Shown here: positions 1-64,000 of the stretch, piece after piece
Position numbering within the stretch: the first letter of the stretch is position 1
How the letters are laid out: every line of letters starts with the position of its first letter
Virus record (IMG/VR): IMGVR_UViG_3300014596_000012
Coordinates: 2,713-66,712 of that record
Source of the DNA: a virus
Taxonomy: Duplodnaviria; Caudoviricetes
Direction: 5' to 3' (one strand)
DNA: 64,000 bases
Position numbers and translations under genes: made by a program
Notes under the pieces: generated by a model
Databases searched by the model: none
Told to the model about the DNA's origin: nothing
The model's input: only the letters and a program-made list of their open reading frames with translations

Positions 1-128
1 ATGTTACAAGAAGATGTATCAATAATCCGTACGAACTCAGAGAACTGCTTTTGCTCTAAAACCAAATCGAAAGGCAGTTCTTTGTGTAGTTCACCGATGA
101 CGAAATTCGCCATCGTGACCGTATTCAT
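1..128 (-). CDS. Partial hypothetical phage protein (truncated by window edge)
   Basis: ATG at 128 next to the stop of the upstream gene; open frame MNTVTMANFVIGELHKELPF... runs off the edge. Confidence 0.5.
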   Translation of the reverse strand, partial: MNTVTMANFVIGELHKELPFDLVLEQKQFSEFVRIIDTSSCN

Positions 129-129
129 T

Positions 130-489
130 TCAGGCATTTTGAGCCTCAATACTTTTAAATAACGACTTCATCAGATCGTAAGTTTTAGGGGCAAAACGCT
201 GTTTAACTTCTTCATTTAACAGAGTCTCAATTTCATCCCAGTGATCAACCAGAACAGCCCAATGCTTAGAGACTGCTTTCATCTGGCCAAGACGTTCACG
301 AAACTCCGGTACTGCATTAAGTAATCCTACGCAGCGCTCAAAATCAGCCGGATCACGTGGGTAAAAATGGGTTTCCCATGTTTTACCAGCTACTGGTCCG
401 CCATTCAGCAAAGTTGCCATCAGACACTTACTCGACATACCTGTATTCGCATTAAGTAGCCAGTGCATAGATTTTTGAACTTCAGTCAT
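130..489 (-). CDS. Hypothetical early phage protein
   Basis: 119-aa ORF in a tightly coupled leftward operon. Confidence 0.75.
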   Translation of the reverse strand: MTEVQKSMHWLLNANTGMSSKCLMATLLNGGPVAGKTWETHFYPRDPADFERCVGLLNAVPEFRERLGQMKAVSKHWAVLVDHWDEIETLLNEEVKQRFAPKTYDLMKSLFKSIEAQNA

Positions 490-730
490 TATTTAATTCC
501 TTGTACTGAGTAATGATGTCCACACCGCAAAAAGGGCAGTAATTTAAAGCAACACGATTCTTTTTGAATCGACCCGCCACTATTTCAAGTCGAGATGAAT
601 TAACTTCCCGCATACTCATGACCTGACCCTGAATATCACCATATTGATTGCGAGTGACTTCACTAAGAAATTCACACATTTCAATCCAGTTGCCAGTATT
701 TACACATTGTTTTCTCTTGACTTCAGTCAT
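482..730 (-). CDS. Hypothetical protein with CPFCG zinc-knuckle-like motif
   Basis: 82-aa ORF, overlaps neighbour, NYCPFCG motif. Confidence 0.7.
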   Translation of the reverse strand: MTEVKRKQCVNTGNWIEMCEFLSEVTRNQYGDIQGQVMSMREVNSSRLEIVAGRFKKNRVALNYCPFCGVDIITQYKELNND

Positions 731-731
731 A

Positions 732-1007
732 TCAGCTTCCTTGCCCTTGAATTACATAACTACGAATCTGAGCCAAAACAGAATCAAGCTCTTTGATATT
801 TATATTCTGGCTAAACATCTGACATAAGGCATGACCAGCTACGCTTCCCATAAAGTGCAATGCTTCAATTTCACTTTGATCGGCAATTTCATTTGCTGCT
901 TGGTTGAAATAAGTATTGCTAAACGCTTTTGCTAACTCTGATCCGCTTTCAGCAATCAAGCCAACGGGTTCGATGTGGTTGATCATCAGCATAGGTTTAT
1001 TGCTCAT
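732..1007 (-). CDS. Hypothetical early phage protein
   Basis: 91-aa ORF coupled to neighbours. Confidence 0.7.
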   Translation of the reverse strand: MSNKPMLMINHIEPVGLIAESGSELAKAFSNTYFNQAANEIADQSEIEALHFMGSVAGHALCQMFSQNINIKELDSVLAQIRSYVIQGQGS

Positions 1008-1363
1008 TGGTTAGCTCCTGTTAATTCTTCAATTTTTTCAGCAAGAGCGTTTGCATCAACAACAGGCAAGACACCTTCACCATCATCAGCAGAGAATGAA
1101 TTTACAGCGACCCATGATTGCAACTCATCGCCAATAGTGACTACTTCCGGTACTACTTGGGCCGCTTTCCACATTTTCCATAACTGATACGCTTGTGCTT
1201 TCATCCACCAAATTTTGTTATTTTCCTTTTCCAAAATGACGTAATCAAATGCATCTGTATTGGTGTAAGACTCAGCCCATACTTTAACGATATGAGTTTT
1301 CAAGCTTTCAGTTTTGAATCTTTCAATTTCGGCAATTAAAGCCTCTTTAGTTTGAATATCCAT
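1004..1363 (-). CDS. Hypothetical early phage protein (start reassigned to MDIQTK)
   Basis: ATG at 1363 overlaps the TGA of the upstream gene. Confidence 0.7.
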   Translation of the reverse strand: MDIQTKEALIAEIERFKTESLKTHIVKVWAESYTNTDAFDYVILEKENNKIWWMKAQAYQLWKMWKAAQVVPEVVTIGDELQSWVAVNSFSADDGEGVLPVVDANALAEKIEELTGANQ

Positions 1364-1593
1364 CACGCCACCTGTTTTAATTTTTGATACCGAGCACGGG
1401 CATAAGCACGACATGCTGATATACATTGAGGGCAACGACAGCCAGTGTTATACATGCTCATCGTGCCGTGTTTACGTTGTCTTTTTTCTACCAGTCCACA
1501 TACATACAACTTTTTCCAGTTGGTGTTCGCTGCACGACATTCATCGCAGCGACACGCATGGTTTGTATATGCAGAGATTGTCCCGTGCTTCAA
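1363..1593 (-). CDS. Small protein with two HGT-x3-Y-x3-CRC-x2-C putative Zn-binding repeats
   Basis: KHGTISAYTNHACRCDEC and KHGTMSMYNTGCRCPQC. Confidence 0.7.
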   Translation of the reverse strand: MKHGTISAYTNHACRCDECRAANTNWKKLYVCGLVEKRQRKHGTMSMYNTGCRCPQCISACRAYARARYQKLKQVA

Positions 1594-2486
1594 CGAATCA
1601 CCTCCATTTTGAGTTCCACCACATATGGATCTGGTAGTGGAGTCAGAAAGGTGACATTGTCCATTTTGAATACATGCTTCAGTACTTCTTCCAGCTGGCT
1701 TTCTGTAAGCTTTACGGTTTTTGTTTCAACCACACGATGCTCGATCCAGTTGTCGAATGGAGACTTGGCATCTTTTCCCTTTTTAAGCGTAGAGACTTTA
1801 CTCATACGAGGTTCAGCACGTACACGAGGGATATCTTTTACATAGAAAAATGTACGTTCATCACCTGAATTCTCTGAGCGTAAGCAACCAAGGTTTTCAA
1901 GTGAATAACAAGAATTACGCACCTGACGGGCAGTAAGACCTAAGGCAATAGCGACTGTTGCAGGCTTGGCACCGTGACTTTCTGATTTAATACACTCAAT
2001 AATTCGTGCACGAATAGGTTTGCTTTCATCTTGAGGAGTTTCAGGTAGAGGTTGTTCTATCTTGAAAGGTGTCCCTGGAATAATGTTAAGCAAATTGGTC
2101 GGTGTGATTTTGGCATCAAAGCCTTCTACACCAACGACCTGAGGTGCTGGAGGAGTAGGGAGATCACTTTTAACCGGGTTTTTAGCTACTTCTCTGACCT
2201 TACCTGTCTTTGGATTTACTACCAATTGAGTTTCTTTTTGAACTACTGGCTCAGCATGTACTTGATCGGTTGTCTGGGTGGTGTGATAGACACCTAACTC
2301 ATCCAGGTGAATTTTTTCGTCTTGCACTAACACAGCAAGGCAGTTCTTGACCGTTTTCAGCGACATTTTTGAATTATTCGCAATTTGTGCAGCAGATAAA
2401 CCAAACGGATCATTGGTCAGTGTGTCGAGCACTTTGCCAAGGTTTTTATCCATTTTTAAGCTGTTAAGATCTTTAATATTTGTCAT
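1590..2486 (-). CDS. Putative DNA-binding protein with two winged-helix-like segments
   Basis: LSAAQIANNSKMSLKTVKNCLAVL and AKPATVAIALGLTARQVRNSCYSL joined by a Pro-rich linker. Confidence 0.65.
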   Translation of the reverse strand: MTNIKDLNSLKMDKNLGKVLDTLTNDPFGLSAAQIANNSKMSLKTVKNCLAVLVQDEKIHLDELGVYHTTQTTDQVHAEPVVQKETQLVVNPKTGKVREVAKNPVKSDLPTPPAPQVVGVEGFDAKITPTNLLNIIPGTPFKIEQPLPETPQDESKPIRARIIECIKSESHGAKPATVAIALGLTARQVRNSCYSLENLGCLRSENSGDERTFFYVKDIPRVRAEPRMSKVSTLKKGKDAKSPFDNWIEHRVVETKTVKLTESQLEEVLKHVFKMDNVTFLTPLPDPYVVELKMEVIR

Positions 2487-2509
2487 GAGCAAAGTCCCGA
2501 ATAGTAAAA

Positions 2510-2734
2510 TTAGTGCATCATGCCGTGATGTTTTAATTTTTTACGCAGTGTTCCCCGGTTCAAACCTAGAGTCTCTGCTGTAAGCGTTTGATTTCCCCGG
2601 CACTTAACAATTGCTATTTGCAGCAAATGCACTTCCAGTTGTTCAACTGCAGCGCGGAATGCATCCCCTTTACTGATTTCAACGATGTGCTCAAGTTCTT
2701 CCTTGCTGATCGTTAATAATTTTTTCTCAACCAT
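2510..2734 (-). CDS. Fis-family (HTH_8) DNA-binding protein
   Basis: C-terminal RGNQTLTAETLGLNRGTLRKKLK matches the Fis HTH signature (GNQTRAA..MGINRGTLRKKLK). Confidence 0.82.
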   Translation of the reverse strand: MVEKKLLTISKEELEHIVEISKGDAFRAAVEQLEVHLLQIAIVKCRGNQTLTAETLGLNRGTLRKKLKHHGMMH

Positions 2735-2747
2735 GCTGTATTTCCCC

Positions 2748-3080
2748 TTAAGACGTTTGAATGACGCGAATCTGTGAATTCAATTTTTTGATAAAGGCCG
2801 AGCCTTGTTTGAAATAAACTTTAAAAAATACCTGGTAACGCTTTTTGCCTTCCGCATTGAGGTGCTCTGAAGAAGTGATCGTGACTTGGCCACGGGTAGG
2901 GTGTGCCAGAGTCACCATATTTTTCTTTTTACAGACGCTTAAAATGCGGTACTGATCATTGAGTAAGAATGCAAAGAATGCCTTTCTCATGGTCAGGTCA
3001 ATCGACCCCACCGGCTTGGTGGGATCTGGTAAATGGTTCAGGTAGGTCAGATCCTTTTGTTCAATTTGTACGTCTTGCAT
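2748..3080 (-). CDS. Hypothetical early phage protein
   Basis: 110-aa ORF in operon. Confidence 0.7.
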   Translation of the reverse strand: MQDVQIEQKDLTYLNHLPDPTKPVGSIDLTMRKAFFAFLLNDQYRILSVCKKKNMVTLAHPTRGQVTITSSEHLNAEGKKRYQVFFKVYFKQGSAFIKKLNSQIRVIQTS

Positions 3081-3083
3081 TGT

Positions 3084-4169
3084 TTATTCTCGGCCTGTGA
3101 ATTCGTAACCCAGCTGATCCGCACGTGCTTGACACGTTTTCAGGATCGTTGGATAAAACTCAGAATTTCGGAAGATCTCCAGAGCGCTACTTAAAACACT
3201 CATATCTTCAACCTGAGGTATGGTTTTAAGAGCCTGGTTGAAACGAGTTTTCAAATCGTCTTTTTGCGTGTTCTGGGTGCTTTGCTGTTGTGCAGCGGCT
3301 TGACTAGACTTCTGGGCAATAATTCCCCGGATACCTTCACAGGTTTCTTCAAATTTTTGTTGCTGAACGTCATGCAGACTGTTCAATCCACGTTTTGCGC
3401 AGTACTTCTCAATATCAATACCTGCCTGTTGCATGAGATATTGAAGTTCTAAAAACTGATTACCGTCGATACATGCATCAGCAGAACCAGAATTCAGCCA
3501 CCGCTTAAGTGCTATACCATCGGCTTCAGTCAGCGGTCTTGGTTCAATGAATAAACGTGTACGGTCTTTAGTGGCAATGGCTAAGTTTTCATGAGTAAGA
3601 TCTAGAACTGTGGTGAACTCGTATTCAATACCTTCACGCTGCTCGGCCTTCATGCCCACTTTTTCAACTTTCTTTTTTCCGCCATTGTTGGTTTGCACGG
3701 TTTCCATTTTTGAGCGTAAGGTCACAATGATATTGATGCTGGACTGCAACATCGCATCAATAAATTTACGATGACGCGGTGTTACTTCACTCCATGCTCC
3801 CCAGGTGTTACCACGGAACGTTGTGCTACCCAATTTATCTACGATTTCTAGACAGCCACCGACACCCGACCACTCATGGGTAATGCTATCCAGAATTAAA
3901 GTGTCAAAGCCTGCTGCCTCAGCTGCCTTGATTGCATCAATGAATTTTTCAGGTGTATAAGGCGGCTGTAAATTTGCATGTTCAAATGCAACAATATCTT
4001 CATACAGTTCAGCACTACTGTTTTCCGTGTCTGCAACCGCAATACGACCGCCAATACCTTTGGCCAGCATTAAAGCGCCATAGGTTTTACCCGCACCAGT
4101 AGGACCAGAGACAGCTAAGCGTAACTTTGCGTTTTTACGTTGAGCCGGTTTAAAAAATACGTTTGTCAT
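3084..4169 (-). CDS. AAA-family ATPase, Sak4/AAA_24-like phage recombination protein
   Basis: Walker A GPTGAGKT, ADTE, LILDSITHEW, GIEYEF motifs. Confidence 0.8.
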   Translation of the reverse strand: MTNVFFKPAQRKNAKLRLAVSGPTGAGKTYGALMLAKGIGGRIAVADTENSSAELYEDIVAFEHANLQPPYTPEKFIDAIKAAEAAGFDTLILDSITHEWSGVGGCLEIVDKLGSTTFRGNTWGAWSEVTPRHRKFIDAMLQSSINIIVTLRSKMETVQTNNGGKKKVEKVGMKAEQREGIEYEFTTVLDLTHENLAIATKDRTRLFIEPRPLTEADGIALKRWLNSGSADACIDGNQFLELQYLMQQAGIDIEKYCAKRGLNSLHDVQQQKFEETCEGIRGIIAQKSSQAAAQQQSTQNTQKDDLKTRFNQALKTIPQVEDMSVLSSALEIFRNSEFYPTILKTCQARADQLGYEFTGRE

Positions 4170-4194
4170 GATTTTTCCCTCAAAAAATCAAAAA

Positions 4195-4581
4195 TTAATG
4201 AGCGCGTGAACGACGTGACCAGTCACGGTATTCATCCGAGCTATAAAAACCTGAGTTCACACGTGCTTTATGTGCCTGGCTGCGTATCTCACGTTTTTTG
4301 CGTGACTGTGCATTTACAATTGGTTGGCGGGCTTGGTTTAATGCCTTGATCAGCCATTCTTTCTGATCAGCTAGTTCGATTAGCGTCATGCTGCCGTCAA
4401 TCGCCTGTTTATGAACTTCAAAACCTGCGATGTTTCCCGATTTATGGGCATTCACACTGCTTTTGCGCTTAAGGACATAAGTCACTGGGCAATCTGTACC
4501 TACACGGTAGCGTTCACAGTAGTAGGTTAGAAAATTTGGATCTTCCTGCTGGAAGCTGTCGATGTGTTCTGCAAATTTCAT
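4195..4581 (-). CDS. Hypothetical early phage protein
   Basis: 128-aa ORF coupled to neighbours. Confidence 0.7.
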   Translation of the reverse strand: MKFAEHIDSFQQEDPNFLTYYCERYRVGTDCPVTYVLKRKSSVNAHKSGNIAGFEVHKQAIDGSMTLIELADQKEWLIKALNQARQPIVNAQSRKKREIRSQAHKARVNSGFYSSDEYRDWSRRSRAH

Positions 4582-4829
4582 TTCGCTTCTCCTACTGCTT
4601 TGGCGATAGCTTCTGCCTGGTATGCAGATTCCTTATCTGCTGCATACCCAGCCATTAAGGCAAGGCCCATAAAGATTGAAAAAAGAACCATCCAAGCAGC
4701 CACATTCGAAGCGACTTCTTTCACTATGGATTGCTTTGGTTTTGGAGCAGGGTGTTGCAACAAACGTTCAGAAGTCATGCGTGACTGACCGAACTCCGGC
4801 AGGTTGCTTTGGATAGGGTTGTCATTCAT
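4578..4829 (-). CDS. Small membrane protein (start likely MNDNP)
   Basis: Hydrophobic helix VAAWMVLFSIFMGLALMAGYA; the longer TTG start overlaps an operator. Confidence 0.6.
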   Translation of the reverse strand: MNDNPIQSNLPEFGQSRMTSERLLQHPAPKPKQSIVKEVASNVAAWMVLFSIFMGLALMAGYAADKESAYQAEAIAKAVGEAK

Positions 4830-4913
4830 AATAATTTCACTCACAGGTTGTTGTGGGTCATGCTCCAGGTAGTTACCGCTACGCTGGGGCTTTTTGTTTG
4901 CTATGTGATGTAT

Positions 4914-4985
4914 GTTCAATTAATTGAACTAAAATGTCAATAATATGTTCAATAAATAATGTAAAAAATATTCAATTATTTGAAC
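4914..4985. promoter_or_regulatory. Left operator region, two GTTCA-N6-TGAAC boxes
   Basis: GTTCA-ATTAAT-TGAAC 4914-4929; ATTCA-ATTATT-TGAAC 4970-4985; same palindrome upstream of cro. Confidence 0.65.
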
Positions 4986-5001
4986 TTCGTGTTCTGAAGG
5001 C

Positions 5002-5030
5002 AAAAGAAAACCCACCGCTAAGGGTGGGTT
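5002..5030 (-). terminator. Intrinsic terminator of the cI operon
   Basis: AACCCACC/GGTGGGTT stem with U-rich tail on the minus strand. Confidence 0.7.
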
Positions 5031-5057
5031 GGTTGATATTGTATTTTTATATTTTGG

Positions 5058-5528
5058 CTATCTAACGTGGCTTAATCTATGCTTTAAAGCCATTTCCTGT
5101 AGTGTGGCAATAAGGGTTTTGCCATTCATCTTTGCTATATGTGCAGCTTTAACATGGTGTGAAGCTATACCTTCAGGTTGTATATAAGCACTCTCCACAA
5201 CGCCAGCTCCTTTTAGAACTTCAAGAGCAAACCCAACCCGTTCACCATTCCTTTTTTTACCCATACATACTAGAACAGTAGCTCCTGTATGTTTTGATAA
5301 ACGAGGATCATTGTAAGCGCTAAAATTTACAGACGAAGAATTAATGCCTTCCTTAGCAAACCAATTTTCTGCCTCATCCAATGCATTAAACGCTTCGTAA
5401 GATTTTGCTTTTGATCTCATGGAGATAAAGGCCCATAGAGCAAGTACAACTATGGCACCAATAATAAATCCACCCACTTTATTCTCCCCCCGATCCAAAA
5501 TGGCCATGTCGGGTTCATGGCTTCTCAA
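5058..5528 (-). CDS. Membrane-anchored protein downstream of cI
   Basis: N-terminal TM helix GFIIGAIVVLALWAFISM; immunity-operon position. Confidence 0.7.
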   Translation of the reverse strand: MRSHEPDMAILDRGENKVGGFIIGAIVVLALWAFISMRSKAKSYEAFNALDEAENWFAKEGINSSSVNFSAYNDPRLSKHTGATVLVCMGKKRNGERVGFALEVLKGAGVVESAYIQPEGIASHHVKAAHIAKMNGKTLIATLQEMALKHRLSHVR

Positions 5529-5547
5529 TGCTATTTATTTGTACTAT

Positions 5548-5736
5548 CTATTTGGTTTTTTGATCTTTGCTAAATTGAGCCATTTCCTCCATGCTTAGGA
5601 CAGGTATATATACACTGTCACCAAGCTCTTCACGCAATTCAATAACTTCTTCTTTTGAAAGAGTAAGCTCTTGATTGAGATCAGCCGCTCTATTCAACTT
5701 TTCAATGATTTGATTCATTAATTGGACTGTAGACAT
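5548..5736 (-). CDS. Small hypothetical protein in cI operon
   Basis: 62-aa ORF directly after cI. Confidence 0.6.
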   Translation of the reverse strand: MSTVQLMNQIIEKLNRAADLNQELTLSKEEVIELREELGDSVYIPVLSMEEMAQFSKDQKTK

Positions 5737-5751
5737 ATTTAATCCTTGTTA

Positions 5752-6432
5752 TTAACCTGCACGCCAAATTTGACGGCCCATAACTTTGAAGTTTTTCCCA
5801 TTTTCTTCTGTGACTACTTTATCTCGATACTTTTCATTAAGACTATGGAGAATCAAAGAGCCATCAGCTTCTTTAAATATCTGTTTAATCATTCCTTCTC
5901 CAGCAAGATAAACAGCATAAATTTCACCATCAATAATATTTGTCTGGGATAGATTGATACCCACCAAATCACCATCTTTAATAAAATCAGCCATGCTGTC
6001 ACCTTTGGCTTTTATAATTTTCATGGTTTGTTCTGTGACATTTTTATCTTTTAAAAAAGAAGGTGGAAAGGGAATTTTTCCGTTTATAGCATCAAAGTGA
6101 AATTCAATAGATTCACCCTCACCACATGAAAAATTCGCCTCAACTACCTCTATCCAAACAAAGTGATCACGAATCTCGTCATTAGTAACAACTGTCTCCA
6201 ATATTTGATCTGTGTGAAAAGAACCAGAAATTTCACCGGTTAAAAGCCAGTGAGATGTTGTTTTTAAGGCTTTAGATAAGGCCTCAATATGTTTTGCACT
6301 AGGGTTGTTACTACCATTTACCCAGCCGGAAACCGTTCCTCGGGCAGCACCAGTTGACCGCATTAAGTCTGCTTGTGAAAGATCAAGCTCCGCCATGCGT
6401 TGTTGAATTCGGTCTGATACAGATTGGTACAT
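5752..6432 (-). CDS. cI: CI-like repressor, HTH plus S24 autopeptidase
   Basis: HTH SQADLMRSTGAARGTVSGWVNG; catalytic GDSM and MIKQI; probable Cys-Gly cleavage site FSCGEG. Confidence 0.92.
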   Translation of the reverse strand: MYQSVSDRIQQRMAELDLSQADLMRSTGAARGTVSGWVNGSNNPSAKHIEALSKALKTTSHWLLTGEISGSFHTDQILETVVTNDEIRDHFVWIEVVEANFSCGEGESIEFHFDAINGKIPFPPSFLKDKNVTEQTMKIIKAKGDSMADFIKDGDLVGINLSQTNIIDGEIYAVYLAGEGMIKQIFKEADGSLILHSLNEKYRDKVVTEENGKNFKVMGRQIWRAG

Positions 6433-6454
6433 GGGAAAAATCTCACTTATTTGT

Positions 6455-6537
6455 GTTCAAAATTATGAACAAATAAATTGACAATTACCTGAACGTATAG
6501 TTCAATTAATGAAACTAAATAGTTCAGGTTTTTGAAT
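6455..6537. promoter_or_regulatory. Right operator region (cI/cro switch)
   Basis: GTTCA-N6-TGAAC 6455-6470, variants at 6479-6494 and 6500-6515, GTTCA-N6-TGAAT 6522-6537. Confidence 0.7.
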
Positions 6538-6726
6538 ATGACTGTTGATCAGCTAATCGCTTTTTATGAAGTGAAAAATAAGTCACAACTAGCCCAAAAA
6601 ATTTCTGCTGCTCGTTCAACTATTACAGAGTGGGAGAAAAACGGTATTCCACCACGCACTCAAGCATCATTTGAGGTTTTGACAAATGGTGCACTAAAGG
6701 CTGACCGAAAAGTTCTTCTAGTTTAG
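6538..6726 (+). CDS. cro: Cro-like repressor
   Basis: Small HTH divergent from cI: KSQLAQKISAARSTITEWEKNGIP. Confidence 0.8.
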   Translation: MTVDQLIAFYEVKNKSQLAQKISAARSTITEWEKNGIPPRTQASFEVLTNGALKADRKVLLV

Positions 6727-6734
6727 GAAAAACA

Positions 6735-7013
6735 ATGACCAGGCAACGACGACCTAAAAAAGATGCATCCATCACTATGCATATGCCACAAGCCATTAAA
6801 GACCAGTTAGCTGGTTTAGCTGAAGTGCAACGCGCTGGGCAGGGTGCTAGTGAATATATTTTTGAAACTTTAATCATGCCTCATCTCGATCAGTTAAGAG
6901 CTGAGACCAAGATTAAACAAAGGATATTTGGTTTGACAGGGAACGATAAGAACTATGAGCACCGCTCAGATTTATCAGATCGGAATGACCAAATAGGCAA
7001 AGAAAAAGCCTGA
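6735..7013 (+). CDS. CII-position regulatory protein
   Basis: 92-aa ORF after cro, ribbon-helix-helix-like N-terminus. Confidence 0.55.
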   Translation: MTRQRRPKKDASITMHMPQAIKDQLAGLAEVQRAGQGASEYIFETLIMPHLDQLRAETKIKQRIFGLTGNDKNYEHRSDLSDRNDQIGKEKA

Positions 7014-7033
7014 TGTATCAGATCAGGCTTTTT
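7003..7033. terminator. Bidirectional terminator-like hairpin (tR1-like)
   Basis: AAAAAGCCTGA / TCAGGCTTTTT 11-bp stem. Confidence 0.7.
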
Positions 7034-7062
7034 AAGTGTTTCAATCTTTGGAGATTAAAACG

Positions 7063-7848
7063 ATGAATTCAATCACACAAATTCAGCCTAATAATACCAC
7101 ACAGCAAGTTACTATGTCATCACCGGAACTTGTTGAATTTATTAACAAACATCGTAAAGAAGTTGCGACTGCTGAAAAGCCATTTGTTGAGTTACAACAT
7201 CGTAGTTTTATGGCTAAAGTTCCGCAGGTTTTAGGTGTAGATGCAGCTGCAAAATTTCTTGCGGCTGATAATTACACGAATGGCACTGGTGGAACTGTGC
7301 AACGCCAAATCTACCGCTTTCCAAAACGCGAATCTTGTCTTTTGGCCATGTCATACAGCTATGAGTTACAGGCCCAAGTCTTTGACCGCATGACAGCGAT
7401 GGAAGAAGCCCTGAAACAACCTGTCGCATTACTTCCAGACTTCACTGATCCAGCTGCTGCTGCACGTGCCTGGGCCGAACAATTTGAAGCCAAGCAGTTG
7501 GCACAACAACAAGTTGCTGAACTGGCACCCAAGGCTGAGGCACTCGACACCATTGCTGATACGTCAAATACCTACTGTTTACGGGACTGTGCGAAAACCA
7601 TCGGCATCCGTGAATCCGATCTAATCAAACTTCTGATAGACAAAAAATGGATCTATCGAGATGCGGATCGCAAGCTGCAGCCGCATGCTCAATACGTTTT
7701 GAACAAGGTATTTACCAACCGTACGTCACCAGTGATCGTGAATCGCAATGATGGGAAAGAACGCGTTTTCTTACATATGCGCGTTACTGCATTCGGCCTG
7801 ACCCGCATTACTGGGTTGGTCAACAAAAATAGAAAGGTAGCTGCATGA
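7063..7848 (+). CDS. Phage antirepressor (Rha-like N-terminus, KilAC/ANT C-terminus)
   Basis: LPDFTDPAAAARAWAEQ linker, LAPKAEALD, KKWIYR...HAQY, RVTAFGL; GGAG RBS before ATG 7063. Confidence 0.8.
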   Translation: MNSITQIQPNNTTQQVTMSSPELVEFINKHRKEVATAEKPFVELQHRSFMAKVPQVLGVDAAAKFLAADNYTNGTGGTVQRQIYRFPKRESCLLAMSYSYELQAQVFDRMTAMEEALKQPVALLPDFTDPAAAARAWAEQFEAKQLAQQQVAELAPKAEALDTIADTSNTYCLRDCAKTIGIRESDLIKLLIDKKWIYRDADRKLQPHAQYVLNKVFTNRTSPVIVNRNDGKERVFLHMRVTAFGLTRITGLVNKNRKVAA

Positions 7849-8789
7849 GTTTAGACGCAACCACCTGGGCATGGAAAGTGCGCCAGAAACAAAAGGCGGG
7901 CGGAAGTACTAAACCTCTTAAGCGGTTAGTCCTTCTGTCACTGGCCGATCGAGCAGGTGAGGACCATTGTGCTTATCCAAGTGTTGCACGTCTGGTGGAA
8001 GACACTGAGATGGATCGAAAGACTGTGCTCAAAATTATTGATGAGCTGATTCAAGACGGATTAATTGAAGATACTGGTGAAAGAAAGGGCAGAACCAAGC
8101 AGGTTAAAGTCTATCGTTTGGTCGGTGTAAATGGCCGTGAAACAGTCCCAACAACGGAACTCTTTGACGCTGAAAACGAGGATTTAAAGGGTCCCAATAT
8201 TGGAACAGTCCCAACAACGGAACAGTTCCAACGTTCCGCGGAAAGAGTCCCAACGTTCCGTGGAAAGAGTCCCAACGTTGGGACACGGAATCTTTCAAAG
8301 AATCTATCAATAGAATCTAAAAATAAAAAATCATGGTTTTGTTTTAACAAACTTCGTGAAGAAATATTTTTGACCGATGACAGTATCGATTTTGAAATCA
8401 TCGTGGATTCGAAATGGATTGAACGTGAAAAACGTGCCTTTGAAGTTTACAACGCTGAAAAACCAATGAGCGATGAGCTGATGATTTATCACTTCGCTGA
8501 CTGGGTGATCAACGCATACCGAAATAAATATTCAAAAGAAACTTCTGCAAAACCTGCAGGTACGAAATACCAAAGCCAGCACCTTTCTGAAAAACAGATT
8601 TTTACATTCGCTGAAAAACTTTCACACCACCCAGAGTTCACAAGCAAGTTCAGTGAACCAGGTGAGACTTACGAAAAACTTGCTGCCCGTATCGCCGTGA
8701 AACTCAAAGATCCGGCCCAGGCGAAGAAGTGGGAAGGTTATTTAAAACAGGTTGGGTTTAATGGGGATTTACCTGATATCGCTGCTTAA
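7845..8789 (+). CDS. Phage replication initiator (HTH_36-like)
   Basis: LVLLSLADRAGEDHCAYPSVARLVEDTEMDRKTV; internal iterons. Confidence 0.85.
   Translation: MSLDATTWAWKVRQKQKAGGSTKPLKRLVLLSLADRAGEDHCAYPSVARLVEDTEMDRKTVLKIIDELIQDGLIEDTGERKGRTKQVKVYRLVGVNGRETVPTTELFDAENEDLKGPNIGTVPTTEQFQRSAERVPTFRGKSPNVGTRNLSKNLSIESKNKKSWFCFNKLREEIFLTDDSIDFEIIVDSKWIEREKRAFEVYNAEKPMSDELMIYHFADWVINAYRNKYSKETSAKPAGTKYQSQHLSEKQIFTFAEKLSHHPEFTSKFSEPGETYEKLAARIAVKLKDPAQAKKWEGYLKQVGFNGDLPDIAA
8145..8284 (+). repeat. Replication-origin iterons, six GTCCCAAC-type repeats
   Basis: Copies at 8145, 8191, 8208, 8225, 8247, 8269; last is near-palindromic GTCCCAACGTTGGGAC. Confidence 0.75.
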
Positions 8790-8848
8790 CACAGGCAGGT
8801 TCAGGATCTCTATCAAAAATTAATTAAGCATCTTCGAGGGGAATTGAG

Positions 8849-9328
8849 ATGACTTTACAGCACATAGAAGCACAAAAAGCGGCACGTTACGTGGGGAATT
8901 ATTCAGAGAAGCAGGCTCAACGTCGTGCACTGGATGAAATGCTAAAGGGGTACAAGGGGAAGATCACTGAATTACCAGGGCCAAACTTTAAACCGCGTCC
9001 TGTTCACCATCACTGTGAAGATCCAAATGAGTTTTGCGGTCTGATCAAACTAAGCCGAATCAAGAACTGGTTCAATGCCGGTACTAAAAACCTGTCACGT
9101 CGCAAGATGATCTTAAAGTTTGTGGATATGACTGAAGACCAGGTGCTGTATATCACCCTGCCAGCCAATGAGCAGAGCCTGAGTAACCGTGAGTACCGCA
9201 ATATTATGAATGCTATGCCACTGGTTGAAGCAGAAGAGCAGCGTTTGTTAGCTGATCTCACCAGACCTTTCATGGATCGTCAGCCTGCTGTTCACCAGTC
9301 AGCTTTTGATTTTGGGGATGTGTCGTGA
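8849..9328 (+). CDS. Hypothetical phage protein
   Basis: 159-aa ORF with GGGGA RBS. Confidence 0.7.
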   Translation: MTLQHIEAQKAARYVGNYSEKQAQRRALDEMLKGYKGKITELPGPNFKPRPVHHHCEDPNEFCGLIKLSRIKNWFNAGTKNLSRRKMILKFVDMTEDQVLYITLPANEQSLSNREYRNIMNAMPLVEAEEQRLLADLTRPFMDRQPAVHQSAFDFGDVS

Positions 9329-9972
9329 AGAACAGATTTTATTTAGCGTGTTTCCGGGACAATGTTGGATCAAATGTTAGTTTTCAGTGTAAAGAATTTA
9401 AGGGGTATCACACTGATATCGATCAGGCTCATGAATGCACACTTGAAGAAGCACAACGGAAATTTAATCATGCTCGAGAGTATGACTTACCGTTATCCGC
9501 TGATCATGTCGATGCATTAGCAGTTTGGAAGGTTGATCATCAGTATTTACCATCAAAATCAGACTTAAGCCCATCTGATAAGTATGTGTTTTTTGTTAAA
9601 GGCATCTGGGATGGCAATGATGTGTACTGGACTGATTTGAATGGCAGTAAATCAACCAATTTTTTACATGCTCAAGTAATTGGGCGTACAGCAGCCGAGT
9701 GTATCAATCACAACGATTATGTTGTGGTTCCTTTTGAGCTGGCAGACAAATCTAAACGCAGAACTTTTGATTTTAGAAAAGTAAATAAACGCACGATGGT
9801 CCAAGGTGCAGGATTAATAACGCCTAAACACCTAAAAAAAATAAGTCGGAGAAATCCGAATCCAATGACACGCTTCAACTGCCCTGAATGCGGAAAAATT
9901 AACTGGCAGCACAATCCATATGATTTTGATGGATGCAATCACTGCTGTCATGGCTGGAGTGGTGCTGAATGA
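9325..9972 (+). CDS. Hypothetical phage protein with C-terminal Zn ribbon
   Basis: FNCPECGK...GCNHC. Confidence 0.7.
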   Translation: MKNRFYLACFRDNVGSNVSFQCKEFKGYHTDIDQAHECTLEEAQRKFNHAREYDLPLSADHVDALAVWKVDHQYLPSKSDLSPSDKYVFFVKGIWDGNDVYWTDLNGSKSTNFLHAQVIGRTAAECINHNDYVVVPFELADKSKRRTFDFRKVNKRTMVQGAGLITPKHLKKISRRNPNPMTRFNCPECGKINWQHNPYDFDGCNHCCHGWSGAE

Positions 9973-10049
9973 AAGACCTAAACAAGACACTGCTGTTTAT
10001 TTTTATGTTGATTGGTGCTGCTTTGGTGAGATTAGGGGGTGGGGTGTGA
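9969..10049 (+). CDS. 26-aa membrane peptide (not in ORF track)
   Basis: MKDLNKTLLFIFMLIGAALVRLGGGV; ATGA and GTGA overlaps couple it to both neighbours. Confidence 0.55.
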   Translation: MKDLNKTLLFIFMLIGAALVRLGGGV

Positions 10050-11497
10050 GTTTTAATTTACTTCCGCATGAATTGATAATTGATAATTTTGCAGGTGGTG
10101 GTGGGACTAGTACCGGTCTTGAGCAAGCTTTCGGCCGTACGGTAGATGTTGCAATTAATCATGATCCAAAAGCACTGGCTATGCATCGTATCAATCACCC
10201 AGATACTAAACACTTTTGTGAAAGCGTATGGGATGTAGATCCTATCGAAGCTACAGGTAATCAGCCGGTAGGTCTGGTTTGGCTGTCCCCGGACTGCAAG
10301 CATTTTAGTAAAGCTAAAGGTGGTAAACCGGTTGAAAAGAAAATCCGTGGATTAGCTTGGGTAGCATTGCGCTGGGCTGCAAAAACCCGTCCACGTGTCA
10401 TCATGCTGGAGAATGTTGAAGAGTTTAAAACATGGGGAACATTGGGGAGGGATGGTAAACCTTGTCCTAAAGGTAAAGGACGTACCTTCAAAAGCTTTGT
10501 GAATGCGCTTAAACGTCAAGGGTATGAAGTTGAATGGAATGAATTACGGGCTTGTGATTATGGTTCACCTACCATTCGCAAACGTTTCTTCTTGATTGCT
10601 CGTCGTGATGGTTTACCAATTAAATGGCCCGAACCAACACATGGACATCCAGATTCTATCCAAGTAAGAAAAGGAACCCTGAAGCCATGGCGTACAGCTG
10701 CTGAATGTATTGACTGGTCCATTGATTGCCCGAGTATTTTCACTCGTAAGCGCCCATTGGCAAAAGCCACCATGGATCGTATCGCTGCTGGATTGGATAA
10801 GTTTGTGGTTAAAAATCCAAGCCCATTTATTGTTGGTGAAATAGCTCCAGTACTTACCGAATGTGCAAACGCATCAAATAGAAGATCAATGCCGTCTAAC
10901 GAACCTCTGCGCACTATTTGTGCTCAAACCAAAGGAGGACACCACGCATTAATCTCAGCACATTTGGCAAAAAACTATACGGGAGTAATTGGCAGTTCAG
11001 TGGTTGAGCCTGTGCACACTATTACAGCGAAAGATCACAATTCTTTAGTTGTAAGCCATCTTTCCAAAATGAAGAAAAATTGCACTGGTCAAACTATTGA
11101 TTCACCACTTCATGCAATGACTACAGTGAATCAATTTGCTGAAGTTCGCGCCTTTTTAACTGCATTTTATGGCAATGAAAAAGACGGGAATCCTATCGAT
11201 ACACCTTTACGCACTATCCCAACACGCGATCGTTTTGGTCTGGTTCAAATCCAAGGTCAAGACTATCAAATCTCTGATATTGGTTTTCGGATGCTGCAAC
11301 CGGTTGAATTATTCAAAGCCCAAGGTTTCCCGGAAAACTATATTTTTGAGCGCGGGATTAATGAGCATGGTGATGAGATCCGACTGACTAAAACCGAACA
11401 GACCCGAATGGTTGGCAATTCCGTTTGTCCTCAATTATCACGTGCTTTAGTAGAAGCGAATTTTAAGCATGAAGAAAAATACAAAGGTGCCGCATGA
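10046..11497 (+). CDS. DNA cytosine-5 methyltransferase
   Basis: DNFAGGGG (motif I), SPDCKHFS (PC), ENV (motif VI), RKRFF, MVGNSV (motif X); GTG start at 10046. Confidence 0.92.
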   Translation: MSFNLLPHELIIDNFAGGGGTSTGLEQAFGRTVDVAINHDPKALAMHRINHPDTKHFCESVWDVDPIEATGNQPVGLVWLSPDCKHFSKAKGGKPVEKKIRGLAWVALRWAAKTRPRVIMLENVEEFKTWGTLGRDGKPCPKGKGRTFKSFVNALKRQGYEVEWNELRACDYGSPTIRKRFFLIARRDGLPIKWPEPTHGHPDSIQVRKGTLKPWRTAAECIDWSIDCPSIFTRKRPLAKATMDRIAAGLDKFVVKNPSPFIVGEIAPVLTECANASNRRSMPSNEPLRTICAQTKGGHHALISAHLAKNYTGVIGSSVVEPVHTITAKDHNSLVVSHLSKMKKNCTGQTIDSPLHAMTTVNQFAEVRAFLTAFYGNEKDGNPIDTPLRTIPTRDRFGLVQIQGQDYQISDIGFRMLQPVELFKAQGFPENYIFERGINEHGDEIRLTKTEQTRMVGNSVCPQLSRALVEANFKHEEKYKGAA

Positions 11498-11949
11498 ACA
11501 ACGATTCTAATATTGCCCGAGCTATGTGCCTGGTACCACATCACATGATGCTGGCTTTCATGCAGGATAATCACAACAAAATTATCGATGATAGTGCCTA
11601 CTGGAACATGCTGGGTACTGCATGGAAAGCTGGTGGTTGTTTTAAAGATCAAAACGACTGGATGGTGATGTTTCGCAGTAAACGCAGAAACCGTCAGAAA
11701 ATTATGAAAACCAGTGAACGTCGTGAGTTTGCACGTTTGCCTAAAAAATTGAAGGCGTATCGGGCCTATGCGGATCCAATTGAAATTGAGCAGTCAATTT
11801 GCTGGAGCTTGGATAAAAAGTTTGTTGAGCGATATGCCAAGGCGAAAGACCTGCAGATTGCAGAATGCACGTTTAACCGTGATGACGTATTTGCTTATTT
11901 CAACCGTCGTCAGGAGTCTGAAATTCTGGTGTGGCGAGATGTCGCGTAA
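11494..11949 (+). CDS. Hypothetical phage protein
   Basis: 151-aa ORF, ATGA-coupled to the MTase. Confidence 0.7.
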   Translation: MNNDSNIARAMCLVPHHMMLAFMQDNHNKIIDDSAYWNMLGTAWKAGGCFKDQNDWMVMFRSKRRNRQKIMKTSERREFARLPKKLKAYRAYADPIEIEQSICWSLDKKFVERYAKAKDLQIAECTFNRDDVFAYFNRRQESEILVWRDVA

Positions 11950-12016
11950 ATCGTCGTGACTTATATCAAATTTTATTTATCAAAATTTCAATCAAGTATT
12001 ACAGGGTGATTACCGC

Positions 12017-12394
12017 ATGAGTTTAGGCCAAGACACATTTATGCCACGTGTTGAGCTAGTCGTTCACAAATTTACAAATCCTGAGCTGAAACAGACACAG
12101 CGCGAGTATTGGGAAAAGGAAGTCGCAAAGTTTAAGAAACAGGGCAACCAGATTACCCAGATCCCAGCAGGACAAAGCGGTTATAAACCAGCGGAAAATG
12201 AATATGCCAGCAAAGGCAGACAAAGCAAAGGTGGAGCACGGCAATCTACTACGGTTTATAGAACACATGAGGCAGATACCTATGAAGGTAAGCCATGTAA
12301 AAAATGCGGTTTAAAACTGCGTTACGTTTCAAATAGTGCTTGTGTGGATTGTGCGAAATCGAGAAAGAAGAATGTCCAAGCTAAAAGTTCGTAA
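12017..12394 (+). CDS. Hypothetical protein with C-terminal CxxC-CxxC Zn finger
   Basis: GKPCKKCG...SACVDC. Confidence 0.7.
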   Translation: MSLGQDTFMPRVELVVHKFTNPELKQTQREYWEKEVAKFKKQGNQITQIPAGQSGYKPAENEYASKGRQSKGGARQSTTVYRTHEADTYEGKPCKKCGLKLRYVSNSACVDCAKSRKKNVQAKSS

Positions 12395-13073
12395 GAAGAA
12401 ATTCAACCCAAACCGGATATCGCCGGCAGCGATCAGACAGTACCAGCACGACGCATCATTGCGTCGTGACATGGCCCAAAAGTTCCCAATGGAAATGGAA
12501 TATGTTGGCCATCATGTGCATGAGTACATTGAACGCAAGAAATTAGATGAAAAAGAATTATTTGATCTTTTTTCAGACAGCAAGACGTTACCGTTCCATA
12601 TAGCGTTAGGGGCATACGATTGGCAGAACATGGGTATCGTTCTGGCGCTCGATCATATCAAGCCGTGTGAGTGGTTTATTCATACAAATATTCATTTGAT
12701 GAATGTGGAAGATGAAGATACCAACATGATTACCGTGCCGTATGAGCAGAGAGTTCCAGAGATGCACCACTGTGAACTTTGGCAAGGTAAAGCGGATGCC
12801 AGGGTGGATCTGGGCATGGGTTTAAAGAAAGTGGGGTGGAAGGGCTTAAAGCAAGAACTGTCTGATGCCATTGATGCCCGGAAGGACATACCAGAAGGCC
12901 ATGCTATTGAGTATATGCAGATATATATCAGTGCTGATGTCGAGTTTAAGAGCCTTGCGGCCTACAAGGAATATCTGGCTGTGAACTCATGGCTAGAACA
13001 GGGCATTGAAGTTGCTGAACGAAACCTGCGGCAATTATGGGTTTATGAACAAATTGCGCAGCAACAAGCATAA
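12372..13073 (+). CDS. Hypothetical phage protein
   Basis: Start MSKLKVRKKKFNPNR at 12372. Confidence 0.75.
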   Translation: MSKLKVRKKKFNPNRISPAAIRQYQHDASLRRDMAQKFPMEMEYVGHHVHEYIERKKLDEKELFDLFSDSKTLPFHIALGAYDWQNMGIVLALDHIKPCEWFIHTNIHLMNVEDEDTNMITVPYEQRVPEMHHCELWQGKADARVDLGMGLKKVGWKGLKQELSDAIDARKDIPEGHAIEYMQIYISADVEFKSLAAYKEYLAVNSWLEQGIEVAERNLRQLWVYEQIAQQQA

Positions 13074-13089
13074 ATTTTTGGAGAGAAGA

Positions 13090-13305
13090 ATGCAGTGTGA
13101 ATCTAAGAAACATAAGGATGAGGCTGCATTTGATCTACATGTGGATTATCAGGCTTGGGTAAAGACACAGGATTTTTACCCAACCTTATTGGCCAACCGT
13201 GGTACGGCGTTGTTTTTGCGTGACGGTGATGAATATCGTTATATGCCGGTTCGAGTTGGCTTTAAGGCTTATCAAATGATTCAGAACAAACGGGGAACAA
13301 TATGA
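13090..13305 (+). CDS. Hypothetical phage protein
   Basis: GGAG RBS then MQCESKKHK. Confidence 0.6.
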   Translation: MQCESKKHKDEAAFDLHVDYQAWVKTQDFYPTLLANRGTALFLRDGDEYRYMPVRVGFKAYQMIQNKRGTI

Positions 13306-13499
13306 TGTTGAAACCAAATACTTTACACCTGGCATTGGCCAGCGCGGGGATGTACTTCAATTTTGAACGTCGCATTATGGCAGCGTTTAATTCGAATACT
13401 GATAAAGCAGTCACTGGCTTACCAGAGGTTAAATCTTTGGATGAACTCATGTCAGAAAATACCGGGCTGGTGTGTGCCTGGGATCTGGCTGCTGAATAA
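13302..13499 (+). CDS. Small hypothetical phage protein
   Basis: 65-aa coupled ORF. Confidence 0.55.
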   Translation: MMLKPNTLHLALASAGMYFNFERRIMAAFNSNTDKAVTGLPEVKSLDELMSENTGLVCAWDLAAE

Positions 13500-13506
13500 A
13501 TAGCCT

Positions 13507-13938
13507 ATGCCAGCGGTATTGACTGATCGGGAACTTCGGAAAGCAGGCTTGGGGCACTTATGCGCTAAGCCTGTACCTGATCCAAAAAAGAAAACCCCAA
13601 AATACAACAATATTAAGACCGAAAAGGACGGGCTTAAGTTTGATTCAAAAAAAGAGCAGCGTCGGTATGAGCAGCTGAAGACCATGCAGCGTATGGGATT
13701 GATTGCTGGTTTACAGCATCACGTACGCTTTGAAATTATTGATTCGGTGCAGTATCCATCAAAAAAGAGCCGAACTGCAGCACGATATTATGAAGCAGAC
13801 TTTGTATATACCGATCTCAAGACCGGTCAGACCATTGTTGAAGATGTGAAGTGTAAATCAACTGCGACAAATCCGGTGTATACGCTGAAAAAGCAACTCA
13901 TGATGTTGAAACATGGCATAGAAATTCAAGAGGTCTAA
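13507..13938 (+). CDS. DUF1064-like PD-(D/E)xK endonuclease
   Basis: KYNN..T..DG.KFDSKKE.RRY, YEADFVY, VEDVK. Confidence 0.85.
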   Translation: MPAVLTDRELRKAGLGHLCAKPVPDPKKKTPKYNNIKTEKDGLKFDSKKEQRRYEQLKTMQRMGLIAGLQHHVRFEIIDSVQYPSKKSRTAARYYEADFVYTDLKTGQTIVEDVKCKSTATNPVYTLKKQLMMLKHGIEIQEV

Positions 13939-14616
13939 ATGGCACTATTCAAAAAATTGGAAAAGCAGATTGAAGGAAAGCTCTATGCCGTTGGTGATCT
14001 ACACGGCTGTTATAACCTTTTGATACAGAAACTACATGATATTGGCTTTGATTTTGAGAAAGATCATCTGGTTTCTGTAGGGGATCTGGTCGATCGTGGA
14101 CCACAAAACCTGCAGTGCATCGAATTACTTTCTCAGTCATGGTTTAGCGCTGTACGTGGTAACCATGAAGATCTATGTGTTCAAGGCCTACATAACGAAT
14201 CTGCAAAGCGCTGCCATATCGCCAATGGTGGTGAATGGTTTTATATGCTCGATGGCCAAGCTATGTACAACATTGCACACACCTTTGCCGAGTTGCCTAT
14301 AGCGATTGAAGTTGACTATAAGGGCAAGCGTTTTGGGTTTGTGCATGGCCATATTGAACACAACAACTGGGATACCTTCAAAAACGACTTAAATTCAGTA
14401 ATCGAAGGTCGTCATGTAGCAGATCACGTAATGTGGGGACGTGATCGTTTCGGGGATTGGGAAGGAACTCAGTATTCAGCGGTTGAAAATGTGCATGCAG
14501 TGATACTTGGCCATAGCGTTTCACCACAGCTTGTCAAACGTCATAACTGCTATTTCATAGATACAGGTGCAGTCCATTGGGCCACGCTCACTGTACTTGA
14601 TCTGGATTTGATTTAA
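13939..14616 (+). CDS. NinI-like Ser/Thr protein phosphatase (metallophosphoesterase)
   Basis: GDLHG, GDLVDRG, RGNHE, HG, GHS, IDTG motifs. Confidence 0.9.
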   Translation: MALFKKLEKQIEGKLYAVGDLHGCYNLLIQKLHDIGFDFEKDHLVSVGDLVDRGPQNLQCIELLSQSWFSAVRGNHEDLCVQGLHNESAKRCHIANGGEWFYMLDGQAMYNIAHTFAELPIAIEVDYKGKRFGFVHGHIEHNNWDTFKNDLNSVIEGRHVADHVMWGRDRFGDWEGTQYSAVENVHAVILGHSVSPQLVKRHNCYFIDTGAVHWATLTVLDLDLI

Positions 14617-14630
14617 AGGGGTAGGTAGAT

Positions 14631-15152
14631 ATGGCCGAGCGTAAGAAACACACTGATGCAGAACAGAATGATGAAAAGAAGTCATCAACGATCATGATCT
14701 ATGAAGCATGTGTGGATCTGCATAACCAGGGGCAGATTATCACACGTGAAACTCTGCAAATCGCACTTCCACATCTTACCCGGGGACAGATTGATGATCG
14801 CTTAAGTTATCTGGTGGATACAAATCAGGTGAACCGCGTTGAACGTGGTGTTTATATGCCGGTGCAACAGCATCGTCCTGCACGCATGATTAGTAAAACG
14901 GTGCTGAATGACGGTACGGTAAAGATTGAAATCGGTGATGATATTGTGCTGACCTTAACACCTAAAGAAGCACGGGATTTTGGGTGTTTAATGATGAGCG
15001 ATGCCATGCAGCACAGCAATATTGAGATGGGTCGGAGCATGAATTACCTCACAAATAACATTGCTACCCAAGTCAGTAAGCTTACACGCAGTATTGAGCG
15101 TATCCATGAGGAGAAAATCCAAGGAGGCCTGTTTGATGAAAGTAGTACATAA
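14631..15152 (+). CDS. Winged-helix DNA-binding protein, candidate late-gene activator
   Basis: ITRETLQIALPHLTRGQIDDRLSYLVDTNQVNRVERGVY wHTH-like; near the end of the middle operon. Confidence 0.55.
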   Translation: MAERKKHTDAEQNDEKKSSTIMIYEACVDLHNQGQIITRETLQIALPHLTRGQIDDRLSYLVDTNQVNRVERGVYMPVQQHRPARMISKTVLNDGTVKIEIGDDIVLTLTPKEARDFGCLMMSDAMQHSNIEMGRSMNYLTNNIATQVSKLTRSIERIHEEKIQGGLFDESST

Positions 15153-15408
15153 ATTTCCTGTCACTCAGGCATGGGAGCAAACTTTTGAAGTATCAGAAGG
15201 TGCTCAGGTATTGGATATTGAGCTGAGTGATGGACAGTCATGCGTCTGGATACTGCTAGATCCAAACGCACCCAAGGTACCATTAACCATCTTTGCTGTT
15301 CACACTGGCCAACCGCTTCGACACGAGCATGGAATATATATAAAGACTCTGCATGTATTTAATAACCTTGGGCAGCAGATCGTGACGCATTTCTTCAGGA
15401 AGCCATAG
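15136..15408 (+). CDS. Hypothetical phage protein
   Basis: AGGAGG RBS, MKVVHKFPV. Confidence 0.7.
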   Translation: MKVVHKFPVTQAWEQTFEVSEGAQVLDIELSDGQSCVWILLDPNAPKVPLTIFAVHTGQPLRHEHGIYIKTLHVFNNLGQQIVTHFFRKP

Positions 15409-15428
15409 TTAGGATGGATAATAAGAAA

Positions 15429-15458
15429 TAGTCATATCAAAATGTATTGATATGACTA
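15429..15458. terminator. Hairpin between convergent genes
   Basis: 12-bp perfect stem TAGTCATATCAA/TTGATATGACTA. Confidence 0.6.
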
Positions 15459-15470
15459 ATTAGATAAAAG

Positions 15471-16502
15471 CTATTCAGCAGACAGTAAATATATGTCACT
15501 GGCAGATAGGCCATCTTTTACATACAGCATAGGCGTTTGTGCTTCATCAATCCCTTCTAGCATTAAGGCTGCTTTAGCTTGATCAAATGACTTTTGAACT
15601 GAATGTCCAAAGCTAATAGATGAATAAAACTGAGCAGAGAAATATTGTGCAGCTTCGTCAGTAATACTTTGGGTCATCCCGATTGCGCATTCAATATGTT
15701 GGGTGACTAATGATGCTTGATTAAACGAAGAGCAGGTATTAAAGAAAACCAATCGTAAATTATCATTTGCTACGCTCATAGCTTGAACGATAGCTTCAAG
15801 TGATACCAACTTTGTTTCATCATTATTGTTCATTAAAACCAACTCATCGTCATCACTGCCATGACCGCTGAAATGGACAATAGTTGGCTCACAAGTATTT
15901 AGATGATGCAAAATGTCACCAGGCCTAACTGCCCATCTAGATTCAAGTTTCACAGAATCTCTATGACGCGCTTTACTAATTTGTTCATCTATAGATCGCA
16001 CTTCAATATCTAACCCTAATTGCCCTTGATCACGTGGATTAGACGCTAGAAATAAAACAGTAATTTTTTTCGGTAATTCTTTTAGTTTTTTGATTTCCTG
16101 TGAATGATCTTTCACAGTAGAAGATAAGTTGGCCATTAACTTTGCCTGTTCCTTGTTAGCACGATCGACTTTAACTTGATTTTGTTTAGCTAATTTTGTT
16201 TCTTCAGCGAAGACCTTTTTTTCATATTCACCTTTACGTTTCTCTAAACTTGCAATTTCTTTCTCATGTTTAGCTATATTGTCATAATGTTTTATTTTTG
16301 CCGCCTCACATCTTTCAATCTCTTTACTCTTACTTTTAATTGTAGTTAGTGAACTAGTACTATTAATTTGTCTTTTTAAGTTTGCAATTTTTGTATTTTC
16401 TTTTGAAATGCTTTCAGTTTCTTTCCCTTTTTTTGCTAGAGCCTGGGAAATCTTTTTAGCTGTATCTTGAACAGTTCTTCTGTATGAGTCTAATAAAGAC
16501 AT
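15471..16502 (-). CDS. CHAT-domain (caspase-like) protease with N-terminal coiled coil
   Basis: VLFLASNP, catalytic HFSGHG and FFNTCSS; AT-rich and antisense to phage genes. Confidence 0.88.
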   Translation of the reverse strand: MSLLDSYRRTVQDTAKKISQALAKKGKETESISKENTKIANLKRQINSTSSLTTIKSKSKEIERCEAAKIKHYDNIAKHEKEIASLEKRKGEYEKKVFAEETKLAKQNQVKVDRANKEQAKLMANLSSTVKDHSQEIKKLKELPKKITVLFLASNPRDQGQLGLDIEVRSIDEQISKARHRDSVKLESRWAVRPGDILHHLNTCEPTIVHFSGHGSDDDELVLMNNNDETKLVSLEAIVQAMSVANDNLRLVFFNTCSSFNQASLVTQHIECAIGMTQSITDEAAQYFSAQFYSSISFGHSVQKSFDQAKAALMLEGIDEAQTPMLYVKDGLSASDIYLLSAE

Positions 16503-16604
16503 TTTGGTATCCTGTAATCGAAATGTGATAAGTGTATTTATAGTTAGAGTCACTATAAATTAGAAAAAAGAATAAATCATCCTTCCGTGGAACATCTATC
16601 CACC

Positions 16605-16906
16605 GTACGCACTGCGTAAAACTGTAGGGTTCGACAGTACGCACTGCGCACTCCCATCATCACCTTGTAAGCAAAGGTGGTGTGATGTCAGAGAAGAAAA
16701 CAGCTCCTGATTGGGAACGTATTGAAATCGAATATCGTGCAGGTGTGCAGTCTATAAGACAGATAGCACAAGCCTTTGGCGTATCTGATGGTGCTATTCG
16801 CAAGCGTGCAAAGACACAGGAATGGACCCGCGATTTAAACGGAAAAATCAAGGCAAAAGCAGAGGCAATAGTGCGCACTGAAGTGGTACGCACTGAGGTA
16901 CGCAAC
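16605..16906 (+). repeat. GTACGCACTG repeats around the terS start (candidate pac/TerS sites)
   Basis: 16605, 16637, 16871 (GTGCGCACTG), 16886, 16898 (partial). Confidence 0.5.
16624..16660 (+). promoter_or_regulatory. Late-promoter motif GTAGGGTTCG-N21-CATCAT
   Basis: Conserved motif and fixed spacing, upstream of terS. Confidence 0.7.
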
Positions 16907-17371
16907 TCACCAGAATATAAGGCCACAGAAAAAGAAACCATTGATGCTAATGCCAATCTGATTGCTAGCATCCAGATCAATCAGCGTAAAGATATCCAGC
17001 GTGCCCGAAATTTATGTATGGGTCTGTTCGATGAACTTGAGCACTTAATCGGACTCGACAACATCGCATTGCTGCAAGATTTTGGCGAAGTCATGCGCAA
17101 GGAAGATGACAAAGGCCAAGACAGGCTGAATGACCTGTACCACAAGATTATCCAGCTACCGAACCGAGTGAAGTCGATGAAGGATCTGGGCGACACACTC
17201 AAGACTTTGGTTGGTCTGGAAGTACAAGCTTATGGCCTGGATAAAAAACAAGAAGAAAAAGCTGATGACCTGACTGCATTGATCAATCGAATTGCTCAAA
17301 GCAACTCATCCACATTCCAGCCTGTAGCACATGACCCTGAGTTCGATAATGAAAATGGGGACGCTACGTGA
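16685..17371 (+). CDS. terS: Terminase small subunit
   Basis: PDWERIEIEYRAGVQSIRQIAQAFGVSDGAIRKRAK HTH, directly upstream of terL. Confidence 0.85.
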   Translation: MSEKKTAPDWERIEIEYRAGVQSIRQIAQAFGVSDGAIRKRAKTQEWTRDLNGKIKAKAEAIVRTEVVRTEVRNSPEYKATEKETIDANANLIASIQINQRKDIQRARNLCMGLFDELEHLIGLDNIALLQDFGEVMRKEDDKGQDRLNDLYHKIIQLPNRVKSMKDLGDTLKTLVGLEVQAYGLDKKQEEKADDLTALINRIAQSNSSTFQPVAHDPEFDNENGDAT

Positions 17372-17463
17372 ATAAGACGGCCAACGACCCACATCAAAAT
17401 CATTTCATGCACGTACGTGCAATAAAACTGCACCATGATTGTGCAAAAGTGGTGATTATATGA
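17368..17463 (+). CDS. 31-aa bridging ORF between terS and terL
   Basis: GTGA and ATGA overlaps on both sides. Confidence 0.4.
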   Translation: MNKTANDPHQNHFMHVRAIKLHHDCAKVVII

Positions 17464-19121
17464 TGTATAACACTCACTTAGCCGAACTACCCACAAATAA
17501 AGAAGAACTGGAAAGATGCCTGGCTGACCCACAGTGGCGTATTTTTTCAGGCTGTCTATATAAGATCAAAATTAAGGGTGATGACTTTAAGGATGACTTG
17601 GGAAATGTCATTGAAGCCGATACTTTTGAACTGCCATTTAAACCGAACGCTGCACAGATCAAATTTTTAAACCGGTTGTGGCACCGCAATATTATCTTAA
17701 AAGCACGTCAGCTTGGTTTTACTACGCTGATCTGTATCTTGTGGCTGGACCATGCACTGTTCAATGCTAACCAGAACTGCGCCATTATCGCTCAGGACTT
17801 GCCGACGGTTTTCAGTATCTTCAAGGACAAGATCAAGTTTGCCTATGACAACCTTCCAGATGAAATCAGAGCACGCTTTCCTTTAAAAGCCTACAACAAG
17901 TCAGAAATTGAGTTTGGCCACAATGGATCAAGCATCCGTGTAGCGACATCATTCCGTTCCGGTACCATCCACCGCATGCTGATTTCCGAGTTCGGTAAGA
18001 TCTGTGCGAGTGATCCGGCCAAAGATGATGAGGTTATTACCGGTTCGATCCCAACTGTACCGACCAATGGTGTGCTGGTGATTGAATCCACGGCGGAAGG
18101 ACGTAACGGTTCATTCTATGCAATGGTTCAGGCAGCACAGACCAACTACTTACTCCGTAAAATTCTCACATCCAAGGATTACCGCTTCCATTTCTATGCA
18201 TGGTGGCAAGAGCCCAAGTACCGGATTGATTCTACTCAAGTCAATATTTCAGCCAGAGATCATGAAGAACTGGATGAAGTTGAGCTGATCGTACGCCAGA
18301 AAATGGGGATCAAGATGCGTCTCGATCCTGATCAGCGTGCCTGGTATGTGCTGACACGGGACAACGACCTTCGCGGTGATAGTGCCAAGATGTGGCAGGA
18401 ATATCCATCATTCCCTGATGAAGCATTCCAGGTGGCCAAAGATGGTAACTACTATGCCAAGGATATGCTGGCACTGCGTAAGCGTGGTGGTATTGGTCAG
18501 ATCGAAGTATTGGATGTACCGACTTATACCTATTGGGATATCGGGAATCATGACGGCTGTGCAATCTGGTACCAACAGATCATGAACGGCCAAGACCGTT
18601 TTATTCGCTACTACGAGAAGCATGGCCAAGATCTAAGACACTATGTAGCAGAGATCAAATCACACGATTACATCTACCACACCCACTTCCTGCCACACGA
18701 TGCCGCACACCAGCGCCTAGGTGACTTTAACAAGTCTGTTATGGAGCAGCTGGAAGAACTATTACCAGGACATAACTTTGTGATTGTGCCGCGTATTACT
18801 CAACTGATCCACGGTATTCAGTCCACACGTAAGCATCTAAAGAATGCTTGGTTCGATAAAGATGGCTGCAAATTGGGTATTGAGCGTATCGAAGGCTATC
18901 AGAAGAAATTCTCCAAAGCAGATAAATGCTTTATTGATCAGCCTAACAAGGCCAATGGTTGCTCGGAAGGTGCCGATGCATTACGTCAATGGGCACAAGC
19001 CAAAGATGCAGGGATGATCGAAGACATAGCAGACATGACGAGCCGTGTAGGGTTCGCAGAAGATGAACCAAAACGCCAAGATAACTACAACGATGAGCCA
19101 GTCGACTGGCGACTAATGTAG
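17460..19121 (+). CDS. terL: Terminase large subunit
   Basis: ILKARQLGFTT Walker A, ISEFG Walker B-like, ESTAEG, YWDIG nuclease, LPHDA. Confidence 0.92.
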   Translation: MMYNTHLAELPTNKEELERCLADPQWRIFSGCLYKIKIKGDDFKDDLGNVIEADTFELPFKPNAAQIKFLNRLWHRNIILKARQLGFTTLICILWLDHALFNANQNCAIIAQDLPTVFSIFKDKIKFAYDNLPDEIRARFPLKAYNKSEIEFGHNGSSIRVATSFRSGTIHRMLISEFGKICASDPAKDDEVITGSIPTVPTNGVLVIESTAEGRNGSFYAMVQAAQTNYLLRKILTSKDYRFHFYAWWQEPKYRIDSTQVNISARDHEELDEVELIVRQKMGIKMRLDPDQRAWYVLTRDNDLRGDSAKMWQEYPSFPDEAFQVAKDGNYYAKDMLALRKRGGIGQIEVLDVPTYTYWDIGNHDGCAIWYQQIMNGQDRFIRYYEKHGQDLRHYVAEIKSHDYIYHTHFLPHDAAHQRLGDFNKSVMEQLEELLPGHNFVIVPRITQLIHGIQSTRKHLKNAWFDKDGCKLGIERIEGYQKKFSKADKCFIDQPNKANGCSEGADALRQWAQAKDAGMIEDIADMTSRVGFAEDEPKRQDNYNDEPVDWRLM

Positions 19122-19134
19122 AACAGGTAGCAGC

Positions 19135-21432
19135 ATGCAGAATGATGAAAACTCAGTGACTGATACGCCAGAAGTTATAGATGAAATGGCATTGAACCTT
19201 CAAGAGCTCAATGAGATCCATGACGAGATAGAACAGCAACCATACTGGCGTACGACTGCAGATAAAGAAATGGACTATGCCGACGGCAACCAGCTGGACA
19301 GTGAATTACTGACCCGGATGAAGCTGATCGGTATTCCTCCTGCAATTGAGAATATGATTGGTCCTGCATTGCGTGCAATTGAAGGTCATGAACTGGAAAC
19401 ACGGACAGACTGGCGTGTGACACCCAATGGTGAACCTGGTGGACAAGATGTTGCAGATGCACTGAACTATAAGTTGAATCAGGCAGAGCGGCTATCCAAG
19501 GCAGATAAAGCGTGTAGTGATGCATTCCGACCTATGATTGGCTGTGGTATCGGTTGGGTTGAGGTCAAACGTGAAGCAGATCCGCTCAAGTATCCATATC
19601 GCTGTGTTGCAGTGAACCGCAATGAAATTCATTGGGATATGAAAGCCCAGGAAGATGATCTAAGTGATGCACGTTGGTTGCGTCGTAATCGCTGGGTACA
19701 TCCGCAGCGTCTTAAGATTGCATTCCCTCAGCATAAAGAGCTGATTGAAACGATTGGCCGACATGGTGCTTTGTGGTGGCAGCATGACAGTATGATTGAT
19801 GGTGGTAACTCTACCGGTCTGCGTAATGCCTGGGGTGATGCTCAAGCCTGGTCTAAGACTGAGCGTTTCTGGTTCGATCAGACTTCTAAAGAGATTAATG
19901 TCTCAGAAGTATGGTATCGCCGTTGGGTAGAACTGACCATGTTGCGCTTTGATGATGGCCGGATCGTTGAGTTTGACGAAAACAATCCAGCACATATTTA
20001 TGCTGCAGCAAATGGTTATGCCATTCCTGAACGTGCACCAGTGGCTAAAATGCGTCGTAGCTATTGGATGGGACCACATTGCTTATACGATGGGCCTACA
20101 CCATATCCCCATGAAAGTTTCCCATATGTCCCGTTTATAGGGTTCCGTGAGGACAATACCGGCATTCCATATGGCTTTGTACGTGACATGAAGTATAGCC
20201 AAGACCTGATCAATTCAACCCAGGCTAAATTGCGCTGGGGTTTAAGTTCGGTACGTGTGACCACTACACGTGGTGCATCACAGATGACACGTGGCCAGAT
20301 TATGCAGCAGATTGCACGTCCAGATGCCTACATTGAACTGAATCAGCAGCATATGGCCAAGACTGGAGCAAAGTTTGAAGTTGAACGTGACTTTGAGTTG
20401 AATCAGCACCAATTTAAGTTGCTTGAAGATAGCCGGATCTCGATTGAACGTACCAGTAGTATTACTTCAGGCTTTCAGGGCCGTCAGGGTACAGCAACCA
20501 GTGGACGACAAGAGCAGCTGCAGATTGATCAGTCGAATCAGGCATTGCGTAAAATCATGGATCACTTTAAGGAATCTCGAACCCTGGTCGGTGAGTTATT
20601 ACTTTCTATGATTGTAGAAGACTTAGGCAGCAAGGAAGAAGTAGTGGTGATCGAAGGTGATGCGATTACTGCAGAGCGTCGTGTGCATATCAATAAGCCT
20701 GAGACAGATCCAATGGGTTATACCTATCTGTCTAATGATGTACAGCGTACCCGGATCAAAGTCATTCTTGAGGATGTACCAAGTACCAGTGGTTTCCGTG
20801 CCCAGCAGCTTGCAGCATTGTCCGAAGTTACCAAATCCTTGCCACCGAATATCCAGCAGACGATTCTGCCGTACCTTATTGCGCTTACAGACACACCATT
20901 CAAGCGTGACATTATCCAAAGCATTCGTGATGCGGTGGATGCACCAACACCTGAGGAAGTGGAACAACGTATTAAGGATGCAGTGGCTCAGGCACTGAAA
21001 GAATCTGGCAATGAGATCAAGCTACAAGAATTGCGTTTGAAAGAGCGTAAAACAGAAAGTGATATCAAGTTGGTGGATGCTAAAGCTGTACAGACAGGTG
21101 TTCAGTCACAATACAGCGCAGTCCAAGGAGCAGTACAAGTGGCTCAGGTACCACAAGCAGCACCGATTGCCGATATCATTATGCAGGGTGCTGGGTATCA
21201 GCGTCCGAATCCAATGGGTGATGATCCGAACTTGCCTATACCTGGTGAAGTAGCAGCACGTGATATCCGCTCTCCATACCTGGAAGGGGAAGGTGCGCAG
21301 ATCGGCAGTGAAGGTATTGCTGATATGCAAGTACAGCAGAATACGTCGCCAATGAACCCACCGGTACCGCAGCAGCCATCTACTGGGTTGCAAGGAATTG
21401 AGACGGCGCGGACCAGTGATAATTTAAGTTAA
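19135..21432 (+). CDS. Portal protein (P22/N4-like, long C-terminal extension)
   Basis: 765 aa after terL; YADGNQ, FPYVPF.G, GFVRDMKYSQD, PATSGRQ-like motifs. Confidence 0.88.
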   Translation: MQNDENSVTDTPEVIDEMALNLQELNEIHDEIEQQPYWRTTADKEMDYADGNQLDSELLTRMKLIGIPPAIENMIGPALRAIEGHELETRTDWRVTPNGEPGGQDVADALNYKLNQAERLSKADKACSDAFRPMIGCGIGWVEVKREADPLKYPYRCVAVNRNEIHWDMKAQEDDLSDARWLRRNRWVHPQRLKIAFPQHKELIETIGRHGALWWQHDSMIDGGNSTGLRNAWGDAQAWSKTERFWFDQTSKEINVSEVWYRRWVELTMLRFDDGRIVEFDENNPAHIYAAANGYAIPERAPVAKMRRSYWMGPHCLYDGPTPYPHESFPYVPFIGFREDNTGIPYGFVRDMKYSQDLINSTQAKLRWGLSSVRVTTTRGASQMTRGQIMQQIARPDAYIELNQQHMAKTGAKFEVERDFELNQHQFKLLEDSRISIERTSSITSGFQGRQGTATSGRQEQLQIDQSNQALRKIMDHFKESRTLVGELLLSMIVEDLGSKEEVVVIEGDAITAERRVHINKPETDPMGYTYLSNDVQRTRIKVILEDVPSTSGFRAQQLAALSEVTKSLPPNIQQTILPYLIALTDTPFKRDIIQSIRDAVDAPTPEEVEQRIKDAVAQALKESGNEIKLQELRLKERKTESDIKLVDAKAVQTGVQSQYSAVQGAVQVAQVPQAAPIADIIMQGAGYQRPNPMGDDPNLPIPGEVAARDIRSPYLEGEGAQIGSEGIADMQVQQNTSPMNPPVPQQPSTGLQGIETARTSDNLS

Positions 21433-21508
21433 ATCATTGAAATTAAGAAATTCATCCCCAAAATCATGATATTAGGAATAACCCTAAGAAATATAGGATG
21501 CTATTAAA

Positions 21509-21832
21509 ATGTCAAAGAAGAAGCTGAATGTTACGGGCAGTCAAATTAAAAGTTATGACCTTCAGGTTAAAGATTTTAATCAAAATAATATTCAGTTTCA
21601 GCGAATATACTTGTCAATTCATGTAGATAATGGAGTTTATAATTATGAAATCTGTGAAGATGCAAGATTCACAATCGATTACTTGAAGGTTAAAATTCCA
21701 GAAGAATTGAACTACGCTATTGAGAATTTTAATAGAGTTGAAATTAGTGAGTATCCTGAGCGTAGCTATCTGTACTTCGAAGTACGACATAAAGATTTCA
21801 GACTAATGCAAGTTTCAGGCAGAAGGCTGTAA
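21509..21832 (+). CDS. AT-rich moron protein
   Basis: Own AT-rich leader and terminator. Confidence 0.65.
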   Translation: MSKKKLNVTGSQIKSYDLQVKDFNQNNIQFQRIYLSIHVDNGVYNYEICEDARFTIDYLKVKIPEELNYAIENFNRVEISEYPERSYLYFEVRHKDFRLMQVSGRRL

Positions 21833-21890
21833 TTTATATCTTGAAAATTAAATGACCAGATATTTTAAGCGTAATTTTAATTTTTCAATC

Positions 21891-21917
21891 AAGGCAGTCT
21901 ATTTGACTGCCTTTTTT
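21891..21917 (+). terminator. Intrinsic terminator
   Basis: AAGGCAGTC/GACTGCCTT plus T-run. Confidence 0.8.
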
Positions 21918-22017
21918 ATTTTGGAAAATTAATTAATCTATTCGCCTTTTTTTTATACAACACGACGTAACTCACAACAGCATCATCATCTGCATAGTCT
22001 TTGAGATGATGATGCAC

Positions 22018-22209
22018 ATGAAAAAAATAATTCTTCTGATCCTTCTCAGCTTGCTGATCTTTTCATTAATCCTCTATCGAGTGGAACGCCTTGGCCTTGC
22101 TGCGGTTGTCATTTCCTTGACAGTGTGCGCCTTGATCATCATGGCTGCGTCGTACCTGATGGAGCATGCATATATCAAAGACATTAATTCTAAAGATCGC
22201 CATAAATAA
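22018..22209 (+). CDS. Small two-TM membrane protein
   Basis: MKKIILLILLSLLIFSLIL...LGLAAVVISLTVCALIIMAA. Confidence 0.65.
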   Translation: MKKIILLILLSLLIFSLILYRVERLGLAAVVISLTVCALIIMAASYLMEHAYIKDINSKDRHK

Positions 22210-22226
22210 TCCACCAGGAGACATTC

Positions 22227-23057
22227 ATGTCACATACAGATGAACTAAAAGAACTTAGTGTAAAAGTTGATAAGTTTCTTGATACGCGCATCCCAATTTT
22301 GGATCAAATCTATGATCTGTGTTTGGCCATTGAAAAATGTGGTGCTTCACCAGAACTAACTGATGCAGTCACTAAGGCTGGTGCTTTACGTGAGCCAATA
22401 AGTGAATTGGTGAATCAAGCTCTTGCGCTTGGTATAGGTGAAGGCATTGCGAGCGTAAGTTTTAGTAATAGTCCTAAAGCTGAACTAGGTGAAGTTCTGC
22501 CAGAAGATCCTAAAGAGCCGTCAGAGTCAGAGGAAGGATCGAAGCTTTGCTCAGCATCAGCGGTTGGTTATAACTCAACCTTCACCGATCCAAATCTGAT
22601 CCGAGAACTGCGGGAATGTCTCGGTAATAACCATATTAAGTCTTATGGCTTGCGTGAATTGGTTGTAACGCGATTAGCAAAAGAACTCGGTGGGTCTACT
22701 GATGATATCAAAGTCAATTCAAGCGCTCAGAAATGTGCAAACAATTGTGATACAGCATCTTCAGATGCTTTAGCAGAAGTGTCGAATCGTGGTTTAGGCG
22801 ATCTACTACCTGAACATCCATGGGAAAGCATCCCAACACAGCAGGTTCTTAAGTATGTAGGCCCTGTGGCATTTGCATATGTCTGGGCAATTACCAGTAA
22901 TCAGCAGGATTATTGGACTTGCACGATATCTGTGAATCATGCGCCAGAACCTACGCCATCAATTACACAGAGTGGTATCACTGAAGAAGTGGCATTTGCA
23001 GCGGCAATCCGCACACTTAAAGAAATAGCCTATAAAAATGAATGGGTGCTGGGTTGA
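22227..23057 (+). CDS. Hypothetical phage protein
   Basis: 276 aa, AGGAG RBS. Confidence 0.7.
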   Translation: MSHTDELKELSVKVDKFLDTRIPILDQIYDLCLAIEKCGASPELTDAVTKAGALREPISELVNQALALGIGEGIASVSFSNSPKAELGEVLPEDPKEPSESEEGSKLCSASAVGYNSTFTDPNLIRELRECLGNNHIKSYGLRELVVTRLAKELGGSTDDIKVNSSAQKCANNCDTASSDALAEVSNRGLGDLLPEHPWESIPTQQVLKYVGPVAFAYVWAITSNQQDYWTCTISVNHAPEPTPSITQSGITEEVAFAAAIRTLKEIAYKNEWVLG

Positions 23058-23365
23058 GTAAGTATTCGGAACTCACAAAGCTGATCGATGAGGCATTGTC
23101 CATCGGTCAGCAGGCCGCAGATAAGACCAATGATGGTGGGACTGCGAATATGGATGCCTTGGTCATCTGTGGCCTGAAAGGCGTAAGAGAATCAACTTTG
23201 AATAATGCTGGGATCAGTTGTTATAAGCACTGGTCTTTTTCGGGTTCATTCGTATTAAACCGTTCATATGGCCAAGGCGATAAAAATACAGTTGGTATAG
23301 GTGCGGCTAAGGACTATTTAAAGTCTAAGGGTGTGGACTGTTATATCCATCATCAAATGGATTAA
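23042..23365 (+). CDS. Hypothetical phage protein
   Basis: 107 aa, coupled. Confidence 0.7.
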   Translation: MGAGLSKYSELTKLIDEALSIGQQAADKTNDGGTANMDALVICGLKGVRESTLNNAGISCYKHWSFSGSFVLNRSYGQGDKNTVGIGAAKDYLKSKGVDCYIHHQMD

Positions 23366-23379
23366 GGGATAAGAACATT

Positions 23380-23748
23380 ATGAGCAATATTAATGTTGGC
23401 ATGATTGGCACACCGTTCAAACTTTCTACATTGACCATGGCTATCGCTGTGGCCATTGCGACCCAACCAAAACAGGAAGATGAGCCGCACTGGTTGGATG
23501 CAGAGGAAGGGCCACTGGCCCATCGCTTCGACAACTTCCTGAATAGCTGGACTGACGATACCGAGTTCACTATTGAGCATGAGTCATCTGATGCACTGGA
23601 TTTGTACTGTATGACCGCAGATGGTATTCCGTTCTCATTCCGTCGTATCGATGACCGTTATAGTCTGCTATTCGATAATGAATCAGAAACAATCCAGCAA
23701 GAAACCTTTGAGTTTTTTGTTGAGCAATTAAAATTTTTACCACTTTGA
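23380..23748 (+). CDS. Hypothetical acidic protein
   Basis: 122 aa with N-terminal hydrophobic stretch. Confidence 0.6.
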   Translation: MSNINVGMIGTPFKLSTLTMAIAVAIATQPKQEDEPHWLDAEEGPLAHRFDNFLNSWTDDTEFTIEHESSDALDLYCMTADGIPFSFRRIDDRYSLLFDNESETIQQETFEFFVEQLKFLPL

Positions 23749-24315
23749 ACTGTTTGTATTTTTTTTATACACGTCGTCGTAAACCGGCGACTTACTATAA
23801 ATATATCGGGTGGTGCTGAGCATCATTCGGTAAACAAGCCAAGGTTTGTTTAATCTCCATTGACGGTTCGGAAAGACGAGCACATTGATTGAATCCACAG
23901 CTGATGTGGTGGAGTGATGCAAGTAGCAACTGGGGTTAGCCGCAGGGAAAGCAGAACCACAAGAAATCGTTTGTACCGTGCGCTTGTCAATCAATAAATG
24001 AAGGTTTTCACTGAACCAATTAAGTGATGACAAGCTAGGTAAAAAGCTGCTGACTGTTAGGAATAGACTAGTACCTATATTAAAGAGTGCGGACATGAAA
24101 AACAGTGGTCTACACAATAAAAGGCATTCCAAGCCTGTGAGTAATAGATCAGGATGCTCTTTTTAATATAGGTTTTGAAGAATTGAATGTCTTGGTTTAT
24201 GACGTGAACGGTTGACCCAACAATTGGGGAACGCGCATCCATTAAGCGCTTAATGGTATGAGTCGGAAGGAATACCGCAGAATGATAAACATGACAGCCT
24301 GGAAAGACAGGCAAA

Positions 24316-24363
24316 CCCATCTGATGAGCTTGTGAGACTCAAGCGAAACCGAAAGGTCATGGG
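24316..24363 (+). ncRNA. Type I hammerhead ribozyme
   Basis: CCCAT-CTGATGA-GCTTG(TGAGACT)CAAGC-GAAA-CC(GAAA)GG-TC-ATGGG; complete core with GUC cleavage triplet. Confidence 0.9.
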
Positions 24364-24602
24364 ACAGCGCAACACAATATGAATCGAAAGACATTGTGAG
24401 GACTGCTAGTGAATTTGCGCAAGTAGCTAGACGGCATAGCACGATATTGGTCGATTGTCCTTCAACGGGAATGAACCATAAAAGCCGCTACGGGCACAAG
24501 GGAAGTTGATGACAACTTGGAAAGACAAGTAGAGCGTTGCTATCTCTTAAAACTACTGCCGGTTCCCCTCGATGTTATTCGTAGCATCTTGTGGGAACGA
24601 AT

Positions 24603-24671
24603 CCTTGGCTGCAGGCGGTGCGCGTACCAATCCCTCAGGTACGGTAGGTTCGACTCCTACGCTCAGGGCCA
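24603..24671 (+). ncRNA. Non-canonical tRNA-like element with encoded CCA
   Basis: Acceptor CCTTGGC/GCTCAGG (6 of 7 pairs), T-arm GTAGG-TTCGACT-CCTAC, discriminator G, CCA; 6-bp middle hairpin with 9-nt loop, no variable loop, weak D-arm. Confidence 0.7.
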
Positions 24672-24701
24672 GATAATGCTGTGGGTTCTTAACCCTTTTT
24701 T

Positions 24702-24733
24702 GCCCACCTTTCCCCAAGGGTGGGCTTTTTTTT
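24702..24733 (+). terminator. Intrinsic terminator ending the RNA locus
   Basis: GCCCACC/GGTGGGC followed by 8 T. Confidence 0.85.
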
Positions 24734-24735
24734 AG

Positions 24736-25011
24736 GTGACTATGATGATAATGCTGCATTTAATTTCACGTGCTACAGCAAAAGAATATGGTCTTAAAAA
24801 ATACTTTACCGGAAAACCATGTCGTTATCGGCAGTATGCTGAGAGAAAAACAGGAAATAAGAACTGTACGTGTTTTTTATGTGAAGCCATTCATAGAACG
24901 CAAATGAAGGAATGGCGACAACATAATCCTGGTCATGTTACGAAATGGCGTAAAGAAAAAAGGGTTTCACCACATAACCCAACTTTCATTGAGAAGGAGA
25001 ATCAAAAATGA
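24736..25011 (+). CDS. Hypothetical protein with YFTGKPC Zn module
   Basis: RATAKEYGLKKYFTGKPC...CTCFLC. Confidence 0.65.
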   Translation: MTMMIMLHLISRATAKEYGLKKYFTGKPCRYRQYAERKTGNKNCTCFLCEAIHRTQMKEWRQHNPGHVTKWRKEKRVSPHNPTFIEKENQK

Positions 25012-25382
25012 GTTTGATTGATCGGTTGGGCGGGTATGGGAATGCTAAAGACATTATTACTCAAAATATAAAAGACTTCGAAGAAGCAGTTGATGAGGTT
25101 GGAATATATCACCCTTCTTCTGGGTGGATTGTTCACGAAGATTTAGTCAAAGCACTTCTCGAATATCGCCGTGAACATAATATGTATGAGGAAGGTGACA
25201 AGGTTGTCATGATCAGCAAAAGACGTGCACCAAAGTTATGGACTTGGATACATACAACCAATTGGCGTCCTAATCACTCTTTATTGGATTGTGGAGAAAA
25301 TTTGTTATACCCATTTAGTAATGATGAGTTTCGTCACGCTACTGATGCAGAGATCAAAGCCATGACCAGAGGTGCAGAGTGA
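25008..25382 (+). CDS. Hypothetical phage protein
   Basis: 124 aa, ATGA-coupled. Confidence 0.7.
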   Translation: MSLIDRLGGYGNAKDIITQNIKDFEEAVDEVGIYHPSSGWIVHEDLVKALLEYRREHNMYEEGDKVVMISKRRAPKLWTWIHTTNWRPNHSLLDCGENLLYPFSNDEFRHATDAEIKAMTRGAE

Positions 25383-25873
25383 ATAAAACTAGACTATGCA
25401 CTAAGTGCAAAACCAATCGTCCGCAGTCAACCTTCTATTCTTTGCATACTGTTTGCAAATTCTGTGTGTCTAAGAGAAACTGCGAAACTATTGAAGATGG
25501 CGCTAAGCGATATTTAGAACGTCGTCAATTGCCTATATTCATTGAAGCAGTGAAGCAAGAAAAAGAAAAGTCTGGTATGTCATGGGCGGCTTATTCATTA
25601 TCACTTGGATTTTCAAATAAAGATGTTGTATACGAATGGTTTCGTAGAGATAAGAAGCCGTCACAGCAATCTCAATTACACGTTAGTCAGAAACTCAATA
25701 TCCCCTATGAAGACTTTTTATTTATACAAAGTGAAAAGGGGGAATATCCATGTGGTCTGCGGATCTGTAATACCTGCCAGTCTGAGTTTCTGGTTTATAA
25801 GAAGCAGAACTACCTTACACATAATTGCGCCACATGCATCGATAGCAAAATCGATTATAAAAAAGCCACTTAA
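25379..25873 (+). CDS. Zn-finger plus HTH putative regulator
   Basis: CTKC...CKFC, GMSWAAYSLSLGFSNKDVVYEW, CNTC...CATC. Confidence 0.65.
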   Translation: MNKTRLCTKCKTNRPQSTFYSLHTVCKFCVSKRNCETIEDGAKRYLERRQLPIFIEAVKQEKEKSGMSWAAYSLSLGFSNKDVVYEWFRRDKKPSQQSQLHVSQKLNIPYEDFLFIQSEKGEYPCGLRICNTCQSEFLVYKKQNYLTHNCATCIDSKIDYKKAT

Positions 25874-25887
25874 TTAGTGGCTTTTTT
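25861..25887 (+). terminator. Intrinsic terminator
   Basis: AAAAGCCACT/AGTGGCTTTT plus T-run. Confidence 0.8.
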
Positions 25888-25909
25888 ATTGCCTACCTAT
25901 TGCCCCCGT

Positions 25910-25946
25910 GTAGGGTTCGACCACCTATTGCTCTATCCCAAATACT
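25910..25946 (+). promoter_or_regulatory. Late-promoter motif GTAGGGTTCG-N21-AATACT
   Basis: Upstream of scaffold-capsid operon. Confidence 0.7.
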
Positions 25947-26036
25947 CAAGCCTACGTTGAGCAATCGACAGCAAGCGACTCTTAAAAGTCAGCACTTCAC
26001 CTATATGCGGCTACAGCGATAAGTGGCAGGAAAGGC

Positions 26037-27071
26037 ATGAGTAATACAGAGCATTTAACGACAGACATTAACGCGGATGCTGATCAACAGAATCTGGGCG
26101 CAAGCTTATTAGAAGCTGCGCTATTTGGCGAGACTGCAGAACCAGCTGCAGAAACAGGTAGTGTGCCAGCCACTACACCAGAAGACGTAAAAGCAGATGC
26201 AGGGATAGCTTCACCTGATCCGGTACCGTCAGAACCTGTGATAACACCGCCGGCCACTGAACCAACGCCACCAGTTGAAGAAAATGCGGAAAATTCTGTG
26301 GTCTTAGCGAAGGATGGAAAACACACCATTCCTTTTGAGCGACTGCAAGAAACCCGTGAACAAGTACAGCAGTATAAGCAGCAAGTGGAACAACTCACTG
26401 CACAGTTAGCAGCACAGCAGACACCTGGTAACACTCAGGTCGCACAGCAGAATGCAGCTGTAGCAGAGGCAGTCATTGAGGCAAGCGGAAACAATGCCGA
26501 TGTGATGGCCTTGTTTGGTGACTTCTCCGAAGAAGCGATTGCCAAAGGAGTTGAAGCACTGGTGAGCCAGCGTGTATCTGCACAAGTGCAGAGCATGATG
26601 GATGCAGCCCTTGCACCGTTCAAGCAGCAGCAACAGCTGAGTGCGGAACAGCAACACTTTGCTTATATCGGATCTGCACATCCTGATTATGAATCGATTC
26701 CAGAATCGCAAGAATTTCAGGCATGGAAAGATGCGCAACCAAGCTTTATACGCAGTGCCTATGACGATGTATTGAATAAGGGTAATGCTGAGCAGGTGGT
26801 TGAACTCTTAAGTTTGTACAAGTCCCAAAACAATGTCAGTCCAAAGGTTGATACACCAGCGCCAACACAGGCCATGGTGGAGAAAGCCAAGCAAGCTGTA
26901 CAGAACGCTCCATCCAAAGTACCGCACAGCGTGACGGATCTACCTGCAGGTTCACCTGCAGCATTATCCGCTGATGAACGTTTGTCGAATTTGAGTGGGC
27001 CTGAGCTTCTCGCAGAAATGGAGAGCTGGTCCCCTGATCAAGTCGAAGCGTACATGAGCCGTCGTGCATAA
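26037..27071 (+). CDS. Capsid scaffolding protein
   Basis: Acidic/Pro-rich, GKHTIPFERL, position before capsid. Confidence 0.8.
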   Translation: MSNTEHLTTDINADADQQNLGASLLEAALFGETAEPAAETGSVPATTPEDVKADAGIASPDPVPSEPVITPPATEPTPPVEENAENSVVLAKDGKHTIPFERLQETREQVQQYKQQVEQLTAQLAAQQTPGNTQVAQQNAAVAEAVIEASGNNADVMALFGDFSEEAIAKGVEALVSQRVSAQVQSMMDAALAPFKQQQQLSAEQQHFAYIGSAHPDYESIPESQEFQAWKDAQPSFIRSAYDDVLNKGNAEQVVELLSLYKSQNNVSPKVDTPAPTQAMVEKAKQAVQNAPSKVPHSVTDLPAGSPAALSADERLSNLSGPELLAEMESWSPDQVEAYMSRRA

Positions 27072-27091
27072 ATTTGTTAGTGGAGAATACC

Positions 27092-28384
27092 ATGACTGAT
27101 AAAACCCATGCCGCATACGGCGATAAAACCAATATGATGCAACAGTCCGTTGGACTCTTTGCAAAAAGCTTACGCCGTAAAAGCACGCTGAATAACCTGG
27201 TTGGCCCAATGCCAAAAGGTGAAGGTAGTGCAGAAGCGACCATTAAAAAACAAACCTCTAAACACATGCCGATTGTACGTGTTCAAGATTTAGGTAAAGG
27301 CTTGGGTGATGAAGTTACCTACAACCTGATCCAGCCAGTAAACGCTTATCCGATCATGGGTAGCGAATATGCTGAAGGTCGCGGTGTCGGCATGTCGATC
27401 GTTGAAGATCGTCTGCGTGTAGACCAGGCACGTTTCCCTGTAGATCTGGGTAACGTCATGACGCAGATCCGTTCACCAGTCGATTTCCGTCGTATGGGCC
27501 GTCCAATTGCACAGGACTTGATGGATCGCTATAGCGATATGTCTCTTTTAGTTCATCTGTGTGGTGCACGTGGTTTCGTTAAAAACGTGGAATGGCCAAT
27601 CCCAACTGAGGAAGATCCGAAGTTTGCCAAAATTATGGTGAACAAGGTCCTGGCACCAACCAAAAACCGTCACTTCATGGTTGATGGCCAAGGCGTTAAA
27701 TCATTTACCACCAATGCTGGTGAAGCATCTCTGGCAACTACAGACCTGTTCACACTGGATACTGTGGATTCAATGAAGCAGGTTCTGGATGACATGGTAT
27801 TGCCGCCACCTTGTATTAAGGTCGAAGGCGATGATGGATCAGAAGATTCACCACTGCGCGTATGGCTGGTATCCCCAGCACAATACAACTGGTTTTCAAA
27901 GCAGCCTACATTCCGTCAGTTCCAGGCTGATGCGGTAGCACGTGCATCGAATGCCAAGTTGCATCCGTTGTTCCGTGGTGATGTGGGTATCTGGAATGGT
28001 TTCCTGATCCGCAAAATGTCTCACGCAATTCGCTTCTTTGCGGGTAATGCAATCAAGTATGCAACGAGCCATACCTCTGAGACAGAAGCGTCAGCGCTTG
28101 TACCTGCAAGCTTTGGTAAAACGCATGCAGTGGATCGTTCAATCATCTTGGGTGGCCAGGCATTGGCAGAAGCATTTGCTGCTCATAAAACCTCAGGTGT
28201 GCCGTACTTCTGGTCTGAAAAGGGTGATCTGGATCATGGCGATAAGGCCGAGCTTTTGATCGGAACAATTCGTGGCGTGAAGAAAATCCGCTTTGATGTC
28301 GATGTGGATGGCGATGGTAGCAACATGCAGTACACCGATCATGGTGTGATTGCAGTCGATACCGTAGTGAAAATCCAAGGCTAA
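27092..28384 (+). CDS. Major capsid protein (N4 gp56/DUF4043-like)
   Basis: PIVRVQDL.K..GDEV, DQARFPV, GGQALAEA; GGAG RBS before ATG 27092. Confidence 0.85.
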   Translation: MTDKTHAAYGDKTNMMQQSVGLFAKSLRRKSTLNNLVGPMPKGEGSAEATIKKQTSKHMPIVRVQDLGKGLGDEVTYNLIQPVNAYPIMGSEYAEGRGVGMSIVEDRLRVDQARFPVDLGNVMTQIRSPVDFRRMGRPIAQDLMDRYSDMSLLVHLCGARGFVKNVEWPIPTEEDPKFAKIMVNKVLAPTKNRHFMVDGQGVKSFTTNAGEASLATTDLFTLDTVDSMKQVLDDMVLPPPCIKVEGDDGSEDSPLRVWLVSPAQYNWFSKQPTFRQFQADAVARASNAKLHPLFRGDVGIWNGFLIRKMSHAIRFFAGNAIKYATSHTSETEASALVPASFGKTHAVDRSIILGGQALAEAFAAHKTSGVPYFWSEKGDLDHGDKAELLIGTIRGVKKIRFDVDVDGDGSNMQYTDHGVIAVDTVVKIQG

Positions 28385-28440
28385 GGCTGAAACAGGGCTG
28401 AGTGATCGGCCCTCCGTCAAATTTTAGGAGTATTTAACTC

Positions 28441-28917
28441 ATGGCGACAATTAAACGTAAAAGCGGATTTGTGAATCGCTTCGGTGGTGCAGTGCCATAC
28501 GGCAACGTGACAGCCTTTGTCTTCTCATTGGCTACCAATGCGGCAGGCGCAGTACTGGATTCTAATTCCGATGTGGCAGTGGCTTCAGGTGATGTAATCG
28601 AGTTGGGTTTATTGCCAGTAGGCTTCCGACTGGATGATGCGCAGGTGCTTATCAATACGGCGATGACCGAAGCTGTGACTGGGTCACTGGGCTTTAAATA
28701 TGCCGATGGTAAAGACTCAGCCGAAGTACCGCAGGATGCAGCGTACTTTATCAGTGGTGGTGCACTGGCGACCGCAGCACGTTTACGTGCAACCGGTACC
28801 AAGTTAGTGACTTTGCCAAAGCCTGCGATTTTAACGCTCACCACTGGTGGTGCGGCCAATGCCAAAGCATCGGACATCAAGATTGTGGTGTCTGGTGAAT
28901 TGACTGGCCCGCGTTAA
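28441..28917 (+). CDS. Capsid decoration/cement-like protein
   Basis: Ala/Gly-rich beta protein GDVIELG.LP after the major capsid gene. Confidence 0.6.
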   Translation: MATIKRKSGFVNRFGGAVPYGNVTAFVFSLATNAAGAVLDSNSDVAVASGDVIELGLLPVGFRLDDAQVLINTAMTEAVTGSLGFKYADGKDSAEVPQDAAYFISGGALATAARLRATGTKLVTLPKPAILTLTTGGAANAKASDIKIVVSGELTGPR

Positions 28918-28944
28918 ATAAAAGTATAAAAACATGAAGTTTAT

Positions 28945-28982
28945 GGGATGGATGATTTTCAGCGAGTCACCATCCCTTTTTT
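28945..28982 (+). terminator. Terminator/attenuator after capsid genes
   Basis: GGGATGG/CCATCCC plus 6 T. Confidence 0.65.
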
Positions 28983-29004
28983 ATATTTCGCATGAGGAAT
29001 CATT

Positions 29005-29874
29005 ATGAAAATCGCTTTATTGGCAGCAATTGCACATGGAATGAATCTGGCATATTCCGCATCACTGGGTGATCAGTCTCATTTACCCTGGGAAGAAACA
29101 TCAGATGAGCTGAAAAAAAGTATTGAGTATGGTGTAAAACTGCATTTGGAAAACCCTGATACTACGCCAGAACAGTCACATGAATCTTGGTTAGCCCAAA
29201 AAGAACAAGATGGCTGGACCTATGGTGAAGTAAAAGATCTGGAAAAGAAAACCCATCCTTGCATTTTGCCTTATGACCAGTTACCTGCAGCGCAGAAAAC
29301 CAAGGACTATCTGTTTAAAGCAGTGGTGACTTTGCTTAAAGACTTACCAGATCCAGATGATGTGTCTGCATTGAATGGCGAACTTGTAAAACTACAGTTG
29401 CAGGTAGCAGCTCAAAAGACACAATCAATTGGTGCAGCGGCAGCAGCGCAAGTTAAAACAGCAGGCGTGACCATTGTCTATGACGGGCCGAAAGACCAGT
29501 TCACAGATAACTTGTACGGCACCAAACTGGTATTTAACTGTGGCCAGCCACGTACGGTACCAAGCAACTTTGCCAAGCAGTTCCTGAGTCATCCTGAATT
29601 CAAAGAAGTAGAAGCAGGTGATGCACCTGCAGCAGAAGGTTTGGATGATACCGATGCAATCCTGGCACAACAAAAGGCTGAACAGGACAAGCTGAAGCAG
29701 GAACAGGATCGAATTTTCAATGAGGTTGAATCGATCAAGCAGTTCGGTACCAAGAAGGCTGTGACGGATTACATCGAAGCGAACTACGGTGAAAAGGTAA
29801 ATCCTAACTCATTCAAGCTGGATGAGCTGAAAGACAAAGCGATTGAGAAAGTACGTCAGTTTGGAGCGATCTAA
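29005..29874 (+). CDS. RyR-domain protein
   Basis: HESWLAQKEQDGWTYGEVKDLEKKTHPCILPYDQLPAAQKTKD matches the RyR repeat signature. Confidence 0.75.
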   Translation: MKIALLAAIAHGMNLAYSASLGDQSHLPWEETSDELKKSIEYGVKLHLENPDTTPEQSHESWLAQKEQDGWTYGEVKDLEKKTHPCILPYDQLPAAQKTKDYLFKAVVTLLKDLPDPDDVSALNGELVKLQLQVAAQKTQSIGAAAAAQVKTAGVTIVYDGPKDQFTDNLYGTKLVFNCGQPRTVPSNFAKQFLSHPEFKEVEAGDAPAAEGLDDTDAILAQQKAEQDKLKQEQDRIFNEVESIKQFGTKKAVTDYIEANYGEKVNPNSFKLDELKDKAIEKVRQFGAI

Positions 29875-29876
29875 AT

Positions 29877-30548
29877 ATGGACTTAAAAGAACTGCGTCGT
29901 CGATTTCGTGTCGAAGCCGGTGATTCGGTACAACCATACTTCACCAGTGATGAAGATGTGGATGCATGGCTAAATGACGCAGTTCATGAGGCCTGTATCC
30001 GCGGCCGTCTTTTGCATGAAGCGGAAGATGCCACAATCTGCCGTATTCAAGTGGTGGCAGGGCAGGCACAGTACCCTTTAGATTCACGTATCTATGAATT
30101 GACACATTTACGCTTTGATCTTGGACATGGCCAATGTGAAAGTGAAGTGAAGCTGGCTTCTGAAGAAGTACTCAGTCATCGCTATCACAGCAACTGGCGT
30201 ACCAGAATCGGTGATCCAGAGCATGCCATTCAATCTGATACAGGTTTGCGCCTGGTACCACGTCCCGAGCAGGATGGCACCTTGATCATTGAAGGCTATC
30301 GTTTACCACTTGTGGATATGGTAGAGGATACAGATCAGCCGGAAATCAATCAGGCACATCATGCACACCTGGTGCAATGGGTATTGCATAAAGCATTCAG
30401 CATTCCTGATACTGAGTTTATGGATCCAAACCGTGCCCAGATCGCAGAGTATAAATTTATTGACTACTTTGGTGATCGGCCTGATAGCAACTTACGTCGT
30501 GAGGTTCGTGAAGATTTTGAACACCATGTCACACCATTCTGGCCATAA
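29877..30548 (+). CDS. Head-tail adaptor-like protein
   Basis: Position and pattern: WLNDAVHEAC, YPLD, HAHLVQWVLHKAF. Confidence 0.65.
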   Translation: MDLKELRRRFRVEAGDSVQPYFTSDEDVDAWLNDAVHEACIRGRLLHEAEDATICRIQVVAGQAQYPLDSRIYELTHLRFDLGHGQCESEVKLASEEVLSHRYHSNWRTRIGDPEHAIQSDTGLRLVPRPEQDGTLIIEGYRLPLVDMVEDTDQPEINQAHHAHLVQWVLHKAFSIPDTEFMDPNRAQIAEYKFIDYFGDRPDSNLRREVREDFEHHVTPFWP

Positions 30549-30563
30549 GCTCTTAAGGCCCGT

Positions 30564-30600
30564 GTAGGGTTGGTCGAATCTGACCCTACTTTCACATCAT
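30564..30600 (+). promoter_or_regulatory. Late-promoter motif variant GTAGGGTTGG-N21-CATCAT
   Basis: Same spacing, upstream of tail module. Confidence 0.6.
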
Positions 30601-30632
30601 AAAGCCATGTTTTTATTATTTGGATAATTATC

Positions 30633-31040
30633 ATGGCGAATACGCTCTACGACTCAGCACGGAAAGGCTACCTTGAAGGCCAATTCAACTGGCTGTCTGA
30701 CACAGTTAAAGTTCTACTGGTAAGTACAAGTGCCTATACCGTCAATGCTGGTACGCATAAATTCTTGTCTGACATTTCCGGTTCTGCGCGTATTGCCGGT
30801 CCAGTCACTTTAACCGGTAAGTCCACTGATGGCGGTGCAGCCGATGCCAACGATGCAACATTCACAGCGGTTTCTGGTGGTGCAATTGGTGCCATCGTGA
30901 TCTATGTCGATTCTGGCCAAGAAGCTACAAGCCCATTATTGGCCTATCTTGATACTGCAACCGGCTTACCGATCACGCCTAACGGGGGTGACATCATCAT
31001 TACTTGGGATAACGGCAGCAATAAGATCTACAAGGTGTAA
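30633..31040 (+). CDS. Virion structural/tail protein
   Basis: MANTLYD...PNGGDIIITWDNG beta-rich protein. Confidence 0.65.
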   Translation: MANTLYDSARKGYLEGQFNWLSDTVKVLLVSTSAYTVNAGTHKFLSDISGSARIAGPVTLTGKSTDGGAADANDATFTAVSGGAIGAIVIYVDSGQEATSPLLAYLDTATGLPITPNGGDIIITWDNGSNKIYKV

Positions 31041-31091
31041 GCACCATTATCGCAAGTGCCTACATTCCGTGTGGGCTTTTGGAGTATCTAA

Positions 31092-31412
31092 ATGTCCGAA
31101 AACAAACCTAAGCCGATCATCGTCCAGATGGAATCCATAGCACCTGAGCCGATCACGATGGGCGGTGATGTGGTTTTAAAACATGACTGGTACAAGCTAA
31201 TTAATACCGCACCGTTTCAAATGTACTGCTGTGAAATATACGGCGATGAGAATCGTGGCACACACAATATTGAGGAATGGTTACGTAGTGCGATTGAGCA
31301 GCATGTACTTGCAGATGAAGATAAATTCTTTAAAACATTTAGTGAGTGGCATAGCGCAAAAGGCTATTGGAAGAATGAAACCGTATACGGTGATTTGATC
31401 GAAGGTGAGTAA
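31092..31412 (+). CDS. Hypothetical protein in tail module
   Basis: 106 aa, GGAG RBS. Confidence 0.65.
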   Translation: MSENKPKPIIVQMESIAPEPITMGGDVVLKHDWYKLINTAPFQMYCCEIYGDENRGTHNIEEWLRSAIEQHVLADEDKFFKTFSEWHSAKGYWKNETVYGDLIEGE

Positions 31413-31414
31413 TT

Positions 31415-32557
31415 ATGTTTGTTGAAAGCTCAAAAGTGGTTGTATTCCCACAGCATAAAGGATTTTTAAAATCACTAGCCGTGCTTGAGAATCCAATTCT
31501 ATCTGTATTTGGTAGTGAATTAATTACCTATTTGCATAATATTATCACGCTATTTCACTCCCTTGAGTCAGATGCATCAACCCATGGGTTTAATAAACTG
31601 CATGTTATTCCTTTAATGGATGCGTTGGGGATTGCATTTGATCCAGATTATACCGTTTTTTCAACCAGTCCCTTAAAAACAACTTGGACTGGAGATAATG
31701 CAAATCTGAATATACCTTTGGCACATAGAGCATACCGCTATGGTGACCTAGATAAATCGCCAATCTATTTTAAAGTTGAAGTCGGTGCACGTGGCGTTGC
31801 AGATACTAATGCTTCACGTGCTTGGGGCCGGCCTTATGTAAAACTGTATTTTGCAACAACAGATTCATTTGAAACCCTTGTTAATACTATAGACCTTAGT
31901 ATTGTAAGCAATTCAAACCTTTACCCATCGCCAATATGCCCGGCATTTACTACTAAGATGGCGTATTTTTTTAATGAAAATGCGCTTGCGATATACCCAT
32001 TCGCTCACTACGCACACACGATCCCGGCATCGGTTATTGGAAGATCCAGTGGATACTCGATTAGTAATAATATGATGTCGGGGCTGTTATTGTCAGAGGG
32101 GGTTGAGTATTCAGCTTTAACACCAGAACGCCCTGTAAACTTTGCAATTGTTTCTCCTGGTTATCTAGGAACATCAGGAGCTTCGGATGGCCGTTTAGCA
32201 CATGGCTGTTTAGGTACCAATATCAATCGACCGGCGAATCTTATTACTTCCGAATTTACAGGCTTTTTGTCTGCCGCTGCACCGCAAGCAGGAAATCAGT
32301 CGATCAACGATACGCCGCCAAGGGACTTTAGTGCACCTTTTGTTTACACGGCGACAAATGGTGCAGTCATTACATCTAATAATGTCATTTGGATGGCAGA
32401 TAAATTTAAGGATCGCATAGATTATGCCGATACTTCAGTTTATTTTGGTGGGGAAGATGTTGGGGTCAAAATCTTACCAAATCTAATAACACATTCCGCT
32501 ATAAATGCAGACTGGTACGCAAATCTTGGTGGATTTTGCTTAGGGATGCCAAAATGA
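31415..32557 (+). CDS. Putative tail/receptor-binding protein
   Basis: 380 aa, AT-richer, beta-rich, in tail module. Confidence 0.5.
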   Translation: MFVESSKVVVFPQHKGFLKSLAVLENPILSVFGSELITYLHNIITLFHSLESDASTHGFNKLHVIPLMDALGIAFDPDYTVFSTSPLKTTWTGDNANLNIPLAHRAYRYGDLDKSPIYFKVEVGARGVADTNASRAWGRPYVKLYFATTDSFETLVNTIDLSIVSNSNLYPSPICPAFTTKMAYFFNENALAIYPFAHYAHTIPASVIGRSSGYSISNNMMSGLLLSEGVEYSALTPERPVNFAIVSPGYLGTSGASDGRLAHGCLGTNINRPANLITSEFTGFLSAAAPQAGNQSINDTPPRDFSAPFVYTATNGAVITSNNVIWMADKFKDRIDYADTSVYFGGEDVGVKILPNLITHSAINADWYANLGGFCLGMPK

Positions 32558-32928
32558 GTTCTTATTCATGCCTTAACCCATTGATACTGGATAGCACCTT
32601 ATCGTTCTCCTTTCTATTCTCAGATCAGCCAAATGGTTTGGATTTTGGCAGTATTTATGATCCTTACAGCATATCGAAAATCCTTTACGAAGGTGATTGT
32701 CAAATCAAATCTGATGGCTTATCCGGCGTGGTGCAAGAGGGTATTCCTGTATCTGCTTTAGTCGTGCTGTTCCAAGAGCATCAGGGGAAAATGATTGAAG
32801 TAGGCCGTATGGATTCTACAGATGGCTCCTGGCACATACATGGGTTAAAAAAGAAAGCCACTCATGCGGTAGCATTTAAAGCCGGATTTAATGCAGGCGT
32901 TATAGCCAACATTACACCAGAGGACTAA
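32554..32928 (+). CDS. Putative tail accessory protein
   Basis: ATGA-coupled; C-terminal Ig-like pattern DGSWHIHGLK...HAVAFKAGFNA. Confidence 0.5.
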   Translation: MSSYSCLNPLILDSTLSFSFLFSDQPNGLDFGSIYDPYSISKILYEGDCQIKSDGLSGVVQEGIPVSALVVLFQEHQGKMIEVGRMDSTDGSWHIHGLKKKATHAVAFKAGFNAGVIANITPED

Positions 32929-32931
32929 TGC

Positions 32932-35844
32932 GTGTCAGACGAGTATGTTCCGCCTGGAGGATTGAGCGTTAAAATCAGTATTGGTGAAGATAATTATACT
33001 GCACCAAGTGGTTTGCGTGTTTCAATCAATCTTACGCCTGAACAGATTGCAGGAGAGGATCAATATGTTGGAGGTGATGGCTGGGGGATTGATTCATCTG
33101 TCTTTGGTTCTAGCGGTGTTTGGTTAAAAACCCAAAATGTAAGCTATCTTACGTTGGGTAATACCTTGTTTTTTGGTATTGCCCAGATAAAGCTAGGCCA
33201 ATACTTTATTAATCCAAATGGATTAAACCTTTCCGTTTTTGGTCGACCATCAATCATCAACCAAAATCGTTATATTCTTCTAGCTGGATCCAATTTTGCA
33301 GGATTAGGTAACCTAAAAATAGAATTGAAGACTCGCTATCTTCGCCCTATCAATAATAGTTTTAATGTATTTGGTAAGCCGGGTATTCGGAGTAGTAAAT
33401 TTTTTTTACACCTACCTGGATTTTTGTCTTTTACGGCAGGCAAGCTACGAATCAGTTATAAGGAACAAAGGGTTGCTGTTCACCCGGCCAATCCACACAC
33501 TATATTTGGTAATCAACGCATTGCCTATTCGCTACGTTATCTTGAGCAGCTAAGTAATACACCCCTATCTCGTTTTGGTACAGCGTGGTTATCTTTCTCG
33601 CCACGTTATATCGAGCCTCGTGGCTTATTTACACAATTCCCATCTAATCATCGTGTGGGAATCTCTCGCACCGTGTTTATGGAAGGTTATGACTTCCTTC
33701 GCTTTGGTACTCGAATCGTTCCAGAAAGCCAGGTAATTCTACCAATTGGCATGAGCACTATCTTTGGTGATACTAAGATTGAAAACCTGGTGCAGCATGT
33801 CAAGCCGAAAGGCTTCCTGACCGTGGGGGAACGTGCTGATTTGCGTTTTGGTCATGTGACTACGTTTAACCTGACACAATATGTAAAACCGTTTCATGAC
33901 GATACCAGTCAAGCAGCCGGGCCATTGTTTCCAGATATACGCCAACATGAGATCTTTAACCGAAATCGGTTTGTACAAACCCATGGTCGCATAAATGCTG
34001 TTTTTGGCTATGCAGATGTGCTGAATAAGGCAAGGGTAGTTCATCCAGACGGTTTAGGATCTCCACTTGAATTGGAGCCGACTAGAACCTTTATTGCTGA
34101 TGGTGTACGTCGCATTCGTCCAGACTCCATCGAAAGTCCATACCTGAGTGATTGGCATACAGCTTGGTTGGGTGCTCAGGTCGTTCAGCAAAAAGGAGCG
34201 ATTCTTGGCCTGTTTGGTAGACCTCATGTTGAAAATACACGTCGTAATTTCAGATTTATTAGCATGGGCGAGCAATCACTGTTTGGCCAGGGGATGATTT
34301 CCTATGCCATTCGTAGTGTAAGGATCCAGGAAGGCTACAGTATTGCACCGCCAGTAATTCCAATGCCGGAAGTTAAGCTAGGTGTACGTTATATTGAGCC
34401 AAGATCAATCGATAGCGTTCGTTATGGATGGATACACCTTGCAGAAAGATTTACTAGGATTGCACCTAAATGGGTGGTGGCCGATCGCGTCGGGGAGCCG
34501 GTGATTAGGAACGTCACACCACAAGTAAGAGTGTGGCAGTTTGAAAGCCTAGAATTTAGTGTACCTTATATTGGTTTATATACGCGCTACCTAAAAGTAA
34601 GCGGATTAAATGCCCAAGTATTTGGACAGGCCAGACTATCTGATCGTAAACAGCACATCGAGTTTAGAAGCTATGGCATTGCACCACTTGAGATCAGCAA
34701 GTCACACAAAATTGAGAATGCAGGTGCAGGTACCGTACAAGCCAGGACGATTCGCCCGAACGGATTAAGCACAAAAAACTTTGAAGATGATCCAAAGAAA
34801 CTACATAAAGTGCATCAGAACGTATTGCGACCTAAGTCAGATGAGCCGATGACACTGTATGGTGCGACTTTAATCACAGCCAATACAATTCGTGTTGAGC
34901 CGGGCTATTGGGAAATCCTGATGGGTAGACCTACTCTAACCAACAAGAATCGTAAAATCTTTATGGATAGTACATCTTGTGACTTTCACGGAATTGGCCG
35001 ACCACGTATGTCGCCACATACGATTTGGGCAGTTGTTGAAGCACCTGAGCAGGCTAAAAATAACCATGAAAGACCACCACGAACATTGCACTATGTAGAT
35101 GGAATGAATAGTAATGGGAATCTTATTCCACCAGGTATTACACCCGGTAATCCGCGTATCTCGCACAAGAACCGTCGTATCAATGCAGGTGCTCTGCATT
35201 CTTTTGCGCCTGGTTTGGTGTCAGTACGAAATACCGTGTTCATCATTCAGCCGAAAGGATGGAGTAACCTGCGAATTGGTGTGATTGGCCCTATTGGTGA
35301 CCAGACGATTATCTTTCGAGCTAAACCCGCGCATACCCTATGGGGAACCGTTGCAATTACCAATGTAAAGATTTCAAAAAATGATATTCATACAACTGGT
35401 CTATCACTTAATTTCTTTGGAAAAACAACAGTGGATTATTTCCATCGATTTATTAAGCCTGACGGAGTTAATTCCCTAGCCATGGGTACGCGCAAGAATG
35501 ACGACAAGCCGTATATGTGGCAAGGTCTGCGCGTGGGTGCCCATGTGCCAACTAGAATAGGCGGCCTAAATGCTCAAGTTTTTGGAACAGCTTGGATCAG
35601 TTATCAAGTGAGGGAGATCGCACTGAAAGGGCAGGACTATATGATCGTCGCTGATTATGAACCAGGTAATTTTGATAGACGCATGGAAATCCGAAACCTT
35701 CGCCAACCAGAGCAACCCGTAATGCAGCTGCTTAAACCTATTGGACTTAATGCACAATCTTTTGCTGTACCGGATGTTAAGCCGAAAATGCATTATATTC
35801 GCCCGGATGGGAACATGGATAACTACCGTAAAGGAGGGTTATAA
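32932..35844 (+). CDS. Large repeat-rich tail protein
   Basis: 970 aa, many degenerate FG.p.i...r.i.P.G units. Confidence 0.65.
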   Translation: MSDEYVPPGGLSVKISIGEDNYTAPSGLRVSINLTPEQIAGEDQYVGGDGWGIDSSVFGSSGVWLKTQNVSYLTLGNTLFFGIAQIKLGQYFINPNGLNLSVFGRPSIINQNRYILLAGSNFAGLGNLKIELKTRYLRPINNSFNVFGKPGIRSSKFFLHLPGFLSFTAGKLRISYKEQRVAVHPANPHTIFGNQRIAYSLRYLEQLSNTPLSRFGTAWLSFSPRYIEPRGLFTQFPSNHRVGISRTVFMEGYDFLRFGTRIVPESQVILPIGMSTIFGDTKIENLVQHVKPKGFLTVGERADLRFGHVTTFNLTQYVKPFHDDTSQAAGPLFPDIRQHEIFNRNRFVQTHGRINAVFGYADVLNKARVVHPDGLGSPLELEPTRTFIADGVRRIRPDSIESPYLSDWHTAWLGAQVVQQKGAILGLFGRPHVENTRRNFRFISMGEQSLFGQGMISYAIRSVRIQEGYSIAPPVIPMPEVKLGVRYIEPRSIDSVRYGWIHLAERFTRIAPKWVVADRVGEPVIRNVTPQVRVWQFESLEFSVPYIGLYTRYLKVSGLNAQVFGQARLSDRKQHIEFRSYGIAPLEISKSHKIENAGAGTVQARTIRPNGLSTKNFEDDPKKLHKVHQNVLRPKSDEPMTLYGATLITANTIRVEPGYWEILMGRPTLTNKNRKIFMDSTSCDFHGIGRPRMSPHTIWAVVEAPEQAKNNHERPPRTLHYVDGMNSNGNLIPPGITPGNPRISHKNRRINAGALHSFAPGLVSVRNTVFIIQPKGWSNLRIGVIGPIGDQTIIFRAKPAHTLWGTVAITNVKISKNDIHTTGLSLNFFGKTTVDYFHRFIKPDGVNSLAMGTRKNDDKPYMWQGLRVGAHVPTRIGGLNAQVFGTAWISYQVREIALKGQDYMIVADYEPGNFDRRMEIRNLRQPEQPVMQLLKPIGLNAQSFAVPDVKPKMHYIRPDGNMDNYRKGGL

Positions 35845-35846
35845 GA

Positions 35847-38396
35847 ATGCACGAACCCAAGCCATATGGATTAGCCGTATATGGAAATGAATTAACCGAT
35901 GATGATCGTAATTTTATTGATGCATGTTGCCAAAAACTAACAAATTTTAAGATGGTTAGCCAGCTTGATTCGCTTAAATACACACGTAATTTACCAGATG
36001 GTGGTTTTGTTGTAGTCCAGGATGCCGGTGGCGTATTTCGCGCTATCGCTTTTAAGCCTGATACAACAGGTGAAGTACAGGCGTTTAACGGCTATGTAAA
36101 AGCTCATGTACCGATGCTTTTTTCCGGAGTGATCGATAGTGGCTTGGATACCAGTTTGGGTTTAGAGGTAGCTTTAACGCAGATGACCGAGCGACGGATG
36201 GGGCAATATATTTCTACTCTTGGAGCCAGTCACTTAAAACGTCTAAGTGTGACCTATAGCCCTGCTATGAAAGTCTTGATGATGCCGCAAGCGATTCAAG
36301 GCTTTCCAGGTGCGGAAGTATTCACTCAATATCACCGGTTAAAATCTACCTGGTATTCAGGTGCTATGGCTGAAGTTGTCCAGATAGTCAGTGGTTTTGG
36401 TCGCCAAGATTTTGAAAAGCTACCTGATACACTGGTTGAGCGTGTACAAATGATTTTGCCAGAAAAGGTAAGACAGAAAATCGAAAGTGAAATGGGAGAA
36501 AAAACACTTTTACCAGGTTATAGCGGTATGCCGGATGTTGATGGCAGTATCCAATATAGCTTCATGTTTAATAACACACACTTGGTCAGCTTTGATATTC
36601 AAGGATCACCCTGGTTGATTCAGGTGCTAGCGTCTGGTGTTTGGGCTATGCCTTTACCTATGATTCCAGCCACCACAACCATTGCTTTCAGAGAATACAT
36701 ACAAGATGTTGGTGATTCTGAAATTGAAAAAATACTCACTCGCTTCGGTGGGATTCCAAGTGGTGAAAACTTTCCACAAGGTGCTGATTTTTATCGATGG
36801 GTTCGTGCTGGTGTGATTATTCGTGTCTGTGATACAGGTGACTACTATGCTCGTTCACCGTACACCAGTGCTTGCGGCTGGAGCAGCAATTTAAATGGCA
36901 CCAATCTAATTAATACATGTTATGACTATGTGGATGATCGCTGTTATGGCTATACCTACCAGATTGCCTTGGCCTTGGAAAGTGCTAAAGACAAAGGATG
37001 GTTAAAGTCAAAAAATACTGAGAGCCTGACAGTCGAGCAATCCAGACGATTGAGTCAGTATCTTGGTGCACTATTCGTTGAACTGGATCAGCATGAAGAT
37101 ATGAAACATAGCATCTTCTATAAGATTCGTCGGATTGATCCAGTAGAAATACTGGCTCGTGCCGCAAATGATGGTGCTAAGGATGTTGAATATTGGGATA
37201 GCTACGAATGCACACCAATTGCCAGTCATACCGGGAGGTGCAGCATTACTAATGAAGGTCCTCTATACGGTGGCTTAAAATTAAAACTTCCCGAGCCGAT
37301 ATTTGAAGGCTGTATCAGTATGGACTTTTCACCGCGCAGGGGTGGGCAAAACTCAGATCGTGTCGATACGATTGCCTTTGCTTATTACATCGGGGATGAC
37401 CTGAAAGTAATCAAAAGTTTCCGTGATGCTCGAAAGTCTTACAAAACGGTGCAAGGGAATTTTGACGAGATTATGGTGGTTGGTAGTTGGGAGCAAATAG
37501 AGTACCAAGGATTGACTGGGCTTGCTGGTGAACTATATTCAACAGACTTTGATCACCGACAAGAAATAGCACCCACTGAAATTACTACAAAAATTGAAGG
37601 TCGCGACTTGGGTTATGGTCAACCATTAGCGAATTTTTCATTCTATTTCTGGACAGATGGCAGACTGACACGCACTCGCTACTATTCTCACCATACTCAA
37701 ACACAGCATGTATCTGGTCGTTCTATCAATGAAGCGTTCTTAATTCCTTTCTTTTCACGCAACAGTGCTATTTATGTAGAACGTGAATCTATCCCAGGAA
37801 CACGCAACGAGATCAAAATGGAAAGGCTAAGTGTTCGAGATCCTAACAGTTATGAATTTTGGACCTATGATGCAAGTTGGCACAGCTTTGATAATGGTCT
37901 GAAAAAAACCGGCAAGCCATTTCCGGTAGACAGTGTGCCGGTGTGGGCTGAAACGCATCAAGTCGACCGCAGTGATCCGCGTAGTGACTTTGCTGATGAA
38001 GGTGACTGGATTGGTGGTTTACCTGCAGACATTACACACCTTGTTCATCCTCCCGGGGGAATCAACTTAATTAGTTACGGTGGAGCCGCACCACCGTTTG
38101 AAACCTATCAAGAAACTACAGGAACACCGGCTTCTAAAAAAAATGCAATGCACCTTTCCCTGATGGATCGACCAATGAAACTGCATGAACTGCCACACGA
38201 CGACTGGTTTTATAGTCGCTCACCTGACAGCTTCAATAATGTGTTTTATGTCGATATGTGTAAGGTTGTTTTTGGTGAGGTGGATTATGGCAATATTTCC
38301 ATAGACAACGAAGCCGGTAAACGTTACCGATTTGGATATAGTCGCTTGGCTAATAATGATCATGCGCATACCTTTATTGGTGTGATTAACGAATAG
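35847..38396 (+). CDS. Large virion/tail protein
   Basis: 849 aa in structural operon. Confidence 0.6.
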   Translation: MHEPKPYGLAVYGNELTDDDRNFIDACCQKLTNFKMVSQLDSLKYTRNLPDGGFVVVQDAGGVFRAIAFKPDTTGEVQAFNGYVKAHVPMLFSGVIDSGLDTSLGLEVALTQMTERRMGQYISTLGASHLKRLSVTYSPAMKVLMMPQAIQGFPGAEVFTQYHRLKSTWYSGAMAEVVQIVSGFGRQDFEKLPDTLVERVQMILPEKVRQKIESEMGEKTLLPGYSGMPDVDGSIQYSFMFNNTHLVSFDIQGSPWLIQVLASGVWAMPLPMIPATTTIAFREYIQDVGDSEIEKILTRFGGIPSGENFPQGADFYRWVRAGVIIRVCDTGDYYARSPYTSACGWSSNLNGTNLINTCYDYVDDRCYGYTYQIALALESAKDKGWLKSKNTESLTVEQSRRLSQYLGALFVELDQHEDMKHSIFYKIRRIDPVEILARAANDGAKDVEYWDSYECTPIASHTGRCSITNEGPLYGGLKLKLPEPIFEGCISMDFSPRRGGQNSDRVDTIAFAYYIGDDLKVIKSFRDARKSYKTVQGNFDEIMVVGSWEQIEYQGLTGLAGELYSTDFDHRQEIAPTEITTKIEGRDLGYGQPLANFSFYFWTDGRLTRTRYYSHHTQTQHVSGRSINEAFLIPFFSRNSAIYVERESIPGTRNEIKMERLSVRDPNSYEFWTYDASWHSFDNGLKKTGKPFPVDSVPVWAETHQVDRSDPRSDFADEGDWIGGLPADITHLVHPPGGINLISYGGAAPPFETYQETTGTPASKKNAMHLSLMDRPMKLHELPHDDWFYSRSPDSFNNVFYVDMCKVVFGEVDYGNISIDNEAGKRYRFGYSRLANNDHAHTFIGVINE

Positions 38397-38403
38397 GTGC
38401 ACA

Positions 38404-39594
38404 ATGGCTGTCAAAAAAATACCAGCATTCCTTGGAATCAATAACGTTAAAGAAGATGCTTCACTTGAAATCAAGGGTGATTCACCAGGATTGTTTGTGC
38501 GTGATGCAGTGAATATCAATTTCACCGATTCGGGTCGAGCGGAACTAGCGCAAGCAATGCAGCTGCAAAGCAGCAAGGCCATCCGTGATTTGTGGCAGTC
38601 ACCTTTACACAAGGAATGCTTTGCAGCACTAGATAATCAGTGGGTTAAGGTTAATCCTGATACCTGGGATACCGAGCCTTTAATTGAATGTGGTGCCGGA
38701 CCTTTATTCCATATCGTGCTGAACAACCTGGTATGTATGGCCTGTGATAATGGCCTTTTCACCTATGATGGCCAGAATGCTAAACGCCTGACCATTGATA
38801 CACCAGCCAGACCACAAGCCAATGTGAAATCTGGCTATAGCCTAGATCAAGGTGATTATAGTTTCGCGATTTCTTGGTTGGCCAATGGGCTTGAATCCGC
38901 CTTATCAGAAATTGAGAAGGTGCAGCTATCGGATAAAAACGGTGTGCAACTGCAATTGCCGATGTGCCTGGATAGCAATGTAACGCATGTGCGGATCTAT
39001 ATGACCGATCCTGGTGGTGGCGAATTACGTCAGGCATTTGAATTGCCGGTTGACACCATGAGTGTTGATATTCCAGCTTTACCTGAATTGGGCCGGGCTG
39101 CGACTTTCCAGTATCTATCTCCAATGAAAAGCGGTGATTTTCTGCGCTTATGGCGTGGTCGTTTATGGGTGGCCAGATCCAATGTATTGTATTTTTCCGA
39201 AGCTATGGCATACCACTTGACCGATGAGCGTTACAACTTTATCCAGTTTCCACAGCGAATCCGTTTTATTGAGCCGGTGGATGGTGGTATCTGGGTGGGT
39301 CAGGCTGACCATGTGGTCTTTGTCCGTGGTCAGGACGTGCGTAACATGGCGATAGAGCAAAAGGCCTCACGTGCACCAGTCTATGCAAGCAGTGCCTTGC
39401 TGCATAGTGATATGATCAAGTCGCTTTCTCAGGGTGGTACATGGTGCGCGGTGTGGCTGGCTGAGAATGGTTTTGTAGTAGGGACAGCAGATGGGCAGTT
39501 AGTTGAACTGCAGTCTGAATCAATCAAAGGGATTAGTGCGCAATCCTCTCAGCTTGTAGGGTTCGCTGATCGATTAGTGGCAGTTGTAAATTAG
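38404..39594 (+). CDS. Tail (nozzle/stabiliser-like) protein
   Basis: 396 aa, FLGINNV start, beta-propeller-like. Confidence 0.55.
   Translation: MAVKKIPAFLGINNVKEDASLEIKGDSPGLFVRDAVNINFTDSGRAELAQAMQLQSSKAIRDLWQSPLHKECFAALDNQWVKVNPDTWDTEPLIECGAGPLFHIVLNNLVCMACDNGLFTYDGQNAKRLTIDTPARPQANVKSGYSLDQGDYSFAISWLANGLESALSEIEKVQLSDKNGVQLQLPMCLDSNVTHVRIYMTDPGGGELRQAFELPVDTMSVDIPALPELGRAATFQYLSPMKSGDFLRLWRGRLWVARSNVLYFSEAMAYHLTDERYNFIQFPQRIRFIEPVDGGIWVGQADHVVFVRGQDVRNMAIEQKASRAPVYASSALLHSDMIKSLSQGGTWCAVWLAENGFVVGTADGQLVELQSESIKGISAQSSQLVGFADRLVAVVN
39556..39592 (+). promoter_or_regulatory. Late-promoter motif GTAGGGTTCG-N21-TAAATT
   Basis: Inside the 3' end of the upstream gene, before 39622. Confidence 0.6.
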
Positions 39595-39621
39595 GTTCTA
39601 TTTACAATATAGGCCATAACT

Positions 39622-40206
39622 ATGGATGCAAAACTACAGCGCGTTTTAATGAAAGACGCACTCAATGAGAATTTCGACGAAACTGACGAAGGTATCTTCT
39701 TCCCGAAACATGGCTTCATGCTTTCGGGTGAATATATGGATCGCGTCAATGGTGGTGAAGCAACCTTCACCAAGAATTTAATCCCGAAAGAAGCACTGAT
39801 TCACGTTTTAAACGTGGCCATTGGTTCTAAAGCAAAACCGGCAGGATCTTACCTGGCATTGTTTAACGGCGCGACTGCACCTGCAGATAACTGGACCGCA
39901 GCCAACTTTGCTGCAACAGCCGGTGAAATCGTTTCACTGACTGAAGGTTATACCAACGCAACACGTCCTCAATTTATCCCTTCGGACTCAACCGATCAAA
40001 AATATATCGATAACTTTGGCAGCGTGGCCAGCGTGACTATTGCCACCACTTCACAGGTCAATGTGACTGGTGTGGCGTTGCTGACTAACAGCCAGCGTGG
40101 CGGTACAACCGGTGTGCTTCTTTCAGCCACCAAGTACCCGGCAGCGCGTGTATTCCAGAACGGTGATGTGTTTGAAATCGGTTATCGCATTACTGCCACA
40201 TCATAA
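39622..40206 (+). CDS. Virion structural protein
   Basis: 194 aa Ala/Thr/Gly-rich. Confidence 0.65.
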   Translation: MDAKLQRVLMKDALNENFDETDEGIFFPKHGFMLSGEYMDRVNGGEATFTKNLIPKEALIHVLNVAIGSKAKPAGSYLALFNGATAPADNWTAANFAATAGEIVSLTEGYTNATRPQFIPSDSTDQKYIDNFGSVASVTIATTSQVNVTGVALLTNSQRGGTTGVLLSATKYPAARVFQNGDVFEIGYRITATS

Positions 40207-40255
40207 GACCTAAAGCACTGGTGTATTGCCATCAGTGCTTGTTATGGAGCATAGC

Positions 40256-41416
40256 ATGGCAATATATCGTGATGATGCACTCGACAGCCTGTACCTTTCC
40301 GATTCCACCTGGGCGTGGATGAAAGCAATAGCCGAAGACCAGGTTGTTTTTTCAGATTCTAATCTTTCCAGGATCAAGGCTCATCTTGAAGATTCCTTTA
40401 GTCTGGCCGATGAAATCACGCAGACCGGTGCGATTTCTACCGCTGTAGATGGCTTTAATCTATCCGACCAGATCACAGGTCAGCGTATTGTGCGCAGTCT
40501 GCTATCCGACCAGGTGAACCTGTTTGATACAGCCTATCGTTTTACTGCAGAGAATATCGAAGATCAGTTCACCCTAGATGATTTTACGCGCTCAACTACA
40601 TTGGCATTAAGCACCGATTCCATTCATTTTGTGGAATCTATTTCTGGTCAGCGTTATGCAAGAATCCTAAGCAATGATCAGTTCAAATTAACAGACCTGG
40701 CCAATACGGTTGCAGCTGAACAGGTCATTGATAGCATTCTTTTGGGTGACTTCACCCAGGACAAACTACGCGCACAAAGCTATTTAATCGATTCCATCAG
40801 CTTTGGTGATCAGGATTTCTCTAGTGTACAGCTGTACAGTCATGCGATTGATACACTAAGACTTGGAGAAAGTACACAATCCAAGCTAACTGGTCGAACA
40901 GACAGTAATGATTACTTCTCGATTTATGATGAATTAAAAGACAGCAAAGTATATGGCCAAGCTTGGACTGCAAATACTAATACTTGGGCCATGAGCCGCT
41001 ACATGCCGTACAACTTTGATGGTCTATCCGTGATTAATGGAAAACTATACGGCTGGAATGATCAGGGTGTATATCTGATGGATCAGGCAAGCCACTTAAT
41101 TCATGGCTTGATCGAAACTGGCAAGTTAGATTTTGGTGATAGCCTGGTACATCCTACAGCAGCTTATCTTGAATATGAAATGAGTGGTCAGGGCAAGCAG
41201 TTAAGCATTGCTGTCACCTCTACCCAAAGCGGAAATCCTGCAACCTATAGCTATATGCTGCCGAATGAACAAGCTGATCACCTGACCAATGGCCGGGTAC
41301 TGTTTGGTCGTGGGCTACGAGGTCGTCATTTCTCCTTTACTATTTCCATTGTTGCAACTTCTGCAAAAATTAATGCTCTGTCTATGGACTTCACCAAGAC
41401 CACCAGGAGAATATAA
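40256..41416 (+). CDS. Virion structural protein with D-x5-D repeats
   Basis: GGAG RBS, repeated DSFSLAD-like units. Confidence 0.6.
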   Translation: MAIYRDDALDSLYLSDSTWAWMKAIAEDQVVFSDSNLSRIKAHLEDSFSLADEITQTGAISTAVDGFNLSDQITGQRIVRSLLSDQVNLFDTAYRFTAENIEDQFTLDDFTRSTTLALSTDSIHFVESISGQRYARILSNDQFKLTDLANTVAAEQVIDSILLGDFTQDKLRAQSYLIDSISFGDQDFSSVQLYSHAIDTLRLGESTQSKLTGRTDSNDYFSIYDELKDSKVYGQAWTANTNTWAMSRYMPYNFDGLSVINGKLYGWNDQGVYLMDQASHLIHGLIETGKLDFGDSLVHPTAAYLEYEMSGQGKQLSIAVTSTQSGNPATYSYMLPNEQADHLTNGRVLFGRGLRGRHFSFTISIVATSAKINALSMDFTKTTRRI

Positions 41417-43326
41417 TGAGTACCACTTCAAGTGTAGAACCTGATGGCGTGATGGATGCAGCCATTACTACAGTAATGGATCAGATGGATAAGCTGGACA
41501 GTGTGGCCGGACGCTATCGCAATGAGCTTTCTCAATCCTTGGCCGGGATCAAAGAGGTCACTGTCACTCAGGTAGATCCGCCGACGCGAATGCCAGTACC
41601 AGAAACACCAGTGCCGAATATTGACCTAACGGGTGCTCCCCAATTTACAGCCATTGCACTCGAAAAACCTGCATTGCCCGAGTTTCAAAGCATTGAAAAT
41701 TTACTCAGTGAATTAAATTTAGATGACTTGCAAATGCCGGAAGCACCGGTCATGCCAACCATGGAGCTGCCAAGTGCACCAGGTATGGCGGCAATCCAGG
41801 TGCCTGCACGACCAGATATCAACACAGATATTCAATTGCCTGAAACGCCAACCCTTGAACTCCCGGAAATGGACGAGCTCAAGGAAATTGATATTCCAGT
41901 CTTTGAATTTCCTCAATTGCCAGACTTTGATGGTGAGCCGCCAAGCATCAGTGAAATTACGGTGCCTGACGTTTTTATTGAATGGGATGAGCCAGAATAT
42001 AAATCCGAATTACTGGATGAATTAACGGATTATATTAAGAAGGGAGTTACTGAAGGCGGCACTGGCTTACCAGCACCAATTGAAGAAGCTCTATTTAACC
42101 GGGCACGTTCACGTGAAAGTAAAGAAACATCACGTGCCGTACAGGAAGCGGTAAATGATTGGTCTACTCGTAATTTCTCAATGCCACCTGGCATGTTGGC
42201 CAAGCAAGTAGCGGCGATCCGGGAGCAAGGTCAACTTCGGGCCAGTGAACTCAATCGGGATATTCTGATTGAAGCCTCAAAAATGGAGATCGAGCAGCTG
42301 CGCTTCCTGGTACAACAAGGCATGGCACTTGAGCAGCTCACTGTTAATATCTTTAACAATGTTGCAAACCGTTTGTTTGAAGTTGCACGATATAACGCTG
42401 AAAGCCAAATCAATGTATTCAATGCACAGATTGCTTTCTTTAATGCACAGAATGAAGCATTCAGCGTCTTGTCTGGCGTGTATAAGACTAAGCTTGATGG
42501 CGCATTGGCCAAACTCAGCGCGTACAAAACTGCAGTCGATGCACAGGTGGCGATTGGTCAGGTTAATGAGCAGTACGTGCAGGTCTACAAGGCCAAGATG
42601 GATGCGGTATTGTCCAACGTGGAAGTGTATAAGGCCCTGGTGCAAGGTGCATCAGTACGTGCTGACGTGATCAAGAATCAGTTTGATTCCTATCGTGCCG
42701 ATGTTCAAGCCTATAGCGAACAGATCAATGCCGAAAAGGTCAAGGTCGAAGCCTATGAAGCACAGATCCGGGGTGAATCAACAAAGGCTACGTTATTTGA
42801 TACGCAGGCACGTGCTTATGCGTCCACGATTCAGGGTGTACAGGCAAAAGCCGATGTGAAAGGCAAACAGATCCAGTTAAAAATGGAAGCTGCACGAGTC
42901 TGGATTGGCAAGTATCAGGCAGATCTGGAAGCATACAAGGCAGAACTGCAGGCAAACTTGTCAGAAGTACAGCAAAATACCGCAGCCTTTTCTGCAGAAG
43001 TGGAAGCATGGCGAGCATCAGCTGGCATGGAAGTCAGTCAGGCTGAGATGCAATCACGTTATGCTGACATGAATACTCGGACCAATATTGCTTATGCTGA
43101 AATGCAGCTTAAGGAATATGAAGCCAAGATGCAGAAGGCGATTCAAGAAGCCAATATTGCATTGGAATCCGCGAAGGCAATGGGTCAGTACACCGCACAA
43201 CTGGCAGCCGGTGCCATGAGTGCAGCGCATGTATCCGCCAGTATTAGCGGTAGTGGTTCTGCGAGTACATCAAGCTCACGTAGTAAAAGCGAGAGTTTCA
43301 GCGAAAGCCATAACTACAACTATTAA
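41416..43326 (+). CDS. Coiled-coil virion/ejection protein
   Basis: Pro-rich N-terminus, long alpha-helical C-terminus. Confidence 0.6.
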   Translation: MSTTSSVEPDGVMDAAITTVMDQMDKLDSVAGRYRNELSQSLAGIKEVTVTQVDPPTRMPVPETPVPNIDLTGAPQFTAIALEKPALPEFQSIENLLSELNLDDLQMPEAPVMPTMELPSAPGMAAIQVPARPDINTDIQLPETPTLELPEMDELKEIDIPVFEFPQLPDFDGEPPSISEITVPDVFIEWDEPEYKSELLDELTDYIKKGVTEGGTGLPAPIEEALFNRARSRESKETSRAVQEAVNDWSTRNFSMPPGMLAKQVAAIREQGQLRASELNRDILIEASKMEIEQLRFLVQQGMALEQLTVNIFNNVANRLFEVARYNAESQINVFNAQIAFFNAQNEAFSVLSGVYKTKLDGALAKLSAYKTAVDAQVAIGQVNEQYVQVYKAKMDAVLSNVEVYKALVQGASVRADVIKNQFDSYRADVQAYSEQINAEKVKVEAYEAQIRGESTKATLFDTQARAYASTIQGVQAKADVKGKQIQLKMEAARVWIGKYQADLEAYKAELQANLSEVQQNTAAFSAEVEAWRASAGMEVSQAEMQSRYADMNTRTNIAYAEMQLKEYEAKMQKAIQEANIALESAKAMGQYTAQLAAGAMSAAHVSASISGSGSASTSSSRSKSESFSESHNYNY

Positions 43327-43333
43327 AGCCCTA

Positions 43334-43363
43334 CAGAGCTATTTTTGCATAAAAATAGCTCTG
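43334..43363. terminator. Hairpin between convergent genes
   Basis: 13-bp stem CAGAGCTATTTTT/AAAAATAGCTCTG. Confidence 0.7.
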
Positions 43364-43384
43364 GGTTATAACTCTTTAAATTTC

Positions 43385-44599
43385 TTATATTGCTTCTATT
43401 TCACCAATAGATTCAATTTTAACTGTAGAGTCGACATATAAATCATATAAATGATCATCCAATTCATCTGGCTCACATTTAGCAATCTCAGAAAAATCTA
43501 CATTGCTTGTATCTATCGTAATCGATACGATTCCTGTTACTTTAATATTGATATCACTTTCAGCACGTAGAACATGATCATTCCAGTCTTCTACGGAAAT
43601 ATTTGAAGCAGAGTTTTCACCAGCATAAAATTCTGAATAATAATCATATTTATTGACGAAATAATCGACCAATACTTCCACTTCAAGTTCAAAATTATAA
43701 CCGATCTGATTATCACCATAATGTATAGGATTATTTAAATCAATTTTCACATTATTGCCTTCATGATAAGAGGTTATAGTGGCTTCACCATCCATTTCAT
43801 TCGAAAATGGAATATCATAAATACTCCCATATACAATTTTTTCACCAATTTGAGATTCAAGAAAAGACTCTATTAAACTTGTAGTTGCTTCATATTTTTT
43901 AATAAAATCTACTAAATTTTTGAGTTTGCCGCTAACAATATTTTTACCTGTAATTATATCTAGTTCCGTAGCTGTAATTGTGTCTAGTTCTTCAAGTATT
44001 TCCTGTATTTTTTCTGATTTAATAAAATCTACAATTGTCTTATGGATTTCAATATTAGGCATATCCTTGAACGTATTATATATCTTTGAGTCTTTTGCCA
44101 AAACGGTTAAATTAGTGAGAGTTTCTTTGATTTCTTTTATAGCACTACAGATAAAACTATCTGGTATATCCTCTCTATTTTTCTTGGATGTTAGGGGGGC
44201 TGTTCCATTGAAATATGCATCCCAAGCAGAAAGTACCTGAGTCGTATTTAACTCCCATATATTGCTATCTAAACCATTTACCCAAGCATTAGAAAATCTC
44301 TCAGCATCTGATAAAATTTCATTATCTATTTGCTTAATATCATTTTTCATCTCATTAATTTTTTCATAGAGTTCAGTTGGTTTTTGAACACTGTTGAACT
44401 CTTTTAAGCTTTGCTGTAATGCTTTATATCTTGTTAGGTAAAATTCTTTCTCTTGAGATTCTATTTCTTTTTTAACGATATAAGGAATATGTATAGCGAT
44501 TTCTTTAGCGGCAACGAGCCGCTGTAGTGCTTTATAATTCGCTTCATTAGTAGATTTATTCTGCCCAATTGCACTTGTATCTATAGCTATATGAATCAT
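43385..44599 (-). CDS. PIN-domain protein (DUF4935/PIN_8-like), candidate defence nuclease
   Basis: IAIDTS, KKEIE, DIPDSFI, AKDSKI acidic tetrad; very AT-rich; antisense. Confidence 0.75.
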   Translation of the reverse strand: MIHIAIDTSAIGQNKSTNEANYKALQRLVAAKEIAIHIPYIVKKEIESQEKEFYLTRYKALQQSLKEFNSVQKPTELYEKINEMKNDIKQIDNEILSDAERFSNAWVNGLDSNIWELNTTQVLSAWDAYFNGTAPLTSKKNREDIPDSFICSAIKEIKETLTNLTVLAKDSKIYNTFKDMPNIEIHKTIVDFIKSEKIQEILEELDTITATELDIITGKNIVSGKLKNLVDFIKKYEATTSLIESFLESQIGEKIVYGSIYDIPFSNEMDGEATITSYHEGNNVKIDLNNPIHYGDNQIGYNFELEVEVLVDYFVNKYDYYSEFYAGENSASNISVEDWNDHVLRAESDINIKVTGIVSITIDTSNVDFSEIAKCEPDELDDHLYDLYVDSTVKIESIGEIEAI

Positions 44600-44675
44600 A
44601 AATTTATTTTAAAAATTAAATATGTCGTTATGCTAAAAAAATACTTTAATAAATACAAGCTAAACCTACAGCCCT

Positions 44676-44712
44676 CTAGGGTTCGCCTTAAGTCTTGTCT
44701 GGTAGGTAATCT
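44676..44712 (+). promoter_or_regulatory. Late-promoter motif CTAGGGTTCG-N21-TAATCT
   Basis: Upstream of 44745 gene. Confidence 0.65.
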
Positions 44713-44744
44713 CCTATCAATCAAATAAGATTTAGGGCTTTTTT

Positions 44745-46688
44745 ATGAGCTTCGGTTTAAAAAAAGGGCAGAAAAAGCCCAATCAAGAAGGCGGTAAAAT
44801 TCAGGGACCAGGTACAGGTACGTCTGATGATGTACAAAAGACCGTACCAAGTGGAACTTATATCATGCCGGCAGATTCAACTGCTCAAATTGGTGAACAA
44901 AATTTAGAGCAGCTTGGCCAAGGTAAACCGCTGGATATAAATGTCAGCAATGGCGAGTTTCAGATGACACCAGAGCAGGTGCATGCAGTCGGTGCACAAG
45001 CCTTGGATCAGATGAAAGAGCAGACCCATACACCAAGTGGCTTACCACAAACTATCATGGATCAACCAGGTGAAAAACCAAAGCTATTTTTCCGAGATGG
45101 TGGTCTGGTACAAAACCGTTATCCTTCTGCAGATGAAGTGCGTAAAGCACAACAGGCACGTTTAGGCGGCCCTCAAATGCGGGATGTCACACCGGAGCAA
45201 CGGCAATTACCTGCAACACGTACACCACAACCACAAGCAAGTACACCGAGTACAGCAGCGCCAGCTTCCTCAGGTGGAGGCTTTGGGATAAAAGCTGCGA
45301 ATATGGCCAAAGGTTTAGGTAAATTTCATGTCGCAGGTGCAGGCCTTGGTGGTGCAGCAGCTGGTTTAAATACGTCGACAGAAGATTATGCAACCCGTTT
45401 GGGCCTAGATCCAAAAGCAGATCGTGGACCACTGGCAGAAGCTGCAATTCGTACGACAGGTGTGCTGACCGATGTGGGTAATGCGGCAAGTTTTGGATTG
45501 CTGGGCAGCCGCTTCGCCGACAAACAAATCAATCAAGCCCGGGCCGACGCTGATGCAAATATGGCAGACATTGCCAAACGACGTGCAGAGCGGGATGCAA
45601 CACGTGCAAAAACAGTACCTCAACAGCAAGCTGCTGTAACACCTGCACCATCATTTAGCGACCAGATGAACGATGCCATGTATGGTGCACCTGCAGGCAA
45701 TCAAGCACAACCTGGCACAGCCAATCCGTATGCAATTCAGCAGAGTGGTAACAGTTTTAGCTATGCCAATCCTGGCGCAGCAGCTCAGGCCCGTGCCGCT
45801 GGTATTCCAGAATTACAAGCCAGTGGAATTCGTCGTCAGGCCCGAGATCCAGAAGGCGTTGCGAAATTTATCGCGAATACCCGGGAGATGGGACCAAGTG
45901 AACAGCAGATTCAGGCAGCAATGGGACAGCAGATGAATCCGCAGGGTTTTGGTTTGCGTTACCCAGATCGGCCGAAAATGACAGATGCACAGGTAAATGA
46001 GCGTCGTCAATTGGTACGTGATATCAGTGCCCCAATTAAAGGTGCGCGTGGTATGACCACAAATCAGCGTGCTCAACTGGTTGAATTGAATCAAGGGGAT
46101 CAGAATCGAGCGGTGCAAATGTATAACACTGATGCCAATAATATGACCAGTGTTCAGAACAACAACACCAATAACGCTGCAAGCATCCTGCAAACAGGTA
46201 TGCGCGAAGATGGTCAGAACATGCGTCATGGTGCCAGTCTTGCTCAAGATGGTGAGCAGTTCAATGCCAACTTTGGTTTAAAAGCGCGTGAACAAAACCT
46301 GACTGAGAAGAAGGAAGGTTTTGGTATTCGTCAGGCGGAGCGAGTTGAGAAACTGCATGAAATGTATGATAAAGCTCAGACCGATGAACAGCGTCAATCT
46401 ATTCAGCAGCGTATTAACCGATTAACTGGTGCGAAAGATCAGAATGGCCGTGATCGTTATATGGCAGTTGGTGGGGGTCAGGAATGGGATGAAAATACAA
46501 GAAGCATGATCAATCGTCCACAGCAGATTTTTGATACTCAGTCTCGTCAGTATGTCGATCTTGGTAATCCACAACAGGGACAGGGGCAGCCAGAGCAGCA
46601 GTTTGAAAACTATCAGGTTTATAAAGATGCTAATGGTCGCAGTGCTTATCTTGATCCAAATACTGGTGAATGGATGCCAATCCCTTAA
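44745..46688 (+). CDS. Internal virion/ejection protein
   Basis: GGKIQGPGTGTSDDV motif, Gln/Ala-rich. Confidence 0.65.
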   Translation: MSFGLKKGQKKPNQEGGKIQGPGTGTSDDVQKTVPSGTYIMPADSTAQIGEQNLEQLGQGKPLDINVSNGEFQMTPEQVHAVGAQALDQMKEQTHTPSGLPQTIMDQPGEKPKLFFRDGGLVQNRYPSADEVRKAQQARLGGPQMRDVTPEQRQLPATRTPQPQASTPSTAAPASSGGGFGIKAANMAKGLGKFHVAGAGLGGAAAGLNTSTEDYATRLGLDPKADRGPLAEAAIRTTGVLTDVGNAASFGLLGSRFADKQINQARADADANMADIAKRRAERDATRAKTVPQQQAAVTPAPSFSDQMNDAMYGAPAGNQAQPGTANPYAIQQSGNSFSYANPGAAAQARAAGIPELQASGIRRQARDPEGVAKFIANTREMGPSEQQIQAAMGQQMNPQGFGLRYPDRPKMTDAQVNERRQLVRDISAPIKGARGMTTNQRAQLVELNQGDQNRAVQMYNTDANNMTSVQNNNTNNAASILQTGMREDGQNMRHGASLAQDGEQFNANFGLKAREQNLTEKKEGFGIRQAERVEKLHEMYDKAQTDEQRQSIQQRINRLTGAKDQNGRDRYMAVGGGQEWDENTRSMINRPQQIFDTQSRQYVDLGNPQQGQGQPEQQFENYQVYKDANGRSAYLDPNTGEWMPIP

Positions 46689-46694
46689 ATAATG

Positions 46695-46719
46695 AAGCCA
46701 CCTTAACGGTGGCTTTTTT
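46695..46719. terminator. Intrinsic terminator
   Basis: AAGCCACC/GGTGGCTT plus T-run. Confidence 0.8.
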
Positions 46720-46720
46720 A

Positions 46721-47332
46721 TTAATTACATTGCATCTGACCACCAATATCTCGGCACATACGACCATTATTATAATAAGTGCCATTATTTCCATTATAGC
46801 GGTTGCCCTGATTATCCCAACAACCAGATCCATCACAACTGGTCATATGTGTTGGCGTTGGTGCTTTTGTCTGAGGAGACATAGGTGCTGAATAGGAGTT
46901 TCTTGAGTTTGAGTTAGCAGCTGGTACATCTACACCTGACATGGTAGCTAAAGTATTGCGCTGATTAGCAGTCAATCCTTTTGAACCCTTATAAGGTGTG
47001 CTCGCTTCTTTAATAATTTTTTGACGCAAAGCTTCATCTTCTGCGTTGCGTTCAGATTGCCGTGGTGTATAAGCTTGCTGCGTGGCGGCCTGATATTGAC
47101 GGTTTTGTATACTATTAGTAGAAGGCTTTGGTGTATAGGCTCGTTGTGGTGCAGGAGGTGTGCCAAGTGATCTTATGGTGTCAATTTTTTGCTGTTTTGC
47201 ACCTGATGGGGGTGGCTTACTTGAATAGGTGACATTCCCCTTACTGTCTACCCACTTGTAATAGTTTTTGGCTTGTACGTGTGAAAATGAAAACCCCAAT
47301 ATCAAACTCGTTAAAATCACTTTTTTTAACAT
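46721..47332 (-). CDS. Secreted DUF4124-like protein (moron)
   Basis: Signal peptide MLKKVILTSLILGFSFSHVQA then YYKWVDSKGNVTYSSKPP; GAGGG RBS. Confidence 0.75.
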   Translation of the reverse strand: MLKKVILTSLILGFSFSHVQAKNYYKWVDSKGNVTYSSKPPPSGAKQQKIDTIRSLGTPPAPQRAYTPKPSTNSIQNRQYQAATQQAYTPRQSERNAEDEALRQKIIKEASTPYKGSKGLTANQRNTLATMSGVDVPAANSNSRNSYSAPMSPQTKAPTPTHMTSCDGSGCWDNQGNRYNGNNGTYYNNGRMCRDIGGQMQCN

Positions 47333-47395
47333 TATGTTATCCCTCGTTTTTTGTAGATTATTAAGTACTGAAATGACTATGAATGCAATAGTTTT

Positions 47396-47432
47396 GTAGG
47401 GTTCGACCAGTACCAAGTGGAAGCAGCATGAT
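47396..47432 (+). promoter_or_regulatory. Late-promoter motif GTAGGGTTCG-N21-CATGAT
   Basis: Upstream of the 2924-aa gene. Confidence 0.7.
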
Positions 47433-47456
47433 TTAGGCATACCATAGGAGCGTGTC

Positions 47457-50400
47457 ATGCCTGATTCCAAAGTCATCAATAATCCCTTCTTAGACGAACA
47501 GAATACTACAAAAGTTAGTCAGCCCAATGGCTCTAAATTTGATCCAAGTACTGCCAAGCCTGTGGCAAATACAGCTCCGGGTTCGAACAATAAAAATACC
47601 AAGTTTGACCCAAGTACTGCCAAGGCGGTAGATAAAGGTTTTGGTGGGCATGTCCGTGACTTAGGTGCGTCCCTGATGGGTGGTCTTGCATCAGTGCCAG
47701 ACGTTGCAGTCGGTGTTGCGGATCTGTATTCAGGTGGTCGTGCAGGTAAGGCTGTAGATAATCTTTCAGAAAATTTCAAATTGGGTGATGGTCGTAAGTA
47801 CTGGCAGGATCAAAAAACAGATCATGCCAAAGTTCAATCACAGGAATTTTCTGATGCTGAAGGAATCATTGATAAAACCAAGGTGGCATTATCCAATCCT
47901 TCAATGATTGCCAATACAGTCGTCGAGTCTTTGCCATCTATGGCACTGGGTGGTCTGGCAGGCCGTGGTCTAAATGTAGCATCCAAAGGTCTGATTAATC
48001 CGGTTGCTGCAGGTGCTGCTGGTGAAGGTCTGGTCATGGCTGGTGCTCAGGCTGAGCAGGTCCGACAAGAGACTGATGATGGTTTACTAACTGGAAAGCA
48101 AGTTGCAGCAGCTGCAGGTACTGGTGTAGCAGGTAGTTTACTTGGCTTTCTTGGTGGCACCGTTGCGAAAAAATTGGGTTTTGAGGATGTAGATACACTG
48201 ATGGCCCGGGGTGTTAAACCTGAACAGATGGCCAGTGAAATCTCACAAATCCCGTTCTCGAGCATTCCTAAAAGCGTCGTACTGGGTGCAATCAGTGAAG
48301 GTCTACTTGAAGAAATGCCGCAGTCAGTGACTGAGCAGGTCCTTCAAAACTATGCGCTGGATAAGGATCTGTTTGAAGGTGTCGATGATGCCATTGTTAT
48401 GGGCACCCTCGCAGGTATGGCCATGGGTGGTACCGTGGCAGGTGCCAGTCAAGCATCGAAGTGGGCAGGTCAGTCAAGTACTGAGAATCCAGAATCAGGT
48501 GACGAGACAGACACAATGGGCAGTGCTCCAATGCTGCCAGCACCAACGGGTGGGAATGGTGGTACAGGTTTAGGCTTTGATGGTCTGCAAGGTGAATATA
48601 TTCCTGCCGGTCAGCAAGATGCAGTAGATCCAGCACAGGCGCGTCAGAACTTTGAATATGACCAGATGCCGACCGATGCAGAACGTCAAATTGAATTTGG
48701 TGGTCTGTCTCGTCAGTATGCGCCAACACCATCCCAGCAGATGGGGCTTGATCCAAATCTAGGTCCACTTTCTGCAGCAGCTGCAACAGCTGTAGACAAT
48801 GGTGTATCTCAGCAGATGCAGATTGAGATGCAGGCACAAGCGGCAGCTGAAACAACTTCTAACGCTGCCGGGAAAACCGAAGACAGTAATGCACCATTGC
48901 AACAGGCAGCAGATGCAGCGCGTGAACTTACACCCGAACAGATCCACGGCAAACAAAATACCTATGGCGCAGACGTTACTACGGCGATTGAACAACTTAA
49001 ACAGCGTCAGCAAGGAGATCAAAATGCAGCAATCACCTTTGATGAAGGCATTCAGAATGGAACAATACAGCAAGGAAATGCACCGCTTAACAATGGAAGC
49101 CAATCAGTTTCTGAACAGCATGACACCAATGCAGCGCCTACAATGGGAGCAGCGCAAAAGGGATTACAACCTGCGAAATCTGATGCAGGTCAGATCGTCC
49201 CACCTGGCCAAAGTCCAAATGAAATCCAAACTAGCAAAGCAAAATCCAAACTACCTGATATTCAATCCAAAGTAACCGAACTGGAAGCACAGCTTGTCAC
49301 TGAAAAATCAGTACCTAAAAAGGCACAGATTCGTAAGCAGATTGCTAAATTGCAGAATGAACTTTCCATTCAGGCGCAAAGCGATGTGAATATCGACAGC
49401 CCGCAAAAGTCTACTGTTGAAAATCATCGTGAAAACTTTGCCAAGATGGATCGCTCTATCGCAAAAGTAAATGCTGCACGTCAACGAATACGTGAAGCAA
49501 ACCCTGAAATTTTCACTGAAGAAAATGATCGTGTGCGCGAAACCCATGGTCTAACGAATGCACGTGTCACCGCGATTGCTGACGAAATTGAAAGTTCAGG
49601 TAGTTATGAACTATCTGACCGTGAATATGGCAAGATTAAGAACAATCCAAATTATAAGATTGACTACAACCCTAAAACTTTCACCGGGAAAGTTATAGCC
49701 ATTAAGGATCAACATAGCGGTGAATGGCTAGGTAATAACGAAGATTCTGATTTAGACAATGCAGCACATGCAGCCGCAACCAGCATTCAAAATGACTTGC
49801 CAGAACCGACCCAGGCACAGATTGAAGCCGGCAATTACAAGAAGGGGCACATTAAAGTTCATGGCTTAGATATTGCTGTGGAAAATCCGCGTGGTTCTGA
49901 GCGTCGTGGTACCGATCCTGATGGTAAGGAATGGGCCCATACCATGAGCGATCACTACGGCTACATCAAAAAAACGACTGGCGCTGACAATGAGCACATT
50001 GATACCTATATAGGTCGTAACCCTGAGTCTGAACAGATCTTTGTCGTTGATCAAATTGACCAGAAAACTGGTGGCTTTGATGAGCATAAAGTGATGATGG
50101 GCTTTAATTCACAGGAGGATGCGATTAAGGCCTATTCATCTAACTTTGATGATGGCTGGAAGGTAGGCCCTGTGCGTGCCATGAGTAAGGATGAGTTTAA
50201 GACTTGGTTAAAAGATGGGGATACCAAGAAACCTGCAGGTGAAAGTTCAGTACCTCAGTCCGAAGCTACCTTGGATCCACAAAGTATCCAGCGTGACTAT
50301 GGTGATAGTCTGGAAAGCGTGATGTCTGATGTAGAAACATTGGCTGATGATTTTACGATTGACCTGCATAGCGTTCCCAAAAAGAGAAATGCACTCAAAA

Positions 50401-53400
50401 ATCCAAACTATCATGCAGTACAACATGAAAATGGCCGTGTTGAAATTTTGGGAATGAAGCATCCCGCTACGGGTGAATGGGTCGGGAAAGCACCGACAGA
50501 AGACATAGCTCCGGTGCAAGACAGTCCGGCTCCGGCACAAGCTCCGGTGCAAGAGCAAAATAAGGATATTAAATCCAACTCTACGGAAAAACCGGATAGT
50601 TCAAAACCTGCTGCCACAAAACCAAAGGAAGTCATTCAGGACTTTGGTGAAAAAATTGGTGGTGCACGTAAAGATACTGCAGTAAAAACTGGTAAAAAAC
50701 CTGTAGCAGAAAAACCTAAAGATGACCGTCCGACCTGGGCAAAGCGTTTTGAGATTTCGGAAATTGCAGCATCATCCAATCCAGCTGAAGTCGGCAAGTG
50801 GACGATTTCAGATACCAAAAATAAGGACTGGATGGGCAATAACCGTCGCCTGACCAATCAAATGTTTAATAGCCAGGAAGAAGCTGAGAAGTTTTTACCT
50901 GTGGCAGCGGTTGCCATGAAGCATCGGGTCACCACTGATACGAAAGATGGCAAAAAAGGCTATATCATTGTCCGAACCGTGTCAGATCGTAAGCATGTGC
51001 AGGTTGTGCAGCAATTATTTGATACCCGTGATGCAGCAAATGAATACCTGGTACGTCACGCGCAGGAAATTTTAGAGACCAACACCACTTTTGGTGAACT
51101 GGATCTGCCACGTCCTGAGAATACTCAGCGTACCGGTGTTGCTCGCCGTGAAGGAGATGCCAAAGATTCTGACTTTAGCCGTGTATTCGGATTCCGTGGT
51201 GTAGAGTTCGGCAACTGGAATAACCAGGCAGAGCGTCAGGAATTATTGAATGATGCATTTGATGGCCTGATGGATCTGGCTGAAGTCTTGAATATCCCAC
51301 CAGAAGCTTTAAGTCTAAATGGAGAACTTGCACTGGCATTTGGTGCACGTGGTCAAGGACTGAGTAGTGCCAAAGCACATTATGAATCTAATCGTGTCGT
51401 GATCAATCTCACCAAAATGAACGGTGCCGGATCTCTGGCGCATGAATGGTGGCACGCATTCGATCATTACCTGTCACGCCAAGATGGTTCAGCCAGTTCT
51501 GCATGGATCCAGCATGAAGATGGGTCCCGTAGTCTGAATGTAAAAGCGAACCCGGCAGATCGCTTTGCAAGTCATGGTTTCAAGGTGGTGAAATCTGGTG
51601 TACGTGAAGATGTGCGTAATAACTTTGAAAAGCTTATGGTGACCATGTTTAAAAAGTCACAGGCTTATATTGAAGATACCCAGGCAGCAGACGAGTTTGT
51701 AGCACGTTCACGTGATGAAGTTCAGGATAAGCTAAATTCTATCCGTGAGAACCTGACCAAGCAGCTCGACCCGCAGTACTACAAGCGTTTTAATAAACCT
51801 GCTTCTGCAGACCAGCTGGCAGAGTTCGACACTGCAGCAGAGCTTATTATCACAGGCCAGTTGCTTGAGACTGAGGCGCGTAAGAACCCCAAAAGCCGTA
51901 GTACTTTTGGTGGGTACCGCCATACCAATGATGCGCTGGATAAGATCAATGAAATTTTTAAAGCTGTCCGTGGCCGATCAGGATTTAATGCAGACTTCAA
52001 GGGAGTGCTGGACTATCTTCGCGGCAGCATGAGCCGCTATATGGGCCGCCTTAAACTACTTGCTGATGCACAGCAAAGCACGACCAAGTACAAGTCTGTA
52101 CCGACTGAGTTTGCTATGAATGCCAAAGAGCTGGATCAAGGTCGAGGTAGTGACTACTGGACGACTCCACATGAGATGTCGGCACGTGCATTCCAGGGTT
52201 ATGTAGAAGATAAGATCGCTGCCAAGAATGCCCGTAGTCCTTTCCTGAATTATGGTCCTGAAAATGTGGGCATCCTTACACCTTATGGCGTAAAGCGACC
52301 TTTCCCATCTGGTGAGGAACGTGTGGCAATCAATCAGGCTTTTGATGATCTGATCGGCGGGTTGCAGACGGAGAAGACTGATACCGGTACACGTCTTTAT
52401 AGTCGTGCTCAAGATAATGTGCAGTCTGGCCAGACACCAGAACAAGTCCGTGAAGCTCTAGTTGAGCGCTTCGGTGAAAAGACCATTTCTAGCCTAGAGC
52501 GTCGTGGCTTGCTCGATATTATCAGCACTGTAGATGAACCAGGTGTAGAAGGCTTTTATCAGAATGGTCGTGTCACTTTGGTTGCAAGCAACCTGAATGA
52601 AACCAGCATCATCCCAACCTTCCTGCATGAGCTGGGTGGTCATGGCGGCTTCCAGAATGTCATGAGTGAAGAAAAATATGCCGACCTTATGGGTATATTC
52701 AACGATATGGTTCAGCGTAAACATCCGCTTGCACTAGAAGCCAAACGTCTTGCCGAACGGGAAACTGATGCCAAAACACAGCAGCTGGAATACCTACCTT
52801 ATCTTTTAACCCTGGCTTCGACTCAGCAGGAAATGAATGCCCTGCAAAAAAGTGCAATCAAGCGTTTTATTGATAAGGTCGTGAGTGCTGTGAAGGCATG
52901 GGCCTTTGATCGCTTGGGTATCAATTTAAACCTGAATGAAAACGATATGGTGGCTTTGGCCAACCGCATGATCCAGCAGCAGATTGCCGAACCGACTTCT
53001 GTAGAAAATGTGCGTGCTCAACTTCAGGGTACAGATCAGTGGATGAAAGCACCGAATGGCCAGCCAACTAATCTGACTGAGCAGCAATGGCTGCAAGTAC
53101 GGACACCAGAATTTAAACAATGGTTTGGTGACTGGGAAAATAGCCCAGAGACAGCCTCTAAAGTGGTTGATGAGAATGGTGAGCCTCAGGTGGTTTACCA
53201 CGGTACATCTTCCCAATTTACCCGCTTTAAACTCGGTGGTGGTTTGTTGGGTCGTGGTGTGTATCTCACCGATCGCTATGAAGAAGCGCAAAATTATGCC
53301 GGCAGCCGCTCTCAAGATAATGAGGGAACAGTGATGCCGCTGTTTGCCAATATTCGAGAGATGTTTAATAGCAATTCCAAGACCACACGTGAACAGATTG

Positions 53401-56231
53401 TTGGTGCTATGCAAGGCGGATTCAGTGGAATTCGGCACCAGTTTAACGATATGGATTATCTGGTTGCTTTCAACCCCGAACAGGTCAAATCAGCCGTTGG
53501 AAATACTGGACTATTTAGCAGTCAAGATACCGACATTCGATTTAGCCGGCAGGCCAATGCTCAGCAGATTATTCAGAATCTGGTTAGCAATATGAATAAG
53601 CAGGGTCGTAATAAACTTAAAACCGAAGCAGGTTATAAGGCTACACATGCTTTGCAGTATGTATTAGGTGCACTGGGCCGTCGTCAGTTGACAGAGTTGT
53701 ACCAAAAGCTATTGCCGCAGCTGAAACCGTATAACGATATGGTGGCAATGATGGATGCTGATCAGAACGAAGTGGCTGCACTATCAGATGATCTGGCACG
53801 CCGCTGGGCTGACTTAAAAGATGAAAAAGAGTTGGCCAATGTCATGCATGATGCAACCTTGGCCAAGATCGATCCTGCTAAGCCATATCAGCCAGGTGAC
53901 AATATTGCAGAATATGCCAAGCTGAAAAAACAGTTTGATGCACTGTCTGATGATGCGAAAAAGGTTTATCGAGAAGCACGTGATGCCTATAAAAAACATC
54001 ACCGTGATGTGCGCCAGGCAATTCAGGATCGTATTCTGCGCTCAAGTATCAGTAATCAGAAGAAGACTGAATTACTGCAGCAGATGGATGCCAATTTCTT
54101 TGGTTATACGCAGGGTGTGTACTTCCCCTTACAGCGTTTTGGTAAATATGTGGTAGTGGCGAAGAATAATAAAGGCGAAGTGTTGAGTGTTAGTCGTGCT
54201 GAAACCTTGTCCGAGGCTTATAAATTACGTGAAGTTTTATTGACAGAATATCCAGGCAGTAATGTGCTTGAACCAAAACTTGATAAAGAATTTAATGCGG
54301 CCCGAGATGGTGTAGGCCGTGGCTTTATGACTACTCTATTTAATGAGTTGGGCAGCCTAGGATTGAATGCACAACGTCAGACAGAGCTAGAAGATATTTT
54401 AGGGCAGTTATACCTAAAATCATTGCCGGATCTATCTTATGCAAAACACTCAATTCACCGTAAAGGTACCGCAGGTTTTAGCCAGGATGCTCGTCGTGCC
54501 TTTGCCCAGAATATGTTTCATGGTGGCAGTTACTTGGCCAAGCTGCGTTATAAAGATCAACTTGAGGAAATGCTGGATGGAATGCAAAAGCATGCTAATG
54601 ATGAATTTAATGCTGGTAAAGGTTATGACCAGCGTGTAGCACAACAAGTCATCGAGGAGATGAATAAACGCCATGAGAAGATGATGCAGGCGAACTCACA
54701 CCCATTATCGACAGCTTTAACCAGTTTAGGCTTCCTGTATTACTTGGGTTTGTCACCGGCATCGGCAGCAGTAAACACCTTGCAAACAGTCTTGGTGGCC
54801 TATCCTCAGATGGGTGCCAAGTGGGGATATGATAAGGCAGGGGCAGCATTGGCCAAAGCATCAGATGATTTCCGTAAAGGCGTGTCGATCAAAGGGATCA
54901 ATCCAAAGAACTGGGAAAATGATATTGCCAAAATTCTGAAAGGCGATGAGCTCAAGGCTTATGAAGAAGCTGTGCGTCGTGGTGTGATCGATGTGACCAT
55001 GGCACATGACTTGGCCGGTATTGCCCAAGGTGAAGATAGTGGGGTGATGTGGAAACTGCGTCCGATTATGCGGGTCGCAAGTACGCTATTCCATAATGCT
55101 GAACGTTTTAACCGTGAAGTGACATTTATTGCAGCGTACCGACTGGCGCGTGATAGTGGCTCAATGCACGATCAGGCTTTTGAGCAGGCGATGGATTCCA
55201 CCTACAAGGGTCACTTCGACTATTCTTCAGGGAACCGGCCACGAATCATGCAGGGCAATATTGCCAAGGTGATTTTGCTGTTTAAACAGTTTGGCCAGAA
55301 CATGATTTATACCTTGGCACGTACTGCTCACCAGTCGCTTAAGGGTGAAACGCCTGAAACACGTCGTGAGGCACAGCGTGCATTGGCCGGTATTATTGGA
55401 ATGCATACCGTATTTGCCGGGGTAATGGGCTTGCCTTTGGTTGGGCCGATTCTGGCCATGGCTTCAATGCTTGGAAGTGATGATGATGAGCCATGGGATG
55501 CGGAAGCTGCACTGCGTAATGCCTTAGCGGATGCACTGGGTACCAAGACCTCAGAAGTTCTTATGAAAGGTGCTTCACGATTTGGCCCAGCTGACTTATC
55601 TGGCCGTGTTGGTATTAATAATTTGTTATTGCCAGATGTGCAGGACGGGTTAGAAGGTAAAGACTTTAGTGATGCTATGGTGATGAGTGGATTAGGCCCA
55701 GTGGTAGGGATTTTAACCAATACCTTTAAAGGTCTGGCTGAAATTGGGCAAGGGCACGGTATGCGAGGGGTGGAAACCATGTCACCGGTATTCTTGCGTT
55801 CTCCATTGCGATCTATTCGATATGCGACCGAAGGTGCCCAGGATAAAACCGGAGTCATGATTAAGGATGATGTGGGTATGTTCAGCCTTGCAGCACAGGC
55901 AGTTGGTTTTAGCCCAAGTGAAGTGCGTTTGGCCACCGAAGGACGTAGTGCAATTTATTCGCATACCAAGCGCCTGGATAAGCGTCGTACAGAATTAATG
56001 AATGATTATGTTCGTGCGGTTCAGCGTGATGATATGGATAGTCAACAAGAGATCTGGGCAGAGATTCAGACCTTCAACCAGAAGAACCCTTCACGCCGGA
56101 TCAGTAGAGTCCAGGCGATGCAAAGTTTACGTCAGCGTGAAAAACGTGTGAAGCAAGCAGAGCATGGTATTTATCTGCCGAACAAGAAACGTGAGGATGC
56201 AGATATAGGACGTTTTGCGTTTGATGAGTAA
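47457..56231 (+). CDS. Giant polyvalent ejection protein (InPase-like, LPD5, LPD1/zincin, ART-PolyVal, PLxRFG)
   Basis: GNYKKGH...YGYI...GAD; IQDFGEKIGGARKD; GVEFGNW...AHEWWH...HEMSARAF; VYHGT...GRGVYLT; YFPLQRFG. Confidence 0.85.
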   Translation: MPDSKVINNPFLDEQNTTKVSQPNGSKFDPSTAKPVANTAPGSNNKNTKFDPSTAKAVDKGFGGHVRDLGASLMGGLASVPDVAVGVADLYSGGRAGKAVDNLSENFKLGDGRKYWQDQKTDHAKVQSQEFSDAEGIIDKTKVALSNPSMIANTVVESLPSMALGGLAGRGLNVASKGLINPVAAGAAGEGLVMAGAQAEQVRQETDDGLLTGKQVAAAAGTGVAGSLLGFLGGTVAKKLGFEDVDTLMARGVKPEQMASEISQIPFSSIPKSVVLGAISEGLLEEMPQSVTEQVLQNYALDKDLFEGVDDAIVMGTLAGMAMGGTVAGASQASKWAGQSSTENPESGDETDTMGSAPMLPAPTGGNGGTGLGFDGLQGEYIPAGQQDAVDPAQARQNFEYDQMPTDAERQIEFGGLSRQYAPTPSQQMGLDPNLGPLSAAAATAVDNGVSQQMQIEMQAQAAAETTSNAAGKTEDSNAPLQQAADAARELTPEQIHGKQNTYGADVTTAIEQLKQRQQGDQNAAITFDEGIQNGTIQQGNAPLNNGSQSVSEQHDTNAAPTMGAAQKGLQPAKSDAGQIVPPGQSPNEIQTSKAKSKLPDIQSKVTELEAQLVTEKSVPKKAQIRKQIAKLQNELSIQAQSDVNIDSPQKSTVENHRENFAKMDRSIAKVNAARQRIREANPEIFTEENDRVRETHGLTNARVTAIADEIESSGSYELSDREYGKIKNNPNYKIDYNPKTFTGKVIAIKDQHSGEWLGNNEDSDLDNAAHAAATSIQNDLPEPTQAQIEAGNYKKGHIKVHGLDIAVENPRGSERRGTDPDGKEWAHTMSDHYGYIKKTTGADNEHIDTYIGRNPESEQIFVVDQIDQKTGGFDEHKVMMGFNSQEDAIKAYSSNFDDGWKVGPVRAMSKDEFKTWLKDGDTKKPAGESSVPQSEATLDPQSIQRDYGDSLESVMSDVETLADDFTIDLHSVPKKRNALKNPNYHAVQHENGRVEILGMKHPATGEWVGKAPTEDIAPVQDSPAPAQAPVQEQNKDIKSNSTEKPDSSKPAATKPKEVIQDFGEKIGGARKDTAVKTGKKPVAEKPKDDRPTWAKRFEISEIAASSNPAEVGKWTISDTKNKDWMGNNRRLTNQMFNSQEEAEKFLPVAAVAMKHRVTTDTKDGKKGYIIVRTVSDRKHVQVVQQLFDTRDAANEYLVRHAQEILETNTTFGELDLPRPENTQRTGVARREGDAKDSDFSRVFGFRGVEFGNWNNQAERQELLNDAFDGLMDLAEVLNIPPEALSLNGELALAFGARGQGLSSAKAHYESNRVVINLTKMNGAGSLAHEWWHAFDHYLSRQDGSASSAWIQHEDGSRSLNVKANPADRFASHGFKVVKSGVREDVRNNFEKLMVTMFKKSQAYIEDTQAADEFVARSRDEVQDKLNSIRENLTKQLDPQYYKRFNKPASADQLAEFDTAAELIITGQLLETEARKNPKSRSTFGGYRHTNDALDKINEIFKAVRGRSGFNADFKGVLDYLRGSMSRYMGRLKLLADAQQSTTKYKSVPTEFAMNAKELDQGRGSDYWTTPHEMSARAFQGYVEDKIAAKNARSPFLNYGPENVGILTPYGVKRPFPSGEERVAINQAFDDLIGGLQTEKTDTGTRLYSRAQDNVQSGQTPEQVREALVERFGEKTISSLERRGLLDIISTVDEPGVEGFYQNGRVTLVASNLNETSIIPTFLHELGGHGGFQNVMSEEKYADLMGIFNDMVQRKHPLALEAKRLAERETDAKTQQLEYLPYLLTLASTQQEMNALQKSAIKRFIDKVVSAVKAWAFDRLGINLNLNENDMVALANRMIQQQIAEPTSVENVRAQLQGTDQWMKAPNGQPTNLTEQQWLQVRTPEFKQWFGDWENSPETASKVVDENGEPQVVYHGTSSQFTRFKLGGGLLGRGVYLTDRYEEAQNYAGSRSQDNEGTVMPLFANIREMFNSNSKTTREQIVGAMQGGFSGIRHQFNDMDYLVAFNPEQVKSAVGNTGLFSSQDTDIRFSRQANAQQIIQNLVSNMNKQGRNKLKTEAGYKATHALQYVLGALGRRQLTELYQKLLPQLKPYNDMVAMMDADQNEVAALSDDLARRWADLKDEKELANVMHDATLAKIDPAKPYQPGDNIAEYAKLKKQFDALSDDAKKVYREARDAYKKHHRDVRQAIQDRILRSSISNQKKTELLQQMDANFFGYTQGVYFPLQRFGKYVVVAKNNKGEVLSVSRAETLSEAYKLREVLLTEYPGSNVLEPKLDKEFNAARDGVGRGFMTTLFNELGSLGLNAQRQTELEDILGQLYLKSLPDLSYAKHSIHRKGTAGFSQDARRAFAQNMFHGGSYLAKLRYKDQLEEMLDGMQKHANDEFNAGKGYDQRVAQQVIEEMNKRHEKMMQANSHPLSTALTSLGFLYYLGLSPASAAVNTLQTVLVAYPQMGAKWGYDKAGAALAKASDDFRKGVSIKGINPKNWENDIAKILKGDELKAYEEAVRRGVIDVTMAHDLAGIAQGEDSGVMWKLRPIMRVASTLFHNAERFNREVTFIAAYRLARDSGSMHDQAFEQAMDSTYKGHFDYSSGNRPRIMQGNIAKVILLFKQFGQNMIYTLARTAHQSLKGETPETRREAQRALAGIIGMHTVFAGVMGLPLVGPILAMASMLGSDDDEPWDAEAALRNALADALGTKTSEVLMKGASRFGPADLSGRVGINNLLLPDVQDGLEGKDFSDAMVMSGLGPVVGILTNTFKGLAEIGQGHGMRGVETMSPVFLRSPLRSIRYATEGAQDKTGVMIKDDVGMFSLAAQAVGFSPSEVRLATEGRSAIYSHTKRLDKRRTELMNDYVRAVQRDDMDSQQEIWAEIQTFNQKNPSRRISRVQAMQSLRQREKRVKQAEHGIYLPNKKREDADIGRFAFDE

Positions 56232-56252
56232 TTTGTCTCTCTTATTGTAAGC

Positions 56253-56286
56253 AAAAAGAGAAGCAAATGAGTTTGCTTCTCTTTTT
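56253..56286. terminator. Bidirectional terminator
   Basis: 15-bp stem AAAAAGAGAAGCAAA/TTTGCTTCTCTTTTT. Confidence 0.85.
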
Positions 56287-56462
56287 AGCAAGTTAAAATC
56301 AAGAAAAACACAAATTGAATTTCTGAAAAAATATCAACTGGTTATTTATATAAATCAATAATTTAAAATTAAATTTATTTAATTGGTGTCAATCATTATG
56401 TCGAACTAAGCAAGATTTCTTCTTGGTTAATCAAGCAACGGTCAAAGAAAACCTCTTTAAAA

Positions 56463-56834
56463 CTAAAGAGGGCTTTCACCAAATTTTTCTACCGCTTCCC
56501 ATTCCGAATTTTGTGCTAAAACGATTGCCTGGACAATATTTTTCTCAATACTTGGCGGCATACTTTGATAAATATAAATCGGAAGTTGCTTCATTTTTCG
56601 GACTAAACCTGGTTTTTCACTATAACGAATAACTGCATCAATTAAACGATAGGATGCAAAAGGTATCGGCATTTTAGCCTCTACAGTTGCATACTGACTT
56701 TCCCAGGAACCGTTTCGAATCCTGGCTTCTTCCTGCTGATTCGGCATGTTCTTATATTTATATTCTGGGTGTGGCTCATGGTCGAAATCCACATATTGAC
56801 CATCGTATGGGCCACCAACCATTAAGTATTTCAT
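56463..56834 (-). CDS. Hypothetical protein
   Basis: MKYLMVGGPYDGQ motif, coupled operon. Confidence 0.7.
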   Translation of the reverse strand: MKYLMVGGPYDGQYVDFDHEPHPEYKYKNMPNQQEEARIRNGSWESQYATVEAKMPIPFASYRLIDAVIRYSEKPGLVRKMKQLPIYIYQSMPPSIEKNIVQAIVLAQNSEWEAVEKFGESPL

Positions 56835-57211
56835 TCTAATTCCTTATTATCTTGATTCACTAATTTGATTACACGCTTAAGCGAAATAATATCGTTTCTT
56901 AAGTTTGAATTTTCATCGCACACTTTAGAGTGACGATCCATCCATTCTTTTGTTCGAACCATATATGACTTGTAGTTTTCAAGCTCTGCTTTTCTGGCTG
57001 CCTTATTTCGAGCTAATCGAACCTGTGGATGCCAGTCGAAATGCTGATTTGTGTATCCACGGAAGAAGTCATGAAAGTCGGAGGTAGATTTAATAAAAAA
57101 GACCTTAAACAGCAGACAACTTAATACCCACATTTCAGATCTGGATCGATCCCCGAACTCCCATTTCTTTCGTAGGCTTATGCCACATAAGTCTCGTTGA
57201 ATTAATATCAT
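56831..57211 (-). CDS. Hypothetical protein with C-terminal coiled coil
   Basis: 126 aa. Confidence 0.65.
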   Translation of the reverse strand: MILIQRDLCGISLRKKWEFGDRSRSEMWVLSCLLFKVFFIKSTSDFHDFFRGYTNQHFDWHPQVRLARNKAARKAELENYKSYMVRTKEWMDRHSKVCDENSNLRNDIISLKRVIKLVNQDNKELE

Positions 57212-57221
57212 TGGAATCCAC

Positions 57222-57713
57222 CTATTTAATCTTCATTTCGCCATTAACCCAGACTTCTTGATATTCATCTGAATCAATTTTTTTCTTCAATGTGATGGCT
57301 TTATCCTTCACATCAGACCAGTTCATGTTGTTGCGTGCCCAGTCGGTAATTTCATAGTCATCATCTAAAAATAGCGGGATGGTATCTTCACGCAGGCTTT
57401 CACCCAGATCGTCATTGAATTCATTCTTGTAGTGTTCAGCACGATCACGCGCAATGACTTCCACTGGTACGGCATAGGTCAGACCGTCTGGCATATCAAG
57501 AAAGATTTTTTTATCAAAAAGCGTTGTTTCGATGATTTCAACCACATCATCTAGACCATTTTGATATTCATTGTGCTCGTTTTCTTTTTCCCACTGGTCG
57601 CAGGCAGCATCTTCATTTTCGGCTTCGATAATCTGGCTTTTTTCTTCATGGTGCAAAGTATCACCCTCATGATCCACAACACGTTCCATCCAGGTCATTT
57701 TAAATTTCTTCAT
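57222..57713 (-). CDS. Acidic hypothetical protein
   Basis: 163 aa, DWARNNMNWSDV motif. Confidence 0.7.
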   Translation of the reverse strand: MKKFKMTWMERVVDHEGDTLHHEEKSQIIEAENEDAACDQWEKENEHNEYQNGLDDVVEIIETTLFDKKIFLDMPDGLTYAVPVEVIARDRAEHYKNEFNDDLGESLREDTIPLFLDDDYEITDWARNNMNWSDVKDKAITLKKKIDSDEYQEVWVNGEMKIK

Positions 57714-57798
57714 TTAATACGCTCTATAAGTTCTGTACTTACAGGCTACTTACCGCTTTTACGTCTTGCTGTGCAATTTTTAAGCTAAATCCTCCTGT

Positions 57799-57835
57799 GT
57801 AGGGTTCGCGTAACTATCTGTGAAAAGTCAATGAT
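57799..57835 (+). promoter_or_regulatory. Late-promoter motif GTAGGGTTCG-N21-AATGAT
   Basis: Upstream of lysis cassette. Confidence 0.7.
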
Positions 57836-57869
57836 GCATCAATAAATCAGAATTTGTATTGAGAGCGTT

Positions 57870-58241
57870 ATGCAAGAGAACACCATCCCCTGGATCATCA
57901 AGATCGTACCCGCAGTTGTTGGTGCAATCTTGGCACTGGTCCTGAGTGGTGACATTGATAAAGACGGAAAGATAGAAGTCTCACTGAATGTCATCGTCAA
58001 GTTTATGGCCAGTGTAACTGTCAGTTTATATGGTGGTTCGGCTTTCATTGAATACTTCGACTTACTCCACGTATCTACGATGTACCAAGGCGCAATCATG
58101 CTGTTCTTCGCAGTATTTGGCTTGCTTGGTATCGGCATCGTTTACCAGTCTGTTGCGTTACTGCAGGGGAAGCCTATGTCCGAAGTGCTGCATGAAATTA
58201 AAGCGGCATTTTTAGCGATTTGGGGGAATGGGAAGAAATGA
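57870..58241 (+). CDS. Holin
   Basis: Three TM helices, basic C-terminus, precedes endolysin. Confidence 0.75.
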   Translation: MQENTIPWIIKIVPAVVGAILALVLSGDIDKDGKIEVSLNVIVKFMASVTVSLYGGSAFIEYFDLLHVSTMYQGAIMLFFAVFGLLGIGIVYQSVALLQGKPMSEVLHEIKAAFLAIWGNGKK

Positions 58242-58783
58242 ATATTGAGCAATTTTTAAATGAACTCATCCGCCGTGAAGGTGGTTATGTAAATAATCCA
58301 GCGGATCGAGGCGGAGCAACAAAGTACGGTATTACCGAAGCTGTAGCGCGTCAAAACGGTTATAAGGGCCACATGAAAGATCTACCTGAATCATTTGCGC
58401 GAGATATTTACCGTAAACAATATTGGACAGTACCGCGTTTTAACCAGGTGAATGCACTTAGTCCACTGGTTGCAGAAGAATTGCTTGATACAGGCGTGAA
58501 CTGCGGTGTTGGTTTTGCCAAACCTACTTTGCAGCGCGCCTTAAACCTATTGAACAACCAGGGTAAAGGCGGTTGGCCTGACTTGGTTCCAGATGGTGTA
58601 TATGGTCCGGCTACATTAGGTGCATTAAAAACATTCTTGGCCAAACGTGGCAAAGAGGGCGAAAAGACCTTATTGAAAGTCTTAAATATTTTGCAAGGCA
58701 ATCGTTACATAGAAATTTGTGAACGCAACCCAAGCCAGGAGCAGTTTTTCTTTGGATGGATCTCGAATCGAGTGGTGATTTAA
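58238..58783 (+). CDS. Endolysin, GH108 plus peptidoglycan-binding domain
   Basis: EGGYVNNPADRGGATKYGIT, DTGVNCG, FFFGW. Confidence 0.92.
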   Translation: MNIEQFLNELIRREGGYVNNPADRGGATKYGITEAVARQNGYKGHMKDLPESFARDIYRKQYWTVPRFNQVNALSPLVAEELLDTGVNCGVGFAKPTLQRALNLLNNQGKGGWPDLVPDGVYGPATLGALKTFLAKRGKEGEKTLLKVLNILQGNRYIEICERNPSQEQFFFGWISNRVVI

Positions 58784-59182
58784 ATGGTACTAGATGCCTT
58801 TTTAGCCCAATTCTATAAAGCTGTGATAGTGGTGCTGCTGGCCTTACTTGCCCTAGCAGTTACCTTTGGTGCATGGAAACACTTTGCACTTGAGCGTAGT
58901 GAGTCACAGCGTGAAGCCGATATTGCAAAAGCAATTAAACCTTATGTAGATGCGGAACGTGTGCAACGTACCCGCGCTGATAAAGTGAGTGGTCAATATG
59001 AAGAACTTAAAGGTCAAGATCATGTGCGCACGGAAGTCATTAACCACAAAGTTGAGAAAATCACGGAACGCCCTGTTTATCGTAACGTGTGTCTTGATGC
59101 TGATGGCGTGTCAGCCCTCAATGAAGCCGGTCGCATGGAACCTGCCAGCGAATCTGACACAGGACTGTCCAGACCTCCCTGA
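58784..59182 (+). CDS. Inner-membrane spanin (Rz-like)
   Basis: N-terminal TM, coiled coil, ERPVYRNVCLDADG. Confidence 0.75.
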   Translation: MVLDAFLAQFYKAVIVVLLALLALAVTFGAWKHFALERSESQREADIAKAIKPYVDAERVQRTRADKVSGQYEELKGQDHVRTEVINHKVEKITERPVYRNVCLDADGVSALNEAGRMEPASESDTGLSRPP

Positions 59183-59303
59183 AATTGAATTGGGCGATGG
59201 CGAGTATGTGCTTAAAGCATGGGTGAAAGACCGACGGCAGTATGTTGACTGCGCTCAAGGAAAACGTGCTTTGAATCAGGCTGTTAAGAAACCCTCATCT
59301 TGA
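59022..59303 (+). CDS. Outer-membrane spanin lipoprotein (Rz1-like)
   Basis: Overlaps Rz in another frame; lipobox LMAC, Pro-rich. Confidence 0.7.
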   Translation: MCARKSLTTKLRKSRNALFIVTCVLMLMACQPSMKPVAWNLPANLTQDCPDLPEIELGDGEYVLKAWVKDRRQYVDCAQGKRALNQAVKKPSS

Positions 59304-59313
59304 GGGTTTTTTT
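59289..59313 (+). terminator. Terminator after lysis cassette
   Basis: AAACCCTCA/TGAGGGTTT plus T-run. Confidence 0.8.
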
Positions 59314-59458
59314 GTGGGGCAGAATATGCAAAAAGATCAGGTAATTCGAGTAAAAGCCAAACCTTCATTGAGTGTCAGGATAATACGTCGGTTGATTTTC
59401 TGGGGATAGACAGACGTAAATGGCAGATTGAAATTAAAAAATAGAAAAACCGAATAAA

Positions 59459-60301
59459 TCAGCTTTCTAAAATATTTATGAAGTCTTCATAAATTTTAGC
59501 TTTTCTGCCTTGATGTAAGTATTCAACTACACCAATAAGTTTTTCAGAGAAATCAATATTTATTTCTTGTGTTGCAGGCTTAGATAAGATGTAAGTTATT
59601 CTAAAACCCTGGATTGGGGCAGTTGTAGAAGGGGTAGTTACCAATCCATTAAATTTAAACTCTTTAGTAAATTCCCCATATTCATTTTCATGCTCATCAT
59701 GTAGTTTATGCTGTAAATCATATGCTGAATACGATATCTCTTTATCATTGTCTGTAATTATTATTTCTGTGTTTAAGAGGTTAGAGAATTCAATTGAAGG
59801 GGAACCTGCTGGCAAAAATAAATTTAAATTAATAATATGGGCTGGAAGTAAAGCAACCATATTTATATTTATTTCTTTTATTAAAGGTTCTCCATTTTTA
59901 TCTGTCCAATCTTCATCATTTTGTTGTCTTATAACTAATAGTTCAATATTGTGTTGTTTTGCTTTTATATCTGCTCCGGATTGATACCCTGATTTAGTGG
60001 CAAATAGTCCACGTAAGTTAGGAAAATCATTAAGTTTTCCAATTAATGAATCAATTTTTTCTATAGATATTTTACTTTCATAATCTTTACACTCAATCAC
60101 TGTTTGGTAAACAATGCCTCCTAAACTATATTCCCAATAAATATCAAATTGTCTATCTATTCCATTTCTATCTTTTAGAAATTTATTGATTTCGACATTT
60201 ATATTTTTTTGACTTCCAAAGCCTAATATATCAGAGGCTAAGATTGCCTGATAAAGAGATTGAACAAATTCTTCATAAGCCCTTCCAGTATTTTTAGTCA
60301 T
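59459..60301 (-). CDS. Mrr-like restriction endonuclease (PD-(D/E)xK)
   Basis: GRAYEEFV, RQFDIYW, IECKDY, SGYQSGA; very AT-rich. Confidence 0.82.
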   Translation of the reverse strand: MTKNTGRAYEEFVQSLYQAILASDILGFGSQKNINVEINKFLKDRNGIDRQFDIYWEYSLGGIVYQTVIECKDYESKISIEKIDSLIGKLNDFPNLRGLFATKSGYQSGADIKAKQHNIELLVIRQQNDEDWTDKNGEPLIKEININMVALLPAHIINLNLFLPAGSPSIEFSNLLNTEIIITDNDKEISYSAYDLQHKLHDEHENEYGEFTKEFKFNGLVTTPSTTAPIQGFRITYILSKPATQEINIDFSEKLIGVVEYLHQGRKAKIYEDFINILES

Positions 60302-60448
60302 ATTTCACTCACATAAGCTAATTAAAAATCATAAATTAAAATTTTGATATATAAATAATGACTCTACGTAATATCGTGCGTAATCCATAGAGTCTAAATA
60401 ATAAAAGCAGTATTGCAGATAAAAAACTACAGGTTTATAGTGCCTTAT

Positions 60449-60694
60449 TTAGTCACCGATAGTGCCTAATACTGGCACCATTTTAGGCCCAGCCATTCTT
60501 GCTTTACTCACAATTTCGACTAACTCATCGTAAGTTAGATTGAATGAATCTTCGCTGTCAAAAATATAAACAACATTTTTATCTTTTAGTTCATCTGGCG
60601 TTTCAGGAATAAAACGAGCTGGGATTAATTGCTGTGTTAATTTTTCATCAGTCAATACTGGAATATTTTTAATATTACCGTCGAATTTTTGCAT
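60449..60694 (-). CDS. Hypothetical protein
   Basis: 81 aa. Confidence 0.6.
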   Translation of the reverse strand: MQKFDGNIKNIPVLTDEKLTQQLIPARFIPETPDELKDKNVVYIFDSEDSFNLTYDELVEIVSKARMAGPKMVPVLGTIGD

Positions 60695-60764
60695 AAATTT
60701 ATTTCTCTACTAGGATTTAGCTAACTTGCAGAAAAGCGCAAGTTGTCTTTTTAGGCACTTAAAA

Positions 60765-61031
60765 TTAGATATCATTACCCAATTTTTTTTCAATATAGCA
60801 TTTAATAATTGCTTCAATAGCTGTATCTGCAGTTTGCTCAGCCTCTTTGCTATCTGTACGTGGACCGACATAAAAAGCAGTCCATCTTGAATATGAACGC
60901 ACCAAACTGATTTTTTCTTTCTCAATTAACTTCCCGCATAGATCCCAGTCCAGCACTGGTACTATTTTTACTTTCATTGCAGTAGCTAGAGTAGTTCGCA
61001 ATTGATCAGACGTTAGTTCAGATACTTTCAT
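60765..61031 (-). CDS. NinX/DUF2591-like phage protein
   Basis: DWDLCGKLIEKEKISL...AIEAIIKCYI. Confidence 0.6.
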   Translation of the reverse strand: MKVSELTSDQLRTTLATAMKVKIVPVLDWDLCGKLIEKEKISLVRSYSRWTAFYVGPRTDSKEAEQTADTAIEAIIKCYIEKKLGNDI

Positions 61032-62653
61032 TATTTACCCTTCTCAATAAGTGTAGGGTGATCAACATTGTAGTACTTACTAATATCAAACCAAGTTTTG
61101 ATTTGGCTTTCCCATTTATAAATACGGTCATTTTCAATTTTTAGCACATCTAGCCCGCTAAAGTTGAAATGTGTGGCATCACTCGGCAATTGTCCCCAAG
61201 AGATGACAGCATGGTCTTTAAACCAGCTTTCCCAAGCATTTTGAATGTAGGGCACTACGAAACTTTGCTGGATATCATTCCAGGCAAAAATATTTTGAAT
61301 GCTAGACTTTTGCTTGTATGTATCAACAATACTTTTTGTTGGTCTAAAAGACTTTCTAAATTGATCTAATAATTCCCCAACAAACGTATATTCTGTATTG
61401 ATGACATCAGGCGTTTCAATCTGTGTATATATTTCTTCTGCATCAGCAATATCAGCAGCAGATACATAGCGTTGTTTTAGAGCGAACTGTGAATAGTTAT
61501 CGTCATACTGCATTTTTGTATATTGAATGGCTTCTGAATAATCCAGACGTTTGCCACGTTTTTTAAGATTTACATAACGTTTAAGGCTATTCCAGGAGGA
61601 GTGTAATGTAATAGTCTGCAGCTGGGGAATAGTAAAACCATCTTCGGCGTAACGTGTGGCGGCTTCATGGCGTAAATCATGGAATCTTAGATCCTCGATC
61701 CCGTTTAAACGACAAGCTCTGCGAAAGTAATCACTGACTGTCTGAACGTTGACTGGGAGTAGAAGGGCATCACTATATCCAAGCTCAAGCATTCTTTTTC
61801 GTGTTGATGGTTCAAGTAGTTCATCAATGATCTGCAGGGCTTTAGGTTCTAAATGGGCATATTTGTGATTGCCCTTGGATCCATCCGGGTTTTTGACATC
61901 ACGAATCTTCCACTGATTATTTTTTCTATCAAAATCCTCAAGGCGCATTTCACAAAGCTCACCTTCACGACGACCTGTATATATGGCCAGCCACATTACC
62001 AGGTGCATTGGAATAGCATTGCGGATTCGCTTCCAGCCTTTATAAAAGTGATTAGTAAGAATCTGCAATTCTTCTGAGGTAATTAAACGATCACGTTCTT
62101 TGGATTTTGTGACAATCCGGGCCTTTTTTAAACCGATTAATGCGTGTGATAGCTCATTTCTAGGGTGGGCAACATCTTCACCCCATACCAGTTCGGCATG
62201 ATTCAGAACAGATGAAATATGAGATAAGTCTTTTAATACTGTGGCTGGTGCTACGCCATCTAGTAGATCTGTAGGATTACCTCTGCGTCGTTCAATAGCA
62301 AAGGATGAAAAATCCTGTCGAGAAAGAGTGTATACATCCTTAAAAGCAATATCGTACGCACATAAATTTTTCAATGCTGAAGTTTTGGTTTCCGCAAACT
62401 CATCACCGATTTCAGTCAGATACTGCTTAATGAATTGTTCTAAAGTTTTTGACACAACTTTAGCTTCAGGATTTAGAATAGCGGGGTTAACCAGGATCTC
62501 TGCTTCTAGTCGCTTTATCCATTCTTTCGCTTGTGACTCTTTAGCAAAGGTTCTTGTTTTAATAAAAGGTGGTAATCCTTTACGGTTAATTCTTATTTGA
62601 GCCCTGTACCGTACTTTGCCATCAGCTGTTGTCCGTTCTGCAATTGTTCCCAT
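61031..62653 (-). CDS. int: Tyrosine integrase of the dus-associated type with C-terminal extension
   Basis: TGRREGEL, KNP, FHDLRHEA, LHSSW, KRY catalytic residues; divergent from dus gene. Confidence 0.92.
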   Translation of the reverse strand: MGTIAERTTADGKVRYRAQIRINRKGLPPFIKTRTFAKESQAKEWIKRLEAEILVNPAILNPEAKVVSKTLEQFIKQYLTEIGDEFAETKTSALKNLCAYDIAFKDVYTLSRQDFSSFAIERRRGNPTDLLDGVAPATVLKDLSHISSVLNHAELVWGEDVAHPRNELSHALIGLKKARIVTKSKERDRLITSEELQILTNHFYKGWKRIRNAIPMHLVMWLAIYTGRREGELCEMRLEDFDRKNNQWKIRDVKNPDGSKGNHKYAHLEPKALQIIDELLEPSTRKRMLELGYSDALLLPVNVQTVSDYFRRACRLNGIEDLRFHDLRHEAATRYAEDGFTIPQLQTITLHSSWNSLKRYVNLKKRGKRLDYSEAIQYTKMQYDDNYSQFALKQRYVSAADIADAEEIYTQIETPDVINTEYTFVGELLDQFRKSFRPTKSIVDTYKQKSSIQNIFAWNDIQQSFVVPYIQNAWESWFKDHAVISWGQLPSDATHFNFSGLDVLKIENDRIYKWESQIKTWFDISKYYNVDHPTLIEKGK

Positions 62654-62654
62654 T

Positions 62655-62714
62655 TTTTACGCCATGAATTAGTTTTACGCCATAAACATGATTATGGCGC
62701 AAATTAGGCGCAAA
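62655..62714. repeat. Candidate integrase arm-type sites
   Basis: TTTTACGCCAT at 62655 and 62673; inverted ATGGCGCAAA 62694 and AGGCGCAAA 62706. Confidence 0.55.
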
Positions 62715-62773
62715 GAATAGTTAAGAATGATTGAGAATCATGTAAAATCATTATGAATATGGGAAAGTAAAAA

Positions 62774-63811
62774 TTGAGTAAAAACAAAGTAATTGAAGAA
62801 TTGTTTGATAAATCAAAGCATTCCCCTATTTTTGTCGCCCCGATGGCAGGTGTGACCGACCGTCCGTTTAGAACCTTGTGCAAATACTTTGGTGCAGGCC
62901 ATGCGGTCAGTGAAATGATGACGTCTGACAAAACTTTGCGCATGAGTAAAAAGAGCTTATATCGTGCCAATTTTGATGGAGAGCTGGCACCGATTTCAGC
63001 GCAGATTGCTGGTTCAGATCCCCATGATCTGGCTGAAGCGGCACGTTATCAGGTGGCCAATGGTGCACAAATTGTTGATATTAATATGGGGTGCCCAGCC
63101 AAGAAGGTCTGTAACCGACTCGCCGGTTCTGCTTTATTGCAGGATGAAGATCTAGTTGCACGCATTCTGGATGCTGTCGTTGCTGCAGTTAATGTGCCAG
63201 TGACCTTAAAAACCCGTCTTGGCTATTTGAACGGTCAGGAAAATATTATGCGGGTCGCCAAACGTGCTGAACAAGCCGGGATTGCGGCACTGGCTTTACA
63301 TGGCCGTACCCGTGAAGACATGTACCTGAATACCGCACGTTATTCTTTAATCAAAGACGTAAAGGAAATGTTGAATATTCCCGTGATTGCTAACGGTGAT
63401 ATCGACAGTCCTGAAAAAGCCAAATACGTGCTGGATTATACCGGTGCAGACGCAATTATGATTGGTCGTGCAGCACAAGGTCGCCCCTGGATTTTTCGTG
63501 AAATTGCCCATTATTTAAAAACCGGTCAACATCTTGATGCACCAAGTATTACAGAAGTGAAAGATGTGCTACTGGGACACTTGACAGAATTATACGAATT
63601 TTACGGCGAATATTCCGGCTGCCGGATTTCCCGTAAACATATTGCCTGGTACACCAAAGGTTTGCGTTCCAGCAACGAGTTTCGCCAGAACATGTATCAG
63701 GTGGAAAATACGGCTGATCAATATCGTGTGGTAGAAGATTATTTTAATGCATTGCTAGAACATGGTTTAACCATGAATGATGTGCAGGTCGAGCATGTGA
63801 ATTTACTGTAA
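62774..63811 (+). CDS. dusB: tRNA-dihydrouridine synthase B
   Basis: APMAGVTD, DINMGCP, LHGRT, NGDI, MIGRAAQGRPW, RKHIAWY. Confidence 0.93.
   Translation: MSKNKVIEELFDKSKHSPIFVAPMAGVTDRPFRTLCKYFGAGHAVSEMMTSDKTLRMSKKSLYRANFDGELAPISAQIAGSDPHDLAEAARYQVANGAQIVDINMGCPAKKVCNRLAGSALLQDEDLVARILDAVVAAVNVPVTLKTRLGYLNGQENIMRVAKRAEQAGIAALALHGRTREDMYLNTARYSLIKDVKEMLNIPVIANGDIDSPEKAKYVLDYTGADAIMIGRAAQGRPWIFREIAHYLKTGQHLDAPSITEVKDVLLGHLTELYEFYGEYSGCRISRKHIAWYTKGLRSSNEFRQNMYQVENTADQYRVVEDYFNALLEHGLTMNDVQVEHVNLL
62834..62851. other. Approximate att crossover region (VAPMAG codons)
   Basis: AT-rich phage-like sequence switches to conserved dusB coding sequence here; second att copy not in window. Confidence 0.4.
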
Positions 63812-64000
63812 ACCAAGTAATGACGGGTAAAATTCAGCGAATCAGGTAATATTTTTTGTGTGAAATCCCTACCTTTTTTATCTTGAGCAAGCTGATTTTT
63901 GCATTCTGTTTACACTTCAGCCTGTCTAATACATAGCAGCACAGTTTGTTCACTTAAACTGGACAGGACTTGGACATTGCTTACTCAAGCTTCCTCTATG

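Follow-up and report, generated by a model that had tools for sequence, protein, structure and literature searches.

The 0.9-kb non-coding region described here is a real, uncatalogued, multi-part locus of structured RNAs, and it is best described as a tRNA-linked phage RNA island, not as one giant RNA. We consider it probable that this phage "RNA island" is one plus-strand unit, closed by two terminators, in which RNA modules fold independently and are conserved separately (Table 1). Sequence comparison has shown the modules to be real units, with related Acinetobacter phages and prophages carrying different orders and subsets of them.

The window, meaning the whole 64-kb (64,000-nucleotide) stretch that was analysed, comes from a 66.7-kb IMG/VR virus record that CheckV rates as complete. 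A terminase gene (17439-19121), a portal gene (19135-21432) and then five small ORFs lie upstream of the island, and further small ORFs followed by the major capsid gene (27074-28384; Pfam Phage_capsid_3) lie downstream. The small ORFs that overlap the island matched no PHROG family, searches of Pfam and PHROGs gave no function for the flanking ones, and no recombinase gene adjoins the island. Neither RtcB nor a CCA-adding enzyme was found in the phage record. Because close relatives sit within Acinetobacter chromosomes (L035, which is G002; L044, which is G060; and L047, which is G006), the phage is most likely temperate. No convincing promoter was found upstream of module A. One RNA-library contig (run X16) spans 23404-24355, reaching from the upstream ORF into the island and stopping 3 nt short of the predicted hammerhead cut; this is one study, available as contigs only and with DNA carry-over possible, hence a record of presence in an RNA library and not proof of transcription, and neither the stop nor the missing cover downstream is counted as evidence. 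Runs X15 and X17 had no contig over the island.

An earlier note, made from the letters of the DNA, had read the region as a single ornate RNA of about 0.9 kb. Direct reading of the sequence found all of the elements it quoted, each at its position, and its view of a non-coding, plus-strand region with structure at the RNA level is supported by folding. The 934 nt of the plus strand fold at -292 kcal/mol (z -4.08), an energy reached by 0 of 20 shuffled controls, whereas the minus strand (z -1.52) is no better than shuffles. The MFE signal comes chiefly from module A and the C2 hairpin and is weaker in D and F (Table 1). Folding of B, C1, E and the tRNA-like element is not better than shuffles by MFE, and the support for B, E and the tRNA-like element is comparative rather than thermodynamic.

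Searches of Rfam 15 agree that the region is not GOLLD, ROOL or another family held there. At the gathering score no family was found anywhere in the 64-kb window, and 10 related loci gave true tRNAs only, with no match to the GOLLD and ROOL covariance models in either set. With the threshold relaxed to E <= 10 over 23600-24900, there was no twister, pistol, hatchet, HDV-like, GOLLD or ROOL match. The only meaningful match at loose thresholds was Hammerhead_HH9, exactly over the hammerhead; the others were a weaker RAGATH-1 hammerhead, a 16-bit tRNA-Sec match on the tRNA-like element and terminator-driven sRNA matches. ARAGORN found neither a tRNA nor a tmRNA in the window, and the combination of a tRNA-like domain with a tag reading frame that marks a tmRNA was not found.

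Table 1. Features of the RNA island, in window coordinates, with MFE z scores against shuffled sequence
Feature	Position	Strand	z	Description
Module A	23800..23863	+	-3.75	Two local hairpins, ~23804-23832 and 23833-23850; MFE = centroid
hp0	23861..23881	+		UGAC flank, 5-bp stem 23866-70/23877-81, loop GAAAGA
Module B	23884..23995	+		Closed by 23884-92/23987-95
C1 linker	23996..24052	+	-0.01	No support of any kind
hpX	24051..24073	+		UGAC flank, stem, loop GGAAUAGAC variant
C2	24074..24177	+	-4.01	Long AT-rich hairpin, 15-bp basal stem
Module D	24178..24296	+	-1.9	Second junction of the earlier note; closed by ~24188-24200/24283-24296
hp1	24292..24312	+		UGAC flank, GCCUG/CAGGC stem, loop GAAAGA
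Type I hammerhead	24316..24363	+		Predicted cut after C24358
Stem I	24316-20/24359-63	+		5 bp, open
CUGAUGA	24321-27	+		Hammerhead core
Stem II	24328-32/24340-44	+		
GAAA	24345-48	+		Hammerhead core
Stem III	24348-50/24355-57	+		
GUC	24356-58	+		Cleavage triplet
Module E	24359..24516	+	-0.55	~155-nt RNA: four helices, two pseudoknots
PK1	24367-72/24415-20	+		Six bases starting 8 nt past the cleavage site, with P2 loop
P1	24373-78/24393-98	+		Variable hairpin
P2	24406-10/24426-30	+		
P3	24435-40/24487-92	+		
P4	24448-51/24475-78	+		
PK2	24456-66/24505-14	+		P4 loop with 3′ tail
hp2	24515..24530	+		Border hairpin
Module F	24531..24602	+	-1.56	UUCG hairpin 24562-24598
tRNA-like cloverleaf	24603..24671	+		RNAalifold, five sequences
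Two intrinsic terminators	24683..24733	+		24683-95 + U6; 24702-25 + U8

The comparison set comprised 12 related Acinetobacter phage and prophage loci. By BLAST against phage records only window positions 24286-24527 are conserved (78-80%), with matches in phage Alexa, in the JeffCo / Bhz20 / vB_AbaSI_2 group of lytic siphoviruses and in their kin. This part, the hammerhead followed by module E (HH+E), lies after the integrase gene in Alexa and after the helicase gene in the JeffCo / Bhz20 / vB_AbaSI_2 group. Scanning for patterns and searching 247 Acinetobacter genomes brought in eight further loci. A first pattern scan of viral contigs returned 27 chance matches and no homologue; a second found one phage, L071; a scan of metagenomes found one contig, a near copy of L046; and a scan of genome contigs found two real loci and one chance match, L034. 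The output of a second phage search was dominated by tRNA matches.

Set side by side, the loci are mosaics of the same parts. The window reads A, hp0, B, C1, hpX, C2, D, hp1, HH+E, hp2, F, tRNA-like element and two terminators. L035 reads A, hp0, B, hpX, HH+E, hp2, F, tRNA-like element, a module X of ~230 nt and terminators. L044 has A, one hairpin, F, tRNA-like element, X, tRNA-Cys and terminators, and L047 has A, a hairpin, a different short linker, tRNA-like element, X and tRNA-Cys. In L036 a different 5′ part is followed by D, hp1, HH+E, another module, the tRNA-like element, B, X and a terminator. A further group opens on tRNA-Arg(UCU): L043 continues with D, a hairpin and a terminator; L048 with a short D, hp1, HH+E, a further piece, a hairpin and a terminator; and L046, L071 and L072 with D, hp1, HH+E and a terminator, L071 carrying a second tRNA beside the first. 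JeffCo and vB_AbaSI_2 have a promoter-like site, HH+E and tRNA-Arg(CCU). The same pieces therefore occur in other orders and subsets, with breaks at a recurring hairpin, and conservation does not extend to one fixed 0.9-kb fold, contrary to the earlier picture.

These layouts bear directly on a rival reading, which we regard as rather unlikely, that the stretch encodes one large GOLLD/ROOL-like RNA acting as one folded particle, which may be multimeric, with the modules as its domains and the hammerhead as no more than a maturation or regulatory device. Modules that stand alone or permuted are difficult to square with such an RNA: L043 has tRNA and D only, L044 lacks B to E, B follows the tRNA-like element in L036, and lytic phages carry HH+E alone. 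The hammerhead would moreover split the RNA in two, and Rfam gives no GOLLD or ROOL match even at E 10. In favor of one large RNA, the stretch as a whole folds better than shuffles and stands as one unit, with the end of a gene on one side and two terminators on the other; its four identical hairpin loops might each serve as a docking site; and GOLLD likewise has a variable 5′ part and a conserved 3′ part, with tRNAs possible in the linker (10.1101/2024.12.08.627333). GOLLD and ROOL (10.1101/2024.12.08.627333; PMC5737381) resemble the island in their phage or prophage setting, often within tRNA islands, in their length of hundreds of nucleotides and in their pseudoknots; the island differs from them in having no sequence or structure match, in being made of independent and permutable pieces, and in that one of these is a hammerhead, for which self-cleavage is predicted.

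The helix that would have joined the first two modules also counts against one large RNA. The earlier note had closed a first junction with the strands GCATCATTC (23820-28) and GAGTGATGC (23912-20), and both are present and can form 9 pairs, one of them G-U. However, MFE and centroid structures favor a competing local 13-bp hairpin, and the strands lie in A and inside B, modules that are not always together (L044 and L047 have A and no B, and in L036 B sits alone in another place). As a long-range tie between domains A and B, the helix failed the comparative test and is not conserved, and we reject it.

In the modular island, the hammerhead reported in the earlier note is present as a real-looking type I ribozyme, and by its sequence it adds a new member to the type I hammerheads known from phages. 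It has C3-U4-G5-A6-N7-G8-A9, G12-A13-A14 and an N-U-H triplet, and across 10 homologues the core is invariant save for N7 (U or C), the one core position free to vary. Three helices surround this core with stem I open, and each shows compensatory change, in few independent events: CCCAU/AUGGG to or from CCGAU/AUCGG in stem I, GCUUG/CAAGC to or from GCUAG/CUAGC in stem II, and ACC/GGU to or from ACAC/GUGU in stem III. No Rfam hammerhead model reaches its gathering score (HH9, 21.8 bits and E 0.016 against 52; RAGATH-1, 16.8 against 56.3), and these models expect longer stem I features. No tertiary contact between stem I and loop II was identified. The hammerhead is always fused 5′ of module E and was never seen without it. 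Hundreds of bacterial hammerheads, in prophages and close to integrases, have been reported (Perreault et al. 2011, PMC3088659). With the phage type I members (PMC3088659; Hammerhead_HH9 RF02275) ours shares the full core of CUGANGA, GAAA and GUC, three stems with stem I open, and a prophage or intergenic setting. It differs in its HH9 score, its 5-bp stem I, the lack of an identified loop-loop or pseudoknot contact, and in that it flanks, and is always fused to, a structured non-coding RNA rather than mRNAs.

The fold of module E is invisible to MFE, as expected of a pseudoknotted RNA, and is instead supported by comparison. In alignment A3, 88.6% of cells are paired versus 74.0% in shuffles, and 24 of the 36 pairs change on both sides versus 13.1 expected; 0 of 500 shuffles reach either value, although the homologues, 8-9 distinct sequences all from Acinetobacter elements, are few and related, so these shuffle statistics are inflated. 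As a control, sliding the partners by 1-3 columns lowered pairing to 28-41%. All 6 pairs of PK1 covary. PK2 is built from unrelated sequences in different members (a type shared by the window and Alexa, a type shared by JeffCo and L036, L046, and L048), and between L046 and L048 there are matched changes on both strands. Across nine distinct sequences 45 columns are invariant. These invariant positions, together with the compact knotted fold, make a role that involves a specific ligand, a protein or catalysis more likely than regulation by simple base pairing. Searched with R1, a covariance model built from E, 151 Acinetobacter genomes and a further 150 genomes from the order gave known copies only; within the sequences covered, the E family is confined to Acinetobacter mobile elements. 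A pairing of the freed 5′ AUGGGAC of E with GUCC inside E was considered and dropped, as it is not conserved in JeffCo.

The T-arm/CCA element that had been read as a tRNA mimic is also present, and a small covarying D-arm does exist in it. The RNAalifold cloverleaf has an acceptor stem of 7 bp interrupted by a single bulge, a mini D-arm (4-bp stem, GGCGG loop), a middle arm of 5-6 bp with a UCCCUC loop, and a canonical T-arm followed directly by CCA, without a discriminator. Compensatory change is seen in 6 of its 21 pairs, the T-loop is UUCGACU, UUCGAAU or UUCAACU, and the CCA is invariant. An acceptor-like helix, a T-arm with canonical T-loop, a 3′ CCA and covariation are thus all found in the element, as a mimic should have them; the 7-nt anticodon loop, the 8-9/26 linkers and the discriminator of a true tRNA are not, and the Rfam tRNA model scores it below threshold. 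Since the middle loop varies from 9 to ~30 nt yet always contains UCCCUC, we regard the element as a mimic and not as a decoding tRNA. Its position in the middle of the array in L036 suggests an internal mark rather than a 3′ cap. Given that it is without the 8-9 and 26 linkers and the discriminator base, its recognition by RNase P is an assumption.

Among the other modules, B is closed by the 9-bp pairing described in the earlier note, and this helix shows compensatory change: RNAalifold on the window, L035 and L036 gives three compensatory pairs, one in this helix and one in the first hairpin, and a third helix is likewise kept by compensatory change in L036, where B lies downstream of the tRNA-like element. 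The second junction of the earlier note is module D, with its 18-nt palindrome (24239-56). In alignment A4 the flanks of D are invariant and its inner hairpin covaries (CCCAA/UUGGG, CCUA/UAGG, UCGAA/UUCGA), and in four loci (L043, L046, L048 and L071) tRNA-Arg(UCU) directly precedes it. In the window C2 occupies this exact place ahead of D. The stem of at least 12 bp seen earlier in C2 (24073-84/24162-73) is present; C2 has no second copy and no homologue in searches that included the 247 Acinetobacter genomes, and its support is thermodynamic only. Modules A (89-98% identical in L035, L044 and L047) and F (found only in L035 and L044, with one G-U to G-C change in its inner stem) were seen in close relatives alone and so offer no covariation. 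The UUCG hairpin of F (24571-88) lies inside GTTCCC/GGGAAC (24562-67/24593-98), as described. For C1 there was no homologue in the 247 Acinetobacter genomes, the phage collection or the plasmid collection, and it is absent from L035; a helix proposed earlier between GCTTGTCA (23982) and TGACAAGC (24028) can be formed, but goes unsupported because C1 is absent from every relative. The U8 terminator (24702-33) is there too; this second terminator has a copy of 89-94% identity in ~160 of the 247 Acinetobacter genomes, and in the plasmid collection the terminator alone matches and nothing else of the island does.

Such gaps could mean that only HH+E, perhaps with D, is functional, and that the rest is what a decaying phage tRNA cluster and recombination have left behind: a pseudo-tRNA, scraps of linker and an inverted repeat that was inserted. 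The absence of homologues for C1 and C2 fits this second rival, as do the true tRNA-Arg and tRNA-Cys genes at corresponding places in relatives, the rejection of the tRNA-like element by ARAGORN and Rfam, and the near-zero MFE z of B and of that element. We nevertheless judge decay decidedly unlikely as an account of the whole. The tRNA-like cloverleaf has been kept through its 6 compensatory changes, with UCCCUC retained in a loop that varies in size; B retains long invariant single-stranded runs together with compensatory pairs at 84% identity; and the hairpins at the module borders keep their loop while their stems covary.

Four of these border hairpins lie in the island. The window contains three exact copies of GGAAAGAC, all within the island, and a fourth hairpin variant, GGAAUAGAC, at 24060; the L035 counterpart of hpX immediately precedes the hammerhead. 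Across loci there are 20 true instances, every one on the RNA strand; in each, a UGAC flank and then one purine or U lead into a stem of 4-5 bp with a GGAA(N)AGAC loop. In 15 distinct copies the flank and loop are invariant and the stems covary (88% paired versus 74% in shuffles; covariation score 0.55 versus 0.23; 0/500). Differences in presence and absence among the window, L035, L043, L044 and L048 start and stop at these hairpins: L035 is without exactly C2-D-hp1, L048 equals L043 plus HH-E-piece-hairpin, and L044 has the first hairpin and then directly F. Because the UGAC flank is the end of both the D closing helix and PK2 of E, the helix that closes each module is probably what the hairpin stacks on. 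The hairpin may be where processing, protein binding or recombination takes place, or it may be a docking loop. Three other ideas were dropped: kissing of the loop AAAGAC with GUCUUU at the start of D, which fits some loci but not L046; the hairpins as mimics of the host CRISPR repeat; and the hairpins as a type III antitoxin repeat, the last two for want of likeness in sequence or spacing.

A role mainly at the level of DNA, with the hairpins as recombination sites (micro-homology or site-specific, integron-like), the island as a hot spot of cassette exchange and RNA structure as secondary, is very improbable: indels between relatives do begin and end exactly at hairpins, several of which share ~20 nt of near-identical sequence, enough for phage recombinases, but the stems covary with G-U pairs valid only on the plus strand, folding is strand-asymmetric, no recombinase gene is next to the island, and the idea accounts for the shuffling but not for why E, B, D and the tRNA-like element are conserved, so that it complements the RNA reading without replacing it. 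Integron cassette arrays offer an analogy only: they too consist of variable units ending in hairpin-forming sites of gain and loss, but here the cargo is RNA modules, the hairpins are ~16-20 nt, no integrase adjoins them, and the covariation of the stems fits a role at the RNA level.

For the RNA island we therefore favor a model of processing, in which most likely one transcript is cut by the hammerhead into several stable RNAs and probably also by RNase P at the tRNA-like element. A single transcript, perhaps arising by read-through from the upstream late genes, would cleave itself after C24358, yielding a ~560-nt 5′ product with a 2′,3′-cyclic phosphate and freeing E with a defined 5′-OH end. 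As HH+E is found downstream of quite different neighbors (a promoter, the trailer of a tRNA, other modules), the hammerhead would most simply serve to supply E with a 5′-OH end that is free of context. As a built-in insulator it would let E fold alike whichever of these stands upstream. A second punctuation mark, cut by host RNase P, may be provided by the tRNA-like element or, in relatives, by the true tRNA; this cut would free E-hp2-F (~245 nt) and a 69-nt tRNA-like RNA. The long hairpin of C2, which takes the place of the tRNA-Arg(UCU) of relatives, may be cut by RNase III.

Parts of this model have precedents. The tRNA gene cluster of phage T4 includes stable non-tRNA RNAs, species 1 and 2, whose function, to our knowledge, was unknown for decades. 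Processing punctuated by tRNAs, with tRNA-processing enzymes making the RNA ends, is found in mitochondria and in MALAT1-mascRNA. Likened by description, these systems and the island have small structured RNAs co-transcribed with tRNAs or tRNA-like elements; the island adds a cis ribozyme and a recurring border hairpin. RiboJ is a synthetic 5′ ribozyme insulator that removes variable upstream sequence and so leaves a context-independent downstream RNA. Judged from the many contexts of HH+E, the insulator here would be a natural one, with a non-coding RNA as its cargo.

We speculate further, as a possibility that we hold to be doubtful, that the island consists of exchangeable RNA cassettes punctuated by the hairpin, that a dedicated factor reads this hairpin, and that E belongs to a new class of functional RNA that needs a 5′-OH end. 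If so, UGAC...GGAA(N)AGAC would end each cassette and the factor would serve processing, packaging or recombination. E could then be a ribozyme or could bind specifically to a host factor, for instance a tRNA-targeting defence, and bacterial and phage hammerheads would have a concrete job.

New here are a map of the modules in this larger array, statistics for the border hairpins, a cloverleaf for the tRNA mimic and the link between D and tRNA-Arg. To the poorly understood RNAs found next to phage tRNA genes the locus contributes no fewer than four uncatalogued motifs: B, D, E and the tRNA-like element, whose loop has UCCCUC. It also indicates that some "giant" phage non-coding regions are arrays of small exchangeable RNAs with a common punctuation hairpin. 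The purpose of the hundreds of bacterial and phage hammerheads is an open question in the field. In the island a hammerhead is fused to the 5′ side of a knotted RNA, E, which is strongly conserved and mobile between phage genomes that are unrelated; this offers the directly testable idea that the ribozyme may be an insulator from context and a maker of 5′ ends.

Directly 3′ of the terminators that end the RNA island lie three small ORFs (coordinates of all features are collected in the table), the first of which matches phrog_1081, a family of unknown function. In L035 and L044, two related loci in Acinetobacter chromosomes, all three ORFs are missing and the terminator adjoins the homologue of window position 25863 onwards. 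The three ORFs form a moron-like variable block.

Relatives carry further non-coding modules. A conserved module of ~230 nt (module X) lies 3′ of the tRNA-like element in L035, with equivalents in L044, L047 and L036; the window lacks it. The differences between the copy in L036 and the others resemble paired changes. L036 also contains a 60-nt piece between the double-pseudoknot module E and the tRNA-like element. Numerous myoviruses of Acinetobacter (AB1, Ab31, YNAF and others) carry intergenic DNA with 92–95% identity to this piece, which is another shared RNA-like module. At two other related loci, L046 and L071, there is more conserved gene-free DNA 5′ of tRNA-Arg(UCU), and TTATGCAC-like repeat runs flank the RNA locus on both sides.

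Coordinates of features in the window and in related loci
Feature	Sequence	Coordinates
First small ORF	window	24736-25011
Second small ORF	window	25008-25382
Third small ORF	window	25379-25873
ORF block	window	24736-25873
Second terminator	window	24702-24733
Match to X20 contig	window	24297-24363
Module X	L035	1900-2140
Module X equivalents	L044, L047, L036	
60-nt piece	L036	1926-1985
Gene-free DNA 5′ of tRNA-Arg(UCU)	L046 (oriented)	1124-1420
Gene-free DNA 5′ of tRNA-Arg(UCU)	L071 (oriented)	12830-13060

About 0.7 of the words sampled from the RNA-island stretch are present in small sequencing runs from at least eight studies, with sludge, landfill, sediment, air, soil and food fermentation as sources. 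The phage type or its host appears to be widespread, or it may instead be a common contaminant. A small-RNA library from chicken gut (run X20) contained a 100-nt contig in which the border hairpin hp1, the hammerhead and TTT are followed by hp1 again, corresponding to a 70-nt cycle plus a 30-nt assembler overlap. This single contig, with a depth of ~5, may represent tandem hairpin-hammerhead units in a relative or a small circular RNA made by it.

The second terminator (GCCCACC..GGGTGGGC followed by T8) has counterparts with 89–94% identity in ~160 of 247 Acinetobacter genomes, several per genome in some. These host copies close short AT-rich units without genes (L051, L055, L061 and L068, around position 1500), and the units resemble a family of host sRNAs present in multiple copies.

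Follow-up and report, generated by a model that had tools for sequence, protein, structure and literature searches.

A conserved hammerhead ribozyme that probably makes the 5' end of an uncatalogued knotted RNA in Acinetobacter phages

The DNA analysed here, which we call the window, is a 64,000-nucleotide stretch of a 66.7-kb IMG/VR virus record that is rated complete. It contains a type I hammerhead ribozyme motif, around which the plus strand encodes the large terminase subunit, the portal and major head proteins, and several proteins whose function is unknown. The motif lies in the gap that separates the portal and major head protein genes. A first-pass annotation had placed it in a phage late-gene island, and this is borne out, as it sits within the head-gene region with the genes for the portal and the major head protein on either side. 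We found no credible open reading frame (ORF) in 23750-24735. Instead, this interval holds a non-coding array of RNA elements that ends at an intrinsic terminator (Table 1). At the DNA level the region is closest to Acinetobacter phages and to genomes of Acinetobacter. In one Acinetobacter assembly the stretch is identical across the hammerhead and the folded RNA that follows it (together, the cassette) and lies inside a 256-kb contig. Judged from these nearest relatives and from the identical cassette in a bacterial assembly, the host of the phage is almost certainly Acinetobacter.

Table 1. Non-coding features between the portal and major head protein genes (window coordinates).
Feature	Position	Strand	Description
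TGAC-type hairpins	23866-23881, 24056-24072, 24297-24312, 24515-24530		TGAC(N), 5-bp stem and GAAAGA loop (GAAUAGA in one); stems differ in sequence
Hairpin before the ribozyme	24297-24312	+	GCCUG-GAAAGA-CAGGC with UGACA before it; 3' end of the preceding RNA module, outside the ribozyme
Type I hammerhead ribozyme	24316-24363	+	consensus core, three stems, stem I open
Stem I	24316-24320 with 24359-24363	+	CCCAU with AUGGG, 5 bp
CUGAUGA box	24321-24327	+	
Stem-loop II	24328-24344	+	GCUUG/CAAGC, loop UGAGACU
GAAA	24345-24348	+	
Stem III	24348-24357	+	A-CC-GAAA-GG-U, 3 bp
GUC triplet	24356-24358	+	C17 is C24358
Knotted RNA core	24359-24499	+	about 140 nt, begins at the predicted cut site; four nested helices and a pseudoknot
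Pseudoknot	24367-24372 with 24415-24420	+	GCGCAA with UUGCGC
P2	24373-24378 with 24393-24398	+	CACAAU with AUUGUG
P3	24406-24410 with 24426-24430	+	CUAGU with GCUAG
P4	24435-24440 with 24487-24492	+	CAUAGC with GCUACG
P5	24448-24451 with 24475-24478	+	UGGU with ACCA
P6	24505-24509 back to 24462-24466	+	GUUGA with UCAAC; read by eye from the alignment
Knotted RNA 3' tail	24500-24530	+	P6 strand, UGACA, then GAAAGA hairpin
3' hairpin	24515-24530	+	ACUUG-GAAAGA-CAAGU
tRNA-like element	24603-24671	+	separate, optional module; T-arm and CCA
Intrinsic terminator	24702-24733	+	10-bp stem, then run of 8 T; closes the non-coding array

Every element of the hammerhead was confirmed at the position originally read for it. 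The motif runs CCCAU CUGAUGA GCUUG-UGAGACU-CAAGC GAAA CC-GAAA-GG U C AUGGG. We compared it with the consensus used in PMC3088659 (C3 U4 G5 A6 N7 G8 A9, G12 A13 A14, A15.1-U16.1, H17) and found CUGAUGA at 24321-27, GAA at 24345-47, the A24348-U24357 pair and C24358. The cut that had been predicted after C24358, between 24358 and 24359, agrees with this consensus, in which C24358 is C17. A strict type I descriptor, which required 5 bp in stem I, at least 4 bp in stem II, and the A-U pair with at least 2 bp more in stem III, matched the two strands of the window only once, at the hammerhead, and matched none of 300 dinucleotide-preserving shuffles of the window. The hammerhead was also the minimum-energy fold of the 48-mer, of an 81-mer and of a 246-nt context; in it, loops cap stems II and III, and stem I is open.

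At gathering score, Rfam 15 gave no match on the window. A permissive scan recovered the core of Hammerhead_HH9 (RF02275) at 21.8 bits (E 0.025), against a gathering score of 52. This match spans model positions 14-59 only, and the long stem I of the model is absent here. The sub-threshold score thus stems from the short stem I and not from a defect of the core. Note that this stem I has no internal loop and no obvious pseudoknot partner. Natural hammerheads need a tertiary contact for fast cutting at cellular Mg2+, and in looking for one between stem I and loop II we found neither a partner bulge nor a pseudoknot for loop II. Loop II (UGAGAYU) is nonetheless near-invariant though the stems vary, and this conservation suggests a tertiary contact.

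The ribozyme belongs to a family of 17 members, namely the window and 16 relatives that carry the hammerhead. By BLAST against cultured phages, seven Acinetobacter phages have the stretch, either without annotation or under tiny hypothetical ORFs. Pattern scans and genome searches added IMG/VR records (L005-L008, L018 and L026) and metagenome contigs (L049 and L050), and further members came from Acinetobacter genomes (L009-L011, L054 and L055). Among the 16 relatives, the only change in the core is U to C at N7, a position that the consensus leaves free. The stems, by comparison, are re-spelled: stem I changes from CCCAU/AUGGG to CCGAU/AUCGG; stem II from GCUUG/CAAGC to GCUAG/CUAGC or GCUAG/CUGGC; and stem III occurs as ACC-GCAA-GGU, ACACU-UUU-AGUGU, ACCA-ACA-UGGU and ACCUU-UU-AAGGU. 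Within the family, changes on both sides of a pair are found in all three stems. We are confident that 24316-24363 is a real, selected hammerhead. In phage Bhz20 (L002, 2991-3237), GenBank hypothetical proteins of 31 and 43 codons overlie the hammerhead and the RNA downstream; these two ORFs are probably not genes.

Similar hammerheads extend well beyond this family. A scan in which only the core and stem-loop II were fixed returned 36 IMG/VR loci. We aligned 33 distinct phage hammerheads, mostly with the same stem-loop II, and found 97.4% of cells paired, compared with 20-38% when the partners were slid. Seven of the 13 pairs change on both sides, including all five pairs of stem I. One scan used a pattern with a fixed stem II and another a pattern with a fixed stem I; no pattern fixed stem III, or stems I and II together. 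None of the Rfam hammerhead models reached its gathering score in the 13 related loci scanned, eight of which belong to this wider class, and at these thresholds a large group of type I phage hammerheads with short stems is missed. Members of the wider class occur on about 30 environmental phage contigs (among L013-L044, for example L013:5225-5280), with the same stem-loop II (GCUUG-UGAGAYU-CAAGC), a stem I of ACCCA/UGGGU and a variable stem III. Most of them are followed, 10-25 nt downstream, by a ribosome-binding site and ATG. Pattern matches in L012 (Propionibacterium) and L048 were rejected as chance.

In the Acinetobacter phages, the 5' limit of sequence similarity coincides with, or slightly precedes, the start of stem I, and the similarity extends about 165 nt beyond the cut, across a second structured element that we refer to as the knotted RNA. 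A per-sequence helix table shows full complementarity of its helices despite differing sequences. The pseudoknot is spelled GCGCAA/UUGCGC, GAGCGC/GCGCUC, GCGUAC/GUACGC or AUUACGC/GCGUAAU; P3 is CUAGU/GCUAG, CCAAC/GUUGG, CCGAAG/CUUCGG or CCAGAC/GUCUGG; P4 is CAUAGC/GCUAUG, CACGGU/ACCGUG or CACAAC/GUUGUG; and P5 is UGGU/ACCA, UUGAC/GUCAA, UGGC/GCCA or UGGUCG/CGACCA. P2 is a hairpin that varies across the family. For P6, which was read by eye from the alignment in the relatives as in the window, the counterparts are CAGUUU/AAACUG (L007) and CUGUU/AACAG (L018). A distant relative is L026, a different kind of phage contig, where the same architecture is kept with almost every helix re-spelled. L026 keeps the tail as AAUGACA followed by GUACG-GAAAUGA-CGUAC, and a terminator comes just after this hairpin.

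We built a covariance model (R1) from the nested helices only. It found exactly one copy per family locus, at 80-146 bits; the window scored 133 bits and has no second copy. In the R1 alignment with the pseudoknot added, 93.2% of cells were paired, compared with 23-43% for slid partners. Furthermore, 21 of 24 pairs in the R1 alignment change on both sides, and none of 500 shuffles was as good. These pair counts favour the nested helices, because the alignment was fitted to them; the pseudoknot, although absent from the model, still shows six covarying pairs. Rfam 15 has no family in 24364-24600 at E values up to 10, and the gathering-score scan of the window was also empty. The same scan of the 13 related loci returned tRNA genes only, with nothing on the hammerheads or the knotted RNAs. 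We regard the knotted RNA as a well-supported RNA family that is lacking from Rfam 15.

The two elements travel together. Hammerhead and knotted RNA co-occur in all 16 hammerhead-bearing relatives, and searches that used the knotted RNA alone as the query found eight true members, of which seven have a hammerhead directly upstream at the same distance. After the predicted cut, five or six bases of the ribozyme would stay on the RNA, and these vary with stem I (AUGGG, AUCGG, ACCGC). The sequence of this 5' tail is therefore constrained only by the ribozyme. The cassette is found at quite different places in unrelated Acinetobacter phages, with one copy per genome and no sign of multiplication, and a terminator lies 3' of the knotted RNA in phage Alexa, L018, L054 and L026. 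Knotted-RNA matches in genomes of Acinetobacter species were few (5 of 247 by BLAST; 3 of 151 by R1). We considered a host-encoded homologue of the knotted RNA and rejected it: such flanks as could be read belong to arrays of the phage type, and the L011 contig is no more than 223 nt long. Our literature search found no description of a hammerhead joined to a conserved pseudoknotted RNA at a constant spacing, nor of that RNA itself. The eighth member recovered through the knotted RNA, a copy of the L026 type (L056:233-363, minus strand), is without the hammerhead, the 5' pseudoknot strand and half of P2. It directly abuts the stop codon of a protein gene and seems to be truncated, not a ribozyme-free version.

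In phages Bhz20 and JeffCo, a conserved promoter-like element (TTGCG-N17-TGnTAyAAT; L002:2961-2992 and L003:2962-2993) lies about 12 nt upstream of stem I. Both copies failed a two-hexamer scan because the -35 hexamer matches at only 3 of 6 positions. The element lies within an inverted repeat, and the arms of this repeat are spelled differently in each phage (GGGGUCC/GGCCCC in one, GGUGCUCAUU/AAUGAGCACC in the other). The element could be a promoter with an operator, or it could be an RNA hairpin and perhaps no promoter. If it is a promoter, the ribozyme in these phages would remove little but itself, and its purpose would then lie in the position or chemistry of the 5' end. With this element, or in other loci with the terminator 3' of the knotted RNA, some members have the look of self-contained small RNA genes.

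Probably, the self-cleaving hammerhead serves as the 5'-end maker of an uncatalogued knotted phage RNA. On the nascent transcript, the hammerhead would fold and cut itself after C24358. The upstream piece would keep the ribozyme and end in a 2',3'-cyclic phosphate; the downstream piece would carry a 5'-hydroxyl at A24359, measure roughly 170 nt and be closed by UGACA and the GAAAGA hairpin. The hammerhead would act as a built-in 5'-end maker, akin to RNase P for the tRNA genes that often stand beside the cassette, and ribozyme and knotted RNA would form one mobile cassette that is inserted at different places in unrelated Acinetobacter phages. To judge by the arrangement alone, what the cut does for the RNA would be to define the position or the chemistry of its 5' end. 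As a guess, the knotted RNA binds a host or phage protein tied to tRNA or RNA metabolism.

We also put forward a more far-reaching reading, though tentatively and as something we rather doubt. The cassette may represent an undescribed class of phage small RNA genes that need a ribozyme-made 5'-hydroxyl. Its RNA would be a swappable module among tRNAs, tRNA mimics and other folded RNAs, each closed by UGACA and a GAAAGA hairpin, and would play an active part as a decoy, inhibitor or catalyst. It might, for example, be a decoy or inhibitor of a host RNA-targeting defence or of an RNA-processing enzyme, or else a second catalytic RNA.

The hammerhead might instead be a general cutter that severs the long late transcript, or a selfish element carried along with a mobile cassette, and its cut would bring the RNA downstream no specific benefit. 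Intergenic hammerheads of phages were already reported for PaP3 and Bcep176 (Perreault et al. 2011, PMC3088659), and their roles remain mostly open (PMC8782182). On the roughly 30 other phage contigs, a hammerhead of the same type stands just before a ribosome-binding site and start codon, where it can act only on mRNA, and the widely varying location of the cassette among unrelated phages would also suit such an element. Against this stands the fixed-distance fusion to the knotted RNA, which is kept across deep divergence, L026 included. In the window, moreover, the terminator parts the array from the next genes. In phage Alexa the cassette stands alone between convergent genes, adjoining the integrase gene and with its own terminator. 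Nor does the cassette, with its one copy per genome, show signs of having multiplied. We consider this explanation unlikely and retain the knotted RNA as the probable beneficiary of the cut.

The knotted RNA is not the only structured element in the array. We rejected the idea that 23800-24733 encodes a single ornate RNA of 0.9 kb, since BLAST of the gap against 15 related loci recovered its blocks in differing orders and combinations. The block 24047-24191 lies 3' of the knotted RNA in L008, part of 23886-23969 lies 3' of it in L009, and the tRNA-like block is found elsewhere in L005. The 1-kb gap is a mosaic of modules that phages have shuffled, often beside tRNA genes, and not one large RNA. 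Four TGAC-type hairpins lie at the borders of these modules, whose order differs in related phages. The hairpins may serve different modules alike as signals for processing or for protection of the 3' end. The one that directly precedes the ribozyme in the window has no counterpart upstream of the hammerhead in Bhz20, JeffCo, L018 or L026.

In JeffCo (Arg), L005 (Cys), and L054 and L055 (both Arg) the cassette has genuine tRNA genes as neighbours, and on a wastewater contig a tRNA follows immediately after the 23866 hairpin. The window itself carries a tRNA-like element. The T-arm of this element is perfect and its CCA is encoded; the acceptor stem is of 7 bp and includes one mismatch, and the middle arm has 6 bp and a loop of 9 nt. 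ARAGORN called neither a tRNA nor a tmRNA in the window, and Rfam matched the element only as tRNA-Sec, at 16 bits. We rejected two further identities for it. It is not an att-site copy of a host tRNA, because the host-type genome G002 has a single occurrence, and it is not part of a tmRNA, as there was no ARAGORN call and no ALAA-type tag before a stop in the three forward frames of 23750-24740. The counterpart in L026 stands immediately before the hammerhead and has a similar middle arm (CUUACC-9 nt-GGUAAG), a T-arm and CCA.

The first-pass annotation had proposed that the cut frees a 3' RNA carrying this tRNA-like element. On such a reading the hammerhead releases a long 3' RNA, of which 24603-24671 is the functional part, and corresponds in its own class to the theta ribozymes, which are minimal HDV-like ribozymes that cut within 5 nt of a phage tRNA end (Kienbeck et al. 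2024, PMC10879173). The element does belong to the same transcript and precedes the terminator. In about 9 of the first 15 family loci the cassette is flanked by tRNA or tRNA-like modules, a tRNA-like 3' half precedes the hammerhead in L026, and the wider-class hammerhead of L016 sits within a tRNA array. A looser association of the cassette with tRNA arrays is real. The constant partner of the ribozyme, however, is the knotted RNA. The tRNA-like element starts 245 nt past the cut, with a complete conserved RNA and its hairpin intervening; we saw no such element in Alexa, Bhz20, L018 or L054, all of which keep hammerhead and knotted RNA; and the order of modules differs among phages. The proposed parallel fails on the defining feature of theta ribozymes, their cut within 5 nt of a tRNA end (PMC10879173). 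We give this reading a low probability, and the knotted RNA remains the product that we favour.

There is nevertheless a resemblance to theta ribozymes at a more general level. In both, as we propose here for the hammerhead, a small cis-acting ribozyme would make an end of a stable phage RNA without a host nuclease, and both tend to occur in tRNA-rich regions. The differences are that the ribozyme here is a hammerhead and not HDV-like (no HDV-family match was found at E up to 10), that it would make a 5' end and not a 3' end, and that the RNA served is not a tRNA. The nearest tRNA-like element is 245 nt from the cut, and the hosts are Acinetobacter, compared with the gut Bacteroidota or Bacillota of theta ribozymes.

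Contigs assembled from RNA libraries touch on the predicted cut. In a pig-gut metatranscriptome, one contig of 2058 nt spans 23603-24355 and stops 3 nt short of the cut site. This is a weak hint of cleavage, as it comes from one study and one contig end and DNA carry-over is possible. A second run of the same study gave a contig of 24413-24674, which ends 3 nt after the CCA of the tRNA-like element. In a wastewater run that is probably DNA, a contig bridges the cut site. The contigs of run X6, probably DNA, come from relatives with other module orders; run X1 gave no matching contig, and in run X8 the cut site is not covered. The 5' RNA of about 560 nt envisaged earlier does not emerge as a defined product: the upstream modules are reordered in other phages, and the RNA-library contig enters from the upstream gene.

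Cut ends could also be rejoined. The ends left by hammerhead cleavage are exactly those used by RtcB-type ligases, and the ribozyme could supply a 5'-hydroxyl for a host ligase such as RtcB, after which the knotted RNA would be circularised or joined to another RNA. The apparent role of the ribozyme in Bhz20 and JeffCo, where it seems to serve only a change of the 5' end, would fit this scheme. We nevertheless think it very improbable, since no second self-cleaving motif was found on the 3' side, no gene for RtcB, an RNA ligase or a CCA-adding enzyme was found in the phage record, and the contig of 24413-24674 runs through the 3' hairpin with no joint reported. Least probable of all is a chance or dead motif, which would be in keeping with scores below every Rfam gathering threshold and a short stem III, but not with 0 matches in 300 shuffles, compensating changes in three stems and a core left untouched except at N7.

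Since hammerheads in phage intergenic regions have been known since 2011, the ribozyme as such is of a known kind. It shares its core, three helices, open stem I and location in a non-coding phage stretch with the bacterial, prophage and phage type I hammerheads described before (PMC3088659; Rfam clan CL00010). Unlike in these, stem I is only 5 bp and stem-loop II is near-invariant across a large class of phages; a further difference, within the literature that we searched, is the fixed fusion to a conserved pseudoknotted RNA. Such a passenger, which is backed by covariation and starts at the cut site, makes the purpose of a phage hammerhead testable. To our knowledge, thousands of bacterial and phage hammerheads have been recorded, and a clear biological purpose is established for almost none. 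The cassette is present in cultured phages with named hosts (Alexa, Bhz20 and JeffCo).

Two other kinds of RNA invite comparison. GOLLD and ROOL are large, ornate, phage-linked non-coding RNAs that are structured and pseudoknotted and often lie beside tRNA genes. The knotted RNA is much smaller than these, at about 140-170 nt, and has its own 5' ribozyme. In engineered constructs that express guide RNAs between ribozymes, almost the whole hammerhead is lost on cutting, and the RNA that follows has a defined first base bearing a 5'-hydroxyl. Compared with such ribozyme-flanked guide RNA and tRNA-array expression systems, the phage cassette is natural and has a ribozyme on the 5' side only.

Several additional pairings and motifs were considered and set aside. 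RNAalifold suggested a ribozyme switch in which CCAUCUGA, within the hammerhead, pairs with UUGGAYGG downstream. About half of the members have an A-C mismatch at the centre of this pairing that is not compensated, and the ribozyme is also transcribed about 100 nt earlier; we treat the pairing as incidental. A 5' tail pairing from the same program (GG-CAG/CUGCC) is broken without compensation in Bhz20 and JeffCo and overlaps P3. We also rejected a candidate second hammerhead at CUGAUGACA, near the 3' end, where C3 is U in both the window and Alexa and neither GAAA nor a stem III follows.

Two minor observations concern further elements. L042 carries two hammerheads about 290 nt apart on its minus strand (2929-2984 and 3213-3270). 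In the downstream one, the stem I strands (ACCUA and UCAAG) are unpaired, and the 3' strand is identical to that of its neighbour; it looks like a recombinant or inactive copy. In the window, the module at 23884-24002, which follows the first GAAAGA hairpin and gives no match to R1, is 95-97% identical in several related contigs (L005, L007 and L010). It is the deepest contig piece of the wastewater run (depth 61), where its flanks differ and include a tRNA 5' half, and it is probably another stable RNA.
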